Positions 1-54,689 of a stretch of 54,689 bases of DNA are shown in pieces. Source of the DNA: Oscillospiraceae bacterium (GTDB taxonomy: Bacteria > Bacillota > Clostridia > Oscillospirales > Ruminococcaceae); the NCBI GenBank assembly GCA_017440545.1, contig JAFSGZ010000009.1, positions 1 through 54,689 of the forward strand, in the 5' to 3' direction. Below the pieces are notes generated by a model, which was given only the letters and a program-made list of their open reading frames with translations, had not been told where the DNA came from and made no database searches. The position numbers and the translations under genes were made by a program. Position 1 is the first letter of the stretch; the number at the start of each line of letters is the position of its first letter.

Positions 1-963
1 TGTACCTACAGGCTTGGGAGTTAAATCCATAACTACGCGGTTTATTCCCTCAACCTCTTTTGTGATACGGTCTGTAATTGTGTGAAGAAGTGTGTAGGGA
101 ATTTCTTCGATTGTGGCTGACATAGCGTCGGTTGTGTTAACGGCGCGGATTATAGCCATCCAACCCTCATAGCGCTTGCCATCTCTAACGCCTACGCTCT
201 TAAAGTCGGGAACGGCAATAAAATACTGCCAAACCTTGCCTGCAAGGCCGTTTTTATCAAACTCTTCACGCAAAATTGCATCTGCCTCACGGAGAGCTGA
301 AAGTCTATCCCTTGTGATAGCACCGAGGCATCTAACACCAAGGCCGGGGCCGGGGAAGGGCTGACGATAAACCATAGCGTGAGGAAGACCGAGTGCCTCA
401 CCTACAACTCTAACCTCGTCTTTATATAAAAGCTTAACTGGCTCAACAAGCTCAAACTCCATATCTTCGGGAAGTCCGCCTACATTATGGTGAGCCTTAA
501 CGCCATCGCTTTCTAAAATATCGGGGTAGATTGTGCCCTGAGCTAAGAAGGAAATACCTTCAAGCTTTGAAGCCTCTTCATCAAACACCTTTATAAATTC
601 GCCGCCTATGATTTTTCTCTTTTGCTCGGGAGCGTCTACTCCTGCTAAAAGATTTAAAAATCTATCGGTTGCATCAACATAAATTAAGTTAGCATCGAGT
701 TCTTTACCGAAAACCTCGATAACCTGCTCACTTTCGCCCTTTCTCATAAGGCCGTGATTAACGTGAACACAAACAAGCTGTTTGCCGATAGCTTTAATTA
801 AAAGTGCGGCAACAACCGACGAATCAACACCGCCGGAAAGTGCTAAAAGCACCTTTTTATCTCCTACCTGTGCTCTTATTTCCTTTACCTGCTCTGCAAT
901 AAAAGCGTCTGCAAGTTCTTTAGTTGTAATTCTCTGCATTGAGTCGGGTCTAACATTACTCAT
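1..963 (-). CDS. guaA: GMP synthase ATP-pyrophosphatase (PP-loop) unit, stand-alone; C-terminus cut by the window edge
   Basis: Not in the ORF track because there is no stop in the window. The minus-strand frame is open from ATG 963..961 (SD AAGGTGGA 8 nt upstream) to position 1 (321 codons). Hand translation: MSNVRPDSMQRITTKELADAFIAEQ..LALSGGVDSSV..HHNVGGLPEDM..QPFPGPGLGVR..DLTPKPVGT. This matches the C-terminal half of GuaA. No GATase domain lies upstream. Confidence 0.85.
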   Translation of the reverse strand, partial: MSNVRPDSMQRITTKELADAFIAEQVKEIRAQVGDKKVLLALSGGVDSSVVAALLIKAIGKQLVCVHVNHGLMRKGESEQVIEVFGKELDANLIYVDATDRFLNLLAGVDAPEQKRKIIGGEFIKVFDEEASKLEGISFLAQGTIYPDILESDGVKAHHNVGGLPEDMEFELVEPVKLLYKDEVRVVGEALGLPHAMVYRQPFPGPGLGVRCLGAITRDRLSALREADAILREEFDKNGLAGKVWQYFIAVPDFKSVGVRDGKRYEGWMAIIRAVNTTDAMSATIEEIPYTLLHTITDRITKEVEGINRVVMDLTPKPVGT

Positions 964-989
964 TTTTTTATCCACCTTAACACATTAAA

Positions 990-2189
990 TTAGTTTGTGT
1001 AGTTATCAAAATAACCTTGAACAAGAACAACGGGAGTACCCTTATCGCCCGAGCCGCTTGTAAGGTCGCAAAGTGATCCGATAAGGTCGGTAAGCTGTCT
1101 GGGGGTTGTTCCCTGAGATGCCATATTTCCAACTAAGTTATCGTCCTTTTTGCGAATACTATCTTCGATTGCCTTTTTAAGCTCTTCGCCCGAAAGTGCA
1201 CTAAAGTCGTTATCTGCAAGATATTTAAGCTTAATTTCATTGGGTGTTCCTATAAGTCCACTTGTAAATGCAGGGGAAACTACGGGGTCAGCAAGTTCCC
1301 AAATTTTACCTTGAGGGTCTTTAAATGCGCCGTCGCCGTAAACCATAACCTCAACATGCTTGCCTGTTTTCTCTAAGATTCTTGCTTGAACATCTAAAAC
1401 AAGGTCCTGACAGCTACGGGGGAACAACTTAATCTTATCCTCTGTTGCTTTATTTGAGCCCAAAAGACCATACTTTTCATTACAGCCGCTTCCGTTAATA
1501 GAAGCATTCATAATATCATCTAGGCCTAAAACGATTTTAGCGCCGTTTTCCTTTAATATTCTCTTGGTGCGTGCTCTTGTGTGAATATCACAGGTTAAAA
1601 CAGTGTCGGTGTACGCTAAAATTGCTTTGGGGTGATTTGCAAAAATAATTTCAACCTCTGCACCCATCTCATTTATGAGATTAGCATAATACTCTACATA
1701 ATCAACGCCTGTAAACTCGTGAAGATTTTTACCAAAAAGCTCTCTGTATCTTTCAAGTGTAAGAACATCGCTGTAAGGATTTACGCCTGCAGCGTCAAGC
1801 TTTTCAAAGCTTACAAGCTCGTTTCCAACCTCATCGGAAGGATATGAAAGCATTAATACAATTTTTTTAGCAGCCTTTGCAATTCCTCTAAGGCATATAG
1901 CAAAACGGTTTCTTGAAAGAATGGGGAAAATTACGCCAATGGTTCCATCGCCAAGCTTATTTTTTACATCCTCTGCGATGTTGTCAACTGTTGCATAGTT
2001 TCCTTGTGCTCTTGCTACGATTGATTCGGTCATAGAAATTACGTCTCTATCGCGTATTTCAAACCCCTCAGCCTCTGCTGCTTCTAACACGCTTTGGCTT
2101 ACTATTGTAGCAAGGTCGTCTCCCTCGCGGATTATCGGGCAACGAATACCTCTTGATACTGTGCCGACTTTACGCTCATAACCGTTCAT
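990..2189 (-). CDS. CofE-like (F420-0:gamma-glutamyl ligase family) protein
   Basis: 399-aa ORF with SD GGAGGA upstream. The N-terminus (..GIRCPIIREGDDLATIV..) and the size resemble the ~400-aa CofE-family proteins annotated in Firmicutes. Family assignment is from memory only. Confidence 0.5.
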   Translation of the reverse strand: MNGYERKVGTVSRGIRCPIIREGDDLATIVSQSVLEAAEAEGFEIRDRDVISMTESIVARAQGNYATVDNIAEDVKNKLGDGTIGVIFPILSRNRFAICLRGIAKAAKKIVLMLSYPSDEVGNELVSFEKLDAAGVNPYSDVLTLERYRELFGKNLHEFTGVDYVEYYANLINEMGAEVEIIFANHPKAILAYTDTVLTCDIHTRARTKRILKENGAKIVLGLDDIMNASINGSGCNEKYGLLGSNKATEDKIKLFPRSCQDLVLDVQARILEKTGKHVEVMVYGDGAFKDPQGKIWELADPVVSPAFTSGLIGTPNEIKLKYLADNDFSALSGEELKKAIEDSIRKKDDNLVGNMASQGTTPRQLTDLIGSLCDLTSGSGDKGTPVVLVQGYFDNYTN

Positions 2190-2300
2190 TTAACATTCCT
2201 CCAACATAAAACTATTTGAATTTAGCTTCAAAAACAAATTATATTATAATATTTTTATAGTTATTTGTAAAGATTTTTGAGTAAAAAAATTGAAGTTTTT

Positions 2301-2342
2301 TTATAAAAAATTTAAATGCCCCGCCATTTAAAAAAGCGGGGC
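2301..2342 (-). terminator. Rho-independent terminator after nadA
   Basis: GCCCCGC/GCGGGGC stem (2318..2324 with 2336..2342), followed on the minus strand by a T-rich run. Confidence 0.6.
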
Positions 2343-2351
2343 AAAGCCATT

Positions 2352-3266
2352 TTATTTTCCGAGCTCTATCATCTTATCAATGCATCTGCGCGAAAGCTCA
2401 ATGGTTTTCTCATCAAGCTCGATTTTTTCGCCGCCCTCACCCTTTAAACAGTTGTATAAATCCATTAGAGTGGTGGCACGCATATCGGCGCAAATTAAGT
2501 TTTTAGAAAGCATATAGAATTTCTTGTTGGGATATTTAAATTGAAGGTGCTGCACGATGCTGTTTTCGGTGCCGATTATGAATTCCTTATGGTCGCTTTG
2601 TTCTACATAATTCATAATATCGGCGGTTGAGCCTGCAAAGTGAGAAAGCTTTACAACTTCGTTTTTACACTCGGGATGCACAAGGAACACGGCATTAGGA
2701 TGCGCTTTTAAAGCATTTTCTGCTTCTTCTTTTGTAACTGACGCGTGTATAGGGCAACCGCCGTCTAAAAGCATTATATTTTTGCTTGGAACCTTTTCTT
2801 TAACATACGCGCCAAGATTACAATCGGGAATAAATAGAATGTTGTCATTATCAATTCTTTCGACAATTTTAACAGCCGAGGAAGAAGTTACGCATACATC
2901 GCAAACCGTTTTTAAGCTTGCAGTTGTATTTATATAGGCAACAACGGCATAGTCGGGATACTGCTTCTTTATGCTGTTTATGTACTCTTTATCCATCTGC
3001 TCTGCCATAGGGCAGCCGGCAGTTTTGTTTGCTAAATAAACCTCTTTTTCGGGCGAGAGGATTTTAACGGTTTCAGCCATAAATCTGACGCCGCACATAA
3101 TAACCTTTTTATTTGGTGTATTTTTTGCCATTACACTGAGCTGATAAGAGTCGCCCACAAAATCAGCAACCTCTAAAATATCCTCAGTTTGATAGCTGTG
3201 CGCTAAAATCAAAACATCGTCTTGCTTTTTTAGCTCTAATATCTTTTTTTGAATGTCGCTTATCAT
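2352..3266 (-). CDS. nadA: Quinolinate synthase
   Basis: 304 aa. Has ..LILAHSYQ..DFVGDS..GCPMAEQM..VHPECK.., typical of NadA. Confidence 0.9.
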   Translation of the reverse strand: MISDIQKKILELKKQDDVLILAHSYQTEDILEVADFVGDSYQLSVMAKNTPNKKVIMCGVRFMAETVKILSPEKEVYLANKTAGCPMAEQMDKEYINSIKKQYPDYAVVAYINTTASLKTVCDVCVTSSSAVKIVERIDNDNILFIPDCNLGAYVKEKVPSKNIMLLDGGCPIHASVTKEEAENALKAHPNAVFLVHPECKNEVVKLSHFAGSTADIMNYVEQSDHKEFIIGTENSIVQHLQFKYPNKKFYMLSKNLICADMRATTLMDLYNCLKGEGGEKIELDEKTIELSRRCIDKMIELGK

Positions 3267-3269
3267 AAT

Positions 3270-4199
3270 TTACTCCTCAAAAAGCGGTGTTGACATATAA
3301 CGGCTTGCAGAGTCGGCAAGCAGCACCACAATGTTCTTATCCTTATTTTCTTTTCTCTTTGCAACGCTTACAGCGGCAGAAAACGCCGCACCCGAAGAAA
3401 TGCCAACAAGCACACCCTCTCTCTTTGCAAGCATTTTTGCATATTTTATACTATCCTCAAAGCTTTGAGGAATAATTTCGTCAATTAAATTTACATCTAA
3501 AATTTCAGGAATAAAATTTGCGCCTATACCTTGAATTCCGTGTGTTCCTGCCGTTCCCTTTGATAAAAGAGGTGAATCTGACGGTTCAACAGCTACAATT
3601 TTTACACTTGGGTTTTTATTTTTAAGTGCCCTCGCAACACCGGTTATAGTTCCACCGGTACCTACTCCTGCAACAAAAATATCTACATTTCCGTCAAGGT
3701 CGTCTAAAATTTCGACTCCTGTTGTCATCTCGTGGGCGAGGGCATTTGAGGGATTTGAAAACTGACCTGTTACAAAGCTTCCCCCTATTTCTTTTTCAAG
3801 CTCACAAGCCTTATTTACAGAGCCCTGCATACCATCAGCACCGGGTGTCAGCACTACCTCAGCACCATAAGCCTTTAAAAGCCGAATTCTCTCGACACTC
3901 ATACTATCTGGCATTACAAACAAAGCCTTATATCCTCTTGAAGCACAGATGCAGGCAAGACCTATACCGGTGTTTCCTGAAGTTGGCTCTATAATAGTTG
4001 CTCCCTTTTTGATTTTACCGCTTTTTTCAGCATCATCAAGCATTTTAACCGCAACCCTATCCTTTACACTTCCTGCAGGGTTTAAAAACTCGAGCTTTGC
4101 AAAAAGGTTTGCTTCTATATTTTCATCTTTTTCAATGTTACACAGCTTTAAAAGAGGTGTTTTTCCGACAAGCTGTGAAACAGACGAATATACATTCAT
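3270..4199 (-). CDS. cysK: Cysteine synthase A (O-acetylserine sulfhydrylase)
   Basis: 309 aa. PLP-fold motifs LNPAGSVKDR, TSGNTGIGLA and GVGTGGTITG. Confidence 0.9.
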   Translation of the reverse strand: MNVYSSVSQLVGKTPLLKLCNIEKDENIEANLFAKLEFLNPAGSVKDRVAVKMLDDAEKSGKIKKGATIIEPTSGNTGIGLACICASRGYKALFVMPDSMSVERIRLLKAYGAEVVLTPGADGMQGSVNKACELEKEIGGSFVTGQFSNPSNALAHEMTTGVEILDDLDGNVDIFVAGVGTGGTITGVARALKNKNPSVKIVAVEPSDSPLLSKGTAGTHGIQGIGANFIPEILDVNLIDEIIPQSFEDSIKYAKMLAKREGVLVGISSGAAFSAAVSVAKRKENKDKNIVVLLADSASRYMSTPLFEE

Positions 4200-4265
4200 T
4201 TTAATGCCTCCGCAAAAATTCCTTTTTTAAATTTTATCACAAAAGTCTGAATATGTAAATAAAAG

Positions 4266-4523
4266 TTATACTCTTTTTTTGAGAAGTTCTATTAAAGCCT
4301 TTGAAAGCTGGTCGGGGCAGGAAGTGCCTTTACCGCGACAATCTATACCCTCAAGTCTCTCTATTGCCTCAATAACATTCATTCCCTCAACAAGTCGAGA
4401 AATTCCTTGTGTATTACCGTGACAGCCACCAATAATTTCAACACTTTTAATTATATCGCCATCAAGCTCTACATTAATTTGTCTTGAGCATACGCCGTGT
4501 GTTATATAATTGATTTTATTCAT
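4266..4523 (-). CDS. TSCPD-domain protein (TIGR03905-like)
   Basis: 85 aa. Contains ..GGCHGNTQGISRL..GTSCPDQL.. (TSCP motif). SD AAAGGAG upstream. Confidence 0.7.
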   Translation of the reverse strand: MNKINYITHGVCSRQINVELDGDIIKSVEIIGGCHGNTQGISRLVEGMNVIEAIERLEGIDCRGKGTSCPDQLSKALIELLKKRV

Positions 4524-4534
4524 TTTTATCTCCT

Positions 4535-4891
4535 TTATTTACAGCCCTTACAGGTTGAAAAAAGCTCTTTTATGCTTTTTGTTTTATTAACTTCAAACTC
4601 AAGCTTTAAAAGCTTGTCCACTGTATTTTTATTTACATTAATAAGGTAGGTTTTACAGCCGCTGTCCTCTCCATAGGCAATTATAGTTCTGACAGCACCA
4701 TCAATGACGCTTAAATCCTCGCCTTCAACATAGATAACCTCTATATTTTCGCCCTCAATTTTTGCAACCGAAAAGCCCTTTGTTCCTGTAAAATCAAAGG
4801 CAGAAAAAACTATATAATCCTCTTTATAATCTATTATCCCCTCACAAAGTTCCTTTGCAACAAAGGCGGGGGCTCTTTTAATCATAAGCAT
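4535..4891 (-). CDS. Hypothetical protein
   Basis: 118-aa ORF with SD AAGGAG 8 nt upstream of the ATG. No family recognised. Confidence 0.5.
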   Translation of the reverse strand: MLMIKRAPAFVAKELCEGIIDYKEDYIVFSAFDFTGTKGFSVAKIEGENIEVIYVEGEDLSVIDGAVRTIIAYGEDSGCKTYLINVNKNTVDKLLKLEFEVNKTKSIKELFSTCKGCK

Positions 4892-4917
4892 ATTTTATTC
4901 TCCTTAAAGCTGAATTT

Positions 4918-4940
4918 AAACTGTGCATTTAGCACAGTTT
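4918..4940 (-). terminator. Hairpin/terminator overlapping the stop of the 4939..5373 gene
   Basis: AAACTGTGC/GCACAGTTT 9-bp stem with a 5-nt loop. U-rich sequence follows on the minus strand. Confidence 0.45.
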
Positions 4941-5373
4941 AAATTCTTCTGTTCACCATTATGATATTTGCAACAGGCACAGCCACGGGGGTTATGTAGG
5001 AAGTGATTATCTGCACAACCATAAGGTTACTTGTGTTAAGTGCGCTGTTATAACCTGCATACACAAGAGCACAGATAATTAAAATAATTCCCGCAGATAC
5101 ACAGCTTACAATAATGCTTGCTCGTCTTTTATCAAGTGCTAAAAGAAGCACAGCCAATAAAAAGCCTACTGTTGATGCTATTATTATTCCCACACCATAG
5201 GCATAAAAATGCTGACGGCTTTGGGTCGTTAACAGTCCGAAAACGGCAGGGCTCTCTAAAACCCACACCACAACTGTTATTAAAAGCAAAAACCAATAGT
5301 CCTTATAGCCTCTTTCATAGCGTCTTTGTTTTTCTTTTAGCTCTTGTTTTTCCTTATTAGTAAGCTTTGCCAT
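4939..5373 (-). CDS. Integral membrane protein, unknown function
   Basis: 144 aa. Basic N-terminus followed by about 4 hydrophobic spans. SD AAAAGGAG upstream. Confidence 0.6.
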   Translation of the reverse strand: MAKLTNKEKQELKEKQRRYERGYKDYWFLLLITVVVWVLESPAVFGLLTTQSRQHFYAYGVGIIIASTVGFLLAVLLLALDKRRASIIVSCVSAGIILIICALVYAGYNSALNTSNLMVVQIITSYITPVAVPVANIIMVNRRI

Positions 5374-5390
5374 ATGCTTCTCCTTTTATT

Positions 5391-5477
5391 TTAACTTTCT
5401 TCTTCCTTTTTAATCTTAAAGATAAATCTAAGCAAACCTCTTAATATTTTAGGACTTTTCACCACAACTATTTTCAT
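5391..5477 (-). CDS. spoVM: Stage V sporulation protein M (28 aa)
   Basis: Below the ORF-track size cutoff. Hand translation MKIVVVKSPKILRGLLRFIFKIKKEEES resembles B. subtilis SpoVM (MKFYTIKLPKFLGGIVRAMLGSFRKD). It lies downstream of thiN, as in Bacillus. SD GGAG upstream. Confidence 0.7.
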   Translation of the reverse strand: MKIVVVKSPKILRGLLRFIFKIKKEEES

Positions 5478-5521
5478 AAAGCCTTACTCCGTTTCTTAAA
5501 AGAATTTGGTGCAAAAAGGCT

Positions 5522-5668
5522 TTAACATACAAGCAGTTTAATGCCAAAAAAGCACAGAACCGCCGCTATAAAGACAAAGATATATTTAGGTGGGCAGAGG
5601 GTTATTAACAGTATCGCTATTCCGACTGCCAAAAGTATTCTGCCGCATCGTTGTCTTTTGCCGCCCAT
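5522..5668 (-). CDS. Candidate 48-aa small membrane protein
   Basis: Below the ORF-track cutoff. Hand translation MGGKRQRCGRILLAVGIAILLITLCPPKYIFVFIAAVLCFFGIKLLVC: a basic N-terminus and two hydrophobic segments. SD AAAGGGG 8 nt upstream. Confidence 0.4.
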   Translation of the reverse strand: MGGKRQRCGRILLAVGIAILLITLCPPKYIFVFIAAVLCFFGIKLLVC

Positions 5669-5741
5669 TTTAAAGCCCCTTTACACAAAACTTTAACGGA
5701 CACTGCCGTTACAGCATTATATGCAAAAGACTTTAAAAGGG

Positions 5742-6368
5742 TTAATTTTTAGTTTTGATAACAAGCACTCTTGCGTTACTGTCGCCTGCTAATACATTTA
5801 ATTTACATTTTTTATTTATTATTTTATTGCTGACGCCTAACGGGAATGATGAAATAAGGCTAAAAGTGCCGTTGTATTCACAACCCTCAATACAAACGCT
5901 TACGCTGCTGCATCCAAACGGAAAAAGTGAAAGATAGCCTCCTAAATTCTCAATTTCATATTCACCTATCGGCAGCATAGAAACCTCGCAGTTTTCGTCA
6001 ATTAATCTTGCTTTGAGGTTATTATCAAGAATATACGAAAGGGCGGTTATAGAAGCTATTGTATGGTCGAGCCTCTCCCCTAATGCTCCGTAAATATAAA
6101 AATCCTCACAGCCCATTTCAATACCGTATTTAATGGCAAGCATTAAATCGGTGTCGTCTTTTCTTTTATTAAAGCTTATGACGCTTGCATTTTGTGTTTG
6201 TGGCTTTGATGCAGAATCAAAATCCCCTACTATTAAATCAGGCATGATATTAAGCCTTTCGGCGTGCTTATAGCCTGCATCGGCACATATTATATAGGAA
6301 TTTTCCGGCACCTTAACAAAGCTTAAATCATTTATAGGTGCCGCTGCAAAAATTATGCATTTTTTCAT
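5742..6368 (-). CDS. thiN: Thiamine pyrophosphokinase
   Basis: 208 aa. Has ..ADAGY..PDLIVGDFDS.. and ..GALGERLDH... Its start overlaps the rsgA stop (TAATG). Confidence 0.85.
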   Translation of the reverse strand: MKKCIIFAAAPINDLSFVKVPENSYIICADAGYKHAERLNIMPDLIVGDFDSASKPQTQNASVISFNKRKDDTDLMLAIKYGIEMGCEDFYIYGALGERLDHTIASITALSYILDNNLKARLIDENCEVSMLPIGEYEIENLGGYLSLFPFGCSSVSVCIEGCEYNGTFSLISSFPLGVSNKIINKKCKLNVLAGDSNARVLVIKTKN

Positions 6369-7264
6369 TATTTTTGTCCCTTTATATCCCAGACTTTTAT
6401 TTTTTCAGCCTCTTTATAAAGCTCTTTATAGCTTAAATATCTGCTCTCGACTACATCTCCATTTAAAACCGCTTCTTTTAGCGAGCAGTCTTTTTCATTT
6501 ATATGGGCGCAGTCTTTAAAGCGGCAGTTGTCCGCATACTTTAAAAGGTCGGGGAAGCAGTAAATTAGCTCGTCCTTTAAAATGTTTACACCGCTTTCAA
6601 AATCGAGGCTTGAAAAGCCTGGGGTGTCGGCAATATAGCCGCCGTTTATTTTAAAAAGCTCAACGTGACGTGTGGTGTGTCTTCCGCGAGAAAGCTTTAG
6701 GGACACCTCTCCCGTTTGAAGCTTTAAATTAGGCTCAATCATATTTATAAGGGTTGATTTTCCAACACCCGAGTTTCCGGCAAATGCACAGGTGTATCCG
6801 TTTAAGCTTTGGCCTATTTTTTCTGCCGCACTCTTATCAAACTTGTTGGTTTCAAAAACGGTTATACCCGCCTTTTTATAGTTTTCTATAAGCTCATCTG
6901 CTTTTTTTACATCGGTTTTGGAAACCACCAATATAGGCTCGATGTTTTTATAGACGCAAAGCGCGGTAAGCTTATCTATATTTAATGTGTTGGGCTCGGG
7001 AAGATAGGTTGAGGTTACAATATAAAGCTTATCTATATTGCTAATAGGTGGTCTTATAAGAGAGTTTTTACGGTCAAAAATTTCATCAATTACGCCTTTA
7101 TTTGTGCTTTCATCATATTCTGTTTCAACAAAATCTCCAACCTGTAGGGTTAGGTTATCCTTACGGAATGCCCCTCTTGCCTTACATTCAATCAAGGCTT
7201 TTTCTGTTTCTACATAATAGAAGCCGCCTATTCCCTTTAAAATTCTGCCCCTTTGTTTCAGCAT
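6368..7264 (-). CDS. rsgA: Ribosome small-subunit-dependent GTPase A
   Basis: 298 aa. Circularly permuted GTPase (SKTD ... GNSGVGKSTL) with a C-terminal Cys/His zinc motif. Confidence 0.9.
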   Translation of the reverse strand: MLKQRGRILKGIGGFYYVETEKALIECKARGAFRKDNLTLQVGDFVETEYDESTNKGVIDEIFDRKNSLIRPPISNIDKLYIVTSTYLPEPNTLNIDKLTALCVYKNIEPILVVSKTDVKKADELIENYKKAGITVFETNKFDKSAAEKIGQSLNGYTCAFAGNSGVGKSTLINMIEPNLKLQTGEVSLKLSRGRHTTRHVELFKINGGYIADTPGFSSLDFESGVNILKDELIYCFPDLLKYADNCRFKDCAHINEKDCSLKEAVLNGDVVESRYLSYKELYKEAEKIKVWDIKGQK

Positions 7265-7326
7265 AAAAGCTCCTTATGTTAAAGCGGCGATAGCATAGCT
7301 ATCACCGCCTATTTTAAATTTTTGTT

Positions 7327-9369
7327 TTAGTTTTTACTTGAAGAGCTGCCCGAGCTTTCAGCTTTCTGTGATGAAACTGCAGAAGATGATGATGCGCTCG
7401 ATTCGGTTTTCTTGGAAGTTGTTGTATAAGCTGCTCTTAATTGGTCGGTGTTATCCTGAAGCAGTGTGCTTGTTTGGCTATCAAAGTTTACATTATAAGC
7501 TAAATAAACCTTATCGTTTATTCTGATTACGAGCTTTCTTACTCCTGTGCCTTCAAGCTTTAAATCCCACTTACCTGTATCATTATATATATTTGATGTC
7601 TTAACGGTTTCACCGTCTAATGTTGCCTTTATTTCGATTTCCTCTGTGTAGAAATCGGGAATGGTGATTTGCATTGAATAGGTGGTTTTTTGTTTTTCGC
7701 CCGAGCTTATTTTTAAGGTTACAACGCTGCCTTGGTCTACCCAAGATTCTGCAGCAATATCCTGATAAAGCACAGTACCCTTAACCTTGTTTGAGGGAAC
7801 CTCAACAGCATCAACAGCAAGTGATTTTGCATAAAGAAGGTTGGAAGCCTGCTCTATTGTCATATCAACAACATCGGGAACCTGAACCTTTTCAATTTTT
7901 TCAACAGCTTTAAAGATTTGAATTGTAGTTGCAAGCGAAACATCTTCACCGCGTTTGGGGAAGGTTCTTACAACAAGCCCTGCTGCTACATCCTGACTTT
8001 CCTCTTGAATTTCAACCCAAGACTCAAAGCCTGCTTTTTTAATTGCATCAATAGCATCAGCAACTGTATACTCGGTTACATCGGGTACCTCGCCTTTTTT
8101 AGGTCCGCGGCTTACCCAAACCTCCATTTTATAATCCTTTGTAGTGGTACCTGCTTTTTTCTCCTGCTTAAAGATTACACCTTCGGCATATTCATCGCTA
8201 AAAGCAGTTTGAGGATTTGAAAAGTCAAATTCCTTATAGGTGTCCATAGCCTCTGTGATGGTCATTCCCACAAAATCGGGAACCTCTACAGCCTTTGTAG
8301 GCTTAAGAATACCCGAACGGCTTACTGCAATTATAATAAAGATTATAACAGCAATTACAACTGTGGCAGTTACGCCGAGAAGAATGGGAATTAAGGGGGA
8401 TTTCTTTTCTTCTTCCTCATCCTCTTCATTTACGACATTTTTATTGTCTTTAACATCGTTTAGAGCGGCACCCGAAACTGCGCCAAAGTGGCGGGTTGGC
8501 ATACCATCATCGTTTAAATATTTATATGAGAACTGAATACTGGGGTTTCTCTTAAACTCATCAATATCGCGAAGCATTTCTGCGGCGCTTTGATATCTGA
8601 CCTTTGTATTCTTCTGCATAGCTTTTAAAACAATTTCCTCGAGGCCTTCAGGAATTGTGTCATTAAGCTCTCTGGGATGGCGAGGTGTTTTACTAACCTG
8701 CATCATAGCAACCGAAACTGCAGCATCAGCTTCAAAGGGAAGCTGACCTGTGAGCATTTCAAAAAGCATAACGCCGACAGAATAAATATCTGTCTTTTGG
8801 TCGGTTACATCGCCGCAGGCTTGCTCGGGGCTTATATAGTGAACCGAGCCTATAACCTTACCCGAAATGGTTCTGGTTTCAAAGCGTGCAAAGCGTGCAA
8901 TACCAAAATCCATCACCTTTATTGTGCCGTCCATTAAAAGCATAATATTTTGCGGCTTTATATCTCTGTGAACTATTCCTTTATCGTGAGCGTGCTGAAG
9001 TGCTCTTAAAATCTGAACGACATAGTGTACAGATTCCTTCCACTTTAAAATACCCTCGCGCTCTATGTATTCCTTTAAGGTAATACCGTCGATATATTCC
9101 ATAACAATGGCAGGTGCATCACTGCTGTAAAGCACATCGTAAACCTTTACAATGTTGGGATGCGAAAGACCTGCTATTGCTTTAGCTTCATTTCTGAAGC
9201 GACGTAAAAATTCCTCGTTCTGAATATATTCGTCTTTTAAGATTTTAACGGCAACTGTGATGTCGTCAATAAGGTCCTTAGCCTTGTAGACATTAGCCAT
9301 TCCGCCAATGCCAACCTGCTCCTGAATTTCATAACGGCCTCCAAGCCTTACTCCTATATACTTATCCAT
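7327..9369 (-). CDS. prkC: Ser/Thr protein kinase with PASTA repeats
   Basis: Hanks kinase motifs (HRDIKPQN, DFGIA), one TM segment, then repeated PASTA-like units (VPDFVGM.., VPDVTEY.., VPDVVDM..). ATG at 9369 is preferred (AGGAG 8 nt upstream) over the track's GTG at 9378. Confidence 0.9.
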   Translation of the reverse strand: MDKYIGVRLGGRYEIQEQVGIGGMANVYKAKDLIDDITVAVKILKDEYIQNEEFLRRFRNEAKAIAGLSHPNIVKVYDVLYSSDAPAIVMEYIDGITLKEYIEREGILKWKESVHYVVQILRALQHAHDKGIVHRDIKPQNIMLLMDGTIKVMDFGIARFARFETRTISGKVIGSVHYISPEQACGDVTDQKTDIYSVGVMLFEMLTGQLPFEADAAVSVAMMQVSKTPRHPRELNDTIPEGLEEIVLKAMQKNTKVRYQSAAEMLRDIDEFKRNPSIQFSYKYLNDDGMPTRHFGAVSGAALNDVKDNKNVVNEEDEEEEKKSPLIPILLGVTATVVIAVIIFIIIAVSRSGILKPTKAVEVPDFVGMTITEAMDTYKEFDFSNPQTAFSDEYAEGVIFKQEKKAGTTTKDYKMEVWVSRGPKKGEVPDVTEYTVADAIDAIKKAGFESWVEIQEESQDVAAGLVVRTFPKRGEDVSLATTIQIFKAVEKIEKVQVPDVVDMTIEQASNLLYAKSLAVDAVEVPSNKVKGTVLYQDIAAESWVDQGSVVTLKISSGEKQKTTYSMQITIPDFYTEEIEIKATLDGETVKTSNIYNDTGKWDLKLEGTGVRKLVIRINDKVYLAYNVNFDSQTSTLLQDNTDQLRAAYTTTSKKTESSASSSSAVSSQKAESSGSSSSKN

Positions 9370-9394
9370 ACTTTTCACTCCTAAAATAGCATTA

Positions 9395-10117
9395 TCACTT
9401 TATTACGACTACTGTGATGTTGTCATTTCCGCCACGGCTAAGTGCAAGTGAAACAAGCTGTTGTGCCGCTGCCTGCTGTGAATTTTCCTTAACCGTATTA
9501 AGTATTTCAAAATCTTCAACGAGATTAGATAAACCATCTGTGCAGAGTACTATTGCATCGGACTTATTAAGACTGATTTTATTTATATCAGATTCAACGC
9601 TGTCCCTTACTCCTACAGCTCTTGTTATCATATTTTTTTCAGGATGATTTTTTGCTTCTTCTTTGGTTATCTTGTTTAGGTTTATAAGCTCCTGAACAAC
9701 CGAATGGTCCTCTGTGAGCTGGGTGATTTCATTATCTCTTATTAAATACGCCCTGCTATCGCCCACGTGAACAATAAAGGCTTCACCATTTACAAGAACA
9801 GCGGAAACAAGGGTTGTACCCATTCCCATAAGGTCGGGCTGATTTAGTGCGGTGTCATATATTTTTTTATTAGCGTCGACAACCGCCTCTGTCATTAGAT
9901 TTTCAATCTGCTTTGCTTTGAGCGAGTTTAAATTTATATTCATAGCCTGTGAATAAACATCGCGTGCTGTTGAGCTTGCATAGTAGCCACCGTTGGCGCC
10001 TCCCATACCGTCACAAACAACTGCCCATACCGCTTCATTTTGTTCAAGCGAGTATGCAAAGCTGTCCTGATTTGAATCTCTAACCCTGCCTATATCTGTT
10101 ATGCCGTAAGCCTTCAT
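9395..10117 (-). CDS. prpC: PP2C-family Ser/Thr phosphatase
   Basis: 240 aa. Has ..TDIGRVRDSNQD..VCDGMGG..GGNDNITVVV... Confidence 0.9.
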   Translation of the reverse strand: MKAYGITDIGRVRDSNQDSFAYSLEQNEAVWAVVCDGMGGANGGYYASSTARDVYSQAMNINLNSLKAKQIENLMTEAVVDANKKIYDTALNQPDLMGMGTTLVSAVLVNGEAFIVHVGDSRAYLIRDNEITQLTEDHSVVQELINLNKITKEEAKNHPEKNMITRAVGVRDSVESDINKISLNKSDAIVLCTDGLSNLVEDFEILNTVKENSQQAAAQQLVSLALSRGGNDNITVVVIK

Positions 10118-10206
10118 GTAAATCGCCTCCTTAACGGCTCATCATTTACCGATTAATAATAGCATTTTTTATGTCATTTGTCAAATATATAGCGCAATAT
10201 TAATAA

Positions 10207-11235
10207 TTACTCATTTACGCTTTCGCGTCTGAGCTGTCCGCAAGCTGCATTTATATCATCGCCGAGCTTTCGTCTTACCGTTGCCGAAATACCTTTTGAC
10301 TCAATATAGCTTCTAAACGCCTCTATACTTTGCTTTTCGCTTTTCTCATACTCCGAGTCCTTTATGCTGTTAACGGGAATTAAATTTACGTGGCAAAGCA
10401 TTCCCTTTAAAAGCGAGCAAAGCTTTTCGGCTTGCTCTTTAGAGTCGTTTACTCCTTTAATCAAGGTGTATTCAAATGAAATTCGTCTGCCGGTTGTTTT
10501 TGTGTAGCTTCGGCAGGCATCCATAAGGGCGCTTATGGGATATTTTTTATTTATCGGCATCATACTGCTTCTAAGTTCATCTGTGGGAGCGTGAAGCGAA
10601 ACCGAAAGGGTTAGCTTAAAATCAAGCTCTGAAAGCTCAAAAATTTTGGGCACTATTCCGCAGGTTGAAAGAGAAATGTTTCTGCCACTTATATTAAGTC
10701 CGTCGGAGTCCGACACCATATTTAAAAATCTTACAACATTTTCAAAGTTATCAAGCGGCTCGCCCATTCCCATTAAAACAACGTGTGAAATTCTCTCGCC
10801 GCAGTCGTTTTGGGCTTTATATATCTGTCCTAAAATTTCACCGGCAGTTAAATCGCGTGCCTTGCCGAGCTTTGTTGAAGCGCAAAATTTGCACCCCATA
10901 TTACATCCTGCCTGCGTTGACACGCATATACTTATTCCGTATTTATAGCGCATAAGCACGCTTTCGACACGGTTGCCATCAAAAAATTCAAACAGATATT
11001 TTACTGTGCCGTCTATCTTAGAAACAAGCTTTTTTATAATTTTAGGCTGTGATATGTAATAACTCTCACCAAGCTTATTTCTTAAATCCTTATTTATATT
11101 TGTCATTTCATCAAAGCTCTCTACTAAGCTTTTGTGAATCCACGAATAAATTTGCTTAGCGCGAAACTTTTTTTCGCCCATATCTAAAAGGGTAGCTTCA
11201 AGCTCTGAAAGAGAAAGTGAACTAATATCTGTCAT
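10207..11235 (-). CDS. rlmN: 23S rRNA/tRNA (adenine-C2)-methyltransferase, radical SAM
   Basis: CNMGCKFC radical-SAM motif plus GMGEPL. The start is taken at MTDISS.. (11235); the track's upstream extension overlaps rsmB. Confidence 0.9.
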   Translation of the reverse strand: MTDISSLSLSELEATLLDMGEKKFRAKQIYSWIHKSLVESFDEMTNINKDLRNKLGESYYISQPKIIKKLVSKIDGTVKYLFEFFDGNRVESVLMRYKYGISICVSTQAGCNMGCKFCASTKLGKARDLTAGEILGQIYKAQNDCGERISHVVLMGMGEPLDNFENVVRFLNMVSDSDGLNISGRNISLSTCGIVPKIFELSELDFKLTLSVSLHAPTDELRSSMMPINKKYPISALMDACRSYTKTTGRRISFEYTLIKGVNDSKEQAEKLCSLLKGMLCHVNLIPVNSIKDSEYEKSEKQSIEAFRSYIESKGISATVRRKLGDDINAACGQLRRESVNE

Positions 11236-11237
11236 TT

Positions 11238-12542
11238 TTAATTTTCCTTTTTCTTTGTTAATGCGCAGACAAAAAATCCGTCGCAATTATCTTTATTTGG
11301 AAGCAGAGTTTTAGAAAACTCGCCGCCGAATGTCTTTACGCCGTATTTTGAAAAATCGCGATTTTCTTCTAAAAACTTATTTACAACCTCTTCATTTTCG
11401 CATTTATTTAGAGTGCAGGTTGAATAAACTAAAATTCCACCCTCTTTAAGATATTTTGACGAAGTTTTTAAAATTTCAAGCTGTTTTGAAAACAGTTCTT
11501 TTTTGTTTATATCTTTATATCTAATTTCGGGCTTTTTAAATATTACGCCAAGGCCCGAGCAAAGCACATCACACAGCACCCTGTCATAAAGAGGGCTACT
11601 CTCATCATGGACTTTGGCATCTCTTATTTTAACCTCTATGTTATTAAGGCCTAATCTTTCTATACCGCCTTTAATAAGGCTTACTCTGTTTTGGCTTAAG
11701 TCACAGGATACAACCTTACCATTTTTTAAAACCTCTGCAGCAGTAAAGCTTTTTCCTCCTGGAGCGGCGCAGACATCAAGCAGACTTTCATTTCCCTTTA
11801 AATCGAGCGCAGATACACAAATCTGAGAGGATAGGTCCTGCAGGTGATAAAGTCCGTCCTTAAAACTTTTAAGATTTACAGCATCAAAGTTTCCCTCTAT
11901 TTTTAAAGCGTCCGCAAAACCCTCTACAACTTGAACTTTAATTCCCTCATTTTTTAAGGTTTCGATTAGGCTTTTTGCATCTGTTTTATTGGTGTTTACT
12001 CTTAAATACTGTCCGCTTAAATTTTCAAAGCCTTTTAAAATTTCTTCTGTTTCATCTTTATACTGTTCTTTTAAAAGCTTTACTATACTATCACTTACAT
12101 TATAGCGCACAGACAAATAGTTTTTATCGCTATTTTGAGGATACTCAACTTTTTTATCATCGCGTGCTTTTGCCCTTAAAATTGCATTTACAAAGCCCTT
12201 TGCCGAGCTTTTTTTAGCAAAAAGGCATAGATTTACGCTTTCGTTTATTGCCGCCCTATCAGGAACAGATGACATAAACAAAAGCTCATACATTCCCATT
12301 CGAAGCACGCACAGAACCTCTAAATCAAGCTCATTTATAGGCTTTTTAAGGTATTTTGAAATATTATAATCAAGTGTGTTTTTCTTTTCAAGCACACCGT
12401 AAAAAAGGCGTGCAGCATAGCTTTTTTGAGCGGCATTTAAGTTTGACTTATTTAAAAGCGATGACAAAACCAAATTAGAGTAGCCGTCTTCTTTAAACAT
12501 TTTTATTAAAGCCGCAAGGCAAAGCTCTCTTTCGTTTTTCAT
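11238..12542 (-). CDS. rsmB: 16S rRNA (cytosine967-C5)-methyltransferase
   Basis: 434 aa. NusB-like N-terminal domain plus a SAM methyltransferase (..DVCAAPGGK..). Confidence 0.9.
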   Translation of the reverse strand: MKNERELCLAALIKMFKEDGYSNLVLSSLLNKSNLNAAQKSYAARLFYGVLEKKNTLDYNISKYLKKPINELDLEVLCVLRMGMYELLFMSSVPDRAAINESVNLCLFAKKSSAKGFVNAILRAKARDDKKVEYPQNSDKNYLSVRYNVSDSIVKLLKEQYKDETEEILKGFENLSGQYLRVNTNKTDAKSLIETLKNEGIKVQVVEGFADALKIEGNFDAVNLKSFKDGLYHLQDLSSQICVSALDLKGNESLLDVCAAPGGKSFTAAEVLKNGKVVSCDLSQNRVSLIKGGIERLGLNNIEVKIRDAKVHDESSPLYDRVLCDVLCSGLGVIFKKPEIRYKDINKKELFSKQLEILKTSSKYLKEGGILVYSTCTLNKCENEEVVNKFLEENRDFSKYGVKTFGGEFSKTLLPNKDNCDGFFVCALTKKKEN

Positions 12543-13228
12543 CGTCTATTGTTTCTCCTTGAAATGAGAATAAAGCGAAGAAGGTTTGCTATGGTTGTTA
12601 AAAGCGCCGCAACATAGGTTAAAGCGGCAGCAGAAAGCACCTTTTTAACGCCTGTTATTTCGGCTTCATCAAAACCCATAGTGTTAAGTGTTGCAACTGC
12701 TCTTTTACTTGCATTAAACTCAAGCGGCAGTGTTACAAGCTGAAATGCGGCTATTGAGGAATAAAGAATAATTCCGAACCACACAAGGCTTGGGCTTGAA
12801 AGCACAATTCCCAAAATTATGATAATGGGCGCAAAGCTACTTCCTAAATTAGCAACAGGAATAATGGCATTTCTAATTTTTATTGGCACATATTTTTCGG
12901 CGTGCTGTACAGCGTGTCCCGCCTCGTGAGCTGCAACACCTATTGCGGCAACCGAGCCGCTGTCATACACCGACTCTGAAAGTCTTATTACATTATTTTT
13001 AGGGTCGAAATGGTCGCTCAAATGACCCGAGGTGCGCTCTATTCTAACATTAAAAAGTCCGTTGCTGTCAAGTATCTGCCTTGTAACTAAGGCGGCAGTT
13101 TTACCGTTTCTTGCTATTAAACTACTGTATGTGTTAAAGGCGGATTTAACCTTGGTCTGCGCAAAAAGTGCAAGTATAATTGTTGGCAAAACAAGAATTA
13201 TATACCAGTAATCCATAAAATACGGCAT
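12539..13228 (-). CDS. Membrane zinc metallopeptidase (YugP-like)
   Basis: 229 aa. HEAGHAVQH (HExxH) with flanking TM segments. Confidence 0.8.
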   Translation of the reverse strand: MPYFMDYWYIILVLPTIILALFAQTKVKSAFNTYSSLIARNGKTAALVTRQILDSNGLFNVRIERTSGHLSDHFDPKNNVIRLSESVYDSGSVAAIGVAAHEAGHAVQHAEKYVPIKIRNAIIPVANLGSSFAPIIIILGIVLSSPSLVWFGIILYSSIAAFQLVTLPLEFNASKRAVATLNTMGFDEAEITGVKKVLSAAALTYVAALLTTIANLLRFILISRRNNRR

Positions 13229-13240
13229 TACATTTTCTCC

Positions 13241-14158
13241 TTAATCAAAAAATTTTCCTAATTTAAGCTTATGGCCGCGGATATATTCCTCGCTTTTTTG
13301 CATTTTTGAGCCCTCAACCTGAATTTCAAGAAGCTCTACAGATTTATCGCGGCAACCGATTACAAGCCTATCCTCACATAAAAGCTCGCCTATGTTTCCT
13401 TTAAGCTCACACTCTTTTGCAAGGTAAACCTTAAATCTTTTGCCATCTACAAAGCCATAAGCCACCGGCCAAGGATTAAGGCCGCAGATAAGCGAGCAGA
13501 TTTCTTTAGCAGTTTTATTAAAATCAAGCACAGCCATTTCTTTATTTAGCATAGGGGCATAGCTTGCCTCATCTTCGTTTTGAGGAGTGCGAGGAGCAGT
13601 ACCCTTTTCTATTTCATCTAAAGTCTTTAAAAGAAGCTTTGCACCTAAGGGTGCAAGGCGCTCATACATATCCTTTGAGGTGTCAAGCGCATTTATTTTA
13701 ATTTTATCCTTAAAAATAATATCGCCTGTATCAAGCCCTTTATTCATATACATTGTTGTAACGCCTGCAAATTCGTCACCGTTTATAACCGACCACTGAA
13801 TAGGCGCCGCGCCACGATATTTAGGAAGAAGTGAGCCGTGAACATTTATGCAGCCGTATTTAGCTGTATTTAAAACAGTTTCGGGAAGAAGCATTCCATA
13901 GGCTACAACACAGATTACATCGGGGGATATTTCATTTAAAAGCTTTAATGTGTCCTCCCCCTTCATATTACTAGGCTGATAGACAGGAATAGAGCTTTCA
14001 AGCGCTCTAACCTTAACTGCAGAGGGAGTTATCACCCTATGTCTGCCGACAGGCTTATCGGGCTGTGTAAACACAGCTACAACCTCGTGTTTTGATTTAA
14101 TTAATGCATCAAGCGATTCCTTTGCAAAATCGGGTGTGCCCATAAAAACTAATTTCAT
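13241..14158 (-). CDS. fmt: Methionyl-tRNA formyltransferase
   Basis: 305 aa. Has ..FMGTPDFA..HGSLLPKYRGAAPIQ... Confidence 0.9.
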   Translation of the reverse strand: MKLVFMGTPDFAKESLDALIKSKHEVVAVFTQPDKPVGRHRVITPSAVKVRALESSIPVYQPSNMKGEDTLKLLNEISPDVICVVAYGMLLPETVLNTAKYGCINVHGSLLPKYRGAAPIQWSVINGDEFAGVTTMYMNKGLDTGDIIFKDKIKINALDTSKDMYERLAPLGAKLLLKTLDEIEKGTAPRTPQNEDEASYAPMLNKEMAVLDFNKTAKEICSLICGLNPWPVAYGFVDGKRFKVYLAKECELKGNIGELLCEDRLVIGCRDKSVELLEIQVEGSKMQKSEEYIRGHKLKLGKFFD

Positions 14159-14167
14159 TATTTTCTC

Positions 14168-14623
14168 CTAATTTCTGTAAAGTCCTTTTGCAAGGTCAAC
14201 AAACACCTTACCTGAAAGGTGGTCGGTTTCGTGGCAAAAAGCTCTTGCCAAAAGCTCGCTCCCTGAAATCTCGAAAAACTTACCATATCTATCCTGTGCC
14301 CTTACAGTGACGTGCATAGGTCTTTTAACCTCGCCATACTGTCCCGGAAAGGAAAGACATCCCTCATTTCCATTTTGCTCGCCCTCGGCTTTTATAATTT
14401 CGGGATTTATAAGCTCAATAAGGCCGTTTTTGTCCTCTATATCTATGACAACAACCTTTCTTAAAACACCAACCTGAATTGCGGCAAGTCCTACTCCGTT
14501 TGCACTGTACATAGTTTCTGCCATATCGTCAAGTAAAAGCCAAAGTCTTTCATCGAAATTTTCGACATCTCGGCATTTTTTTCTTAAAAATTCCTCGTCT
14601 GTTACTATGTTTCTAATTGCCAT
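14168..14623 (-). CDS. def: Peptide deformylase
   Basis: 151 aa. Motifs GVGLAAIQ, EGCLS and HETDH. Confidence 0.9.
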   Translation of the reverse strand: MAIRNIVTDEEFLRKKCRDVENFDERLWLLLDDMAETMYSANGVGLAAIQVGVLRKVVVIDIEDKNGLIELINPEIIKAEGEQNGNEGCLSFPGQYGEVKRPMHVTVRAQDRYGKFFEISGSELLARAFCHETDHLSGKVFVDLAKGLYRN

Positions 14624-14635
14624 TTTATTTTCTCC

Positions 14636-17101
14636 TTACATACTGCCTATATAATTCATATCGGCAAAGGCAGCCACATTTTTGTTTTTGGGGTCCTTTA
14701 AAAATTCTTTTAAAAGCTCGCTTAAAAAGCTTCTGAACTTTTTGTCGTTTTTACATTTTATTATGAGTCTATAACGATATTTTCCGCTCACCTTTACGAC
14801 ATTCATAGGCGAAGGACCCAAAACTCTGATAGGTATATTTATATTTTCACTTTGCATTTTATTTTTTATCATTTCAACAAACTGCTTCGATCCGCTGTCC
14901 ACCTTGCTTCTTTCAAGGCCTGAAAATACCACAACGCAAATATCACAAAAAGGCGGATAAAGCATTGCCTTACGAGTTTCAATTTCATTTTCAAAAAAGC
15001 CTTTATAATCCTGCTGTGCCGCAAGAGAAATAACCTCGTGCTGCGGCGTTAGCGACTGAATTATAGCTCTTCCCTTTTTATCTCCTCTGCCGCTTCTGCC
15101 TACAACCTGAGTTATAAGTGAGAAGGCGCGCTCGTAGCTTCGAAAATCGTTTGCATAAAGCGTTTGGTCGGCATTTAAAACTCCAACTAATGTAACTTTT
15201 GGGAAATTAAGTCCCTTTGCTACCATTTGGGTTCCGACTAATATATCATAATCTCCCTTTTCAAAGGCTTCAAACTGCTTTTTATGTGATAACTTGCCGC
15301 CCGTCGTGTCCAAATCCATTCGCATAACCTTTGCATTTGGAAACAACATTTCGATTTCATCCTCAACCCTTTGTGTACCTTGTCCCTTATAAAAAAGGCG
15401 TTTACTTTTGCAGGATGGGCACTCATCAATTAAGGGGGTGCTGTAGCCGCAATAGTGGCACATAAGTCTGTCATTTGCCTTATGATAGGTTAAAGCTATT
15501 GAACAATGAGGGCAGGTTACAACGCTTTTACAATCGGCGCAGGCAGCTACTGTGTGATAGCCTCGACGGTTATATAAAAGTATGCTCTGCTCGCCGTTTT
15601 CAAGGTTTTTGTTTATTTCATCTAAAAGGGTTTTGCTAAAGGCTGTATCACGAAGCTCAAGCGGGCGCTCACTTGTGTCAACAACCGTAACCTCGGGAAG
15701 CTCTGCCTTTCCAAAGCGTTTATCTATAGAGAAAAGCTTATATCTTCCGCTTACCCCGTAATAATAGCTTTCAACCGACGGCGTTGCCGAAGCAAGCAGC
15801 AAAAGTGCATTGTGATTTACACATCTAAACTTAGCTATATCTCTCGCATTATACCTCGGGGCAGACTCGGATTTATAAGCCGATTCCTGCTCCTCGTCAA
15901 TTACAATTATCCCTATATTATCAAGCGGTGCAAAAACTGCCGAGCGTGTGCCGACAACAACCTTTACATCGCCGTTTTTTATTCGCTTATACTGGTCGTA
16001 TCTCTCGCCTATCGAAAGTCCGCTGTGCATAACGGCAACATCGCTGCCGAAATAGTGATGAAACTTCTTAACTGTTTGTGGTGTAAGCGAAATTTCGGGC
16101 ACCATTACAATGGCCGATTTATTTTTCTTTACACAGTCGCCAATAAGCTTTAAAAACACCTGTGTTTTGCCGCTTCCGGTTACACCATACAAGAGGGCGG
16201 CATCTGCTTTTTCTAAATCTATTAGCTCCTTTAAGCCGCTATAAGCGATTTTTTGCTCCTTTGAAAGCTCTATGCTGTCGGTGTCCTCTTTTTTAGTTAG
16301 GTTTATATCGTCAACACGTAGTACTTCCTCATCATAAAGTTCAATAACGCCTTTTTTCTCAAGCGAAGACACAACGCTCATAGTAACGCCGGTAAAATAC
16401 AAAATATCGCGCACAGCCGCCTCGCAGACATCTTCTAAAAGCGAAAGCACCGAATTTTGCTTTTCGGTTAATTTAACACCACGTTTATCAAACTCCAAAA
16501 GACGCGCGGTTTTAACAGTTTTATCGCCGATTTTTGAAAAGGCGGCGGCACTTTTTTTAATTATACCGCTGTCAATTAAGCCTTGTATGGCTTTATCATT
16601 AACATATCCAAAGCGTTCAAAAAGTTTTTTTCTTTCAGCAGGCTTTATACTTGCAAATATGTGTTTAACTAATCTTTGTTCCTCGTCACCGAGGGCATCA
16701 AATTCCTCGTCATTAAGCTCTCGCCCCTTTTCATAGGTTTCAGAGATTTTTAAATTCATTCCTGTTGGAATTTGAGCCTTTACCGCTTCGTAGAGGGTGC
16801 AAAATGTAGTTTTTGCAATATATTTTGAAAGCTCTAATCCCTCGCTGTTTAAAATAGGGGCTTCGTCTAAAACAGCGGTTACATTTTTAAGCTTTTTCTC
16901 CTCTGCCTCGTCTCTTGTACCGTTTCTGACCTCAAAAATCATCGCAACCTTTTTCATATTAGACCTGCCAAACGGCACCAAAACTCGTTTGCCGGGTTCT
17001 AATTTACAGGTTATATCCGAAACAGACATATAATCAAAAAAAGTGTCAAACGAAAAGGCGGTGTTTTCAACCGCAACCTTAACAATTTTAAGCTCAGTCA
17101 A
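14636..17101 (-). CDS. priA: Primosomal protein N' (replication restart helicase)
   Basis: 821 aa. Walker A GVTGSGKT, DEEQ box and Cys-rich zinc-binding insert. TTG start preceded by GGAGG. Confidence 0.9.
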   Translation of the reverse strand: MTELKIVKVAVENTAFSFDTFFDYMSVSDITCKLEPGKRVLVPFGRSNMKKVAMIFEVRNGTRDEAEEKKLKNVTAVLDEAPILNSEGLELSKYIAKTTFCTLYEAVKAQIPTGMNLKISETYEKGRELNDEEFDALGDEEQRLVKHIFASIKPAERKKLFERFGYVNDKAIQGLIDSGIIKKSAAAFSKIGDKTVKTARLLEFDKRGVKLTEKQNSVLSLLEDVCEAAVRDILYFTGVTMSVVSSLEKKGVIELYDEEVLRVDDINLTKKEDTDSIELSKEQKIAYSGLKELIDLEKADAALLYGVTGSGKTQVFLKLIGDCVKKNKSAIVMVPEISLTPQTVKKFHHYFGSDVAVMHSGLSIGERYDQYKRIKNGDVKVVVGTRSAVFAPLDNIGIIVIDEEQESAYKSESAPRYNARDIAKFRCVNHNALLLLASATPSVESYYYGVSGRYKLFSIDKRFGKAELPEVTVVDTSERPLELRDTAFSKTLLDEINKNLENGEQSILLYNRRGYHTVAACADCKSVVTCPHCSIALTYHKANDRLMCHYCGYSTPLIDECPSCKSKRLFYKGQGTQRVEDEIEMLFPNAKVMRMDLDTTGGKLSHKKQFEAFEKGDYDILVGTQMVAKGLNFPKVTLVGVLNADQTLYANDFRSYERAFSLITQVVGRSGRGDKKGRAIIQSLTPQHEVISLAAQQDYKGFFENEIETRKAMLYPPFCDICVVVFSGLERSKVDSGSKQFVEMIKNKMQSENINIPIRVLGPSPMNVVKVSGKYRYRLIIKCKNDKKFRSFLSELLKEFLKDPKNKNVAAFADMNYIGSM

Positions 17102-17138
17102 AACTCCCGCCTCCTTTAAATTTTAATTTAAGGTAAAA

Positions 17139-17348
17139 TTACATACCCTTACTTTCTTCTGTTTCAACAAACTCATATTCGCCGTTTGCAAACTGATTTA
17201 CTGCAGTGTTTACAGGCTTTTCGCTGAGCATTTCACCGTTTTGCTCGGCATCCTCTGAAATGTTTCTTGCACGCTTTGCAACTGCCATTACAAATGAATA
17301 GTAGCTTTGTCCATCTTTTAAAATATCGTTCATTGAAGGTCTTAACAT
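17139..17348 (-). CDS. rpoZ: DNA-directed RNA polymerase omega subunit
   Basis: 69 aa. Has ..SYYSFVMAVAKRARNI... Sits downstream of gmk. Confidence 0.85.
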   Translation of the reverse strand: MLRPSMNDILKDGQSYYSFVMAVAKRARNISEDAEQNGEMLSEKPVNTAVNQFANGEYEFVETEESKGM

Positions 17349-17368
17349 AATGATTTTCCTTTCAGCTT

Positions 17369-17920
17369 TTAGCTTTTTATTATTTTTATTAATTCATTAA
17401 CTGCATTTTCAATACTGTCGTTTACAACGCTAAAGTCGTAATGCTTTGCCATTTTCATTTCGCCCTTTGCAATTTCAAGGCGTTTTTTAATGGTTTCTTC
17501 GTCCTCGGTGTTTCTTTTGCGAAGTCTTCTTTCAACCTCGTCTTCCGACGGTGCGGTTAAGAAAACAGTTATTGCCTCGGGACATTTTTTCTTAATTTGT
17601 GTAGCGCCGTCAACCTCAATCTCTAAAATAACATTTTTGCCGTCATCTAAAAAGCTTTGCACGTGGCTTTTTATGGTGCCGTAATAATTATTATTATAGC
17701 GTGTATATTCGAGCATTTCGCCCTTTTCAATTTTGCTTTCAAATTCCTCTTTTGTTATAAAGAAATAGTGAACGCCGTCTATTTCGCCCTGTCGTGCAGC
17801 CCTTGTTGTTGCCGAAACAGAAACCACACAGCTTTTTTCCTTTTCTAACAGTTCTTTAACAACAGTTCCCTTACCTACACCCGAAGGTCCTGAAAGCACT
17901 AAAATTTTTCCCTTATTCAT
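17369..17920 (-). CDS. gmk: Guanylate kinase
   Basis: [10 protein letters not shown]-loop. Start taken at [14 protein letters not shown] (17920), which overlaps the remA stop. Confidence 0.9.
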
Positions 17921-18179
17921 CGATATCCTCATCACTGCCAAAATCTTTGTCGTTAAATCTGTTTGCAACCGTTTCAGGCTGTACTGCCGAAAGAATTACA
18001 TGGTCGCTATCCGTAATGATTACGGCTCGGGTTCTTCTGCCGTAGGTCGCGTCAATTAAAGTTGAACGGTCCCTCGCTTCCTGAATTATACGCTTAATAG
18101 GTGCGGACTCGGGGCTTACTATTGCAATAAGACGGTTTGCAGAAACCATATTGCCAAAGCCGATGTTAATAAGCTTCAT
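17913..18179 (-). CDS. remA: RemA/DUF370-family regulator
   Basis: 88 aa. [30 protein letters not shown].. matches the RemA family. Confidence 0.85.
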
Positions 18180-18198
18180 TTATGTTTCCTCCCAAGAG

Positions 18199-19077
18199 CT
18201 ATTCAATGTTTTGGATTTGTTCTCTGATTTTTTCTATTTCGGATTTTATATCAACTACAAGCCTTGCGCCCTCGGTGTCCTGACATTTTGAACCGATGGT
18301 GTTTGCCTCACGATTGAATTCCTGAATTAAAAAGTCGAGCTTTCTTCCAACAGGCTCATTTAGCTCTAAAATTTCGCGCATCTGAGAAATATGGCTTACA
18401 AGCCTTGTGGTTTCCTCGTCAACAGCGGTTTTATCGGCGAAAATTGCTGCCTCTGTTAAAATTCTGTTATCATCAAGCGAAAGCGACTCGACAACCTCTT
18501 TAATTTTACTATAAAGGCGCTGACGGTATTCCTCATTTCGCTCTGCCGAACGCTCGTTTACCTTTGAAACCATATCCTCAATTAATACAAGTCTTGAAAG
18601 AATATCTGCCTTAAGGCTTTCTCCCTCTTTAGTTCTCATATTAACAAATGCCTCAACGGCTTTTTCGGCAACGCTTTTTATATCAAGCCAAAGCGCTTCC
18701 TCATCCGTTTCCTCTTTTAAAACTGTGAAAACATCGGGAAAGCGTGAAACTGTTGAAAGCCTTAAATCATCCTGAAGCTCTAAAGGCTCGCAGAGTGTAC
18801 GAAGTGCTTCAACATAGCCTTTTGCGACAGCCTCATTTACCGAAATTTGAAAATCCGAGGTTTCGCGGTTTACAACCGAAACATAAGCCTCAATTTTACC
18901 TCTTGCAACCTTTGATTGAACAAAAGATTTAATTTTTTCGTCTAAAAAGCCGTATGCGCGTGGAATACGTGACGAAAATTCAAAAAAGCGGTGGTTAACC
19001 GATTTAAGCTCAACCGAAATTTCGCGTCCGTTTATAACCTCACTGCATTTGCCATAGCCGGTCATACTTTTTATCAT
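18199..19077 (-). CDS. yicC: YicC/YloC-family stress-induced protein
   Basis: 292 aa. Has MIKSMTGYG.. ..KSVNHRF.. and C-terminal ..EFNREANTIGSK... Confidence 0.85.
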   Translation of the reverse strand: MIKSMTGYGKCSEVINGREISVELKSVNHRFFEFSSRIPRAYGFLDEKIKSFVQSKVARGKIEAYVSVVNRETSDFQISVNEAVAKGYVEALRTLCEPLELQDDLRLSTVSRFPDVFTVLKEETDEEALWLDIKSVAEKAVEAFVNMRTKEGESLKADILSRLVLIEDMVSKVNERSAERNEEYRQRLYSKIKEVVESLSLDDNRILTEAAIFADKTAVDEETTRLVSHISQMREILELNEPVGRKLDFLIQEFNREANTIGSKCQDTEGARLVVDIKSEIEKIREQIQNIE

Positions 19078-19114
19078 AAAGATTTCCTCTTTTTATATAT
19101 TAGATTTACATTTA

Positions 19115-19144
19115 ATTTTACCATTTTTTATATCTTTTTGTCAA
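19115..19144 (-). promoter_or_regulatory. Candidate sigma-A promoter for the yicC-remA-gmk-rpoZ block
   Basis: On the minus strand: TTGACA, 18-nt spacer, TGgTAAAAT (extended -10). Confidence 0.4.
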
Positions 19145-19168
19145 CAAAATCAGCAATTTATTAGCTTT

Positions 19169-19945
19169 TTAATCCTCTAAAATTTCAAACGACTTGATAG
19201 CCACGGTTTTGCCGCTTTTTTCGTCTATTTCAAGATACAGAGCATCAAGCTTTGCTTTGCCCTCTGCATAATCAAAACGCACCGGTGTTGTGCTCTTTAA
19301 TTTCTTTATAGCTTTTTGAGGGTCAATTCCGAGCACCGAAAACGCGGGGCCTGTCATTCCGACATCTGTTATATATCCAAGTCCGTTAGGAAAAATTTGA
19401 GCATCTGCCGTTCTCACATGTGTGTGGGTGCCGATTAAAGCAGTAGCTCTACCGTCTAAATAATGTGCCATACAAAGCTTTTCTGAGGTTGCCTCAGCGT
19501 GAAAATCTATTATTTTTATTTTGCAGTTTATTTTCTCTAAAAGCTCATCTATTTCATAAAACGGATTTTTGTAATTATCCATATAGGTTGTACCCGCAAG
19601 GTTAATTACGCAAACCGAAACTTTTCCCATATCATAAATTATATACCCTCTGCCCGCCGCATCATTCTCAAGCACATTGTATGGGCGAAGTATACACTCA
19701 TTTTGTTCCATATAATCAGAAATTTCGCGGCGTTTAAAGCTGTGGTTACCGCCTGTTACTATATCAGCGCCGCTTTTGAAAATTTCATCTGCCGATGAGG
19801 GAAGTACTCCGTTTCCGCAGGCGGAATTTTCGCCGTTTACAATACACAAATCAATTTCTAAATTTTTCTTAAGCTCGGGAAGCTTTTTAAAAAGGATTTT
19901 TCTTCCCGAATCGGCGACAACATCGCCTACAAAAAGCACATTCAT
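19169..19945 (-). CDS. ymdB: YmdB-type metallophosphoesterase (2',3'-cyclic-nucleotide phosphodiesterase family)
   Basis: 258 aa. Has ..FVGDVV..NGEN..GNH..GTHTHV... Lies directly downstream of rny, as in Bacillus. Confidence 0.85.
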   Translation of the reverse strand: MNVLFVGDVVADSGRKILFKKLPELKKNLEIDLCIVNGENSACGNGVLPSSADEIFKSGADIVTGGNHSFKRREISDYMEQNECILRPYNVLENDAAGRGYIIYDMGKVSVCVINLAGTTYMDNYKNPFYEIDELLEKINCKIKIIDFHAEATSEKLCMAHYLDGRATALIGTHTHVRTADAQIFPNGLGYITDVGMTGPAFSVLGIDPQKAIKKLKSTTPVRFDYAEGKAKLDALYLEIDEKSGKTVAIKSFEILED

Positions 19946-19998
19946 ACCGTTTGCCTTTCTATTTTAAAAGCCGAAATTTTCTTTTTTATAAGACAAAT

Positions 19999-20035
19999 GG
20001 ATTTACTAAACGCCAAAAAGGCATTTAGTAAATCC
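19999..20035 (-). terminator. 12-bp hairpin between rny and ymdB (terminator or attenuator)
   Basis: GGATTTACTAAA (19999..20010) pairs with TTTAGTAAATCC (20024..20035). A moderately U-rich tail follows on the minus strand. Confidence 0.4.
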
Positions 20036-20047
20036 AAATAGGTTTTA

Positions 20048-21604
20048 TTATTTAGCGTAAGCTATTGTACGGTTTTCCCTGATAACGTGAACCTTAATCT
20101 GTCCGGGATATTCCATTTCCTTTTCAATTTGTTCGACTATATCACGGGCGATAAGCACCATTTGGTCGTCAGAAACAGCCTCAGGCTTAACCATAATGCG
20201 AATTTCGCGTCCTGCAGAAATTGCAAAGGATTTTTCAACGCCGTTATAACTATTGGCAATTTCCTCAAGCTTTTCAAGGCGTTTGATATAGCTTTCGAGA
20301 TTTTCGCGGCGTGCACCAGGTCTTGCTGCTGAAATTGCATCGGAAGCTTGAACAAGGCAAGCAACAATGGTTTTGGTTTCAACATCGCCGTGGTGAGCCT
20401 CAATAGCGTGAATAATCTCTTCACTTTCTTTATATTTCTTTGCGATATCAACACCTATGGCAACGTGTGAGCCCTCAATTTCACGACTAAGAGCCTTACC
20501 GATATCGTGAAGAAGTCCTGCGCGTCTTGCAACCGACGGTTCAATGCCGATTTCAGATGCCATAACGCCGGCTAAATGAGCTACCTCTATTGAATGGTCG
20601 AGCACATTTTGACCATAGCTTGTTCTATAACGAAGGCGTCCTAAAAGCTTAACAAGCTCGGGATTAATGCCGTGGATACCAATTTCCATAACGGCACGCT
20701 CGCCTTCCTGCTTAATTTTACTTTCAACCTCACGCTTTGCCTTTTCAACCATTTCCTCAATGCGTGCAGGGTGAATTCTGCCGTCTGCAATAAGCTTTTC
20801 GAGCGAAATTCTTGCAACCTCACGTCTGATGGGGTCAAAAGACGAAAGTGTGATGGCCTCGGGAGTGTCATCAATAATTAAATCTACTCCTGTTAAGGTT
20901 TCAAGTGTTCTTATGTTTCGACCCTCACGACCGATAATTCTGCCCTTCATTTCATCACCGGGGAGATGAACAACCGAAACTGTTGCCTCGGATACGTGAT
21001 CGGCAGCGCATCTTGCGATTGCGCCTGAAATAAGGTTTCTTGCGATTTGGTCTGAATCATCCTTAATCTGCTGTTCAAAAGCGTTTATTCTGACTGCCTT
21101 ATCGTGTGTGAGCTGTTCGTCAAGGCTCTTTAAGAGCATTTCCTTTGCCTGCTCTGTTGAAAGACCCGAAATACGCTCGAGCATATCAAGCTGACGCTGT
21201 TTAATGGTTTCGGCATCTGTGAGCTTTGCCTCAACCTCTTTAATCTTTGCCTGCAAAGCTTCGTCTTTTCTTTCGAGGTTCTCTGTTTTTTTGTCAAGGT
21301 TCTCTTCTTTTTGCTGAAGTCTTTTTTCCTGATGTGTGACTTCGTTTCTTCTCTCTTTTAATTCTCTTTCTTGTTCTACTCTTAATTTATGAAGCTCGTC
21401 CTTTGCTTCAACGATTGCTTCTTTTTTAGCACGCTGTGCATCTGCCTCGGCGCCTTTTCTTATTCTTTCGGCCTCTGCCTCGGCAGAGCCTATTTTTTTC
21501 TCAGCGGTTTGCTTTCTAACTAAAACGCCAATAAAAAAGGCTACAATTATGAGCACAATAGCTACCACAGCGGCGATGAGCATATATATCTGTTGTTGTG
21601 TCAT
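20048..21604 (-). CDS. rny: Ribonuclease Y
   Basis: 518 aa. N-terminal TM segment, coiled coil, KH domain (..GREGRNIR..) and HD domain (..LLHDIGK..). Confidence 0.92.
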
Positions 21605-21852
21605 AAAGCTTAAAATTTCCTCCTTCTTTTATTTTTTTGTCTTAATATCTGTAAATTGAAAACTCAAATAACCACAAAATACAGTATATGAATATTGTAT
21701 AACATTTAATCTGTTGTGTCAAGTGATTTAAAAATCGTATATGGATTTTTTATTCACCTTTTTTCACTAATTTTTTCAAAAATTAATATACTGATTTGAA
21801 AGCGGATTTTTTACGCTTTATAAAATGCTTTTAAGCTTAAGGGAGAGGCCTC

Positions 21853-22620
21853 ATGGAAAACATACTTGAAATAAAAAATCTCAAAATCTGCTACCAAGCA
21901 AAAAACGGAGAGGTCGAAGCGGTTAAAAATGTAAGCTTTAGCGTTAAAAACGGTGAGTTTTTAAGCATTGTAGGCCCCTCGGGCTGCGGAAAATCAACCA
22001 TACTGTCATCAATTTCGGGACTCACCCCGATAACAGAGGGTGAGATTTATCTAAAAGGCAAAAAGCTCTCATTTCCCTGCTTTGACATTGCCTATATGCT
22101 TCAAAAGGATAGCTTACTTCCTTGGCGTTCAATAAGAAAAAATGTTATTTTGGGGCTTGAAATACAAAAAATGCTGTCGGAGGAAAACTTAGAATATGCC
22201 GACAGTCTTTTAAAGGCTTACGGACTTTGGGAATTTAGGGATAAATACCCCTCTCAGCTTTCGGGCGGAATGCGACAGCGCGCTGCTCTTATAAGAACCT
22301 TATCGGTAAAGCCCGAAATACTGCTTTTAGACGAAGCCTTTTCGGCTCTTGACTATCAAACGAGGCTTTCGGTTTCAGATGATGTCTATAAAATTCTCAA
22401 AAAAGAGAAAAAGACAGCTATCATTGTAACACACGACATTCCCGAAAGCATAAGCATGAGTGACAGGGTGCTGGTGCTCACAAAGCGTCCTGCCGAGATT
22501 AAAAAAATTATCAACACCGAATTTGATATACAAAATAGAAGTCCGCTTTTAACACGCGACCACAAAAAATTCGGAGAATACTTCAATCAAATCTGGAAAG
22601 AGCTTGATATAAATGCATAA
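21853..22620 (+). CDS. ABC transporter ATP-binding protein (NitT/TauT family)
   Basis: Walker A GPSGCGKST, signature LSGGMRQR, Walker B LLLDEAFSALD. Confidence 0.85.
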   Translation: MENILEIKNLKICYQAKNGEVEAVKNVSFSVKNGEFLSIVGPSGCGKSTILSSISGLTPITEGEIYLKGKKLSFPCFDIAYMLQKDSLLPWRSIRKNVILGLEIQKMLSEENLEYADSLLKAYGLWEFRDKYPSQLSGGMRQRAALIRTLSVKPEILLLDEAFSALDYQTRLSVSDDVYKILKKEKKTAIIVTHDIPESISMSDRVLVLTKRPAEIKKIINTEFDIQNRSPLLTRDHKKFGEYFNQIWKELDINA

Positions 22621-23425
22621 CACAAACCTTTCTAAAGAGCGTCTTTCTTATCTTTCAAAGGTTAAAAAAGACAAGGCTGTTGTTACATTTTTCAGATGTT
22701 TTATATTAGTTTTATTTATAGCTGTGTGGGAAATTTCAGCCCATTTTAATATAATAGACAGCTTTGTTTTAAGCTCGCCCTCACGGATACTTAAGGTGCT
22801 TCTTAATTTTAATAAAAACAATTTCCCTCTTCACATTTACACCACCCTTTTTGAAACGGTGGTTGGCTTTTTACTCGGTATTATTATTGGTGTTGCCCTT
22901 GCAAGCGCATTATGGTGGTCGCCGTTTTTATCAAAGGTCAGCGAGCCTTATTTGGTTGTGCTTAACAGTCTTCCCAAAATTGCACTTGGCCCCGTTATTA
23001 TAATTTGGGCGGGAGCAGGTGTGCGTGCCATTATTTTTATGGCACTTGCAATTTCAACCATTGTAACTGTGCTTGAAATGCTTGAAGGCTTTAAATCAAC
23101 CGACCAAGACCTTATAAAAATGGCAAAAACCTTTGGTGCCACGCGGCTTCAGATATTTTTTAAGATAGTGCTTCCCTTTAACATTTCAACCCTTTTTAAC
23201 TCGCTTAAAATAAACATCGGTCTTTCGCTTGTAGGCGTAATTGCAGGTGAGTTTTTAGTTTCTAAGGCGGGACTTGGCTATCTTATAGTTTACGGCGGTC
23301 AGGTGTTTAAAATGGACCTTGTTATGACAAGCGTGCTTATTTTATCTGTAGCGGCAGCAATTATGTATGAGTTTATTGTAATCTCAGAAAAGCTTACACT
23401 CAAATTTATTAATCATAAAGGGTAA
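22613..23425 (+). CDS. ABC transporter permease (NitT/TauT family)
   Basis: 270 aa with multiple TM spans. Overlaps the ATPase gene stop. Confidence 0.8.
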   Translation: MHNTNLSKERLSYLSKVKKDKAVVTFFRCFILVLFIAVWEISAHFNIIDSFVLSSPSRILKVLLNFNKNNFPLHIYTTLFETVVGFLLGIIIGVALASALWWSPFLSKVSEPYLVVLNSLPKIALGPVIIIWAGAGVRAIIFMALAISTIVTVLEMLEGFKSTDQDLIKMAKTFGATRLQIFFKIVLPFNISTLFNSLKINIGLSLVGVIAGEFLVSKAGLGYLIVYGGQVFKMDLVMTSVLILSVAAAIMYEFIVISEKLTLKFINHKG

Positions 23426-23477
23426 CATTTTTTTAGGTTTTTGCATTTAATAGAGAAAACAGCAAAGGAGTTTTTAT

Positions 23478-24500
23478 ATGGTTAAAAGCTTTTTAAAAAA
23501 GGCGGCAATTTTTTCGCTCTGCCTACTAATTATTTTGCCTTTTACGGCTTGCAAAAAGGACAATGACAAAGGTCTTAAGAAAATTGAGGTCAGCGAGGTT
23601 ACCCACTCGGTGTTTTACGCTCCTCAATATGTTGCACTAAACCTCGGATTTTTTGAGGACGAAGGTCTTGATGTTTCACTCTCTGTAGGTCAAGGCGCCG
23701 ACAGCGTTGCAGCAGCGGTGCTTTCGGGGCAGGTTGACATTGGCTTTGCAGGTCCCGAGGCATCTGTTTATATCTATAACGAAGGCAGAGAAAATTATCT
23801 GCAAATCTTTTCACAGCTAACCCAAAAAGACGGTTCATTTTTAGTATCACGCGAGAAAAACGAAGATTTTAAATGGACCGATTTAAAGGGCAAGCATATT
23901 CTTCCCGGCAGACGCGGCGGTGTTCCGTTTATGACATTTGAATATATTTTAAAGCAAAACGGACTTGACACCGAAAAGGATTTACTTCTTGATAACAGCG
24001 TGCAGTTTGCAATGATGACAAGTGCATTTTCTTCAGGCACAGGCGATTATGTAACGGCATTTGAGCCAACCGCCTCAATGCTTGAAAAAGAGGGCAAGGG
24101 CTACATTGTTGCCTCTATAGGCGAGGAAAGCGGAGAAATACCCTACACAGCCTATTTTGCCTCTAAAAAATATATTGAGCAAAATGAGGATATAATTCAA
24201 GGCTTTGCAAATGCAGTTTACAAAGCTCAGCTCTGGTGTCAGGAGCACACAGCCGAGGAAATTGCTACGGCTATTGAAAAGAGCTTCCCTGACATTGAAC
24301 ACGCACTTTTAGTGACCTCTGTTCAAAGCTATATGGACATTGATGCCTGGTGCAAGGACGGCGTTATGACCGAAAAATCCCTAAATCGCTTACAAGATGT
24401 TATAGAAGAAGCAGGTGAGCTTACAAAGCGTGCCGACTTTAGCAAAACTGTTAACAACACCTTTGCACAAAATGCAATAAAAAACATTAATAATAAGTAA
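23478..24500 (+). CDS. ABC substrate-binding lipoprotein (NMT1/THI5-like)
   Basis: Signal peptide with lipobox ..LPFTAC.. The mature part resembles NMT1/THI5-type binding proteins. Confidence 0.75.
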   Translation: MVKSFLKKAAIFSLCLLIILPFTACKKDNDKGLKKIEVSEVTHSVFYAPQYVALNLGFFEDEGLDVSLSVGQGADSVAAAVLSGQVDIGFAGPEASVYIYNEGRENYLQIFSQLTQKDGSFLVSREKNEDFKWTDLKGKHILPGRRGGVPFMTFEYILKQNGLDTEKDLLLDNSVQFAMMTSAFSSGTGDYVTAFEPTASMLEKEGKGYIVASIGEESGEIPYTAYFASKKYIEQNEDIIQGFANAVYKAQLWCQEHTAEEIATAIEKSFPDIEHALLVTSVQSYMDIDAWCKDGVMTEKSLNRLQDVIEEAGELTKRADFSKTVNNTFAQNAIKNINNK

Positions 24501-24513
24501 AGCTTAAATCTTT

Positions 24514-24551
24514 GGGCATTGAGAGGAAAATTTTCCCTCAATGCCCTTTTT
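24514..24551 (+). terminator. Rho-independent terminator
   Basis: GGGCATTGAGAGG / CCCTCAATGCCC stem followed by TTTTT. Confidence 0.7.
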
Positions 24552-24557
24552 AATTTA

Positions 24558-24585
24558 TTGACTTTTAAATATAAAAGAGTATAAT
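24558..24585 (+). promoter_or_regulatory. Candidate sigma-A promoter for the ybaK-like gene and the second ABC operon
   Basis: TTGACT, 16-nt spacer, TATAAT. Confidence 0.45.
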
Positions 24586-24617
24586 TTATAAGAAAGAATA
24601 TATATAAAGGTGAAGCT

Positions 24618-25100
24618 ATGTCAATTTTAAAGGCGAGAGAATATCTCAAAAAATTTGATGCCGATGGACGTATTCGTGAGCTTGAACTTTCAAGTGCAAC
24701 GGTTGAGCTTGCGGCGCTCGCTCTTGGCTGCGAGGGCAAAAGAATTGCCAAAACACTGTCGTTTGAAGGCATTGACGCCCCTATTTTAATAGTTGCAGCA
24801 GGCGATGCTAAAGTTGATAATCACGCCTTTAAAGAGGAGTTTAAAATAAAGCCTCGTATGATAGCTGCCGACTTGGTTGAAGAAAAAATCGGTCACGGCA
24901 TAGGAGGAGTTTGTCCGTTTGGAGTAAATGAAAATGTAAAAATTTACTTGGACAAATCGCTTACGCGTTTTGAAACCGTTTTCCCCGCCTGCGGAAGCTC
25001 TAACAGTGCCATTGAGCTTACCATAAGCGAACTTGAAACCTTTAGCTCATTTATAAAGTGGGTTGATGTCTGCAATGCTTGGCAGGATAATGTTGATTAA
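24618..25100 (+). CDS. YbaK/EbsC-family aminoacyl-tRNA deacylase-like protein
   Basis: 160 aa. Has ..RIAKTLSF.. and ..GGVCPFG.., characteristic of the YbaK/ProRS-associated editing domain. Confidence 0.7.
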   Translation: MSILKAREYLKKFDADGRIRELELSSATVELAALALGCEGKRIAKTLSFEGIDAPILIVAAGDAKVDNHAFKEEFKIKPRMIAADLVEEKIGHGIGGVCPFGVNENVKIYLDKSLTRFETVFPACGSSNSAIELTISELETFSSFIKWVDVCNAWQDNVD

Positions 25101-25121
25101 AATATAAAGGAGATATATACC

Positions 25122-26135
25122 ATGAAAAACAAAATTTTAAAAACAGTATCACTTATTTTAGCATCACTTATGCTTTTAGTATGCTTTTCTTCCTGCAGGA
25201 ATGAAATAAAACCCGGCGATGTAAGCACAAACAGCGAAAAGCCCAAGGTTAAAATGAATGTTTCGGTTATGAAGGGCCCCACAGCTATTGGTATGATGGG
25301 ACTTATGCGTCAGGATAAAAACGAGGCCGCTAAAAACGACTACGATTTTCAAATATTTACAGCTCCCGACCAGGCGGTTGCCGCTGTTGTAAACAAGTCG
25401 GTTGATATTGCTGCTGTTCCCACAAACCTTGCCGCTACCCTTTACAAAAAAACCAATGGTGGTGTAAGCGTTATTGCCGCTACTACAACCGGCGTGCTTC
25501 ACATCTTAACAAAGGACCAAAACGTTAAAACAATAGCCGATTTAAAGGGTAAAAAGCTTTACGCAACAGGTCAGGGTGCAACCAATGAGTATGTTTTAAA
25601 CTTCTTACTTGAAAAGAACGGACTTGTTCTTGGAAAAGACATTGAAGTTATCTACAAGGCAGAGCATTCAGAGCTTGCCTCTTTAATGCTTACAGGCGAG
25701 GCTGAATATGCACTTTTACCCGACCCCTTTGCAACCACAGTTACAAACAAAAACAAGGATATTAAAAAGGTTATCGACCTTGCAAACGCTTGGGAGAGCG
25801 TTCCCGAAAACAATAACAACAATCTCATTATGGGTTGCCTTATTGTCAGAAATGAATATTTAGAGCAAAACCCCGAAGCTGTTAAAACATTCTTGCTTGA
25901 ATATTCAGCATCTGTTCAGGCTCTCCAGCTTTTAGACGAAACCTTAGACAACGCCGAGGAATTTGAGATTATCAGCCGCGATGCTGTTATCCCCGTTATT
26001 CCCTCTTGTGTTTACTACACCGGCGACAAAATGAAAAATGCAATTAGCAGCTACCTTGATATATTATTCAAATCAAATCCTGCTTCGGTTGGAGGTAGTT
26101 TACCCGATGATGCATTCTACTACAGTGCAAAATAA
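25122..26135 (+). CDS. ABC substrate-binding lipoprotein (NitT/TauT-type)
   Basis: Signal peptide with lipobox ..FSSC.., 337 aa. Followed by cognate permease and ATPase genes. Confidence 0.7.
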   Translation: MKNKILKTVSLILASLMLLVCFSSCRNEIKPGDVSTNSEKPKVKMNVSVMKGPTAIGMMGLMRQDKNEAAKNDYDFQIFTAPDQAVAAVVNKSVDIAAVPTNLAATLYKKTNGGVSVIAATTTGVLHILTKDQNVKTIADLKGKKLYATGQGATNEYVLNFLLEKNGLVLGKDIEVIYKAEHSELASLMLTGEAEYALLPDPFATTVTNKNKDIKKVIDLANAWESVPENNNNNLIMGCLIVRNEYLEQNPEAVKTFLLEYSASVQALQLLDETLDNAEEFEIISRDAVIPVIPSCVYYTGDKMKNAISSYLDILFKSNPASVGGSLPDDAFYYSAK

Positions 26136-26886
26136 AATTAAACCTCTTTTAAAAAAAGTTTTTGTACTGCTTTTCTGGCTTTTAGTTTGGGAAGGGGTAT
26201 ATTTAATTGTCGGTCACGACATTTTAGTGGCCTCTCCCCTTGACACCTTTAAGCGTGCCTTTGAGCTTTTGTCCACCTCGGATTTTTGGCTTTGTATAGC
26301 AAATTCTCTTTGGCACATTTTACTTGGATTTGTATTAGCTGTTATTTTTGCTATTTTACTTTCACTTATAACAAGCTATTCAAAAACCGCAGATTCGCTT
26401 ATCGGTGCTTTAATGAGGGTTATAAAATCGGCACCTGTTGCCTCTTTTATAGTCATTGCACTTTTATGGCTTAAAAGCTCTATCGCTTCATTTATTGCCT
26501 TTTTAATGGTAGTGCCTATCATTTGGCACAGCCTGTCTGTCGGCATAAAGGAGACAGATAAAAATTTGCTTGAGATGGCAAAGATTTATAACTTCTCATT
26601 TTTTAAAAAGCTTAAACTTATTTATATTCCATCTATTATGCCGCAGTTTTCTTCTGCCGCTTCGGTTGCTTTAGGCTTTGCTTTTAAGGCAGGCATTTCG
26701 GCAGAGGTTATAGGTCTTCCAAAAGACACACTCGGAATTAAAATCCACGATGCAAAGATTTACATTGAAACAGCCGACCTTTTTGCTGTCACCTTGGTTA
26801 TAATTGTTTTAAGTATGGCTATGGAAAAGCTTTTTATGCTTTTAATGCGCCGCTTAAATAAAAAGGTCACGGGAGGTGAGGCATAA
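26107..26886 (+). CDS. ABC transporter permease
   Basis: Multi-TM protein. Start taken at MMHSTTVQNK (26107), overlapping the end of the binding-protein gene. The track's 26038 start would lie deep inside that gene. Confidence 0.75.
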   Translation: MMHSTTVQNKIKPLLKKVFVLLFWLLVWEGVYLIVGHDILVASPLDTFKRAFELLSTSDFWLCIANSLWHILLGFVLAVIFAILLSLITSYSKTADSLIGALMRVIKSAPVASFIVIALLWLKSSIASFIAFLMVVPIIWHSLSVGIKETDKNLLEMAKIYNFSFFKKLKLIYIPSIMPQFSSAASVALGFAFKAGISAEVIGLPKDTLGIKIHDAKIYIETADLFAVTLVIIVLSMAMEKLFMLLMRRLNKKVTGGEA

Positions 26887-27459
26887 GTGTTTGTAAATTT
26901 AAAAAACATTACAAAATGCTTCGGCGAGCTTTGTTTATTTAAGGATTTTTCCTATAATTTTGACGCCGCCGGAATTTACTGCATAAGCGGTGCCTCGGGC
27001 TGTGGAAAAACCACCCTTCTTAAAATCATCTCGGGTATTGATAAAGACTTTGAGGGTGAGGTTTTAAAAGAGGGTAAGCTTTCATTCGTATTTCAGGAAA
27101 ACAGACTTATTCCCTTTATAAGTGTTATAAACAATGTTTTGTCGGTTTGCGATAAAAAAACTGTTGATGCCAAGAAAAAGGCAAAGGAAATTTTAAAAAA
27201 TCTTGGACTTGAGGGCTTTGAAAATGCCAAAATAAGCGAGCTTAGCGGCGGAATGAAAAGACGTGTTTCGCTTGCAAGAGCGCTTATATTTGAGCCGCAA
27301 ATACTGCTTTTAGACGAAGCCTTTTCAGCTCTTGATGAAGGCACAATAAGCGACATTTCCCCAATTATCAAAGAGTTTGCCAAGGATAAAATTGTTATAA
27401 TGGTTACGCATAGCCAAAGCGAAATTTCAAGCTTTGCAGATAAGATTATAAAGCTTTAA
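26887..27459 (+). CDS. Compact ABC transporter ATP-binding protein (190 aa)
   Basis: GTG start. Walker A GASGCGKTT, LSGGMKRR, LLLDEAFSALD, H-loop VTHS. Confidence 0.8.
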   Translation: MFVNLKNITKCFGELCLFKDFSYNFDAAGIYCISGASGCGKTTLLKIISGIDKDFEGEVLKEGKLSFVFQENRLIPFISVINNVLSVCDKKTVDAKKKAKEILKNLGLEGFENAKISELSGGMKRRVSLARALIFEPQILLLDEAFSALDEGTISDISPIIKEFAKDKIVIMVTHSQSEISSFADKIIKL

Positions 27460-27475
27460 AAGGAGGACATTTTTT

Positions 27476-28024
27476 ATGTCACAAAACAAAATTATTGCCC
27501 TTGTAGGAATGTGCGGCACCGGTAAATCGGTGGTTTGCGATTTATTCTGCGAAAAAGGCTTTAATAAAATCTATTTCGGTCAGGTAACAATGGACGAGCT
27601 TAAAGCTCGCGGGCTTCAAAAAAATGAGCAAAACGAAAGAATGGTGCGTGAGGAGCTTCGCAGAGTTCACGGTCCCGCCGCTTTTGCAAAGCTTTTATTA
27701 CCCTCTATTGAAAAGGCTCAAGATGAGGGCGACACAATTTTAGACGGTCTTTATTCCTGGTCCGAATACAAATGCTTAAAAGAACATTTCGGCGACAGAC
27801 TTATAGTAGCCGCTGTTATAACAAACCGTCCCATTCGATATGAGCGTCTTACCACCCGCGAAATAAGGCCTCTCACAAATGAAGAAGCTCTCAGCCGCGA
27901 TTTAGCAGAAATAGAAAAGCTCGAAAAGGGCGGACCTATTGCGATGGCAGACTACTTTATTTTAAATAACGGAGATGTAGAAAGTCTTTGTGCACAGGTA
28001 GATGAGTTTTTAAGTAATATCTAA
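27476..28024 (+). CDS. P-loop nucleotide/nucleoside kinase-like protein (dephospho-CoA-kinase-like fold)
   Basis: 182 aa. Walker A GMCGTGKS near the N-terminus. SD AAAGGAGG upstream. The exact family is not recognised. Confidence 0.5.
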   Translation: MSQNKIIALVGMCGTGKSVVCDLFCEKGFNKIYFGQVTMDELKARGLQKNEQNERMVREELRRVHGPAAFAKLLLPSIEKAQDEGDTILDGLYSWSEYKCLKEHFGDRLIVAAVITNRPIRYERLTTREIRPLTNEEALSRDLAEIEKLEKGGPIAMADYFILNNGDVESLCAQVDEFLSNI

Positions 28025-28033
28025 ATAAGATAC

Positions 28034-28066
28034 AAAAAGCCGACTGAAAAATCAGTCGGCTTTTTT
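28034..28066. terminator. Bidirectional rho-independent terminator
   Basis: GCCGACTGA-AAAA-TCAGTCGGC stem flanked by an A-run and a T-run. Sits between convergent genes. Confidence 0.8.
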
Positions 28067-28074
28067 ACTACTTA

Positions 28075-28986
28075 CTATTTATCAAATTTATCTGCAAGGT
28101 GTCTTGCGACCTTTGCCATAAAGAGCGATGCGTCCTCATATAGCTCCATAGGGAATCTGGATAAAAACGAATCAGCTTCAAGGCTTAATGTTCCTGTATA
28201 GTTTATATCCTTGAGGGCTTTTATAAAGGCATCCCAGTTTATACGTCTTTCGGGGCCTTTAAATTCCATAGGTGTCGGAAATCCATTATATGGAATATCG
28301 TGATTATCATCTCGTCCGTCGTTATCGTGAACATGAAGTACCTTTAATGTATCTCCAAGGCTGTAAACCATATCCTCAGGAGTTTCTCCTGTTAAAATGC
28401 AGTGTCCTACATCGAGGCAGGTAACAAAACCGTCACCGAGCTCTTTTGCAAGCTTTTTCATTTCATCAGAGGTACTGCAAACCGAAGGACAAATAACATC
28501 CTTTTCAAAATCGTGATGCCACATATTTTCAATAGCGACCTTAACGCCGTATTCTTTAAGATAAGGAACCATTTTTCCGTAATACTCCAAATTAGCATCA
28601 TAATTTTCCTGATACTTTTGGTCATATATACGGTCAAGCATAATAAGTGGATGAATTACGACATAAGGGCAATTCATAATTGCGGCACTTATGATAGAAT
28701 TTACAGCCAGCATATCCCAAAGCTTTTGGTTTTCCATATAAGCGGGATAAGATGGGCTGGGCATTTGAGCATGAAGCTGACCGAACTCAATTCCTGCTGC
28801 ATCAGCAACGGTCTTAAGTTTTTCAGCGTACTTATCAAAGCCTTTATTTGTAAAAACGCCATCTTCGGCTTTATGTACAAACATAGAATAGTCCATTGCA
28901 TCAAAGCCTGCTTTTGCAAGCATTACTATTGCCTTTTCGTCTCCGAATTTTCTTGCAAGAACACTTGTAGTACTGCTGATTTTCAT
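28075..28986 (-). CDS. Sugar phosphate isomerase/epimerase (xylose-isomerase-like TIM barrel)
   Basis: Has ..IENMWH.. and ..LDVGH..HVHDNDG.. metal-site pattern. ATG at 28986 is preferred (AGGGAG 8 nt upstream) over the track's GTG at 28995. Confidence 0.75.
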   Translation of the reverse strand: MKISSTTSVLARKFGDEKAIVMLAKAGFDAMDYSMFVHKAEDGVFTNKGFDKYAEKLKTVADAAGIEFGQLHAQMPSPSYPAYMENQKLWDMLAVNSIISAAIMNCPYVVIHPLIMLDRIYDQKYQENYDANLEYYGKMVPYLKEYGVKVAIENMWHHDFEKDVICPSVCSTSDEMKKLAKELGDGFVTCLDVGHCILTGETPEDMVYSLGDTLKVLHVHDNDGRDDNHDIPYNGFPTPMEFKGPERRINWDAFIKALKDINYTGTLSLEADSFLSRFPMELYEDASLFMAKVARHLADKFDK

Positions 28987-29006
28987 AGCAACCACTCCCT
29001 AATTAC

Positions 29007-29038
29007 ACTTAAAGGCTCCCTTTCGGGAGCCTTTAAGT
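29007..29038 (-). other. Perfect 14-bp hairpin with a GAAA loop (minus-strand RNA), 7 nt upstream of the isomerase SD
   Basis: ACTTAAAGGCTCCC-TTTC-GGGAGCCTTTAAGT read directly from the sequence. Confidence 0.6.
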
Positions 29039-29161
29039 TAATTTTAAATTTTTCTCCACAAGAGAATATGTACATAATTAATCTTAAAGCATAACGGCTT
29101 TTAAAACTTCTTATGGACTCAAGCTCTCTTAAACTTTGAAGAATTATTGTTTTATGTAGAA

Positions 29162-29329
29162 TTATTCCTCTACAATAGCGCCAACGGGGCAAGTTGCAAC
29201 GCAGGTGCCGCACTCGATGCAGCCCTCACCGATTTCATACTTTCCGTCGCCCTCTGTGATAACAGAAACGGGACACTCTCCTGCGCATGCACCGCAAGCG
29301 AGGCACTCATCAGTAATTTTGTAAGCCAT
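29162..29329 (-). CDS. fdx: 2x[4Fe-4S] clostridial-type ferredoxin (55 aa)
   Basis: Below the ORF-track cutoff. Hand translation MAYKITDECLACGACAGECPVSVITEGDGKYEIGEGCIECGTCVATCPVGAIVEE has two CxxCxxCxxxCP motifs. SD GAGGAGG upstream. Confidence 0.85.
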   Translation of the reverse strand: MAYKITDECLACGACAGECPVSVITEGDGKYEIGEGCIECGTCVATCPVGAIVEE

Positions 29330-29408
29330 TTATAAACACCTCCTCAAAGGAATATAAGTTTATTACAAACCTATTTTATCACATTGATTTTTAAAAATCA
29401 ACGCTTTT

Positions 29409-30269
29409 TTACATTTCTTCATCAATTTCGAGGTTTTCTTCCTCACGTGTAGGCTTGGCAGCTTTCAATATTTTAACTTCATCGCGGGTTGCCGCCACAA
29501 CACTTCCCTCTTCTTTGTCCTCTAATCTTATTTTAAGAGCACCTGATAATACAGAGGCTTCGGTTACAATTCCTTTATTTCCTTTAAAAGAAACGAGGCT
29601 TCCGACCCTTGGGGTTATTTTTAAAAGCTCATCATAAACCGACTGCTCATATTTAAGGCAGCACATAAGTCTGCCACAGGTGCCTGAAATCTTTGCAAGG
29701 TTTAAAGAAAGACCTTGGTCCTTTGCCATTTTAATTGACACCGGCTGAAACTCCGAAAGAAATGATGAACAGCAAAAGGGTCTTCCGCAAACGCCGAGTC
29801 CGCCAAGAATTTTTGACTCATCGCGAACACCTATCTGCCTGAGCTCAATTCTTGTTCTGAAAACAGAGGCTAAATCCTTTACAAGCTCTCTGAAATCTAT
29901 TCTGCCGTCGGCTGTAAAATAAAACAGAATTTTACTGTTATCAAAGGTTATTTCAACATCGACAAGCTTCATTTCGAGATTATGGTCAAGTATTTTTTGG
30001 CTGCAGATATCAAAGGCTTCCTTTTCTTTTTGACGATTTTTCTCAGCCTGCTCAATATCTTTTGGCTCAGCCTTACGCAAAACCTCTTTTAAAGGCTTAA
30101 CAATACCCTCTTCGTCAACCTCGCTTTTTTCCATTGCAACCACGCCGCACTCAAGGCCTCTTGCGGTTTCAACTATTACATAATCGCCGAGATTAAGGGT
30201 AAGGTCGCGCGGGCCGAAGTAATACACCTTGCCGCCTTCCTTAAAGCGAACACCTATTACAGTTACCAT
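29409..30269 (-). CDS. ricT: PSP1-domain protein (stage 0 sporulation YaaT/RicT)
   Basis: 286 aa. Has ..GVCGRPFCCSSFL..CGRLMCCLKYE... Sits downstream of holB, as in Bacillus. Confidence 0.85.
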   Translation of the reverse strand: MVTVIGVRFKEGGKVYYFGPRDLTLNLGDYVIVETARGLECGVVAMEKSEVDEEGIVKPLKEVLRKAEPKDIEQAEKNRQKEKEAFDICSQKILDHNLEMKLVDVEITFDNSKILFYFTADGRIDFRELVKDLASVFRTRIELRQIGVRDESKILGGLGVCGRPFCCSSFLSEFQPVSIKMAKDQGLSLNLAKISGTCGRLMCCLKYEQSVYDELLKITPRVGSLVSFKGNKGIVTEASVLSGALKIRLEDKEEGSVVAATRDEVKILKAAKPTREEENLEIDEEM

Positions 30270-30286
30270 TAATTTTATCCATTCCT

Positions 30287-31264
30287 TTATTTATTATCTA
30301 TTATATTAGCACATTCGATTTCAAATGCTGTAAGCGCTAATGAAAGTCCTACATTTCTGCTTAAATTTTCTGAAAATCTGTCGCAAGAGTCAATAATTCC
30401 CAAAATTGCCTTTAGACTTAATCTCTGAGATATTTTTAAAGCGACCTCTGTTATACTGTCTTTTTCTGCAAGAGCGAAATATGCCTCTCTGTAAATTTGC
30501 TTTACATTATTTACAAGGTTTTGCGCAAGTGTCTTTTGCTTTGAATATTTTCCGAGACTTAAATTTAAAAGTGCACGGTCCTTTTCTATTATATTTATGG
30601 CTACCGTTTGACTATCCTTTAAAATTTCTCTCTCTTGTTCATTTTGCAAAAGAGAAATTGCAGTTCCTATATTACCGCCGGAATTTTTTGCTGCCTCTTT
30701 AATTTCTTCATTTGAAAAATCGCTGTAATTTTTCTTTAAAAACGCCTCGATTTCTTCCTTTTCGGCGGGGCCCAAAGCTATTTTAGTAACCCTTGAAAGA
30801 ACCGTTGCGAGCAGTGCCTGACTGTTTTGCGAGGTTAATATAAATATACTATCCTCAGGCGGTTCTTCTATCATTTTTAAAATAGCATTTTGAGCGTATT
30901 TATTCATACGCTCTGCCTCATTTATAATAAAGAACTTAAAATCGGCATCATTTGGTTTTATGTTTATACTTGCTTTAATTGGTGCAATTTCCTTAACGCC
31001 AATGGTTTCACTTTTACCGGCAGGGAAAATATTAAAAACATCTGGGTGAATATCTTTATCAATTTTCTGGCACTGGGCACAGATGCCGCAGGGCTTATTT
31101 TTATTTTGGCAGACAAGCATTTTTATAATATGCTTTGAAAAAAACTTTTTGCCAACGCCCTTTTCGCCGCTTAGCAAAACAGCATGCGAAAGCCTACCCG
31201 ACGCAATTCCTGCTTTGATGTTTTCTAAAGGCTCTTTTTTGCCGATTAGCTCAAAACTACTCAT
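30287..31264 (-). CDS. holB: DNA polymerase III delta' subunit
   Basis: 325 aa. AAA+ clamp-loader fold (..HAVLLSGEKGVGK..) with a Cys cluster CGICAQC. Confidence 0.85.
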   Translation of the reverse strand: MSSFELIGKKEPLENIKAGIASGRLSHAVLLSGEKGVGKKFFSKHIIKMLVCQNKNKPCGICAQCQKIDKDIHPDVFNIFPAGKSETIGVKEIAPIKASINIKPNDADFKFFIINEAERMNKYAQNAILKMIEEPPEDSIFILTSQNSQALLATVLSRVTKIALGPAEKEEIEAFLKKNYSDFSNEEIKEAAKNSGGNIGTAISLLQNEQEREILKDSQTVAINIIEKDRALLNLSLGKYSKQKTLAQNLVNNVKQIYREAYFALAEKDSITEVALKISQRLSLKAILGIIDSCDRFSENLSRNVGLSLALTAFEIECANIIDNK

Positions 31265-31272
31265 AAAAAAAC

Positions 31273-31596
31273 TTATACCTTTTCAAAACGTTCGACATTC
31301 ATAACAAATATTGTGGCACCGCCAACCGAAACTTCAACAGTCATCGGGTCATACATTCCAACACCATAGCTTGTAACAGCCGGCATAGCCTGCTTACGTT
31401 TTTTACTGTGTGCCGATATGACCTCTATTGCACTGTCGACCCTATTATCATCAACGCCTATTAAAAAGGTTGTATTACCTGCCATTAAAAAGCCGCCTGT
31501 TGTGGCAAGCTTTGTTGCCTGAAAATTAGCTTTTGTAAGGGCACGCATAACGGCGTTGCTGTCGTCATTATTTACAACTGCAATTATCATTTTCAT
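31273..31596 (-). CDS. darA: Cyclic-di-AMP receptor (PII-like, YaaQ/DarA)
   Basis: MKMIIAVVNNDDSNAVMRALTKANFQATKLATTGGFL.. matches the DarA family. Start at 31596, with AAGGAG upstream. Confidence 0.75.
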   Translation of the reverse strand: MKMIIAVVNNDDSNAVMRALTKANFQATKLATTGGFLMAGNTTFLIGVDDNRVDSAIEVISAHSKKRKQAMPAVTSYGVGMYDPMTVEVSVGGATIFVMNVERFEKV

Positions 31597-31719
31597 AAAA
31601 CATTTCTCCTTTACATTGCCCTTATTTTTTAAAGACATTATATGTCGCCTTTTTAATTTTAACACATTGTTTTAAAAGTTGCAACCTTGAAATTAATGTT
31701 ATATAATAAATAAAAAAGC

Positions 31720-32571
31720 GTGGGGGTGCATATTTTGGAAAGAATATACGATTTTGTCAAATCACAGGATTTTGAAATTTTCGGTTTTTGTAAATTCAGT
31801 AATGATTTAGTAAAATTTGAAACCAAAAACAAGGCATTAATCCCACAAAATGCTAAATCAATTATAACCTTTTTATTCCCCTACAACATAGACTTTAAAG
31901 GCGAGCGTAATGTTTCTTTATACTGCATAGGCAAAGACTACCACACCATTATAAAGGATAAGCTTGATACTTTGTGTCAAAAATTAAGCGAAAAATTTCC
32001 TCAAAATACATTTTGCTCATTTTGCGATGTATCCCCTATTGACGAAGTGCGCGCTGCATATTTATCGGGTCTTGGTGTTTTAGGAAAAAACTCACTTTTA
32101 ATAAATCAAAAATACGGTTCTTACTGTTTCATAGGCGAAATTGTAACCGATTTAGAGCTTACAGGCAAGTCTTTCCCTTTAGGCTTCTGCATAAACTGCG
32201 GCAAATGCAGTGACGCCTGCTTTTCAAACGCACTTAAAAGCACAGATGGTGAGGTTTTCTTCGTTGACACTTCACTTTGTCTGTCTTTTCTTACCCAGAG
32301 CAAAAAAGAGCTTACCCAAAATGAAAAGAATTTAATTAAAAAAGGCGGTCTTGTTTGGGGATGCGATTTGTGTCAGATTTCTTGTCCTTTAAACAGCAAG
32401 GCAGAAAAAAGTCCTATAAAAGAGTTTTTTAACTCTTTACAGCCCAAAATTACAGAGGAAAGCTTAAATAGCTCTGTTAAAGACAGGGCCTACGGCTACA
32501 AAGGTAAAAACATTTTAAAACGAAATTTATGCATAATTGAAGAAAAAAGTGTTAATACTACCGATAAATAA
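31720..32571 (+). CDS. Epoxyqueuosine reductase-like Fe-S protein (QueG family, short form)
   Basis: CINCGKCSDAC and CDLCQISCP ferredoxin-type motifs. The N-terminal part resembles DUF1730. The start is uncertain: GTG at 31720 or TTG at 31735. Confidence 0.55.
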   Translation: MGVHILERIYDFVKSQDFEIFGFCKFSNDLVKFETKNKALIPQNAKSIITFLFPYNIDFKGERNVSLYCIGKDYHTIIKDKLDTLCQKLSEKFPQNTFCSFCDVSPIDEVRAAYLSGLGVLGKNSLLINQKYGSYCFIGEIVTDLELTGKSFPLGFCINCGKCSDACFSNALKSTDGEVFFVDTSLCLSFLTQSKKELTQNEKNLIKKGGLVWGCDLCQISCPLNSKAEKSPIKEFFNSLQPKITEESLNSSVKDRAYGYKGKNILKRNLCIIEEKSVNTTDK

Positions 32572-32589
32572 ATTTCGGGAGTGATATTA

Positions 32590-33000
32590 ATGCTTGTTCG
32601 TGATATTATGAGTAAGGATTTAATTACAGTTTCAAAGGATGAAAGTCTAAAAAAAGCGGCAACGCTAATGCGAGAATACGACATCGGTATTCTCCCCGTT
32701 GTTGAGGGACAAAAGCTTGTTGGCGTTGTAACCGACCGCGACATTGTAACAAGAGGCGTTTGCAAAGACGGAAACTGCAGTGATTTAAGCGTTTCGGAAA
32801 TTATGAGCAAGAGCACTATTTTTGCAAGTCCCAACCAAAGCGTTGACGAGGCTTTAAAAACTATGTCGGCACAACAAATAAGAAGAGTTCCCGTTTTAGA
32901 GCAAAATAAGCTTTGCGGAATGCTGTCGCTCGGTGATATTTCAAAATCAAAAAGCGATGTCGAGGTTTCAAAAGCACTTTGCGAAATTTCAAAGCCCTAA
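32590..33000 (+). CDS. CBS-pair domain protein
   Basis: Two CBS repeats (..DIGILPVVE..; ..IRRVPVLE..). ATG at 32590, with GGGAG upstream. Confidence 0.8.
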   Translation: MLVRDIMSKDLITVSKDESLKKAATLMREYDIGILPVVEGQKLVGVVTDRDIVTRGVCKDGNCSDLSVSEIMSKSTIFASPNQSVDEALKTMSAQQIRRVPVLEQNKLCGMLSLGDISKSKSDVEVSKALCEISKP

Positions 33001-33010
33001 ATTTTCAGAA

Positions 33011-33040
33011 AACTACCCGCAAAAGCGGGTAGTTTTTTTG
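33011..33040 (+). terminator. Rho-independent terminator
   Basis: AACTACCCGC-AAAA-GCGGGTAGTT followed by TTTTTT. Confidence 0.8.
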
Positions 33041-33170
33041 CTTTTTCACAATGAAAATAAGAGAATTTTAAAGAAAACGCAAGAAATTAAGAGGATTTAA
33101 GGGCATTTTTAAGAAAAATCGCGAACCTCATAAAAAAACAAAAAATATTTTAGAATTTTAGCAAAAGATA

Positions 33171-33199
33171 TTGACTTTTCCTCTCTTTATAACTATCAT
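33171..33199 (+). promoter_or_regulatory. Candidate sigma-A promoter for the pot operon leader
   Basis: TTGACT, 17-nt spacer, TATCAT. A TATAAT also lies 6 nt further downstream. Confidence 0.45.
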
Positions 33200-33205
33200 T
33201 ATAAT

Positions 33206-33456
33206 GTTATCTTATACTCTAATATAAATTAGTAGATATAAGGTCGTGCATCTATATGCAAAAAGTGCACCATGGTTTTATAGTTTCGTTGTTTGCCTAA
33301 AGCATTTTAGGTGAAATAAAAATCCTTTTGCGGGGTGCGAAATCAAACAACCGTGGGTTAGCAGGATATTGCGCCGTTATCCGAACCTTTTAGGCGCAAA
33401 CAGCTAATAAAAGACAGGTTTTATCACTGTCAAAAACCGCAAAGGGAGGATGCAAA
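33206..33456 (+). promoter_or_regulatory. Long structured 5' leader of potABCD (candidate cis-regulatory RNA, class unknown)
   Basis: About 250 nt lie between the promoter and potA. An 11-bp helix pairs 33323..33333 with 33437..33447 and covers part of the SD. There are internal hairpins. See findings. Confidence 0.45.
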
Positions 33457-34857
33457 ATGGGAGAAACCCCCATCATTCGTTTAGAGGACGTCGTTTTTGA
33501 GTACGACGGCGACAGGGTTCTTGATAATATTAATTTATCTATCAAGGACAAAGAATTTGTTACGCTTTTAGGCCCTTCGGGCTGCGGCAAAACCACAATG
33601 CTTCGCATTATCGGCGGATTTATGAACGCCAAAAGCGGTAATGTTTATTTTGACGGCAAGGAATGCTCAAACATTCCACCCAACAAAAGAAACATTAACA
33701 CCGTTTTTCAAAGATATGCGCTTTTCCCCCATCTTAATGTTTTTGATAATGTTGCATTTGGTTTAAAGATAAAAATGCTGCCCGCTGACGAGATTAAAAA
33801 GCGTGTTTCCAAAATGCTTGAAATGGTTAACCTTAAGGGCTTTGAAAAAAGGCGTGTAAACCATTTATCAGGCGGACAGCAGCAGAGAGTTGCTATTGCA
33901 AGAGCACTTGTAAATTATCCGAGAGTGCTTTTATTAGACGAGCCGCTCGGCGCGCTTGACCTAAAGCTTAGAAAAGAAATGCAGCTCGAGCTTAAGGAAA
34001 TTCAGAAAAATCTTAATATCACTTTTATTTATGTTACACACGACCAAGAGGAAGCTCTTACTATGTCGGACACCGTTGTTGTTATGAAGGACGGTGTTAT
34101 TCAGCAGGTGGGCACCCCTCAGGATATATATAATGAACCCCAAAATGCCTTTGTTGCCGACTTTATCGGCGAGAGCAACATAATTGATGCTGTTATGGTA
34201 AAGGACTTTTTGGTGCGTTTTCAGGGTCACGACTTTGTTTGCGTTGACAAAGGCTTTGCACCTATGCAGCCGGTTGATGTTGTTATAAGACCCGAGGACA
34301 TTAAAATTTCACCTTCTATCAAGGGTATGATAGACGGTGTGGTTGAATCGGTTGTATTTAAAGGCGTGCACTACGAGATAAGCGTTAACTGCGGCGGCTT
34401 TACTTACATTGTTCATTCGACAATGTCGCAAGAGGTGGGTAATGCCGTAGGATTAAGCTTCGACCCATGCGACATCCACATTATGACAAGACTTTTCCCC
34501 GATGACAAAACTGTTGTTGAGGGAGAGGTTGTAGGTGAAAATACCATTGAATTTTGCGGCTTTAGCTTTGAAAGAGAAAACCTGAATCTTTCAGAGGGCG
34601 AGCGCGTTTTACTTACAATTTACCCCGAGGATATATCTGTTGTATCCGAGGATATTGCCGATTCAAAGGCTTATTTGGAGTCGCTCGTTTATAAGGGCAG
34701 ACATAACGAGCTTATTGTTTGGATGGCAGAGCGTCAGTGGCTTATTCATTCGCAGTTAGACGAGCAGGTTGCCACCGACATCGGCATTAAATTTAACTTT
34801 GACAACATAAAAATCACTCCGCTTACCGCTAAGGAGGTGGCAGAGGTTGAAGAATAA
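33457..34857 (+). CDS. potA: Spermidine/putrescine ABC transporter ATP-binding protein, extended form
   Basis: [28 protein letters not shown]. 466 aa with two C-terminal TOBE-like segments. Confidence 0.85.
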
Positions 34858-35668
34858 GGCACTTGCTATTCCCCACATTGTTTGGTCAATAGTGTTTATA
34901 GTAGTACCATTGTGCTTTGTTCTTTACTTTGCATTTACAGCCGACGACGGAAGCTTTACTCTTTCGTGGTTTTTAGAGGCAGGCAGATTTGCAGGTGTGT
35001 TTGCTCGTTCACTTAAGCTTGCGCTTATTGCAACTGTAATTTGCCTTGTTGTTGGTTATCCTATGGCTTATATCATTTCGAGAACAAGCTGGATTACTCA
35101 AAAAACACTTATAATGCTTATAATGCTTCCTATGTGGATGAACTTTCTTTTAAGAACATACGCTTGGATGACTCTGCTTGAGAAAAACGGCATTATAAAC
35201 AATATTTTAGAGGCGCTGGGTATATTTAATTTACTCGGCATCACAGAGCCCCTTAAAATGATTAACACAGAAGGCGCAATTATAATCGGTATGGTTTATA
35301 ACTTCCTTCCCTTTATGATTATTCCTCTTTATAACATTATGGTTAAAATTGATAACAGCTTAATTGAAGCATCGCGAGATTTAGGCTGTAACGGCTTTAA
35401 TGTATTCAGACGTGTGCTTCTCCCATTAAGTGTACCAGGCATTATCAACGGAATTACTATGGTTTTTGTTCCTGCAGCTTCCACCTTTGTTATTTCTCAA
35501 AAGCTTGGTGGAGCTAAGAATATGCTTATTGGTGACCTTATCGACATTTATTTTATGGGTGGAGAGCCAAACTTTCACATAGGTTCGGTTTTATCTCTGA
35601 TTCTTATGCTTATAATTTTAATTTGTATGGCGTTTATGAAGCAAAGTGATGAGGAGGTTATGCTGTAA
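34847..35668 (+). CDS. potB: Spermidine/putrescine ABC permease
   Basis: TTG start preceded by AAGGAGGTGG. Multi-TM protein with an EAA-like loop (..EASRDLG..). Confidence 0.85.
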
Positions 35669-36465
35669 TGAAAAAGGCCTTCTCAAAAGTTTATCTCTCT
35701 ATTGTATATTTGTTTTTATATTTGCCTATTTTGATTTTGATTGTTTTTTCATTCAATGAGTCAAAAAGCAAATCGCATTTTACTGGATTTTCGCTTCGCT
35801 GGTATGAGGTTTTATTTGAAGACGAGCTTATAATGTCTTCGCTTATGAACACCCTTTTGTTAGCGGCAATATCATCTGTAATTGCAACCGTTATAGGCAC
35901 AATGGCGGCTATTGGCATTTATAGTCTTGGCAAAAAAAGCCGAGCTGTTGTAATGTCTGTAACTAATCTTCCTATGGTTAACCCCGAGGTTGTAACAGGT
36001 ATATCACTTATGCTTTTGTTTGTGTTTGTATCATCTGTTATCGGTATAAGCCAAGGGTTTTACTCTGTGCTTATTGCACACATTACATTTAATCTTCCCT
36101 ATGTAATTTTAAATGTGCTTCCAAAGCTATATCAGGTTAATGCAAACCTTTTTGAAGCGGCGCTTGATTTGGGCTGCACCAAAAAGCAGGCATTTTTTAA
36201 GGTTATACTGCCCGAAATTATGCCGGGTGTATTCTCAGGCTTTTTAATGGCAGTTACCCTTTCGCTTGACGACTTTATCATAAGCTATTTTACAAGCGGA
36301 AGCGATTTTCAGACACTTCCCGTTACCATTTACAGTATGCTCAGAAAGCAGGTTCCCCCTTCGCTTAATGCGCTGTCCACCCTTTTATTTGTGGCTGTAC
36401 TGGTAATCTTATTAATTTCAAACATTTCGGCAATCAGAAAGGAAAAAGCCGAAAGGAAAAAGTAA
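35668..36465 (+). CDS. potC: Spermidine/putrescine ABC permease
   Basis: TAATG overlap with potB. Has ..EAALDLGC... Multi-TM. Confidence 0.85.
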   Translation: MKKAFSKVYLSIVYLFLYLPILILIVFSFNESKSKSHFTGFSLRWYEVLFEDELIMSSLMNTLLLAAISSVIATVIGTMAAIGIYSLGKKSRAVVMSVTNLPMVNPEVVTGISLMLLFVFVSSVIGISQGFYSVLIAHITFNLPYVILNVLPKLYQVNANLFEAALDLGCTKKQAFFKVILPEIMPGVFSGFLMAVTLSLDDFIISYFTSGSDFQTLPVTIYSMLRKQVPPSLNALSTLLFVAVLVILLISNISAIRKEKAERKK

Positions 36466-36491
36466 AAATTTATTTTGAAAGGTTTTGAAAA

Positions 36492-37565
36492 ATGAAAAAA
36501 ATTATTTCATATGTTCTTATTTTAGTTTCACTTTTTAGTTTTTTTGCCCTCACAGGCTGCGGAAAAAAATATGAGGCAACCTTAATAGTTTACAACTGGG
36601 GCGGACCTTATATGTCAGAAGGTTCAAATGACACCGTTGACCTTAATAAGAGATTTGAAGAAAAATACAATGTTAAGATTAAATACCGTACCTACGACTC
36701 AAACGAGGCTATGTATGCCAAAATTAAAAACGGCGGTGCCGAGTATGATATTATAATCCCCTCGGATTATATGGTTGCAAGACTTATTGAAGAGGATTTA
36801 CTCGAAAAGCTCGATTTTTCTAACATTCCTCTTTTTGAAACAAACATTATGGACGAATTTAAAAATCGTGATTACGACCCTAAAAACGAATATTCTGTTC
36901 CTTACTCTTGGGGTCTTGTAGGTATTGTTTACAACAAAAAGCTTGTAAAAGAGCCTGTTGACAGCTACTCAATTCTTTGGGACAAAAAGTACGCTGACAA
37001 TGTTTTAATGTTTAACAATCCCCGTGATGCCTTTGCAGTTGCTCAAACACTTTTAGGCTATTCGCAAAACACCACAAACAAGGATGAAATTAAAGAGTGC
37101 TATGACAAGCTTTTAGCCCAAAAGGATGTTGTTCAGGGCTATTATATGGACGAGATTTACGAAAAAATGATTAACGAGGACGCCGCTATTGCAACCTACT
37201 ATGCAGGTGATGCTCTTGTTATGATGGAGGAAAATGAAAATCTCGCCTTTGCTTATCCAAAAGAGGGCACAAACCGTTTTGGAGATGCATTCTGTATTCC
37301 TAAAGGAAGCAAAAACAAGAAATGGGCAGAAACCTATATTAACTTTATGTTAGAAGGCGAAAATGCTCTTTTGAACAGCGAGGTTACAGGCTACTGCACT
37401 CCTAACAGTGCGGCATTTGAGCTCTTAGACGAAGAAACCAAAAATAACGAGCTCATGTATCCAAGCGAGGATTATCTTAAAAAGTGCGAATCGTTTATTC
37501 ATCTTCCCAGCGAAATTAACACCTATGTTCAGGATTTATGGATAAACATTAAAACCGAAGATTAA
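36492..37565 (+). CDS. potD: Spermidine/putrescine-binding lipoprotein
   Basis: Lipobox ..LTGC.., 357 aa. PotD-like (..YNWG.., ..IIIPSDYM..). Confidence 0.85.
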   Translation: MKKIISYVLILVSLFSFFALTGCGKKYEATLIVYNWGGPYMSEGSNDTVDLNKRFEEKYNVKIKYRTYDSNEAMYAKIKNGGAEYDIIIPSDYMVARLIEEDLLEKLDFSNIPLFETNIMDEFKNRDYDPKNEYSVPYSWGLVGIVYNKKLVKEPVDSYSILWDKKYADNVLMFNNPRDAFAVAQTLLGYSQNTTNKDEIKECYDKLLAQKDVVQGYYMDEIYEKMINEDAAIATYYAGDALVMMEENENLAFAYPKEGTNRFGDAFCIPKGSKNKKWAETYINFMLEGENALLNSEVTGYCTPNSAAFELLDEETKNNELMYPSEDYLKKCESFIHLPSEINTYVQDLWINIKTED

Positions 37566-37570
37566 TTTTT

Positions 37571-37600
37571 AAAGGGCATCTAAATTTAGATGCCCTTTTT
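37571..37600 (+). terminator. Rho-independent terminator after potD
   Basis: GGGCATCTAAA/TTTAGATGCCC stem followed by TTTTT. Confidence 0.8.
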
Positions 37601-37630
37601 GTATAAGTCTTCATTTTTATGTCAATTATA
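37601..37630 (+). promoter_or_regulatory. Weak candidate forespore (sigma-F-type) promoter for spoIIR
   Basis: GTATA, 15-nt spacer, GTCAATTATA. This is only a partial match to the remembered consensus GYATA-15-GGnnAnAnTa. Confidence 0.25.
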
Positions 37631-37661
37631 CTATCACCTACATAAAAAAGGAGACATAAAA

Positions 37662-38246
37662 ATGAAAAAAATTGAATTTTCTTTAGCGGTCGGACTTATT
37701 ATTTCTGTTATTCTATCGGGCTTTAGTGTTTTTGCAAAGGATATGGACAATGTCAGAAGCAACGTTTTAAGGCTTCACATTCTTGCAAACTCGGATAGCG
37801 AGTACGACCAAAGCTTAAAGCTTTTAGTGCGTGATGCCGTTTTAAAGGAAACGGGAGATATTTTTGAAAATCTTAAAAGTGTAGCTGAAGCTAAAAATAG
37901 CGCCGAGCAAAACTTAGGCAAAATAAAAGAAGTTGCTGAGCGTGTTATCTCTGAAAACGGACAAAACTATTCTATTAATGCTTACATTTGCAATATGTAT
38001 TTTGAAACAAGGGTTTACGAGAATTTTACACTTCCTGCAGGCTATTATGACGCTGTAAGAATAGAAATCGGAAAGGCAGAAGGCAAAAACTGGTGGTGTG
38101 TTATGTTCCCCTCGCTTTGTGTGCCTGCAGCAAGCCAAAACTGTATGCAGGAGGTTTTTACACAAAGAGAGATTGATGAGCTTACAAGCCCCAAATTCGA
38201 GGCTAAATTTTTAATTCTTGAGCTTTTTAAAAAGGCAACAAAATAA
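37662..38246 (+). CDS. spoIIR: Stage II sporulation protein R
   Basis: Signal/TM segment then ..VLRLHILANSDS..DQ..KL.VRD.. and ..NWWCVMFPSLC... Start at 37662, with AAGGAG upstream. Confidence 0.85.
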   Translation: MKKIEFSLAVGLIISVILSGFSVFAKDMDNVRSNVLRLHILANSDSEYDQSLKLLVRDAVLKETGDIFENLKSVAEAKNSAEQNLGKIKEVAERVISENGQNYSINAYICNMYFETRVYENFTLPAGYYDAVRIEIGKAEGKNWWCVMFPSLCVPAASQNCMQEVFTQREIDELTSPKFEAKFLILELFKKATK

Positions 38247-38270
38247 GGGTAAAAAAATGTCCTTTTTTGC

Positions 38271-38299
38271 TTGACAACATAAAAAAGCTGTGGTATCAT
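38271..38299 (+). promoter_or_regulatory. Sigma-A promoter for rplU-prp-rpmA
   Basis: TTGACA, 17-nt spacer, TATCAT, with a TGg extended -10. Confidence 0.55.
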
Positions 38300-38305
38300 A
38301 TAAAG

Positions 38306-38399
38306 GCCGCATGGTTGAGGCAGGGCGTATTATGCCCAAAAGCACGGATTACCGTCGCCTTAAACAGCGAGATTATAGTAGAGGCAGGTGCCCAACACG
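38306..38399 (+). promoter_or_regulatory. rplU 5' leader (possible L21-leader-type element)
   Basis: A GC-richer untranslated region of about 95 nt between the promoter and rplU. Firmicute rplU operons commonly carry an L21 leader. The fold was not verified. Confidence 0.4.
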
Positions 38400-38711
38400 A
38401 TGTACGCTATCATTGAAACCGGCGGTAAGCAGTACCGTGTCGAGCAGGGCAACATTATTTACATCGAGAAGCTCGATGTTAACACCGATGATGTTGTTAC
38501 TTTCGACAAAGTTACTTTTATTGGCGGAGAGAAAAAAGTTCGCGTAGGTGCTCCTTATGTTAAGGACGCAACCGTAACCGCAAAGGTCCTCAAAAATGGC
38601 AAAGCCAAGAAGGTTACTGTATTTACATACAGACCTAAGAAGGACAGCAAGCGTAAACTCGGTCATAGACAACCTTACACCAAGGTTCAAATTGACGCAA
38701 TTAACGCTTAA
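38400..38711 (+). CDS. rplU: 50S ribosomal protein L21
   Basis: [14 protein letters not shown].. is the canonical L21 N-terminus. Confidence 0.92.
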
Positions 38712-38720
38712 TTTCATCCC

Positions 38721-39035
38721 ATGATAAATGCACGATTTTTTGAAAAAGACAAAAAAATAGTTTCGTTTAGCATAAGCGGACATGCAGGCTTCGAGGATTA
38801 CGGCAAGGACATTGTTTGCGCCGGTGTTACCTCTGCTGTTATGACCGTTATAAACGGCATTACAGAGTGCGCTAAGGTGCCTTGTGATGTTAAGGTTTTG
38901 GAAAATGAAATTATTTGCAAGGTCTTAGAAAAAGACAAGACAGCCGAATGTATGCTCTCTTCTCTGAAGCTTCAGCTTGAGATTTTAAGTGAGCAGTACG
39001 ACGGCACCATTAATATTACGGTTACGGAGGTGTAA
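38721..39035 (+). CDS. prp: Ribosomal-processing cysteine protease Prp
   Basis: 104 aa between rplU and rpmA. Has ..SGHAGF.. and ..VCAGVS.., the catalytic His/Cys pattern. Confidence 0.85.
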
Positions 39036-39037
39036 CA

Positions 39038-39322
39038 ATGATTCGTTTAAATCTTCAGTTCTTCGCTCATAAAAAGGGAGTCGGTTCTACAAAGAACGGT
39101 CGTGATTCCGAATCAAAGCGTCTCGGCGTTAAAAGAGCAGACGGTCAGTTCGTTCTTGCCGGAAACATTTTGGTTCGCCAGAGAGGTACACACATTCACC
39201 CCGGTGAAAACGTTGGTATCGGTTCTGATGATACCTTGTTTGCTAAAATTGATGGCAAGGTAAAATTTGAAAGAGTCGGTCGTGACCGCAAGAGAGTTTG
39301 CGTTTACGCCGTCGAGCAATAA
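39038..39322 (+). CDS. rpmA: 50S ribosomal protein L27 (with Prp-cleaved N-terminal extension)
   Basis: [24 protein letters not shown]... The extension ends in FF/AHKKG, as in Firmicutes. Confidence 0.92.
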
Positions 39323-39334
39323 GAACACAAATTT

Positions 39335-39366
39335 AAAGCTCTGCTTTTGCAGGGCTTTATTTTTTT
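39335..39366 (+). terminator. Rho-independent terminator after rpmA
   Basis: GCTCTGC/GCAGGGC stem followed by a T-run. Confidence 0.7.
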
Positions 39367-39469
39367 ACCTTTTGTTAACAAAAAAGCTTATAAAAAATAT
39401 TGTTATTTGGAATAGATATGTGCTATACTATTAAGGTAGATTATTTTGCCTTTTGAAAGGATAATATTG

Positions 39470-40753
39470 ATGGCTACTGAATTTAAAAGACAACAAATTT
39501 TAGATGGAATATATTTTACCGAGGTTAAAAACGATAAGTTTACAAGTAATCGTATTTCTGTTAATCTTGTAGCTCCCCTGTCTTTAGACACAGCCTCGGC
39601 TTATGCACTTCTTCCCCTTATTTTAAAGAAGGGTTATCGTGAGTGCCCCGACTTTTCTTCATTTAACCGCGCCCTTAATATGCTTTACGGTGCCGCTGTC
39701 GATGGAGATGTAAAAACCTTTGGTGACTGTCAGATTATTACCCTTTCAATCGCTACTATAAATGATAAATATACAATAGACAACGAGGAAGTTTCTTTAG
39801 AAGCCGCAAAAATTTTATCCTCGCTTGTGCTTGACCCTGTTATAGAAAACGGCTTTTTCAAAGAAAGCGTTTTTGAAACCGAAAAGCAGTTTTTAATTGA
39901 CTCTATAAAAGCGGAGCTTAACGACAAAGGCTCTCTTGCCCTTTCCAAATGTAAGCAGATTATGTGTAGCGGCGAGCCTTACTCAATTAGCTGTCACGGC
40001 ACTTTAGAAACTGCCGAAAGCTTAAGCTTAACAGATGTTTTTGACCATTACAACACTCTGCTTCAAACTGCACACATTGAAATTATGTTTGCGGGAAGCG
40101 GCAACGCCGATGCAGTGCGTGAGGTTATGTTTTCATCCTTTAGCTCCTGCATAGAGCGCGAGAAGCCCTTTGAAATTAAAACAAAAATCAAAAAGCCGAG
40201 CGACCAGATTAAGAGGGTTACAGAGCGTTACAGCATTGTGCAGTCGAAGCTTTCTATGGGCTTTAGCGTTGAAAATCCCGAAAGTGAAAAGGAAAAACAT
40301 GCTTTAAGATATGCAGTAGCACTTTTAGGCGGCACTCCCTTTTCAAAGCTTTTCTTAAATGTCAGAGAAAAGCTCTCTCTTTGCTATTACTGCTCTGCTT
40401 CTTTTGACAGCATTAAAAACGTTATGTTTGTTAACAGCGGCGTAGAAGAAAAGAACAAAAACAAGGCAGAGGAAGAAATTTTAAATCAGCTTTCTATATT
40501 AAAAAGCGGAGATATTTCTGACGACGAGTTTTTAAACACCAAAAAGCTACTTAACAACGTTTTAACCTCCACCGAGGACAGTATCTCAAAATTAGAGCGT
40601 TACTTTTTGGCAAGAATTTTTTCGGGTGAAATTATAACCCCCGAAAAAGAGCTTGAAATTATAAATTCACTGACTCGCGAAGATATAATTACTGCCGCAA
40701 ATAAAATTAAGCTTGACACAGTCTACTTTATGGCTCCTAAGGAGGAAGAATAA
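39470..40753 (+). CDS. M16-family peptidase-like protein, non-catalytic partner (no HxxEH)
   Basis: About 427 aa. Insulinase-like size and position, lacking the zinc motif. Immediately precedes its catalytic paralogue. Confidence 0.7.
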   Translation: MATEFKRQQILDGIYFTEVKNDKFTSNRISVNLVAPLSLDTASAYALLPLILKKGYRECPDFSSFNRALNMLYGAAVDGDVKTFGDCQIITLSIATINDKYTIDNEEVSLEAAKILSSLVLDPVIENGFFKESVFETEKQFLIDSIKAELNDKGSLALSKCKQIMCSGEPYSISCHGTLETAESLSLTDVFDHYNTLLQTAHIEIMFAGSGNADAVREVMFSSFSSCIEREKPFEIKTKIKKPSDQIKRVTERYSIVQSKLSMGFSVENPESEKEKHALRYAVALLGGTPFSKLFLNVREKLSLCYYCSASFDSIKNVMFVNSGVEEKNKNKAEEEILNQLSILKSGDISDDEFLNTKKLLNNVLTSTEDSISKLERYFLARIFSGEIITPEKELEIINSLTREDIITAANKIKLDTVYFMAPKEEE

Positions 40754-40754
40754 A

Positions 40755-42053
40755 ATGAAAACCGTTAAAGAGGAGCTTTTGTTTTCAAAGGTTGATAAAA
40801 AATATCTTAGGATAAAGCACAAAAGCGGGCTTACCATTCTTCTTTGTCCTATGAGCGAATATAACAGCGTATATGCCCTTTTCGGCACAAAATACGGCTC
40901 GATAAACACAAAATTTAAGACAAGCGCTGATGATGACTTCACCTGCGTTCCCGACGGAATTGCCCACTTTTTAGAGCACAAGCTTTTTGAGGGCGAGGTT
41001 GAGGATGCTTTTGTTAGCTATTCGCGCACAGGCGCAAACGCAAATGCTTACACTTCGTTTGACCGCACCTGCTATCTATTCTCTGCAAGTGAAAAGTTTG
41101 AAGAGTCGCTTGAAATTCTTTTAAACTTTGTAACCCACCCCTACTTTACAAAGGAAACGGTTGATAAAGAGCAGGGCATTATCGGTCAGGAAATTAAGAT
41201 GTATGAGGATAATCCCTCTTGGTGTGTATTTTTAAATCTTTTAAAATGTCTTTATTGGCAGCACCCCGTGAGAATTGATATTGCAGGCTCTGTAGAATCA
41301 ATCTCTGAAATTACACCTGAGCTTTTATATAAAACCTACAACACCTTTTATAACCTAAACAATATGGTTTTATCAGTCGCCGGAAACTTTGAGCCTGACA
41401 GCGTTTTAAAGCTTTGCGACAAGCTATTAAAGCAAAGCGAAAATGTTGAAATTGAAAATGTATTCCCCGATGAACCAAGTGACGTTTATCTTAAAAAGCT
41501 TGAAAAAGAGCTTGATATTTCAATGCCTTATTTTGAAATAGGCTTTAAGGAAACGCCTGACAAGCAAAACATTTTAAGAGGTCAGCTTTTAAACGAAATG
41601 CTGATCGAAATGATTTTCGGTGAATCAACAGATTTTTACAAAAAAAATTATGATGAGGGTATTATAAATTCAACCTTCGGTACCGAAGTTATGGCAGGCG
41701 ATGGCTATTTAATAAACATTTTCGGCGGCGAAAGCGAAGACCCCGAAAAAGTTTACGATGTAATCTGCGAGGAAATTGACAGAGTGAAAAAAGAGGGACT
41801 TTGTGAAGAGCGCTTTGAAGAAATCCGCCGCCAGTTTTACGGCAAGGGAGTTTTCTCATTTAACTCTGTTGAAGGAATTGCAACAGCAATGCTTTCGGCA
41901 CATTTTGCTGAAAAGAATGAATTTGACGTTTTAAGCGTTACAGAAGGCATCACCTTCAATGAGCTTTGTGAGCGCTTTGAAGAGCAGTTTGTAAGCGAAA
42001 GAAGCTCAATTTCGGTGGTTGTTCCCACTAAGACAGAGAAAGGACAGGACTAA
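40755..42053 (+). CDS. M16-family zinc peptidase (insulinase-like)
   Basis: HFLEH (HxxEH) zinc motif. Start at MKTVKEE.., with AAGGAGG upstream. Confidence 0.8.
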   Translation: MKTVKEELLFSKVDKKYLRIKHKSGLTILLCPMSEYNSVYALFGTKYGSINTKFKTSADDDFTCVPDGIAHFLEHKLFEGEVEDAFVSYSRTGANANAYTSFDRTCYLFSASEKFEESLEILLNFVTHPYFTKETVDKEQGIIGQEIKMYEDNPSWCVFLNLLKCLYWQHPVRIDIAGSVESISEITPELLYKTYNTFYNLNNMVLSVAGNFEPDSVLKLCDKLLKQSENVEIENVFPDEPSDVYLKKLEKELDISMPYFEIGFKETPDKQNILRGQLLNEMLIEMIFGESTDFYKKNYDEGIINSTFGTEVMAGDGYLINIFGGESEDPEKVYDVICEEIDRVKKEGLCEERFEEIRRQFYGKGVFSFNSVEGIATAMLSAHFAEKNEFDVLSVTEGITFNELCERFEEQFVSERSSISVVVPTKTEKGQD

Positions 42054-42056
42054 TTT

Positions 42057-43487
42057 ATGGACAGCTTTGTTGTACAGTTTCCAAAACTTAATCTTGATTT
42101 TAACATTAGTCGAGAGGCACTTACCATTGGCACCTTTTCAATTTATTGGTACGCCGTTTTAATTGCTCTCGGCGCAGTGCTCGGCATTTTATTTATAATG
42201 AAAAATGCTAAAACAGTCGGTCTTAATTCCGATAAGATAGTTGATGTTATTTTAGCCGGTCTTATAAGCGGAATTGTCGGTGCAAGAGCATATTATGTTA
42301 TATTTAATCTTGATAACTATGACACCTTTTGGGAAATGATTAATCTTCGCGACGGCGGGCTTGGAATTTACGGCGGTATTATTTTAGGACTTATAGCCAT
42401 TATAATAACCTGCCATTTTAACAAAACAAAGCTTATGCCTATGCTTGATATTTCAATTATCGGTGTATTAATAGGTCAGGCTATCGGCCGTTGGGGGAAC
42501 TTTGTAAATCAAGAAGCTTTTGGTACTAACACCAATTTGCCTTGGGGTATGTACAGTGAAAAAACCGCTGAATATCTTTCCTCTGTACAATGGGATTTAT
42601 TTAAGCAAGGCATTGAGGTTGACCCCTCTCTTCCCGTTCACCCCTGCTTTTTATACGAATCCATTTGGTGTGCACTCGGCGTACTTTTAGCTGTTTTATA
42701 CCTTAAAAAACGCAAATTTGACGGAGAGGTGTGCTTGATATTTGCCGGTTGGTACGGCCTTGGCAGAGCATTTATTGAATCACTTCGCACCGACAGCCTT
42801 ATGATAGGTCCCTTTAGAGTTTCACAGCTTGTTGGAATAATTGTTGCCATTTCTTGTGTAGTCGCTATAATAGTTATAAGAGCTAATCTTAAAAAGAAAA
42901 ACGGCGGCAGCTACGGCGTGCTTTATAAGGACACTGAGGAGTCAAAGAGTCAGCTTTCGCTCGACGATTTATCCCTCTTAAACAAAGCTCGCAACCATTT
43001 ATTTGAAGCAAATGACACTTTAGCTTCTGCAAAAGAGGATTTAGATATTATCTCTAAAAAAATTATGCCTGAGGTTGACACTGAAAATGCTGATGAGCTT
43101 TTTGAATTAAGCCGCAGCGTTGAGGCTGAGGAAAAGCTTTCAAAGCCCCAAGAAACCTTAGATTTAGCAGAAAAGAAAATTGCACTTGCTCTTTCAAAAA
43201 TCACACTTGCCTCTACAACCTTAGATGACTACTATTTAGAAGGCGATGAGGACTTAGAGGATAGTGTCGACGACCAAGCAGAAGAAGAACAAACATTTGA
43301 CAGTGAATTTGACAGACGTGTGTATGAGTCTTACGAGCAAATTGCCTCACTTTCTGAATACACTGCAGAATGTTTAGACAAGATAGCCCTGCTTGAAGCA
43401 AAGCTTTATCCCACAGAAAGCGACGCCGAAATCGGCATTGTAAATTTAGAAGAAGAAATGCTAAATGAAGAGCAAGATACAGAATAA
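42057..43487 (+). CDS. lgt: Prolipoprotein diacylglyceryl transferase with a ~190-aa acidic C-terminal extension
   Basis: Lgt core (..YWYAVLIALG.., ..GRWGNFVNQEAFG.., ..HPCFLYES..) spans about residues 1-285. An acidic, helix-prone tail follows. Confidence 0.85.
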   Translation: MDSFVVQFPKLNLDFNISREALTIGTFSIYWYAVLIALGAVLGILFIMKNAKTVGLNSDKIVDVILAGLISGIVGARAYYVIFNLDNYDTFWEMINLRDGGLGIYGGIILGLIAIIITCHFNKTKLMPMLDISIIGVLIGQAIGRWGNFVNQEAFGTNTNLPWGMYSEKTAEYLSSVQWDLFKQGIEVDPSLPVHPCFLYESIWCALGVLLAVLYLKKRKFDGEVCLIFAGWYGLGRAFIESLRTDSLMIGPFRVSQLVGIIVAISCVVAIIVIRANLKKKNGGSYGVLYKDTEESKSQLSLDDLSLLNKARNHLFEANDTLASAKEDLDIISKKIMPEVDTENADELFELSRSVEAEEKLSKPQETLDLAEKKIALALSKITLASTTLDDYYLEGDEDLEDSVDDQAEEEQTFDSEFDRRVYESYEQIASLSEYTAECLDKIALLEAKLYPTESDAEIGIVNLEEEMLNEEQDTE

Positions 43488-43500
43488 AATGGAGGCTGTT

Positions 43501-44352
43501 ATGGCACAAATTATTGACGGAAAAGCTATATCTCAAATCGTAAAAGATGAGGTTAAAAGCGAAGTTTTAAAGCTTTCTCAAAAAGGAATAACTGTTGGTC
43601 TTGCTGTTATTATAGTAGGCGACGACCCTGCCTCAAGAGTTTATGTCAACAACAAAAAAAAGGCCTGCGAAGCGTTAGGCCTAATTTCGCGTGAGTATGC
43701 TCTTTCTAAAGATACTACAAACGACGAGCTTTTAGAGCTTATAAAAAAGCTAAACTGTGATGATGAGATAGACGGCATTTTAGTTCAGCTTCCTCTTCCC
43801 TCCCACCTTGACGAAAAGCTTATTATAAACTCTATTTCACCAAATAAAGACGTTGACGCATTTCATCCTCAAAACGTTGGCAAAATTATGATAGGCGACT
43901 ACACTTTTGCCCCCTGTACTCCTGCAGGTGTTATGGAGCTTCTTTCAAAAAGCTCTATAGACGTGAGCGGCAAGGAATGTGTTATTGTGGGCAGAAGTAA
44001 CATAGTCGGAAAGCCTATGTCAATGCTTATGCTTCATAAGAACGCAACCGTAACGGTTTGCCATTCAAAAACTGCCGATTTAAAAGAGGTTGTCAGGCGT
44101 GCAGACATTGTGGTTGCCGCTGTCGGCAAGCCTAATTTTATAACTGCTGATATGATTAAAGAGGGCGCCGTAGTAATTGATGTTGGCATAAACCGACTCG
44201 AAAACGGCAAGCTTTGCGGCGACGTTAACTTTGAAGAGGTTTCCAAAAAAGCTTCATTCATCACCCCTGTTCCAGGCGGTGTTGGCCCTATGACAATAGC
44301 AATGCTTATGAAAAACACCCTTGCCTCAGCAAAGGCAAAACACAATCTTTAA
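43501..44352 (+). CDS. folD: Bifunctional methylene-THF dehydrogenase/methenyl-THF cyclohydrolase
   Basis: MAQIIDGKAIS.. ..VGDDPAS.VYV..K.. ..GRSNIVGKP.. ..PVPGGVGPMT... Start at 43501, with GGAGG upstream. Confidence 0.92.
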   Translation: MAQIIDGKAISQIVKDEVKSEVLKLSQKGITVGLAVIIVGDDPASRVYVNNKKKACEALGLISREYALSKDTTNDELLELIKKLNCDDEIDGILVQLPLPSHLDEKLIINSISPNKDVDAFHPQNVGKIMIGDYTFAPCTPAGVMELLSKSSIDVSGKECVIVGRSNIVGKPMSMLMLHKNATVTVCHSKTADLKEVVRRADIVVAAVGKPNFITADMIKEGAVVIDVGINRLENGKLCGDVNFEEVSKKASFITPVPGGVGPMTIAMLMKNTLASAKAKHNL

Positions 44353-44357
44353 ATTTT

Positions 44358-44472
44358 AAGTCAGAGTAGATACTCATTCGTGGATAAAATCCGTAGTGCT
44401 GTTTGAACGGGGAGTTGTCAGACAGACGAAAAGCTTTTTTGCTTGCGGTTTGAGTGTCGCATCCCGCTGCTA
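44358..44472 (+). promoter_or_regulatory. THF (folT-type) riboswitch aptamer
   Basis: Conserved strings are in order: AGAGUAG, UCGUGG, GAACGGGGAG, GCGGU, CGCAUCCCGCUGC. The long helix GAUACUCA (44369..44376) pairs with UGAGUGUC (44451..44458). It sits directly upstream of a folate ECF S-component gene. Confidence 0.8.
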
Positions 44473-44537
44473 CATAAACTAAAAAACAAAAACCGTTTCT
44501 TTATGTAGCAATAAAAATACATTAAGGAGTGGTTTTT

Positions 44538-45071
44538 TTGTTTTCAAATTTTAAGGAATCATTTTTAAATTTAAAGAAAACTAAGTCAATAGCTCTTTCT
44601 GCACTTTTTATAGCTATTGACTGCGTTTTAAGGCTTTTGGTAATTCCTATCGGCCCTACAATTAACATTACGCTGTTTTTCTTGCCACTTTCGGTTTGTT
44701 CTATGCTGCTTGGACCCACTGCAGCAGCCTTAACCGGTGCGGCGGCAGATATTCTCACCTATTTTATTAGTCCCACAGGACCTTACTTCCCAGGATTTAC
44801 ACTAAATGCCCTTATTTGCGGACTTGTTTACGGCATATTTTTATATAAACAAAAGCCTACCCTGCCACGTATTATTATTGCAAGGGTTATACTTATGTTT
44901 GTAGTAGACCTTGTATTAACAACGCTATGGCTTCATTTTATGTACACAGCGCCAATATTAGAAACCCTTTCTTTAAGGGTTGTTAAATGTCTGATTCTTT
45001 TGCCGGTCGAGGTAATTTTACTCAGCGTTGTTTTAAAAAGCGTATATAAATTCAAAGACAAATGGAGGTAA
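44538..45071 (+). CDS. folT: Folate-family ECF transporter S component
   Basis: Six-TM small membrane protein downstream of the THF riboswitch. TTG at 44538 (AAGGAG 8 nt upstream) is preferred to the track's GTG at 44529. Confidence 0.7.
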   Translation: MFSNFKESFLNLKKTKSIALSALFIAIDCVLRLLVIPIGPTINITLFFLPLSVCSMLLGPTAAALTGAAADILTYFISPTGPYFPGFTLNALICGLVYGIFLYKQKPTLPRIIIARVILMFVVDLVLTTLWLHFMYTAPILETLSLRVVKCLILLPVEVILLSVVLKSVYKFKDKWR

Positions 45072-45074
45072 TTT

Positions 45075-46190
45075 ATGAAAAAGCTCGGATTTGGTCTTAT
45101 GCGACTCCCCACCCTTTCGGATGATGTTACAAACATAGATTTTGAAAAGCTTAATAAGATGGTCGATGTCTTTATGGAAAAGGGATTTACCTATTTTGAC
45201 ACCGCCGCTCCCTATCACAAGGGCTTTAGCGAAATCGCATTTAAAAACTGCGTTTCAAGCCGTTATAAAAGAGAAGAATACACCGTTGCCGACAAGCTTT
45301 CCTTTTTTATGATAGACAAAAAAGAGGACATGGAAGGCTTTTTTGAAAAGCAGCTTGAAAAGCTCGGCGTTGACTACATAGATTATTATCTGCTTCACGC
45401 TATGGGAAGACCTTCATACAAAAAGGCAACTGATTTTGATGCCTTTAGCTTTGTGCAAAAGAAAAAAGCAGAAGGTAAAATTAAAAGTGTTGGTTTTTCA
45501 TTTCACGACAAGGCAGAGTTTTTAGACGAGATGCTCACCGCTCATCCCGAAATGGAGTTTGTTCAGCTTCAAATAAACTATCTTGACTGGGAAGATGTTA
45601 ATATTGAGTCTAAAAAGTGCTTAGAGATTTGCAAAAAGCACAACAAGCCTGTTATAGTTATGGAGCCCGTTAAGGGCGGAAGCTTAGTTAACATTCCCGA
45701 TGAGGCTGATGAGCTTTTTAAATCTCTTAACAAAGATGCCTCTAACGCCTCTTGGGCAGTTAGGTTTGCCGCAAGCTGTGAAGGCGTCTTTATGGTGCTT
45801 TCAGGAATGAGCAACATAGAGCAGTTAAATGATAACATTTCCTTTATGGAAGATTTTAAGCCCTTAACAAAAGAGGAATTTGATGCAACCCAAAAGGTTT
45901 CACAAATTATAAAAGAGTCTATCACTGTTCCTTGCACCAACTGCAAATACTGTGTAGATGATTGTCCTAAAAACATTGCCATCCCTGATTATTTTTCTGC
46001 CTATAACAACCTTAAGCGCTTTGGCTCAAAGCAGGTAGTTGTAGCGAAAACCTATTATAACAATATTTCAAAAGAGCACGGCAAGGCATCTGACTGTATT
46101 GCCTGCGGCAAGTGTGAGGGGCATTGTCCTCAGCATATAGAAATCAGGCGTCATCTTCAAGATGTTGCCGCTGCTTTTGAGAAAAAATAA
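45075..46190 (+). CDS. Aldo/keto reductase with a C-terminal 4Fe-4S ferredoxin-type domain
   Basis: AKR N-terminus (..GFGLMRLP..FDTA..Y..) plus CTNCKYCVDDCP and CIACGKCEGHCP. Confidence 0.8.
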   Translation: MKKLGFGLMRLPTLSDDVTNIDFEKLNKMVDVFMEKGFTYFDTAAPYHKGFSEIAFKNCVSSRYKREEYTVADKLSFFMIDKKEDMEGFFEKQLEKLGVDYIDYYLLHAMGRPSYKKATDFDAFSFVQKKKAEGKIKSVGFSFHDKAEFLDEMLTAHPEMEFVQLQINYLDWEDVNIESKKCLEICKKHNKPVIVMEPVKGGSLVNIPDEADELFKSLNKDASNASWAVRFAASCEGVFMVLSGMSNIEQLNDNISFMEDFKPLTKEEFDATQKVSQIIKESITVPCTNCKYCVDDCPKNIAIPDYFSAYNNLKRFGSKQVVVAKTYYNNISKEHGKASDCIACGKCEGHCPQHIEIRRHLQDVAAAFEKK

Positions 46191-46201
46191 GAGGCTTAAA
46201 A

Positions 46202-46738
46202 ATGAAAAAGATATCTATACCAACAAAAAAACTAACCCTTGCGGCAATGCTTTTGAGTATTGGATTTATTCTGCCCTCTATAACAGGGCAGGTTCAGCTT
46301 ATAGGAAATATGCTGCTTCCTATGCATTTGCCTGTTTTTATAGCAGCTTATCTTTTAGGGTGGCAGTATGCTGCTGTTTTGGGTGCTGTTTTGCCAATCA
46401 GTCGTGCCCTTTTCTTTCCTGTTCCGCCGCTTTACCCCACAGCCATTGCTATGTCCTTGGAGCTTGTAGCATACGGGATTTTTGCCTATGTTTTTTACTG
46501 CTTATTTAAGAAAAAAGGCATTTTCAGCGTGTATGCATCACTTATTATTTCAATGCTTATAGGTCGGCTTGTTTGGGGGCTTGTTTCATTTTTACTTTAT
46601 TCATTTAAAGGAAACAGCTTTAGCTTTTCTATGTTTTTATCGGGCGCGTTTATAAATGCAGTCCCCGGAATTATAATTCAGCTTATATTAATTCCAGCCA
46701 TTGTTTTGGCAGTAAAAAAGGCTTACAAAAATGAATAG
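46202..46738 (+). CDS. ECF transporter S component, substrate unknown
   Basis: 178 aa, about 6 TM spans, ..KKLTLAAMLLSIGFIL.. The size and pattern are S-component-like. Confidence 0.6.
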   Translation: MKKISIPTKKLTLAAMLLSIGFILPSITGQVQLIGNMLLPMHLPVFIAAYLLGWQYAAVLGAVLPISRALFFPVPPLYPTAIAMSLELVAYGIFAYVFYCLFKKKGIFSVYASLIISMLIGRLVWGLVSFLLYSFKGNSFSFSMFLSGAFINAVPGIIIQLILIPAIVLAVKKAYKNE

Positions 46739-47279
46739 TTTGAATGAAAAAATAAACACCCTTTTAAAACAAAAAGACTTTATTATAATAGGCATTGACG
46801 GGCGCTGCGGCAGTGGTAAAACCACATTTGCAGAAAAGCTTTCGGAGCACTTTGACCTTAACCTTTTTAAAATGGATGATTTCTTTTTACCGAAACTAAA
46901 AAAGACGCCTGAGCGTCTTTCAGAGATTGGCGGCAACTGCGATTTTGAACGTTTTAAAAAAGAGGTTTTAGAAAACATTGTAGCGCAAAAAAGCTTTGAG
47001 TATTTCCCCTACGACTGCAAAAGTGACTCTTTTAAAAATGGCATTTTAGTAAACACCAAAAAGATAAACATAGTTGAGGGCTCATATTCTCTTCACCCTC
47101 AAAACATAGATTTTTTTGACGTCAAGGTGCTTTTAAAAATTTCAAAGGACGAACAAAAAAGGCGCATTTTAAAGCGTGAGGGAGAAAACGCCGATATGTT
47201 CTTTAATAAATGGATTCCTTTAGAGGAAAGCTATTTTACACACATTGAGGCGCTATATAATTTTGATTTTATTTACTAA
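46731..47279 (+). CDS. Uridine-kinase/nucleoside-kinase-family P-loop protein
   Basis: Has ..IIGIDGRCGSGKTTFA.. and ..MDDFF... Overlaps the S-component gene by 8 nt. Confidence 0.6.
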   Translation: MNSLNEKINTLLKQKDFIIIGIDGRCGSGKTTFAEKLSEHFDLNLFKMDDFFLPKLKKTPERLSEIGGNCDFERFKKEVLENIVAQKSFEYFPYDCKSDSFKNGILVNTKKINIVEGSYSLHPQNIDFFDVKVLLKISKDEQKRRILKREGENADMFFNKWIPLEESYFTHIEALYNFDFIY

Positions 47280-47281
47280 AC

Positions 47282-47316
47282 AAAAAAGGCATCGGCTAAA
47301 AAGCCGATGCCTTTTT
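47282..47316. terminator. Bidirectional rho-independent terminator
   Basis: GGCATCGGC-TAAAAA-GCCGATGCC flanked by an A-run and a T-run, between convergent genes. Confidence 0.8.
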
Positions 47317-47324
47317 AATTTTTA

Positions 47325-48890
47325 TTACGCTTCTACATTTCCGAGTTTTACAGCCTCGAAGTCTTCTTCGACTTCCTTTGAGGGCTTGGGAGTTAAGAGA
47401 GAAACTACAACTATTAAAATTGACGAGAATATAAATGCGGGTAGTAATTCATAAATTCCAAATACGCCGCCTATGGGCTTAATAACTAAGTTCCAGAAGA
47501 ATACCATTGCGGCGCCGCCTACCATACCTGCGATAGCACCTGCCTGAGTTGTTCTCTTCCAGAAAAGTGAGAATAACATAAGCGGGCCGAATGTAGCACC
47601 AAAGCCTGCCCAAGCAAACGAAACGATTGAGAAGATGATGCTTTTTTCATCGAGTGCAAGTAAGGCTGCAATAACAGCAATAACAAGTAAGGTTATTCTT
47701 GACATTTTCATAACCTGCTTGTCGGTTGCGTTTTTCTTTAAAACGCCTTGATAGATATTCTTTGAAAATGCCGATGCGGCAATTAAGAGATATGAGTCTG
47801 ATGAGCTTATTGTAGCTGCCAAGATACCTGCCATTATAAAGCCTGCGATGATGGGAGGCAGGAAGCTTGTTGACATTGTGATAAAGATGTTTTCGGCATC
47901 GCCCTTTGTTAAGTGCTCGATGGGGAAAATCTGTCTTCCCATAATACCGATGAAAACTGCAACAGCAAGTGAAATTACAACCCAAATCATTGCAATTCTT
48001 CTTGATGCTTTAAGCTCGCCTTCCTTGCGGATAGCCATAAATCTGAGAAGTACCTGAGGCATACCAAAGTAGCCAAGTCCCCAAGCCATCATAGATGCAA
48101 CGCTTAATGCGCCATAAGGGAGAGGCTCGTTAAATAAAGGCTTGCCTGCTTCTACAAGCTGCTGATTATCAGCGTTAAGGGCAGGATTAGCAAGGCCAAA
48201 AAACTCTAAAAATCCGGGGATTTCTTTTGCATTTTCGATAACGGCAGAAAAACCGCCTGCCGAAATTACGCCAACTACAACAATAACGGTTAAAGCAACA
48301 AACATTACTATACCCTGCATAAAGTCTGATGCACTTTCTGCTAAAAAGCCACCTAAAAGTGTATAAGCTAAAACGAAAATTGCACCGATAATAACCATAG
48401 GAACATAAGGTGCATTAAAGAGTGATGAGAAAAGCTTTCCGCAGGTTACAAAGCAGCTTGATGCATACACTGTGAAGAACACGAGAATGAAAAGTGCAGC
48501 AAGCGAGCAAATAACCTTTGTCTTTTCGCGAAATCTGTTTGAGAAAAATTCGGGAAGTGTTATTGAGTTATTTGCCCTTATACTGTATCTGCGAAGACGC
48601 TTTGAAACTATTAACCAGTTTAAATATGTACCTACTGCAAGTCCGATTGCTGTCCAAGCAGCATCAGCAAGACCGCACCAGTAAGCCACTCCGGGAAGTC
48701 CCATCAAAAGCCAACCGCTCATATCAGAAGCCTCGGCGCTCATAGCGGTTACCCAAGGGCCAAGGGATCGACCGCCCAAAAAGTAGTTCTCGGAGCTTTT
48801 GTTTGCGCGCTTTGCGTAAACAAGTCCGATTGCAATAACTGCTGCCATATAAATTACCATAGCAACAATTATCTGTACTGTACTATTCAT
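47325..48890 (-). CDS. putP: Sodium:solute (proline) symporter, SSS family
   Basis: 521 aa, about 13 TM spans. Has ..YFLGGRSLGPWVTAMSAEASDMSGWLLMGLPG.., typical of PutP. Confidence 0.8.
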   Translation of the reverse strand: MNSTVQIIVAMVIYMAAVIAIGLVYAKRANKSSENYFLGGRSLGPWVTAMSAEASDMSGWLLMGLPGVAYWCGLADAAWTAIGLAVGTYLNWLIVSKRLRRYSIRANNSITLPEFFSNRFREKTKVICSLAALFILVFFTVYASSCFVTCGKLFSSLFNAPYVPMVIIGAIFVLAYTLLGGFLAESASDFMQGIVMFVALTVIVVVGVISAGGFSAVIENAKEIPGFLEFFGLANPALNADNQQLVEAGKPLFNEPLPYGALSVASMMAWGLGYFGMPQVLLRFMAIRKEGELKASRRIAMIWVVISLAVAVFIGIMGRQIFPIEHLTKGDAENIFITMSTSFLPPIIAGFIMAGILAATISSSDSYLLIAASAFSKNIYQGVLKKNATDKQVMKMSRITLLVIAVIAALLALDEKSIIFSIVSFAWAGFGATFGPLMLFSLFWKRTTQAGAIAGMVGGAAMVFFWNLVIKPIGGVFGIYELLPAFIFSSILIVVVSLLTPKPSKEVEEDFEAVKLGNVEA

Positions 48891-49021
48891 ATTATCAACT
48901 CCATATTTATCATTAAAAATATAATATTTAATATAATACCATTAAATCAACATTTATTCAAGTGTTTTTTGAATTATTTTATAATTTTTTATGTATAAAG
49001 TGAATTTTTATGCATTTTATA

Positions 49022-49837
49022 TTAATTTTCGCGTTTTTTTACGCGATATTGGCTTGGAGTCATCAAAAACTCCTTTTTAAAGCTTTTCATAAAATGGATT
49101 TCGTCTGTAAAGCCGCAGGAGTTTGCAATACTGTTTATACTAAGCTCGGTGCTTCTTAGTAGTTTCTTTGAAAGCTCTAAACGCTTTTTAACGATATACT
49201 TAATCATAGTTGTGCCATACTGCTCTTTAAAAAGCCTGCACAGATGCGAGTGGCTTATATTAAGTGAGGAGCAAAGTGTATCTATATCAATATTAGGCTC
49301 GGTAAAGCTGTTGTCAATTATTCTGACAGCGTTTTCAGCGCCTTTTAAAATCGGTGCCTCTGTCGAGAGGTGCATTATTTCATAAAAAACCGAGAGAGCT
49401 AAAAAATACTCACTGCCTTGAGGGGTTTTTAACGCCTTTAAAAGTGAGTCTAACATTTTTACGACCTTTGCCTGCTCATTAATAGATTTTACAGCATTTT
49501 CTCTGCTAAAGCCCATTTCCTTGCCGTAGCGCTCTGCCTTTTTGCCGTTAAAATTAAACCAAACATACTCCCAAGGGTCGTCCTCATTTGGAAAATACAT
49601 CATAGGGATTTTAGGCTCAATAAAAAACAAATCGCCTTTTTTTACCTTAAACTCTCTGTCCTCTATAAATAGCCTGCCACTGCCATCTAAAACATAATGC
49701 AGGGTGTAATGGTTTTGAATCCATTTATATTTTACGGGTTTTATATATTCAAAATTGTTGTACCCAATAACATTTATGCCAAAATCCTCATCTGGCGGAA
49801 ACATTGCTTTAAAATCATACTCCTCAAAAAATGCCAT
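49022..49837 (-). CDS. AraC-family transcriptional regulator (cupin + HTH)
   Basis: C-terminal ..LCSSLNISHSHLCRLFK.. and ..IANSCGFTDEIHFMKSFKK.. form an AraC HTH pair. Confidence 0.85.
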   Translation of the reverse strand: MAFFEEYDFKAMFPPDEDFGINVIGYNNFEYIKPVKYKWIQNHYTLHYVLDGSGRLFIEDREFKVKKGDLFFIEPKIPMMYFPNEDDPWEYVWFNFNGKKAERYGKEMGFSRENAVKSINEQAKVVKMLDSLLKALKTPQGSEYFLALSVFYEIMHLSTEAPILKGAENAVRIIDNSFTEPNIDIDTLCSSLNISHSHLCRLFKEQYGTTMIKYIVKKRLELSKKLLRSTELSINSIANSCGFTDEIHFMKSFKKEFLMTPSQYRVKKREN

Positions 49838-49982
49838 ATAATCACTCCCTTAAAATCAGTATATCACAAGGTTTTGAATATGTAAATAGTAAAAAAACAC
49901 AGTAAATTCGATAATTCTATCCATTATAATAAAGCTTATTTTATTTTACAATAAAGAAAAAGATTATAGGGAGGACCTTAAA

Positions 49983-51221
49983 ATGAGTAAAGTTAAACTT
50001 GCAGTAATCGGACTTGGCTGCCGTGGCTTTAGCGTACTTAAGTATGTTCTTTTAAAGATTAAGGATGCTGAAATCGTTTCGGTTTGCGACGTTTATGAGG
50101 ACCGTATCGACAGAGCGCTTAATACAATCAAAGAAGCAGGCGGCGAAGCTAAAGGATTTACTGATTATAAAGAGGCTTTAAATGTAGCCGGTATTCAGGG
50201 TGTGTGCATCTTCACATCTTGGCAGATGCACAGCGAAATTTCAACCTATGCTATGGAAAAGGGTATTCCCGTTGGTAGTGAGGTTGGTTGTGAGTTTTCA
50301 CTCGAAGGCTGCTTTGATGTTGTTAAAACACAAGAGAGAACAAAAACACCTTATATGTTTGTTGAAAACTGTTGCTATGGTAAGGATGAGCTTTTAGCTA
50401 CAAATATGGCAAGAAAGGGTCTTTTCGGCTCTATCGTTCACTGCTCAGGTTCTTACAGCCACGACCTTCGCGAAGAGGTTGTGTTTGGTAAAGAAAACCG
50501 TCACTATCGTTTCGACAACTATGTAAACCGCAACTGCGATAACTACCCGACTCACGAGCTCGGACCTATCGCTAAGCTTTTAAACATTAACCGCGGTAAT
50601 AGAATTGTTGCTGTTTCTTCTATGGCTTCTAAGGCTATGGGTATGCACGAATATGTTGAGAAGATAGGTAAGGAAAAGGAAATTCCCGCTTACCTTTACA
50701 ACACAGAATTTAAGCAGGGCGATATTATCGACACCCTCATTAAATGTGCAAACGGCGAAACCATCAGACTTAAGCTTGACACTAATCTCCCCAGACAGTA
50801 TTCACGCGACTTTACAGTAAGAGGTACTAAAGGCCTTTACGAACAGGCAACCAATACCGTTTATTTAGATGGTGACTGCAAGGAAGAAATTTGGGAGCCC
50901 GCTAAATTCTACAGAGAATTTTTAGACAGCGCAAAGAAATATGAGGATGAGTATCTTCCTAAGATTTGGCGTGAAATCAGCGAAGAGGACAAAAAAGCAG
51001 GTCACGGCGGTATGGACTATTTTGCGTACAATGCATTTGTTGACTGCATTAAGAACAAAAAGCCTATGCCCATCGACGTTTACGACGGTGCAGTTTGGAT
51101 GGCAGTTTCTGTTCTCTCCGAGCAGTCTATAATCCAAGGCGGCGCAGCTCAGTATATGCCCGACTTCACCGCAGGTAAGTGGATGACAAGGCCCTCGCTC
51201 GACGTAATCGACTGGGAATAA
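49983..51221 (+). CDS. Gfo/Idh/MocA-family NAD-dependent oxidoreductase (GH109-like)
   Basis: N-terminal Rossmann motif ..LAVIGLGCRG... 412 aa. Divergent from the AraC gene. Confidence 0.75.
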   Translation: MSKVKLAVIGLGCRGFSVLKYVLLKIKDAEIVSVCDVYEDRIDRALNTIKEAGGEAKGFTDYKEALNVAGIQGVCIFTSWQMHSEISTYAMEKGIPVGSEVGCEFSLEGCFDVVKTQERTKTPYMFVENCCYGKDELLATNMARKGLFGSIVHCSGSYSHDLREEVVFGKENRHYRFDNYVNRNCDNYPTHELGPIAKLLNINRGNRIVAVSSMASKAMGMHEYVEKIGKEKEIPAYLYNTEFKQGDIIDTLIKCANGETIRLKLDTNLPRQYSRDFTVRGTKGLYEQATNTVYLDGDCKEEIWEPAKFYREFLDSAKKYEDEYLPKIWREISEEDKKAGHGGMDYFAYNAFVDCIKNKKPMPIDVYDGAVWMAVSVLSEQSIIQGGAAQYMPDFTAGKWMTRPSLDVIDWE

Positions 51222-51231
51222 TTTAAATTTT

Positions 51232-51264
51232 AAAAGCCTTGCTTTGTGCAGGGCTTTTTATTTT
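51232..51264 (+). terminator. Rho-independent terminator
   Basis: GCCTTGC/GCAGGGC stem followed by a T-run. Confidence 0.7.
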
Positions 51265-51367
51265 GTAATTTTAGATTTTTGTGATAAAATATAATAAATT
51301 CTACGCTTCGTGGGTGTGAAAGCAAAGGCTATTGTGATATATTTTCTTTTAGAAAGGAGAGAGCGTT

Positions 51368-52006
51368 ATGAATCAGAAAAAAATAGGTGAATTCATTGCA
51401 CTTAAAAGAAAAGAAAAGGGCTTAACACAAATGGAGCTTGCAGACATACTTTTAATAAGCAACAAAACGATTTCCAAATGGGAGTGCGGCAACGGGCTTC
51501 CCGAAGTTAGCCTAATGCTTCCGCTATGTAATGTGCTTGGCATTTCGGTAAATGAGCTTTTATCGGGCGAGGAGCTTGAAAGCAGTTATAAGGAAAAAGC
51601 CGAAGAAAATTTAATTAGTCTTATTGAAGACAAACAAAAAAATCGCCTTAGCACAAATGCACTTTTAATTTGGCAAACTGTTTGTTTAATAATTTCAATT
51701 ATTATCTGGCTTATTTTATTTGCCGACAGCAATGTGTATCAGCTTGGACAGACGCCCACACCGCTTACCCTTTGTTATCTCACAGTCGGATTTGTTTTAA
51801 TTCACCTGACGGTGTCGGTTATAGGCTATGCCATTATAAAACATAGCAGCAAATTAGTTCTTACTGCGCTTTTGTTTGCATCATTAGCCTGCCTGTTAAT
51901 TAGCCTTGGCTACAAGACCGCTTGGCTTATTATCCCCTCTTTTATAGGCGTTGTAATATGTTTTATTTTAAGTCTGCTAAGTCTATTTAAAAAGAAAAAG
52001 AGCTAA
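51368..52006 (+). CDS. XRE-family HTH regulator with C-terminal transmembrane segments
   Basis: Has ..LTQMELADILLISNKTISKWECG.. (HTH_3) followed by about 4 hydrophobic spans. Confidence 0.75.
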   Translation: MNQKKIGEFIALKRKEKGLTQMELADILLISNKTISKWECGNGLPEVSLMLPLCNVLGISVNELLSGEELESSYKEKAEENLISLIEDKQKNRLSTNALLIWQTVCLIISIIIWLILFADSNVYQLGQTPTPLTLCYLTVGFVLIHLTVSVIGYAIIKHSSKLVLTALLFASLACLLISLGYKTAWLIIPSFIGVVICFILSLLSLFKKKKS

Positions 52007-52032
52007 CCGAAAATTTCGGTTAGCTCTTTTTT
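51991..52032. terminator. Bidirectional terminator hairpin
   Basis: GAGCTAACCGAAA/TTTCGGTTAGCTC palindrome (52000..52026) with A- and T-runs. It overlaps the XRE gene stop. Confidence 0.65.
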
Positions 52033-52579
52033 ATTCTTCACCGATTAACGTAACCTTGGTGTATGGATGCTTTAAGGCGGGGACTAATTTATTTATTAAA
52101 TCCTCAACCGAGATTTTAACGCAGGATGTGTTTACACAAGGGTGAATACCAACTGTTTTTTGCTTTAATATATCCTCGTCGATTAAAAGACGAACGCAGT
52201 CCTCATTATCATATTTAAGTCCCATAATGCTCACAGAGCCGGGTGTAATATTTAGGTGTTTTTGCATATGCTCGGCATTTGCAAAAGACAGACGTGCAAC
52301 CCCAAGCTGAGAGGAAAGCTCTTTTGTTTTAAACTTTTTGCCGTCAGGAATTAAAAGCAGATAAAACTGTGTTTCCTGACGATTACATAAAAACAGGTTT
52401 TTGCAAATATTGGTGTCAAGCGCTTTATCTATCTCCTGACACGCTTCCATTGTCATAGCGCTTTCGTGGTCGGCACTTATGTAATCTATATTAAGCTCGT
52501 CCAAAAGCCCATAGCTTGAAATTTCCTTTTGCTCTCTGCCCTCTAAATTATTAGGCTTTCCGTTATAAACTGTTACCAT
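52031..52579 (-). CDS. YbaK/ProX-family (prolyl-tRNA-synthetase-associated) editing-domain protein
   Basis: 182 aa. Has ..KNLFLCN.. and ..TPGSVS..HPC.. in the pattern of ProX-like deacylases. Confidence 0.7.
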   Translation of the reverse strand: MVTVYNGKPNNLEGREQKEISSYGLLDELNIDYISADHESAMTMEACQEIDKALDTNICKNLFLCNRQETQFYLLLIPDGKKFKTKELSSQLGVARLSFANAEHMQKHLNITPGSVSIMGLKYDNEDCVRLLIDEDILKQKTVGIHPCVNTSCVKISVEDLINKLVPALKHPYTKVTLIGEE

Positions 52580-53049
52580 TTTTTCTCCTCCGTTATTTTA
52601 TCGATTAGGGCTGTACAGCCGCTTAAAATGTCATTATAGGCAGATGTAAAGTCGCCGCTGTACCACGGGTCTAAAACATCGCGCTCGCTACCATTAAAAG
52701 AAAGCAGCTTATACATTTTACCCTCTGCCTCATCTCCTAAAATATAGCGCATATTTCTTAAATTTTTGTCATCCATACAGACAAACATATCATAAAGCGG
52801 CAAATCCTCTTTTTTAAGCCTTACTGATCTTTTATCATCAGGGTAAATGCCGTTTTTTTGAAGCTCTCTTAAAGCGGGCGGATAAATGGGGTTGCCTACA
52901 CCTCTGTATATTTCCTCATCGCTCGTAGCAGAGGACGAAACCTTAAATTTACCCTCAAGCCCTCGTTTTTTTATTAAATCTTTGAATATAAACTCTGCCA
53001 TAGGGCTTCGGCAAATATTGCCGTGGCAGACGAACATTATTTTTATCAT
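52573..53049 (-). CDS. Low-molecular-weight protein tyrosine phosphatase
   Basis: MIKIMFVCHGNICRSPMAEF has the CX5R(S) P-loop, and a DPWY-type Asp loop is present. Its first 11 codons lie inside the left direct repeat. Confidence 0.85.
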   Translation of the reverse strand: MIKIMFVCHGNICRSPMAEFIFKDLIKKRGLEGKFKVSSSATSDEEIYRGVGNPIYPPALRELQKNGIYPDDKRSVRLKKEDLPLYDMFVCMDDKNLRNMRYILGDEAEGKMYKLLSFNGSERDVLDPWYSGDFTSAYNDILSGCTALIDKITEEKKW

Positions 53050-53052
53050 AAA
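53016..53052. repeat. Left 37-bp direct repeat (attL-like)
   Basis: TATTGCCGTGGCAGACGAACATTATTTTTATCATAAA. Matches 54532..54568 at 36 of 37 positions. Confidence 0.9.
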
Positions 53053-53224
53053 TTTTTCCTCATTTCCTTAGAAATTATAACACGAGCAAATATTATTTGC
53101 AAGATATATGCTTAAGCTTTGTTCGTTGTGGCAAGGGCACACCCCTACACCCCTCAATATTGCTTTTGTTTTACAAAAACAATATAGAATACAAATATCA
53201 ACACCACTTACGGCTCGTACAGTA

Positions 53225-53253
53225 TTGATATTTATAGCGGTGTATGATATAAT
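53225..53253 (+). promoter_or_regulatory. Near-consensus sigma-A promoter with extended -10
   Basis: TTGATA (53225..53230), 17-nt spacer, TGaTATAAT (-10 at 53248..53253). Confidence 0.6.
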
Positions 53254-53293
53254 TAATATGTTAATATTATCAATTTTTAGGAGCATGTAATAA

Positions 53294-53554
53294 ATGTACA
53301 ATCCCCGCAATTATGCAATAAGCATTGAAAAAATATTAGGTACTCCGCAATATTTAACTGGAGAAGTTGAGAATAACCCACTTTCTTTTTTATCAAGTTT
53401 CCTTGATGAAAAATATGACTCGGACGAAGCAACCGCGCAACTAATTGATTCTTTTGATGAAAAATTCTCAAAATATAAAGGTTTACCTTTAATCAACTGG
53501 GAAGAAAAAGATGCGGAACAACTGGTAAATGATTTGAGAAGAATTTTTTCATAA
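53294..53554 (+). CDS. Hypothetical small acidic protein (86 aa)
   Basis: ORF with AGGAG 10 nt upstream. D/E-rich, no family recognised. First gene of the insertion cassette. Confidence 0.55.
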   Translation: MYNPRNYAISIEKILGTPQYLTGEVENNPLSFLSSFLDEKYDSDEATAQLIDSFDEKFSKYKGLPLINWEEKDAEQLVNDLRRIFS

Positions 53555-53572
53555 TAGAGGGAGTTAATAGTA

Positions 53573-54364
53573 ATGGGCGTTTTTATTATTTTAGCTTTAC
53601 TTGCAATAGGTGCATGTTTTATTGGTAGTTTGGGCTGCAAAATTGATGCAAAATCAAAAGAGAAAACAAACAAACTAATCAATTCTTGGCAAGACGATTG
53701 GTTTGGAAAATTGCAAACCGCTTGTATAGAAAAAGGTATTGATACCCCACCAAAAAGCATTTTAGACAAAGAGGAAATTTGGGTAGCGTATAATGGTAGC
53801 AGAACGCATTCGCCAGGCTATCTATGGGAAGATGGCAAACATATAATTTTTTGTAATGATGCTTTAAACCAGTATGATCGTCCTTTTACGGATAATATGT
53901 TGATAATTCCGTTTGAAGACATTCTTTTCTATACAAAAGATGGAAATATATCTTATACCAACAAAATAATAAACGAAGGCAAAAACATCTCCGTATCGGG
54001 TGCAATAGTAGGTGGTTTAATTGCGGGAGATGCAGGTGCTATAATCGGTGCTGGAAAAAACGCTAATAAAATTCAAAATGTAACGGTTTCGCACGATGAT
54101 ATACACACCTTTATCTATTACAATGCGGAAAATGATTGCGTGAAAATTGCAGATGTAAAAGGTCAAAAATTCTATACATATATCTTACAATTATTGCCTC
54201 ACAAAGAATATAATTATGTCAATAATTTGAATTCAAATACCACCAATGTCGAAAATGATTCAGTTAAGCAATCATTAGAAAAGTTGAAAGAATTATATGA
54301 CAATAACCTGATTGATGAAGCAGAATATAAAGCAAAAAAAGAACAATTACTAAATCAATTATAA
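53573..54364 (+). CDS. Membrane-anchored protein with a glycine-zipper segment and a C-terminal SHOCT-like domain
   Basis: SD GAGGGAG upstream. N-terminal hydrophobic segment MGVFIILALLAIGACFIGSLGC. GAIVGGLIAGDAGAIIGAG glycine zipper. C-terminus ..LEKLKELYDNNLIDEAEYKAKKEQLL.. matches the SHOCT pattern. Confidence 0.7.
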   Translation: MGVFIILALLAIGACFIGSLGCKIDAKSKEKTNKLINSWQDDWFGKLQTACIEKGIDTPPKSILDKEEIWVAYNGSRTHSPGYLWEDGKHIIFCNDALNQYDRPFTDNMLIIPFEDILFYTKDGNISYTNKIINEGKNISVSGAIVGGLIAGDAGAIIGAGKNANKIQNVTVSHDDIHTFIYYNAENDCVKIADVKGQKFYTYILQLLPHKEYNYVNNLNSNTTNVENDSVKQSLEKLKELYDNNLIDEAEYKAKKEQLLNQL

Positions 54365-54384
54365 ATATGACAAAATATATAAAT

Positions 54385-54420
54385 ACAGGCACGGATTTTG
54401 TTCCGTGCCTGTTGGCTTTT
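54385..54420 (+). terminator. Rho-independent terminator of the cassette
   Basis: ACAGGCACGGA-TTTTGT-TCCGTGCCTGT followed by TGGCTTTT. Confidence 0.75.
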
Positions 54421-54497
54421 GTATCATATTCAGGGCTTTTCTATATTTTTTAAAAGTAGTAAAAAAGTAGTAAAATTGCAAAATATCTTTGCAAGAC

Positions 54498-54523
54498 GTG
54501 GTATATAGTGGCATAGATTGGCA
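54498..54523. repeat. Three 10-bp-phased GTGGCA-like words
   Basis: GTGGTA at 54498, GTGGCA at 54508, TTGGCA at 54518. GTGGCA occurs again inside each direct repeat (53023, 54539) and at 53128. Confidence 0.6.
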
Positions 54524-54526
54524 AGT

Positions 54527-54565
54527 TTATTTATTGCCGTGGCAGACGAACATTATTTTTGTCAT
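54527..54565 (-). pseudogene. Displaced 5' stub of the LMW-PTP gene (12 codons)
   Basis: ATG at 54565 preceded by AGAGG. Reads MTKIMFVCHGNK then a stop as the repeat ends. Confidence 0.7.
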
Positions 54566-54568
54566 AAA
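54532..54568. repeat. Right 37-bp direct repeat (attR-like)
   Basis: TATTGCCGTGGCAGACGAACATTATTTTTGTCATAAA. One A/G difference from the left copy. Confidence 0.9.
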
Positions 54569-54689
54569 AACCTCTAATGTATTGTTTTAAAAATAAGGGG
54601 CTCTTTGTTTGGAGCTGTGTCTTTTATTTCTATGCCCGAAAGATACATTTTTAATGCTTCATCAAAAAGCTTGTTATGGGATGTGTAAA

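Follow-up and report, generated by a model that had tools for sequence, protein, structure and literature searches.

A putative membrane-linked accessory module of two genes on a 1.5-kb recombinase-less insertion in an Oscillospiraceae bacterium

Background

What is the two-gene cassette carried by contig JAFSGZ010000009.1 of an Oscillospiraceae bacterium, on what kind of DNA does it lie, and what may it do? An earlier reading of the sequence alone described a small acidic protein and a membrane-anchored protein encoded in tandem on horizontally acquired DNA, and compared them with a superinfection-exclusion or abortive-infection moron, a toxin/immunity pair or a toxin/antitoxin pair. Here we followed up this cassette in the window, which is the whole stretch of 54,689 nucleotides analysed, and in homologous loci, which are referred to by L numbers. 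The two genes are called gene 1 and gene 2.

Results and discussion

Insertion and target gene

The two-gene operon (53225-54420) is the sole cargo of an insertion of 1,479 bp (53053-54531). The GC content of the insert is 31.8%, versus 39.1% in the rest of the window, and GC3 in the cargo is 24-26% versus 39-44%. A direct repeat of 37 nt, which corresponds to the 5' end of a low-molecular-weight phosphotyrosine phosphatase (LMW-PTP) gene, was detected by a repeat search and brackets the insert, its two copies being identical at 36 of 37 positions. The left copy (53016..53052), an att-like core, consists of RBS-proximal bases and codons 1-11 of the phosphatase gene, and its codon 2 is ATA, an element-derived variant. 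The right copy (54532..54568) is the displaced original phosphatase 5' end (MTKIMFVCHGNK*) and is contiguous with host DNA in L051. This genome, which encodes a 96%-identical phosphatase and is ~97% identical at the flanking DNA, has the empty site; an exact look-up of the phosphatase of the window gave no record, and this homologue was taken in its place. The gene order in L051 is deoC, phosphopentomutase, cdd, pdp, PTP and ybaK-like. When aligned to the empty site, the flanks of the window overlap by exactly the 37 nt of the repeat, and the crossover is predicted to lie in TTGCCG at 54534-54539. The composition difference and the empty site in L051 show that the cassette lies on horizontally acquired DNA and is self-contained, as had been proposed.

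The target LMW-PTP gene (52573..53049, minus strand; 158 aa; Pfam LMWPc, E 9e-27) is intact; its promoter, its RBS and codons 1-11 are now those of the insert. An outward promoter, TTGCAA-17-TATAAT with a TG (53074..53102, minus strand; 10/12 in the promoter scan), is located inside the insert and directed toward the phosphatase gene, and in the L008 element the corresponding end has an equivalent promoter, TTGCAA-17-TACAAT. The upstream host gene encodes a pyrimidine-nucleoside phosphorylase, the 3' end of which is seen at 54569..54689 (minus strand; 96.8% identical to L051 7877-8034), and before the insertion it lay 8 nt from the phosphatase start. The insertion split the phosphatase gene from its former operon and resupplied it with a promoter, an RBS and start codons. 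A search of the window gave no integrase-like sequence, and no integrase, excisionase, relaxase or conjugation domain was detected in either cargo protein with Pfam and NCBIfam. As a recombinase-less insertion of 1.5 kb, the carrier is cleanly and completely delimited.

Organization of the cargo operon

The two genes form a genuine, self-contained operon at 53225-54420. The promoter, the two ORFs preceded by Shine-Dalgarno (SD) sequences and the terminator listed in the sequence-only reading are all present. The promoter, TTGATA-17-TATAAT with an extended TG (53225..53253, plus strand), has an 11/12 match and scores highest in the region, a match this good being found by chance in ~17% of composition-matched 2.7-kb sequences and thus statistically weak alone. 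TTGNTN-17-TATAAT is kept at a similar distance 5' of gene 1 wherever the homologous loci cover this stretch (L029, L017/18 and L007/9). An inverted repeat with 15-nt arms that are 87% complementary (53190-53204 and 53222-53236) was found by the repeat search; it overlaps the -35 box and is a possible operator, a caution on the constitutive expression assumed in the sequence-only reading. Its upstream half is conserved in L029. Gene 1 (53294..53554, plus strand; 86 aa) has the SD AGGAG 10 nt 5' of its ATG, and gene 2 (53573..54364, plus strand; 263 aa) has GAGGGAG 9 nt 5' of its ATG. The intrinsic terminator (54385..54412, plus strand) has an 11-bp stem, with 7 G-C pairs, and a T-rich tail (-22.3 kcal/mol, z = -5.06). 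Homologous loci have a terminator at the equivalent position, in some cases of another sequence, and it is conserved in L001, L057 and L058.

Gene 1 and gene 2 are the only ORFs of at least 60 aa on the cargo strand of the insert. The remaining ORFs of this length, antisense at 53068-53310, 53277-53471 and 53311-53769 and one of 60 aa across the promoter and leader, are not conserved genes, and the antisense ORF of 152 aa at 53311-53769 was dropped as a by-product of the ORF scan. The Rfam search of the insert and its sibling elements gave sub-threshold noise only.

Gene 2 encodes a PH-like/glycine-zipper/SHOCT protein

The ORF, Pfam matches and AF2 model of gene 2 describe a membrane-anchored protein with a TM anchor at aa 1-22, a long helix to aa 54, a PH-like beta-sandwich at aa ~66-207 into which a glycine-zipper hairpin is inserted at aa 140-162, and a SHOCT domain at aa 234-260. 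SHOCT (PF09851), a C-terminal motif of two helices and ~28 residues, is matched at residues 234-260 with 33.8 bits, above the Pfam gathering cut-off of 27, and AF2 places helices at 227-243 and 249-261 in this region. These data bear out the membrane-anchored glycine-zipper/SHOCT architecture seen in the sequence-only reading. The central region, which that reading could not place, is modelled as the PH-like beta-sandwich: the AF2 model (pLDDT 78.7) has strands within 69-134 and 167-196, the hairpin at 141-162 and a capping helix at 198-207, and the top Foldseek matches are PH domains (Sin1, Btk and Dok-5 PTB, with probability up to 1.0). Pfam matches to GvpG and UBN_AB were below threshold, overlapped the SHOCT helix and were discarded.

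No K/R precedes the hydrophobic stretch at the N-terminus, and a Lys-rich stretch follows the TM helix. According to the model, the protein is probably single-pass, with the N-terminus out and the bulk cytoplasmic. A lipobox had been offered as an alternative to the TM segment. Many homologues have other residues in place of Cys15 and Cys22, and a basic n-region is missing; a lipoprotein was therefore ruled out, and the N-terminus is read as a signal-anchor TM helix.

The glycine-zipper segment VSGAIVGGLIAGDAGAIIGAGKN (53990..54058, plus strand) contains G143, A144, G147, G148, G152, G155, A156, I158, G159 and K162, which make up over half of the invariant columns of the family. AF2 predicts a helix-turn-helix hairpin with helices at 141-151 and 153-162 (~10 residues each; pLDDT ~60; Kyte-Doolittle 1.5-1.6) and an acidic residue at the turn. 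Since the helices are short, the turn is acidic and the pLDDT is ~60, membrane insertion of the hairpin is uncertain.

Gene 2 matches phrog_888 (E 3e-11, residues 84-261), and its homologues at 41-77% identity have precomputed matches to PF27000 (PH_gly_zipper) and SHOCT, the PF27000 matches being flagged weak wherever their strength is reported. Gene 2 thus appears to belong to PF27000 indirectly, through its homologues. That no family can be recognised holds for gene 1 and is out of date for gene 2, in view of these homologues and of phrog_888. PF27000, SHOCT and PHROG 888 are families without assigned function, and membership names the fold, not the role. Gene 2 resembles Gly-zipper_Omp/YMGG and SlyB-type proteins in having a GxxxG-repeat helical hairpin on a small beta domain, and bPH_1-6 in its PH-like fold. 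However, it matches none of these Pfam models even at E 1, and known glycine-zipper and bPH families were ruled out. Unlike SlyB-type proteins, it is not a lipoprotein, and its zipper is predicted inside a cytoplasm-facing beta-sandwich, in a Gram-positive (Clostridia) host. The dN/dS of 0.06-0.14 indicates purifying selection. Bacterial PH and SHOCT domains are known to co-occur (PMC3581485), and SHOCT was predicted to be intracellular and membrane-proximal (PMC11237479). A literature search on PH_gly_zipper/PF27000, or on glycine zippers together with SHOCT, bacterial PH or anti-phage functions, gave nothing relevant.

Gene 1 encodes a small acidic protein of an orphan family

The product of gene 1 is acidic (pI 4.4; 16 D/E versus 9 K/R), and its AF2 model (pLDDT 93.9) has five helices, so that a soluble acidic five-helix protein is predicted. 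The family is small, with 24 clusters among 1.84 billion representatives; one locus only was found in GTDB species genomes and none in IMG/VR viral contigs. No match was detected in Pfam, NCBIfam or PADLOC, and the best PHROG match (E 0.1) is non-significant. Foldseek found no match to the fold, the best hits having E 1.6 in PDB and E 2.1 in BFVD, and a PDB sequence search with the family profiles of both genes gave nothing below E 0.2. Pfam and NCBIfam also gave no HTH, RHH, AbrB or Phd-type DNA-binding match. Gene 1 is under purifying selection (dN/dS 0.05-0.18).

Genomic context of homologues and possible function

Several homologues lie among genes of conflict systems. AbiLi/AbiLii is directly 5' of a gene 2 homologue, a type II REase and methylase are near a gene 2 homologue together with an integrase, Mrr and PLD occur in the context of homologues, and PDC-S01 and PDC-S20 genes neighbour homologues. 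Homologues of gene 2 are also found in a phage Mu-F/NUMOD4 region and in IMG/VR contigs. AbiL, type II R-M, Mrr, DrmC-like PLD, PDC-S01 and PDC-S20 are within a few kb in six contexts, a figure that comes from few independent loci and has no background rate. Mobile-DNA hot spots also gather non-defence cargo. No PADLOC-DB 2.0 family matches either protein, even at E 1, in agreement with the statement that neither gene corresponds to a described defence system, and tblastn of both proteins against GenBank phages gave no match.

The neighbours of the homologues suggest a phage-exclusion or defence role. By guilt by association, we tentatively propose that the cassette is an accessory module of mobile DNA, linked to the membrane and of the exclusion or defence type, a real possibility that falls short of being probable. 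The moron, exclusion or defence part of the sequence-only reading thus gains indirect support from homologues beside AbiL, R-M, Mrr, PDC-S01/S20, integrase and phage DNA, while its toxin/antitoxin and obligate toxin/immunity parts are not supported, in view of a stop codon in gene 1 and the separate occurrence of the genes, described below. In the proposed mechanism, the gene 2 protein would lie on the inner face of the membrane, with a flexible linker between the PH-like domain and the SHOCT tail, and the zipper hairpin would protrude from the PH-like domain and dip into the inner leaflet. It might self-associate via the zipper, the PH-like domain and/or SHOCT, although oligomerisation of SHOCT was not supported by the authors' own test (PMC3581485), which counts against self-association. 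The protein could then keep phage DNA from entering or, upon infection, disturb the membrane. The gene 1 protein would be a cytoplasmic partner, a regulator or adaptor docking on membrane-anchored proteins, and not an antitoxin.

An unlikely alternative is a role in envelope homeostasis and not in conflict, in which gene 2 and the Zn-ribbon membrane proteins would form a sub-membrane scaffold giving stability or order to the cytoplasmic membrane during stress, like partners in the phage-shock (PspA) network, with gene 1 as a soluble adaptor. Operons linked to PspA repeatedly encode membrane-proximal SHOCT and Zn-ribbon proteins, and a role as domain anchor at the inner leaflet was proposed for SHOCT (PMC11237479). 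Membrane-associated oligomeric rings are formed by bacterial PH domains (cited in PMC3581485), the hairpin of gene 2 is too short for spanning the bilayer, and gene 2, which is retained by itself in many settings, shows no obvious sign of toxicity. However, no PspA, LiaF, PspC, band-7 or Toastrack gene adjoins any homologue examined. The cargo consists of patchy accessory genes of mobile DNA with a foreign composition and not of core stress genes, and the genes that recur next to the homologues belong to restriction, Abi and candidate defence systems.

If the cassette does act in defence or exclusion, gene 2 would represent a new effector type, in which a PH-like domain facing the cytoplasm has a glycine-zipper hairpin embedded in it, and gene 1 a new small partner protein combining with swappable membrane-anchored outputs. 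A first function would then be available for Pfam PH_gly_zipper, with more context for SHOCT. If neither the defence nor the mobile-element idea is true, the two genes are ordinary accessory cargo with no assigned function.

The cassette was compared with superinfection-exclusion morons of prophages, such as Sie2009 of lactococcal P335 phages and Ltp of Streptococcus phage TP-J34. Like these, gene 2 encodes a small, predicted membrane-anchored protein on mobile DNA, with its own strong promoter and terminator and a composition unlike the host; its closest homologue is on the opposite strand within a phage module, and another is beside an integrase. Gene 2 differs in having no sequence or fold relationship to them and in being accompanied by a second gene for a soluble partner. 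Furthermore, Ltp acts outside the membrane, whereas most of gene 2 is predicted to lie in the cytoplasm. The cassette is also similar to the lambda RexA/RexB type of two-component exclusion, in which a soluble partner acts with a membrane effector, as it encodes one cytoplasmic and one membrane protein, co-transcribed on mobile DNA, and the alternative membrane-anchored outputs of gene 1 recall a sensor-plus-effector logic. However, there is no homology, and gene 2 is frequently found without gene 1. RexB is a polytopic channel, while a single TM helix and a re-entrant hairpin are predicted for gene 2.

Linkage of the two genes and their other partners

Conservation of the pair in other genomes, which the sequence-only reading had left to a search, was found in three other settings (L007/10, L008/9 and L017/18), with gene 1 followed by gene 2 after a gap of 12-18 nt and ~70% aa identity. 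These loci may share one ancestral cassette, and the recurrence therefore does not count as several independent events. The two genes are also found apart. Homologues of gene 2 with 66-77% identity lack gene 1 in at least four settings (L011-16, L025-28, L052 and L053-56), gene 2 stands by itself or has unrelated neighbours in at least five, and gene 1 is without gene 2 in five. In L001 and L057-61, gene 2 is cleanly missing beside an intact gene 1, and the joints are at gene borders, with 53557 of the window joined to 54341/54356. A premature TAA is present at codon 13 of gene 1 in L008 and L009, two independent assemblies, where the adjacent gene 2 is intact and identical to the L007 copy. 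In L009, an N-terminally truncated product of 67 aa could still be made from gene 1. Gene 2 can evidently work without gene 1.

Gene 1 was never seen alone and always abuts a gene for a same-strand protein, mostly membrane-anchored or Zn-ribbon. Its alternative partners are two Zn-ribbon proteins of 172 aa and 279 aa, the latter with 2 TM, a TM-coiled-coil-Zn-ribbon protein of 104 aa, and a protein of 307 aa that has 2 TM and a coiled coil. In L062, gene 1 is followed by a gene for a 64-aa protein and then by one for a TM-anchored Mrr nuclease; hhalign of the gene 2 family against this TM-Mrr partner found no homology. PH_gly_zipper and the NRGYS Zn-ribbon family are adjacent in L030, L035, L037 and L040, and among the three families (gene 1, PH_gly_zipper and NRGYS Zn ribbon) each possible pair is found linked.

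The separate occurrence of the genes, recombination joints exactly at gene borders and the decay of one gene while the other stays intact could mean that the cassette holds two independent, uncoupled morons, with gene 2 autonomous and gene 1 a separate small gene co-transcribed by chance in the cassette lineage. We consider this quite unlikely, given that gene 1 always has a partner, that the three families are linked in every pairing, and that the pair has co-diverged to ~70% identity with its short spacer kept. Returning to an exclusion or defence-type module, a broader proposal, unlikely as it stands, is that gene 1 marks an undescribed membrane-linked conflict system. Its partners would be interchangeable and mostly TM-anchored (PH/glycine-zipper-SHOCT, NRGYS Zn-ribbon, two-TM coiled-coil and Mrr nuclease), and it would reside on a new non-autonomous integrative element of 1.5-1.9 kb, with one backbone, different chromosomal sites and target duplications of 37 to 127 nt.

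Backbone, sibling elements and movement

Two conserved arms delimit the backbone of the mini-element. The left-arm block (53113..53200) is 92% identical to L058/L059 over 53116-53193, and these sibling elements keep the left arm with a different cargo. The right-arm block (54413..54531) ends at the repeat junction and is 85% identical to L057-L061 and ~70% identical to L008. It contains a tandem GTAGTAAAA at 54456 and 54467, CTTTGCAAG at 54487 and GGCATAGATTGGCAAGTT at 54510. There is no plus-strand copy of GTAGTAAAA elsewhere in the window. By count alone, TTTGCAAG was rejected as an arm motif, with 14 copies in the window, and it is meaningful solely via conservation in the sibling elements. 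The right-arm DNA pattern had no match in the metagenome and viral collections searched. The same arms enclose gene 1 and gene 2 in the window, and ZnR279 and gene 1 in L057-61. This one backbone is found in three different host flanks, and the target duplications of the related elements are 37 nt (window), 127 nt (L058) and ~100 nt (L007) in length. Its presence at several sites with long, variable target duplications raises the testable question of how minimal elements move.

Gene 1 could itself serve the mini-element, as a regulator or as a helper-exploitation factor for maintenance or mobilisation, the membrane proteins being interchangeable adaptive cargo. It is the sole constant gene of the same-arm siblings (window versus L057-61) and the most conserved part of the element, with 87-93% aa identity between hosts whose phosphatases are just 54% identical. 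This role is nevertheless very doubtful. The protein is acidic and all-helical, without a DNA-binding or recombinase signature, and excisionases are usually basic. Gene 1 is also present without recognisable arms or repeats in L001, L019 and L029, and it has decayed in L008/9 despite the retained arms. Least probable is a toxin/antitoxin or addiction pair, with gene 2 as a membrane-damaging toxin checked by the acidic gene 1 protein, for although a small acidic protein gene directly 5' of one for a membrane-active-looking protein on mobile DNA fits such a pair, and gene 1 outlives clean loss of gene 2 as orphan antitoxins do, the early stop in gene 1 beside an intact gene 2 departs from the co-occurrence of type II TA genes, close gene 2 homologues lack a nearby gene 1, Pfam and NCBIfam show no HTH, RHH or AbrB domain through which gene 1 could autoregulate like DNA-binding antitoxins, and the partners of gene 1 are structurally unrelated, one of them being a nuclease.

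The exclusion or defence-type module preferred here lies on an element whose closest known counterparts are the streptococcal cis-mobilizable elements (CIMEs), decayed ICEs or IMEs that keep att sites and cargo and have no recombination genes, with a 'classical' range of 1.2-13 kb (PMC7563491). The insertion of the window differs from CIMEs in targeting the 5' end of a gene, to which it supplies a replacement promoter, RBS and start, and in that no parent ICE or IME with the same att site was found. Its occurrence at three host flanks with unequal duplications is unexpected for a CIME with a fixed att site. It is similar to CIMEs in its size of 1.5 kb, within the classical range, in its flanking direct repeats, which copy the end of a conserved host gene, and in the existence of an empty site. 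It also carries adaptive cargo and has no integrase or relaxase. Finally, L008/9 is an apparent tandem array, and in L017 the pair is located just 3' of rpsI, a known ICE/IME site.

Insertion of a mini-element into a phosphatase gene

The two-gene cassette lies on horizontally acquired DNA, a proposal of the sequence-only reading that is borne out by an empty site and by base composition. There is a direct repeat of 37 nt (36/37 identical; 53016-53052 and 54532-54568), which represents the last leader bases and codons 1-11 of the low-molecular-weight phosphotyrosine phosphatase gene (LMW-PTP; 52573..53049, minus strand; Pfam LMWPc). The empty site is seen in L051, a MAG contig (GCA_964308605.1) whose phosphatase is 96% identical. 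Identity to this contig is 97.9% over window positions 51857-53052 and 96.8% over 54532-54689. The two flank alignments overlap in L051 by exactly 37 nt, and the window therefore contains 1,479 bp of foreign DNA (53053-54531). GC content is 31.8% in this insert versus 39.1%, and GC3 is 24-26% versus 39-44% in neighbouring genes. The sole mismatch between the repeat copies is in codon 2 (ATA versus ACA); the variant, absent from the empty site, is in the copy next to the gene body, which places the crossover on the gene-body side of this base.

In L051 the phosphatase gene starts 8 nt past the stop of the pyrimidine-nucleoside phosphorylase gene, in the string deoC / phosphopentomutase / cdd / pdp / PTP / ybaK-like. 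The insertion separated the phosphatase and ybaK-like genes from the deoC / phosphopentomutase / cdd / pdp operon (54569-54689 side). The left end of the insert (53053-53112, minus strand) provides the phosphatase with a promoter, an RBS and its first 11 codons, codon 2 changing from Thr to Ile. This outward promoter, TTGCAA-17-TATAAT with a TG (53102..53074, minus strand), points into the phosphatase gene, and because of what the insert supplies both separated genes are predicted to stay expressible. Apart from the two cargo genes, the insert has no conserved ORF; the remaining ones listed by the scan are antisense or run across the promoter/leader. No integrase-like sequence was found within the window, which outside the insert is ordinary chromosome. 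That chromosome encodes a 212-aa protein that joins an XRE-type HTH to a hydrophobic domain at the C-terminus, apparently a multi-pass membrane domain (51368-52006), and a perfect 18-nt inverted repeat (51995-52031) forms a bidirectional terminator common to its gene and the convergent ybaK-like gene.

The cassette and its two proteins

There is good support for a genuine operon here, carried by a mini-insertion that is fully delimited and has no recombinase. The promoter, the terminator and two same-strand ORFs led by Shine-Dalgarno sequences are all present where they had been proposed. Gene 1 (53294..53554, plus strand; 86 aa) has AGGAG 10 nt before its ATG, and gene 2 (53573..54364, plus strand; 263 aa) has GAGGGAG 9 nt before its own. 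The terminator (54385..54412, plus strand) has an 11-bp stem (-22.3 kcal/mol, z = -5.06 against shuffles), and in homologous loci a terminator always follows the cassette. The cargo promoter, TTGATA-17-TATAAT with an upstream TG (53225..53253, plus strand), is an 11/12 match and the top sigma-70-like site in 52000-54689. Such a match is expected by chance in ~17% of composition-matched sequences of equal length, so the argument for this promoter is its conservation: a promoter built in this way precedes gene 1 by a similar distance in L029, L017/18 and L007/9, the homologous loci that show the region. An inverted repeat (53190-53204 / 53222-53236) covers part of the -35 box, and the constitutive expression assumed earlier is putative. 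Purifying selection is strong on both genes (dN/dS 0.05-0.18 in gene 1, 0.06-0.14 in gene 2).

Gene 1 encodes what is, on good support, an orphan five-helix acidic protein (pI 4.4). As had been stated, it belongs to no recognised family, with no significant match in Pfam, NCBIfam, PADLOC or PHROGs. The predicted structure, a five-helix bundle, is of high confidence (pLDDT 93.9); Foldseek found nothing similar in PDB or BFVD (best E 1.6 and 2.1), and a sequence search of PDB gave no relative. The family is tiny: a search of 1.84 billion representatives yielded 24 clusters (50% identity), in which full-length hits have ~85-95 aa and the remainder are mostly fragments. One locus was found among 185,579 species genomes, and none in IMG/VR.

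Equally well supported is the assignment of the gene 2 product, with its architecture TM / PH-like / glycine-zipper / SHOCT, to a family that was catalogued recently and is uncharacterised. SHOCT is detected above the Pfam threshold at residues 234-260, and phrog_888, a PHROGs family with no assigned function, matches residues 84-261. Homologues at 41-77% identity carry PF27000 PH_gly_zipper and SHOCT as precomputed matches, through which the PF27000 membership of the window protein is indirect. The AlphaFold model (overall pLDDT 78.7) has a long helix at residues 2-54 (TM segment 1-22 and a juxtamembrane helix), six beta-strands (69-134), a helix-turn-helix hairpin (141-151 / 153-162; pLDDT ~60), three further strands (167-196), a capping helix (198-207) and a disordered linker (216-227) followed by the two SHOCT helices. 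The central region, thought unplaceable from sequence alone, is thus PH-like: Foldseek matches it in PDB to the PH/PTB domains of Sin1, Btk, Dok-5 and SSRP1, with probability up to 1.0 but E of only ~0.02. More than half of the invariant family columns are in the zipper (G143, A144, G147, G148, G152, G155, A156, I158, G159 and K162), while the SHOCT tail is optional across the family alignment. The zipper, SHOCT and TM anchor described earlier are present; the alternative of a lipoprotein was rejected, the lipobox cysteines not being conserved. Together with an N-terminus without basic residues and a Lys-rich stretch after the TM helix, this points to a signal anchor that would leave the bulk of the protein in the cytoplasm. 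SHOCT is predicted to be an intracellular, inner-leaflet-proximal module (PMC11237479), in agreement with this topology. In the model neither hairpin helix is long enough to span the bilayer, and the hairpin may have a re-entrant, inner-leaflet or oligomerisation role.

Linkage and gene neighbourhoods

The pair, with a 12-18-nt spacer, recurs in L007/L010, L008/L009 and L017/L018 at ~70% amino-acid identity, and all pair-bearing loci may descend from one cassette. Each gene is also found without the other. Gene 1 follows a 104-aa TM / coiled-coil / Zn-ribbon protein in L001-6, where a phosphatase gene is again adjacent; a 279-aa Zn-ribbon / 2TM / coiled-coil / Zn-ribbon protein in L057-61; and elsewhere a 307-aa protein with 2 TM and a coiled coil, a module shared with the 279-aa protein. 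In L029 it precedes a 172-aa Zn-ribbon protein, and in L062 the next two genes encode a 64-aa protein and a TM-anchored Mrr-type nuclease. Where gene 1 is lacking, gene 2 homologues adjoin a tyrosine integrase and a type II R-M system (L011-16), follow the candidate defence gene PDC-S01 (L025-28), come directly after AbiLi/AbiLii (L053-56), are flanked by NUMOD4 and Mu-F genes of the other strand on a phage-like contig (L052), neighbour members of this Zn-ribbon family and a KAP-NTPase (PDC-S20) on human-gut contigs, and are found on IMG/VR contigs. Any two of gene 1, PH_gly_zipper and the NRGYS Zn ribbon are thus linked at some locus, and gene 1 was never solitary among the loci examined.

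The NRGYS Zn ribbon is C-terminal with a glycine-rich insert (CPKCGS.S..T.NRGYS...G..GSG.P.NVC..CGHKW; L001 5813-5941, L029 6654-6782, L057 940-1113, L030 8193-8378, L037 5614-5754). It adjoins gene 1 or PH_gly_zipper proteins and is captured by no Pfam or NCBIfam model. Upstream of Zn-ribbon partner genes there is a conserved leader of ~190 nt (L001 5432-5632, L058 2893-3095, L057 76-278) with no Rfam match; it ends in a GC-rich hairpin and U run just before the RBS, resembling an attenuator or riboswitch expression platform (three sequences, one compensatory pair). The Mrr-type gene of L062 (509-1612), the second gene after a gene 1 homologue of 91% identity, encodes 367 aa: a TM anchor at the N-terminus, then a beta-rich region, and at the C-terminus an Mrr_cat/NA-iREase1 nuclease domain. 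To our knowledge, membrane-tethered Mrr nucleases are unusual. L011 has a perfect 39-nt direct repeat (7289-7327 and 7391-7429; 102 nt spacing) within a 115-aa minus-strand ORF, just past the gene 2 homologue and the 79-aa partner encoded downstream of it.

Possible function

The cassette proteins appear as a novel variant among known kinds of mobile-element cargo. We tentatively favour, at somewhat less than even odds, a membrane-linked exclusion or defence cargo in which gene 1 would be the soluble partner of membrane-anchored proteins, mainly because a constant small protein is combined with swappable, mostly membrane-anchored outputs in neighbourhoods of conflict genes. The rival explanations are an envelope-homeostasis scaffold, uncoupled morons, and a role of gene 1 in element maintenance. 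The toxin/antitoxin pair suggested earlier is the least likely, as either gene can be lost independently and there is therefore no addiction logic. In the independent assemblies L008 and L009, codon 13 of gene 1 is a TAA stop, and the gene 2 beside it is intact, its product identical to that of L007. L001 and L057-61 show a clean loss of gene 2, of which L001 keeps the Shine-Dalgarno and last codons beside an intact gene 1. Gene 1 also has no DNA-binding domain.

A family of recombinase-less mini-elements

The carrier belongs to a small family of mini-elements that lack a recombinase, and its mobility is the most puzzling loose end. In L008/L009 the same gene pair lies between two diverged, truncated phosphatase-5'-like fragments, with no phosphatase gene present. 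An equivalent outward promoter is found at the left end, and the right arm is clearly homologous to that of the window (tandem GTAGTA(A/C)AA, CTTTGCAA, AGTGGCATA). The left-arm block 53116-53193 is 92% identical in L058 and L059. L057-L061 share 87% identity with the window in gene 1 and 85% over 54341-54539 (gene 2 end, terminator and right arm), but their cargo differs, being the 279-aa protein and gene 1. The L058 element has on both sides a 127-nt direct repeat (98%; 2564-2690 / 4437-4563) of an intergenic region upstream of transketolase, and in L057 the identical right end (~1598-1630) abuts a further, different flank. In L007 the start of a spoVT/abrB-type gene (its 5' end) is repeated on either side of the pair, in copies of ~100 nt that are 92% identical. 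The L017 pair comes just after rpsI, a classic site of ICE/IME integration (PMC7563491).

CIMEs have no recombination genes but retain att sites and cargo, "classical" ones having 1.2-13 kb (PMC7563491), and CIME-like element is the best available label for the carrier. However, a CIME with fixed att sites does not fit one backbone at three flanks with target duplications of 37 nt (window), 127 nt (L058) and ~100 nt (the related L007 locus). One right end (window 54510-54539; ...GGCATAGATTGGCAAGTT(C/T)AT..T(T/G)GCCG) joins three different host flanks, and only T(T/G)(C/T)CG(C/T)G is common to the right junctions. Candidate mechanisms are a trans-acting recombinase with a short core and Campbell-type re-integration of circles carrying captured flank DNA. 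A search of metagenome and viral collections with the right-arm DNA pattern found no parent element. In L008 (2380-2500) a tandem GTGTGTAAATC x2 lies left of the left phosphatase-like fragment; its position mirrors that of the tandem GTAGTAAA of the cassette right arm, which points to a second element in a tandem arrangement (accretion).
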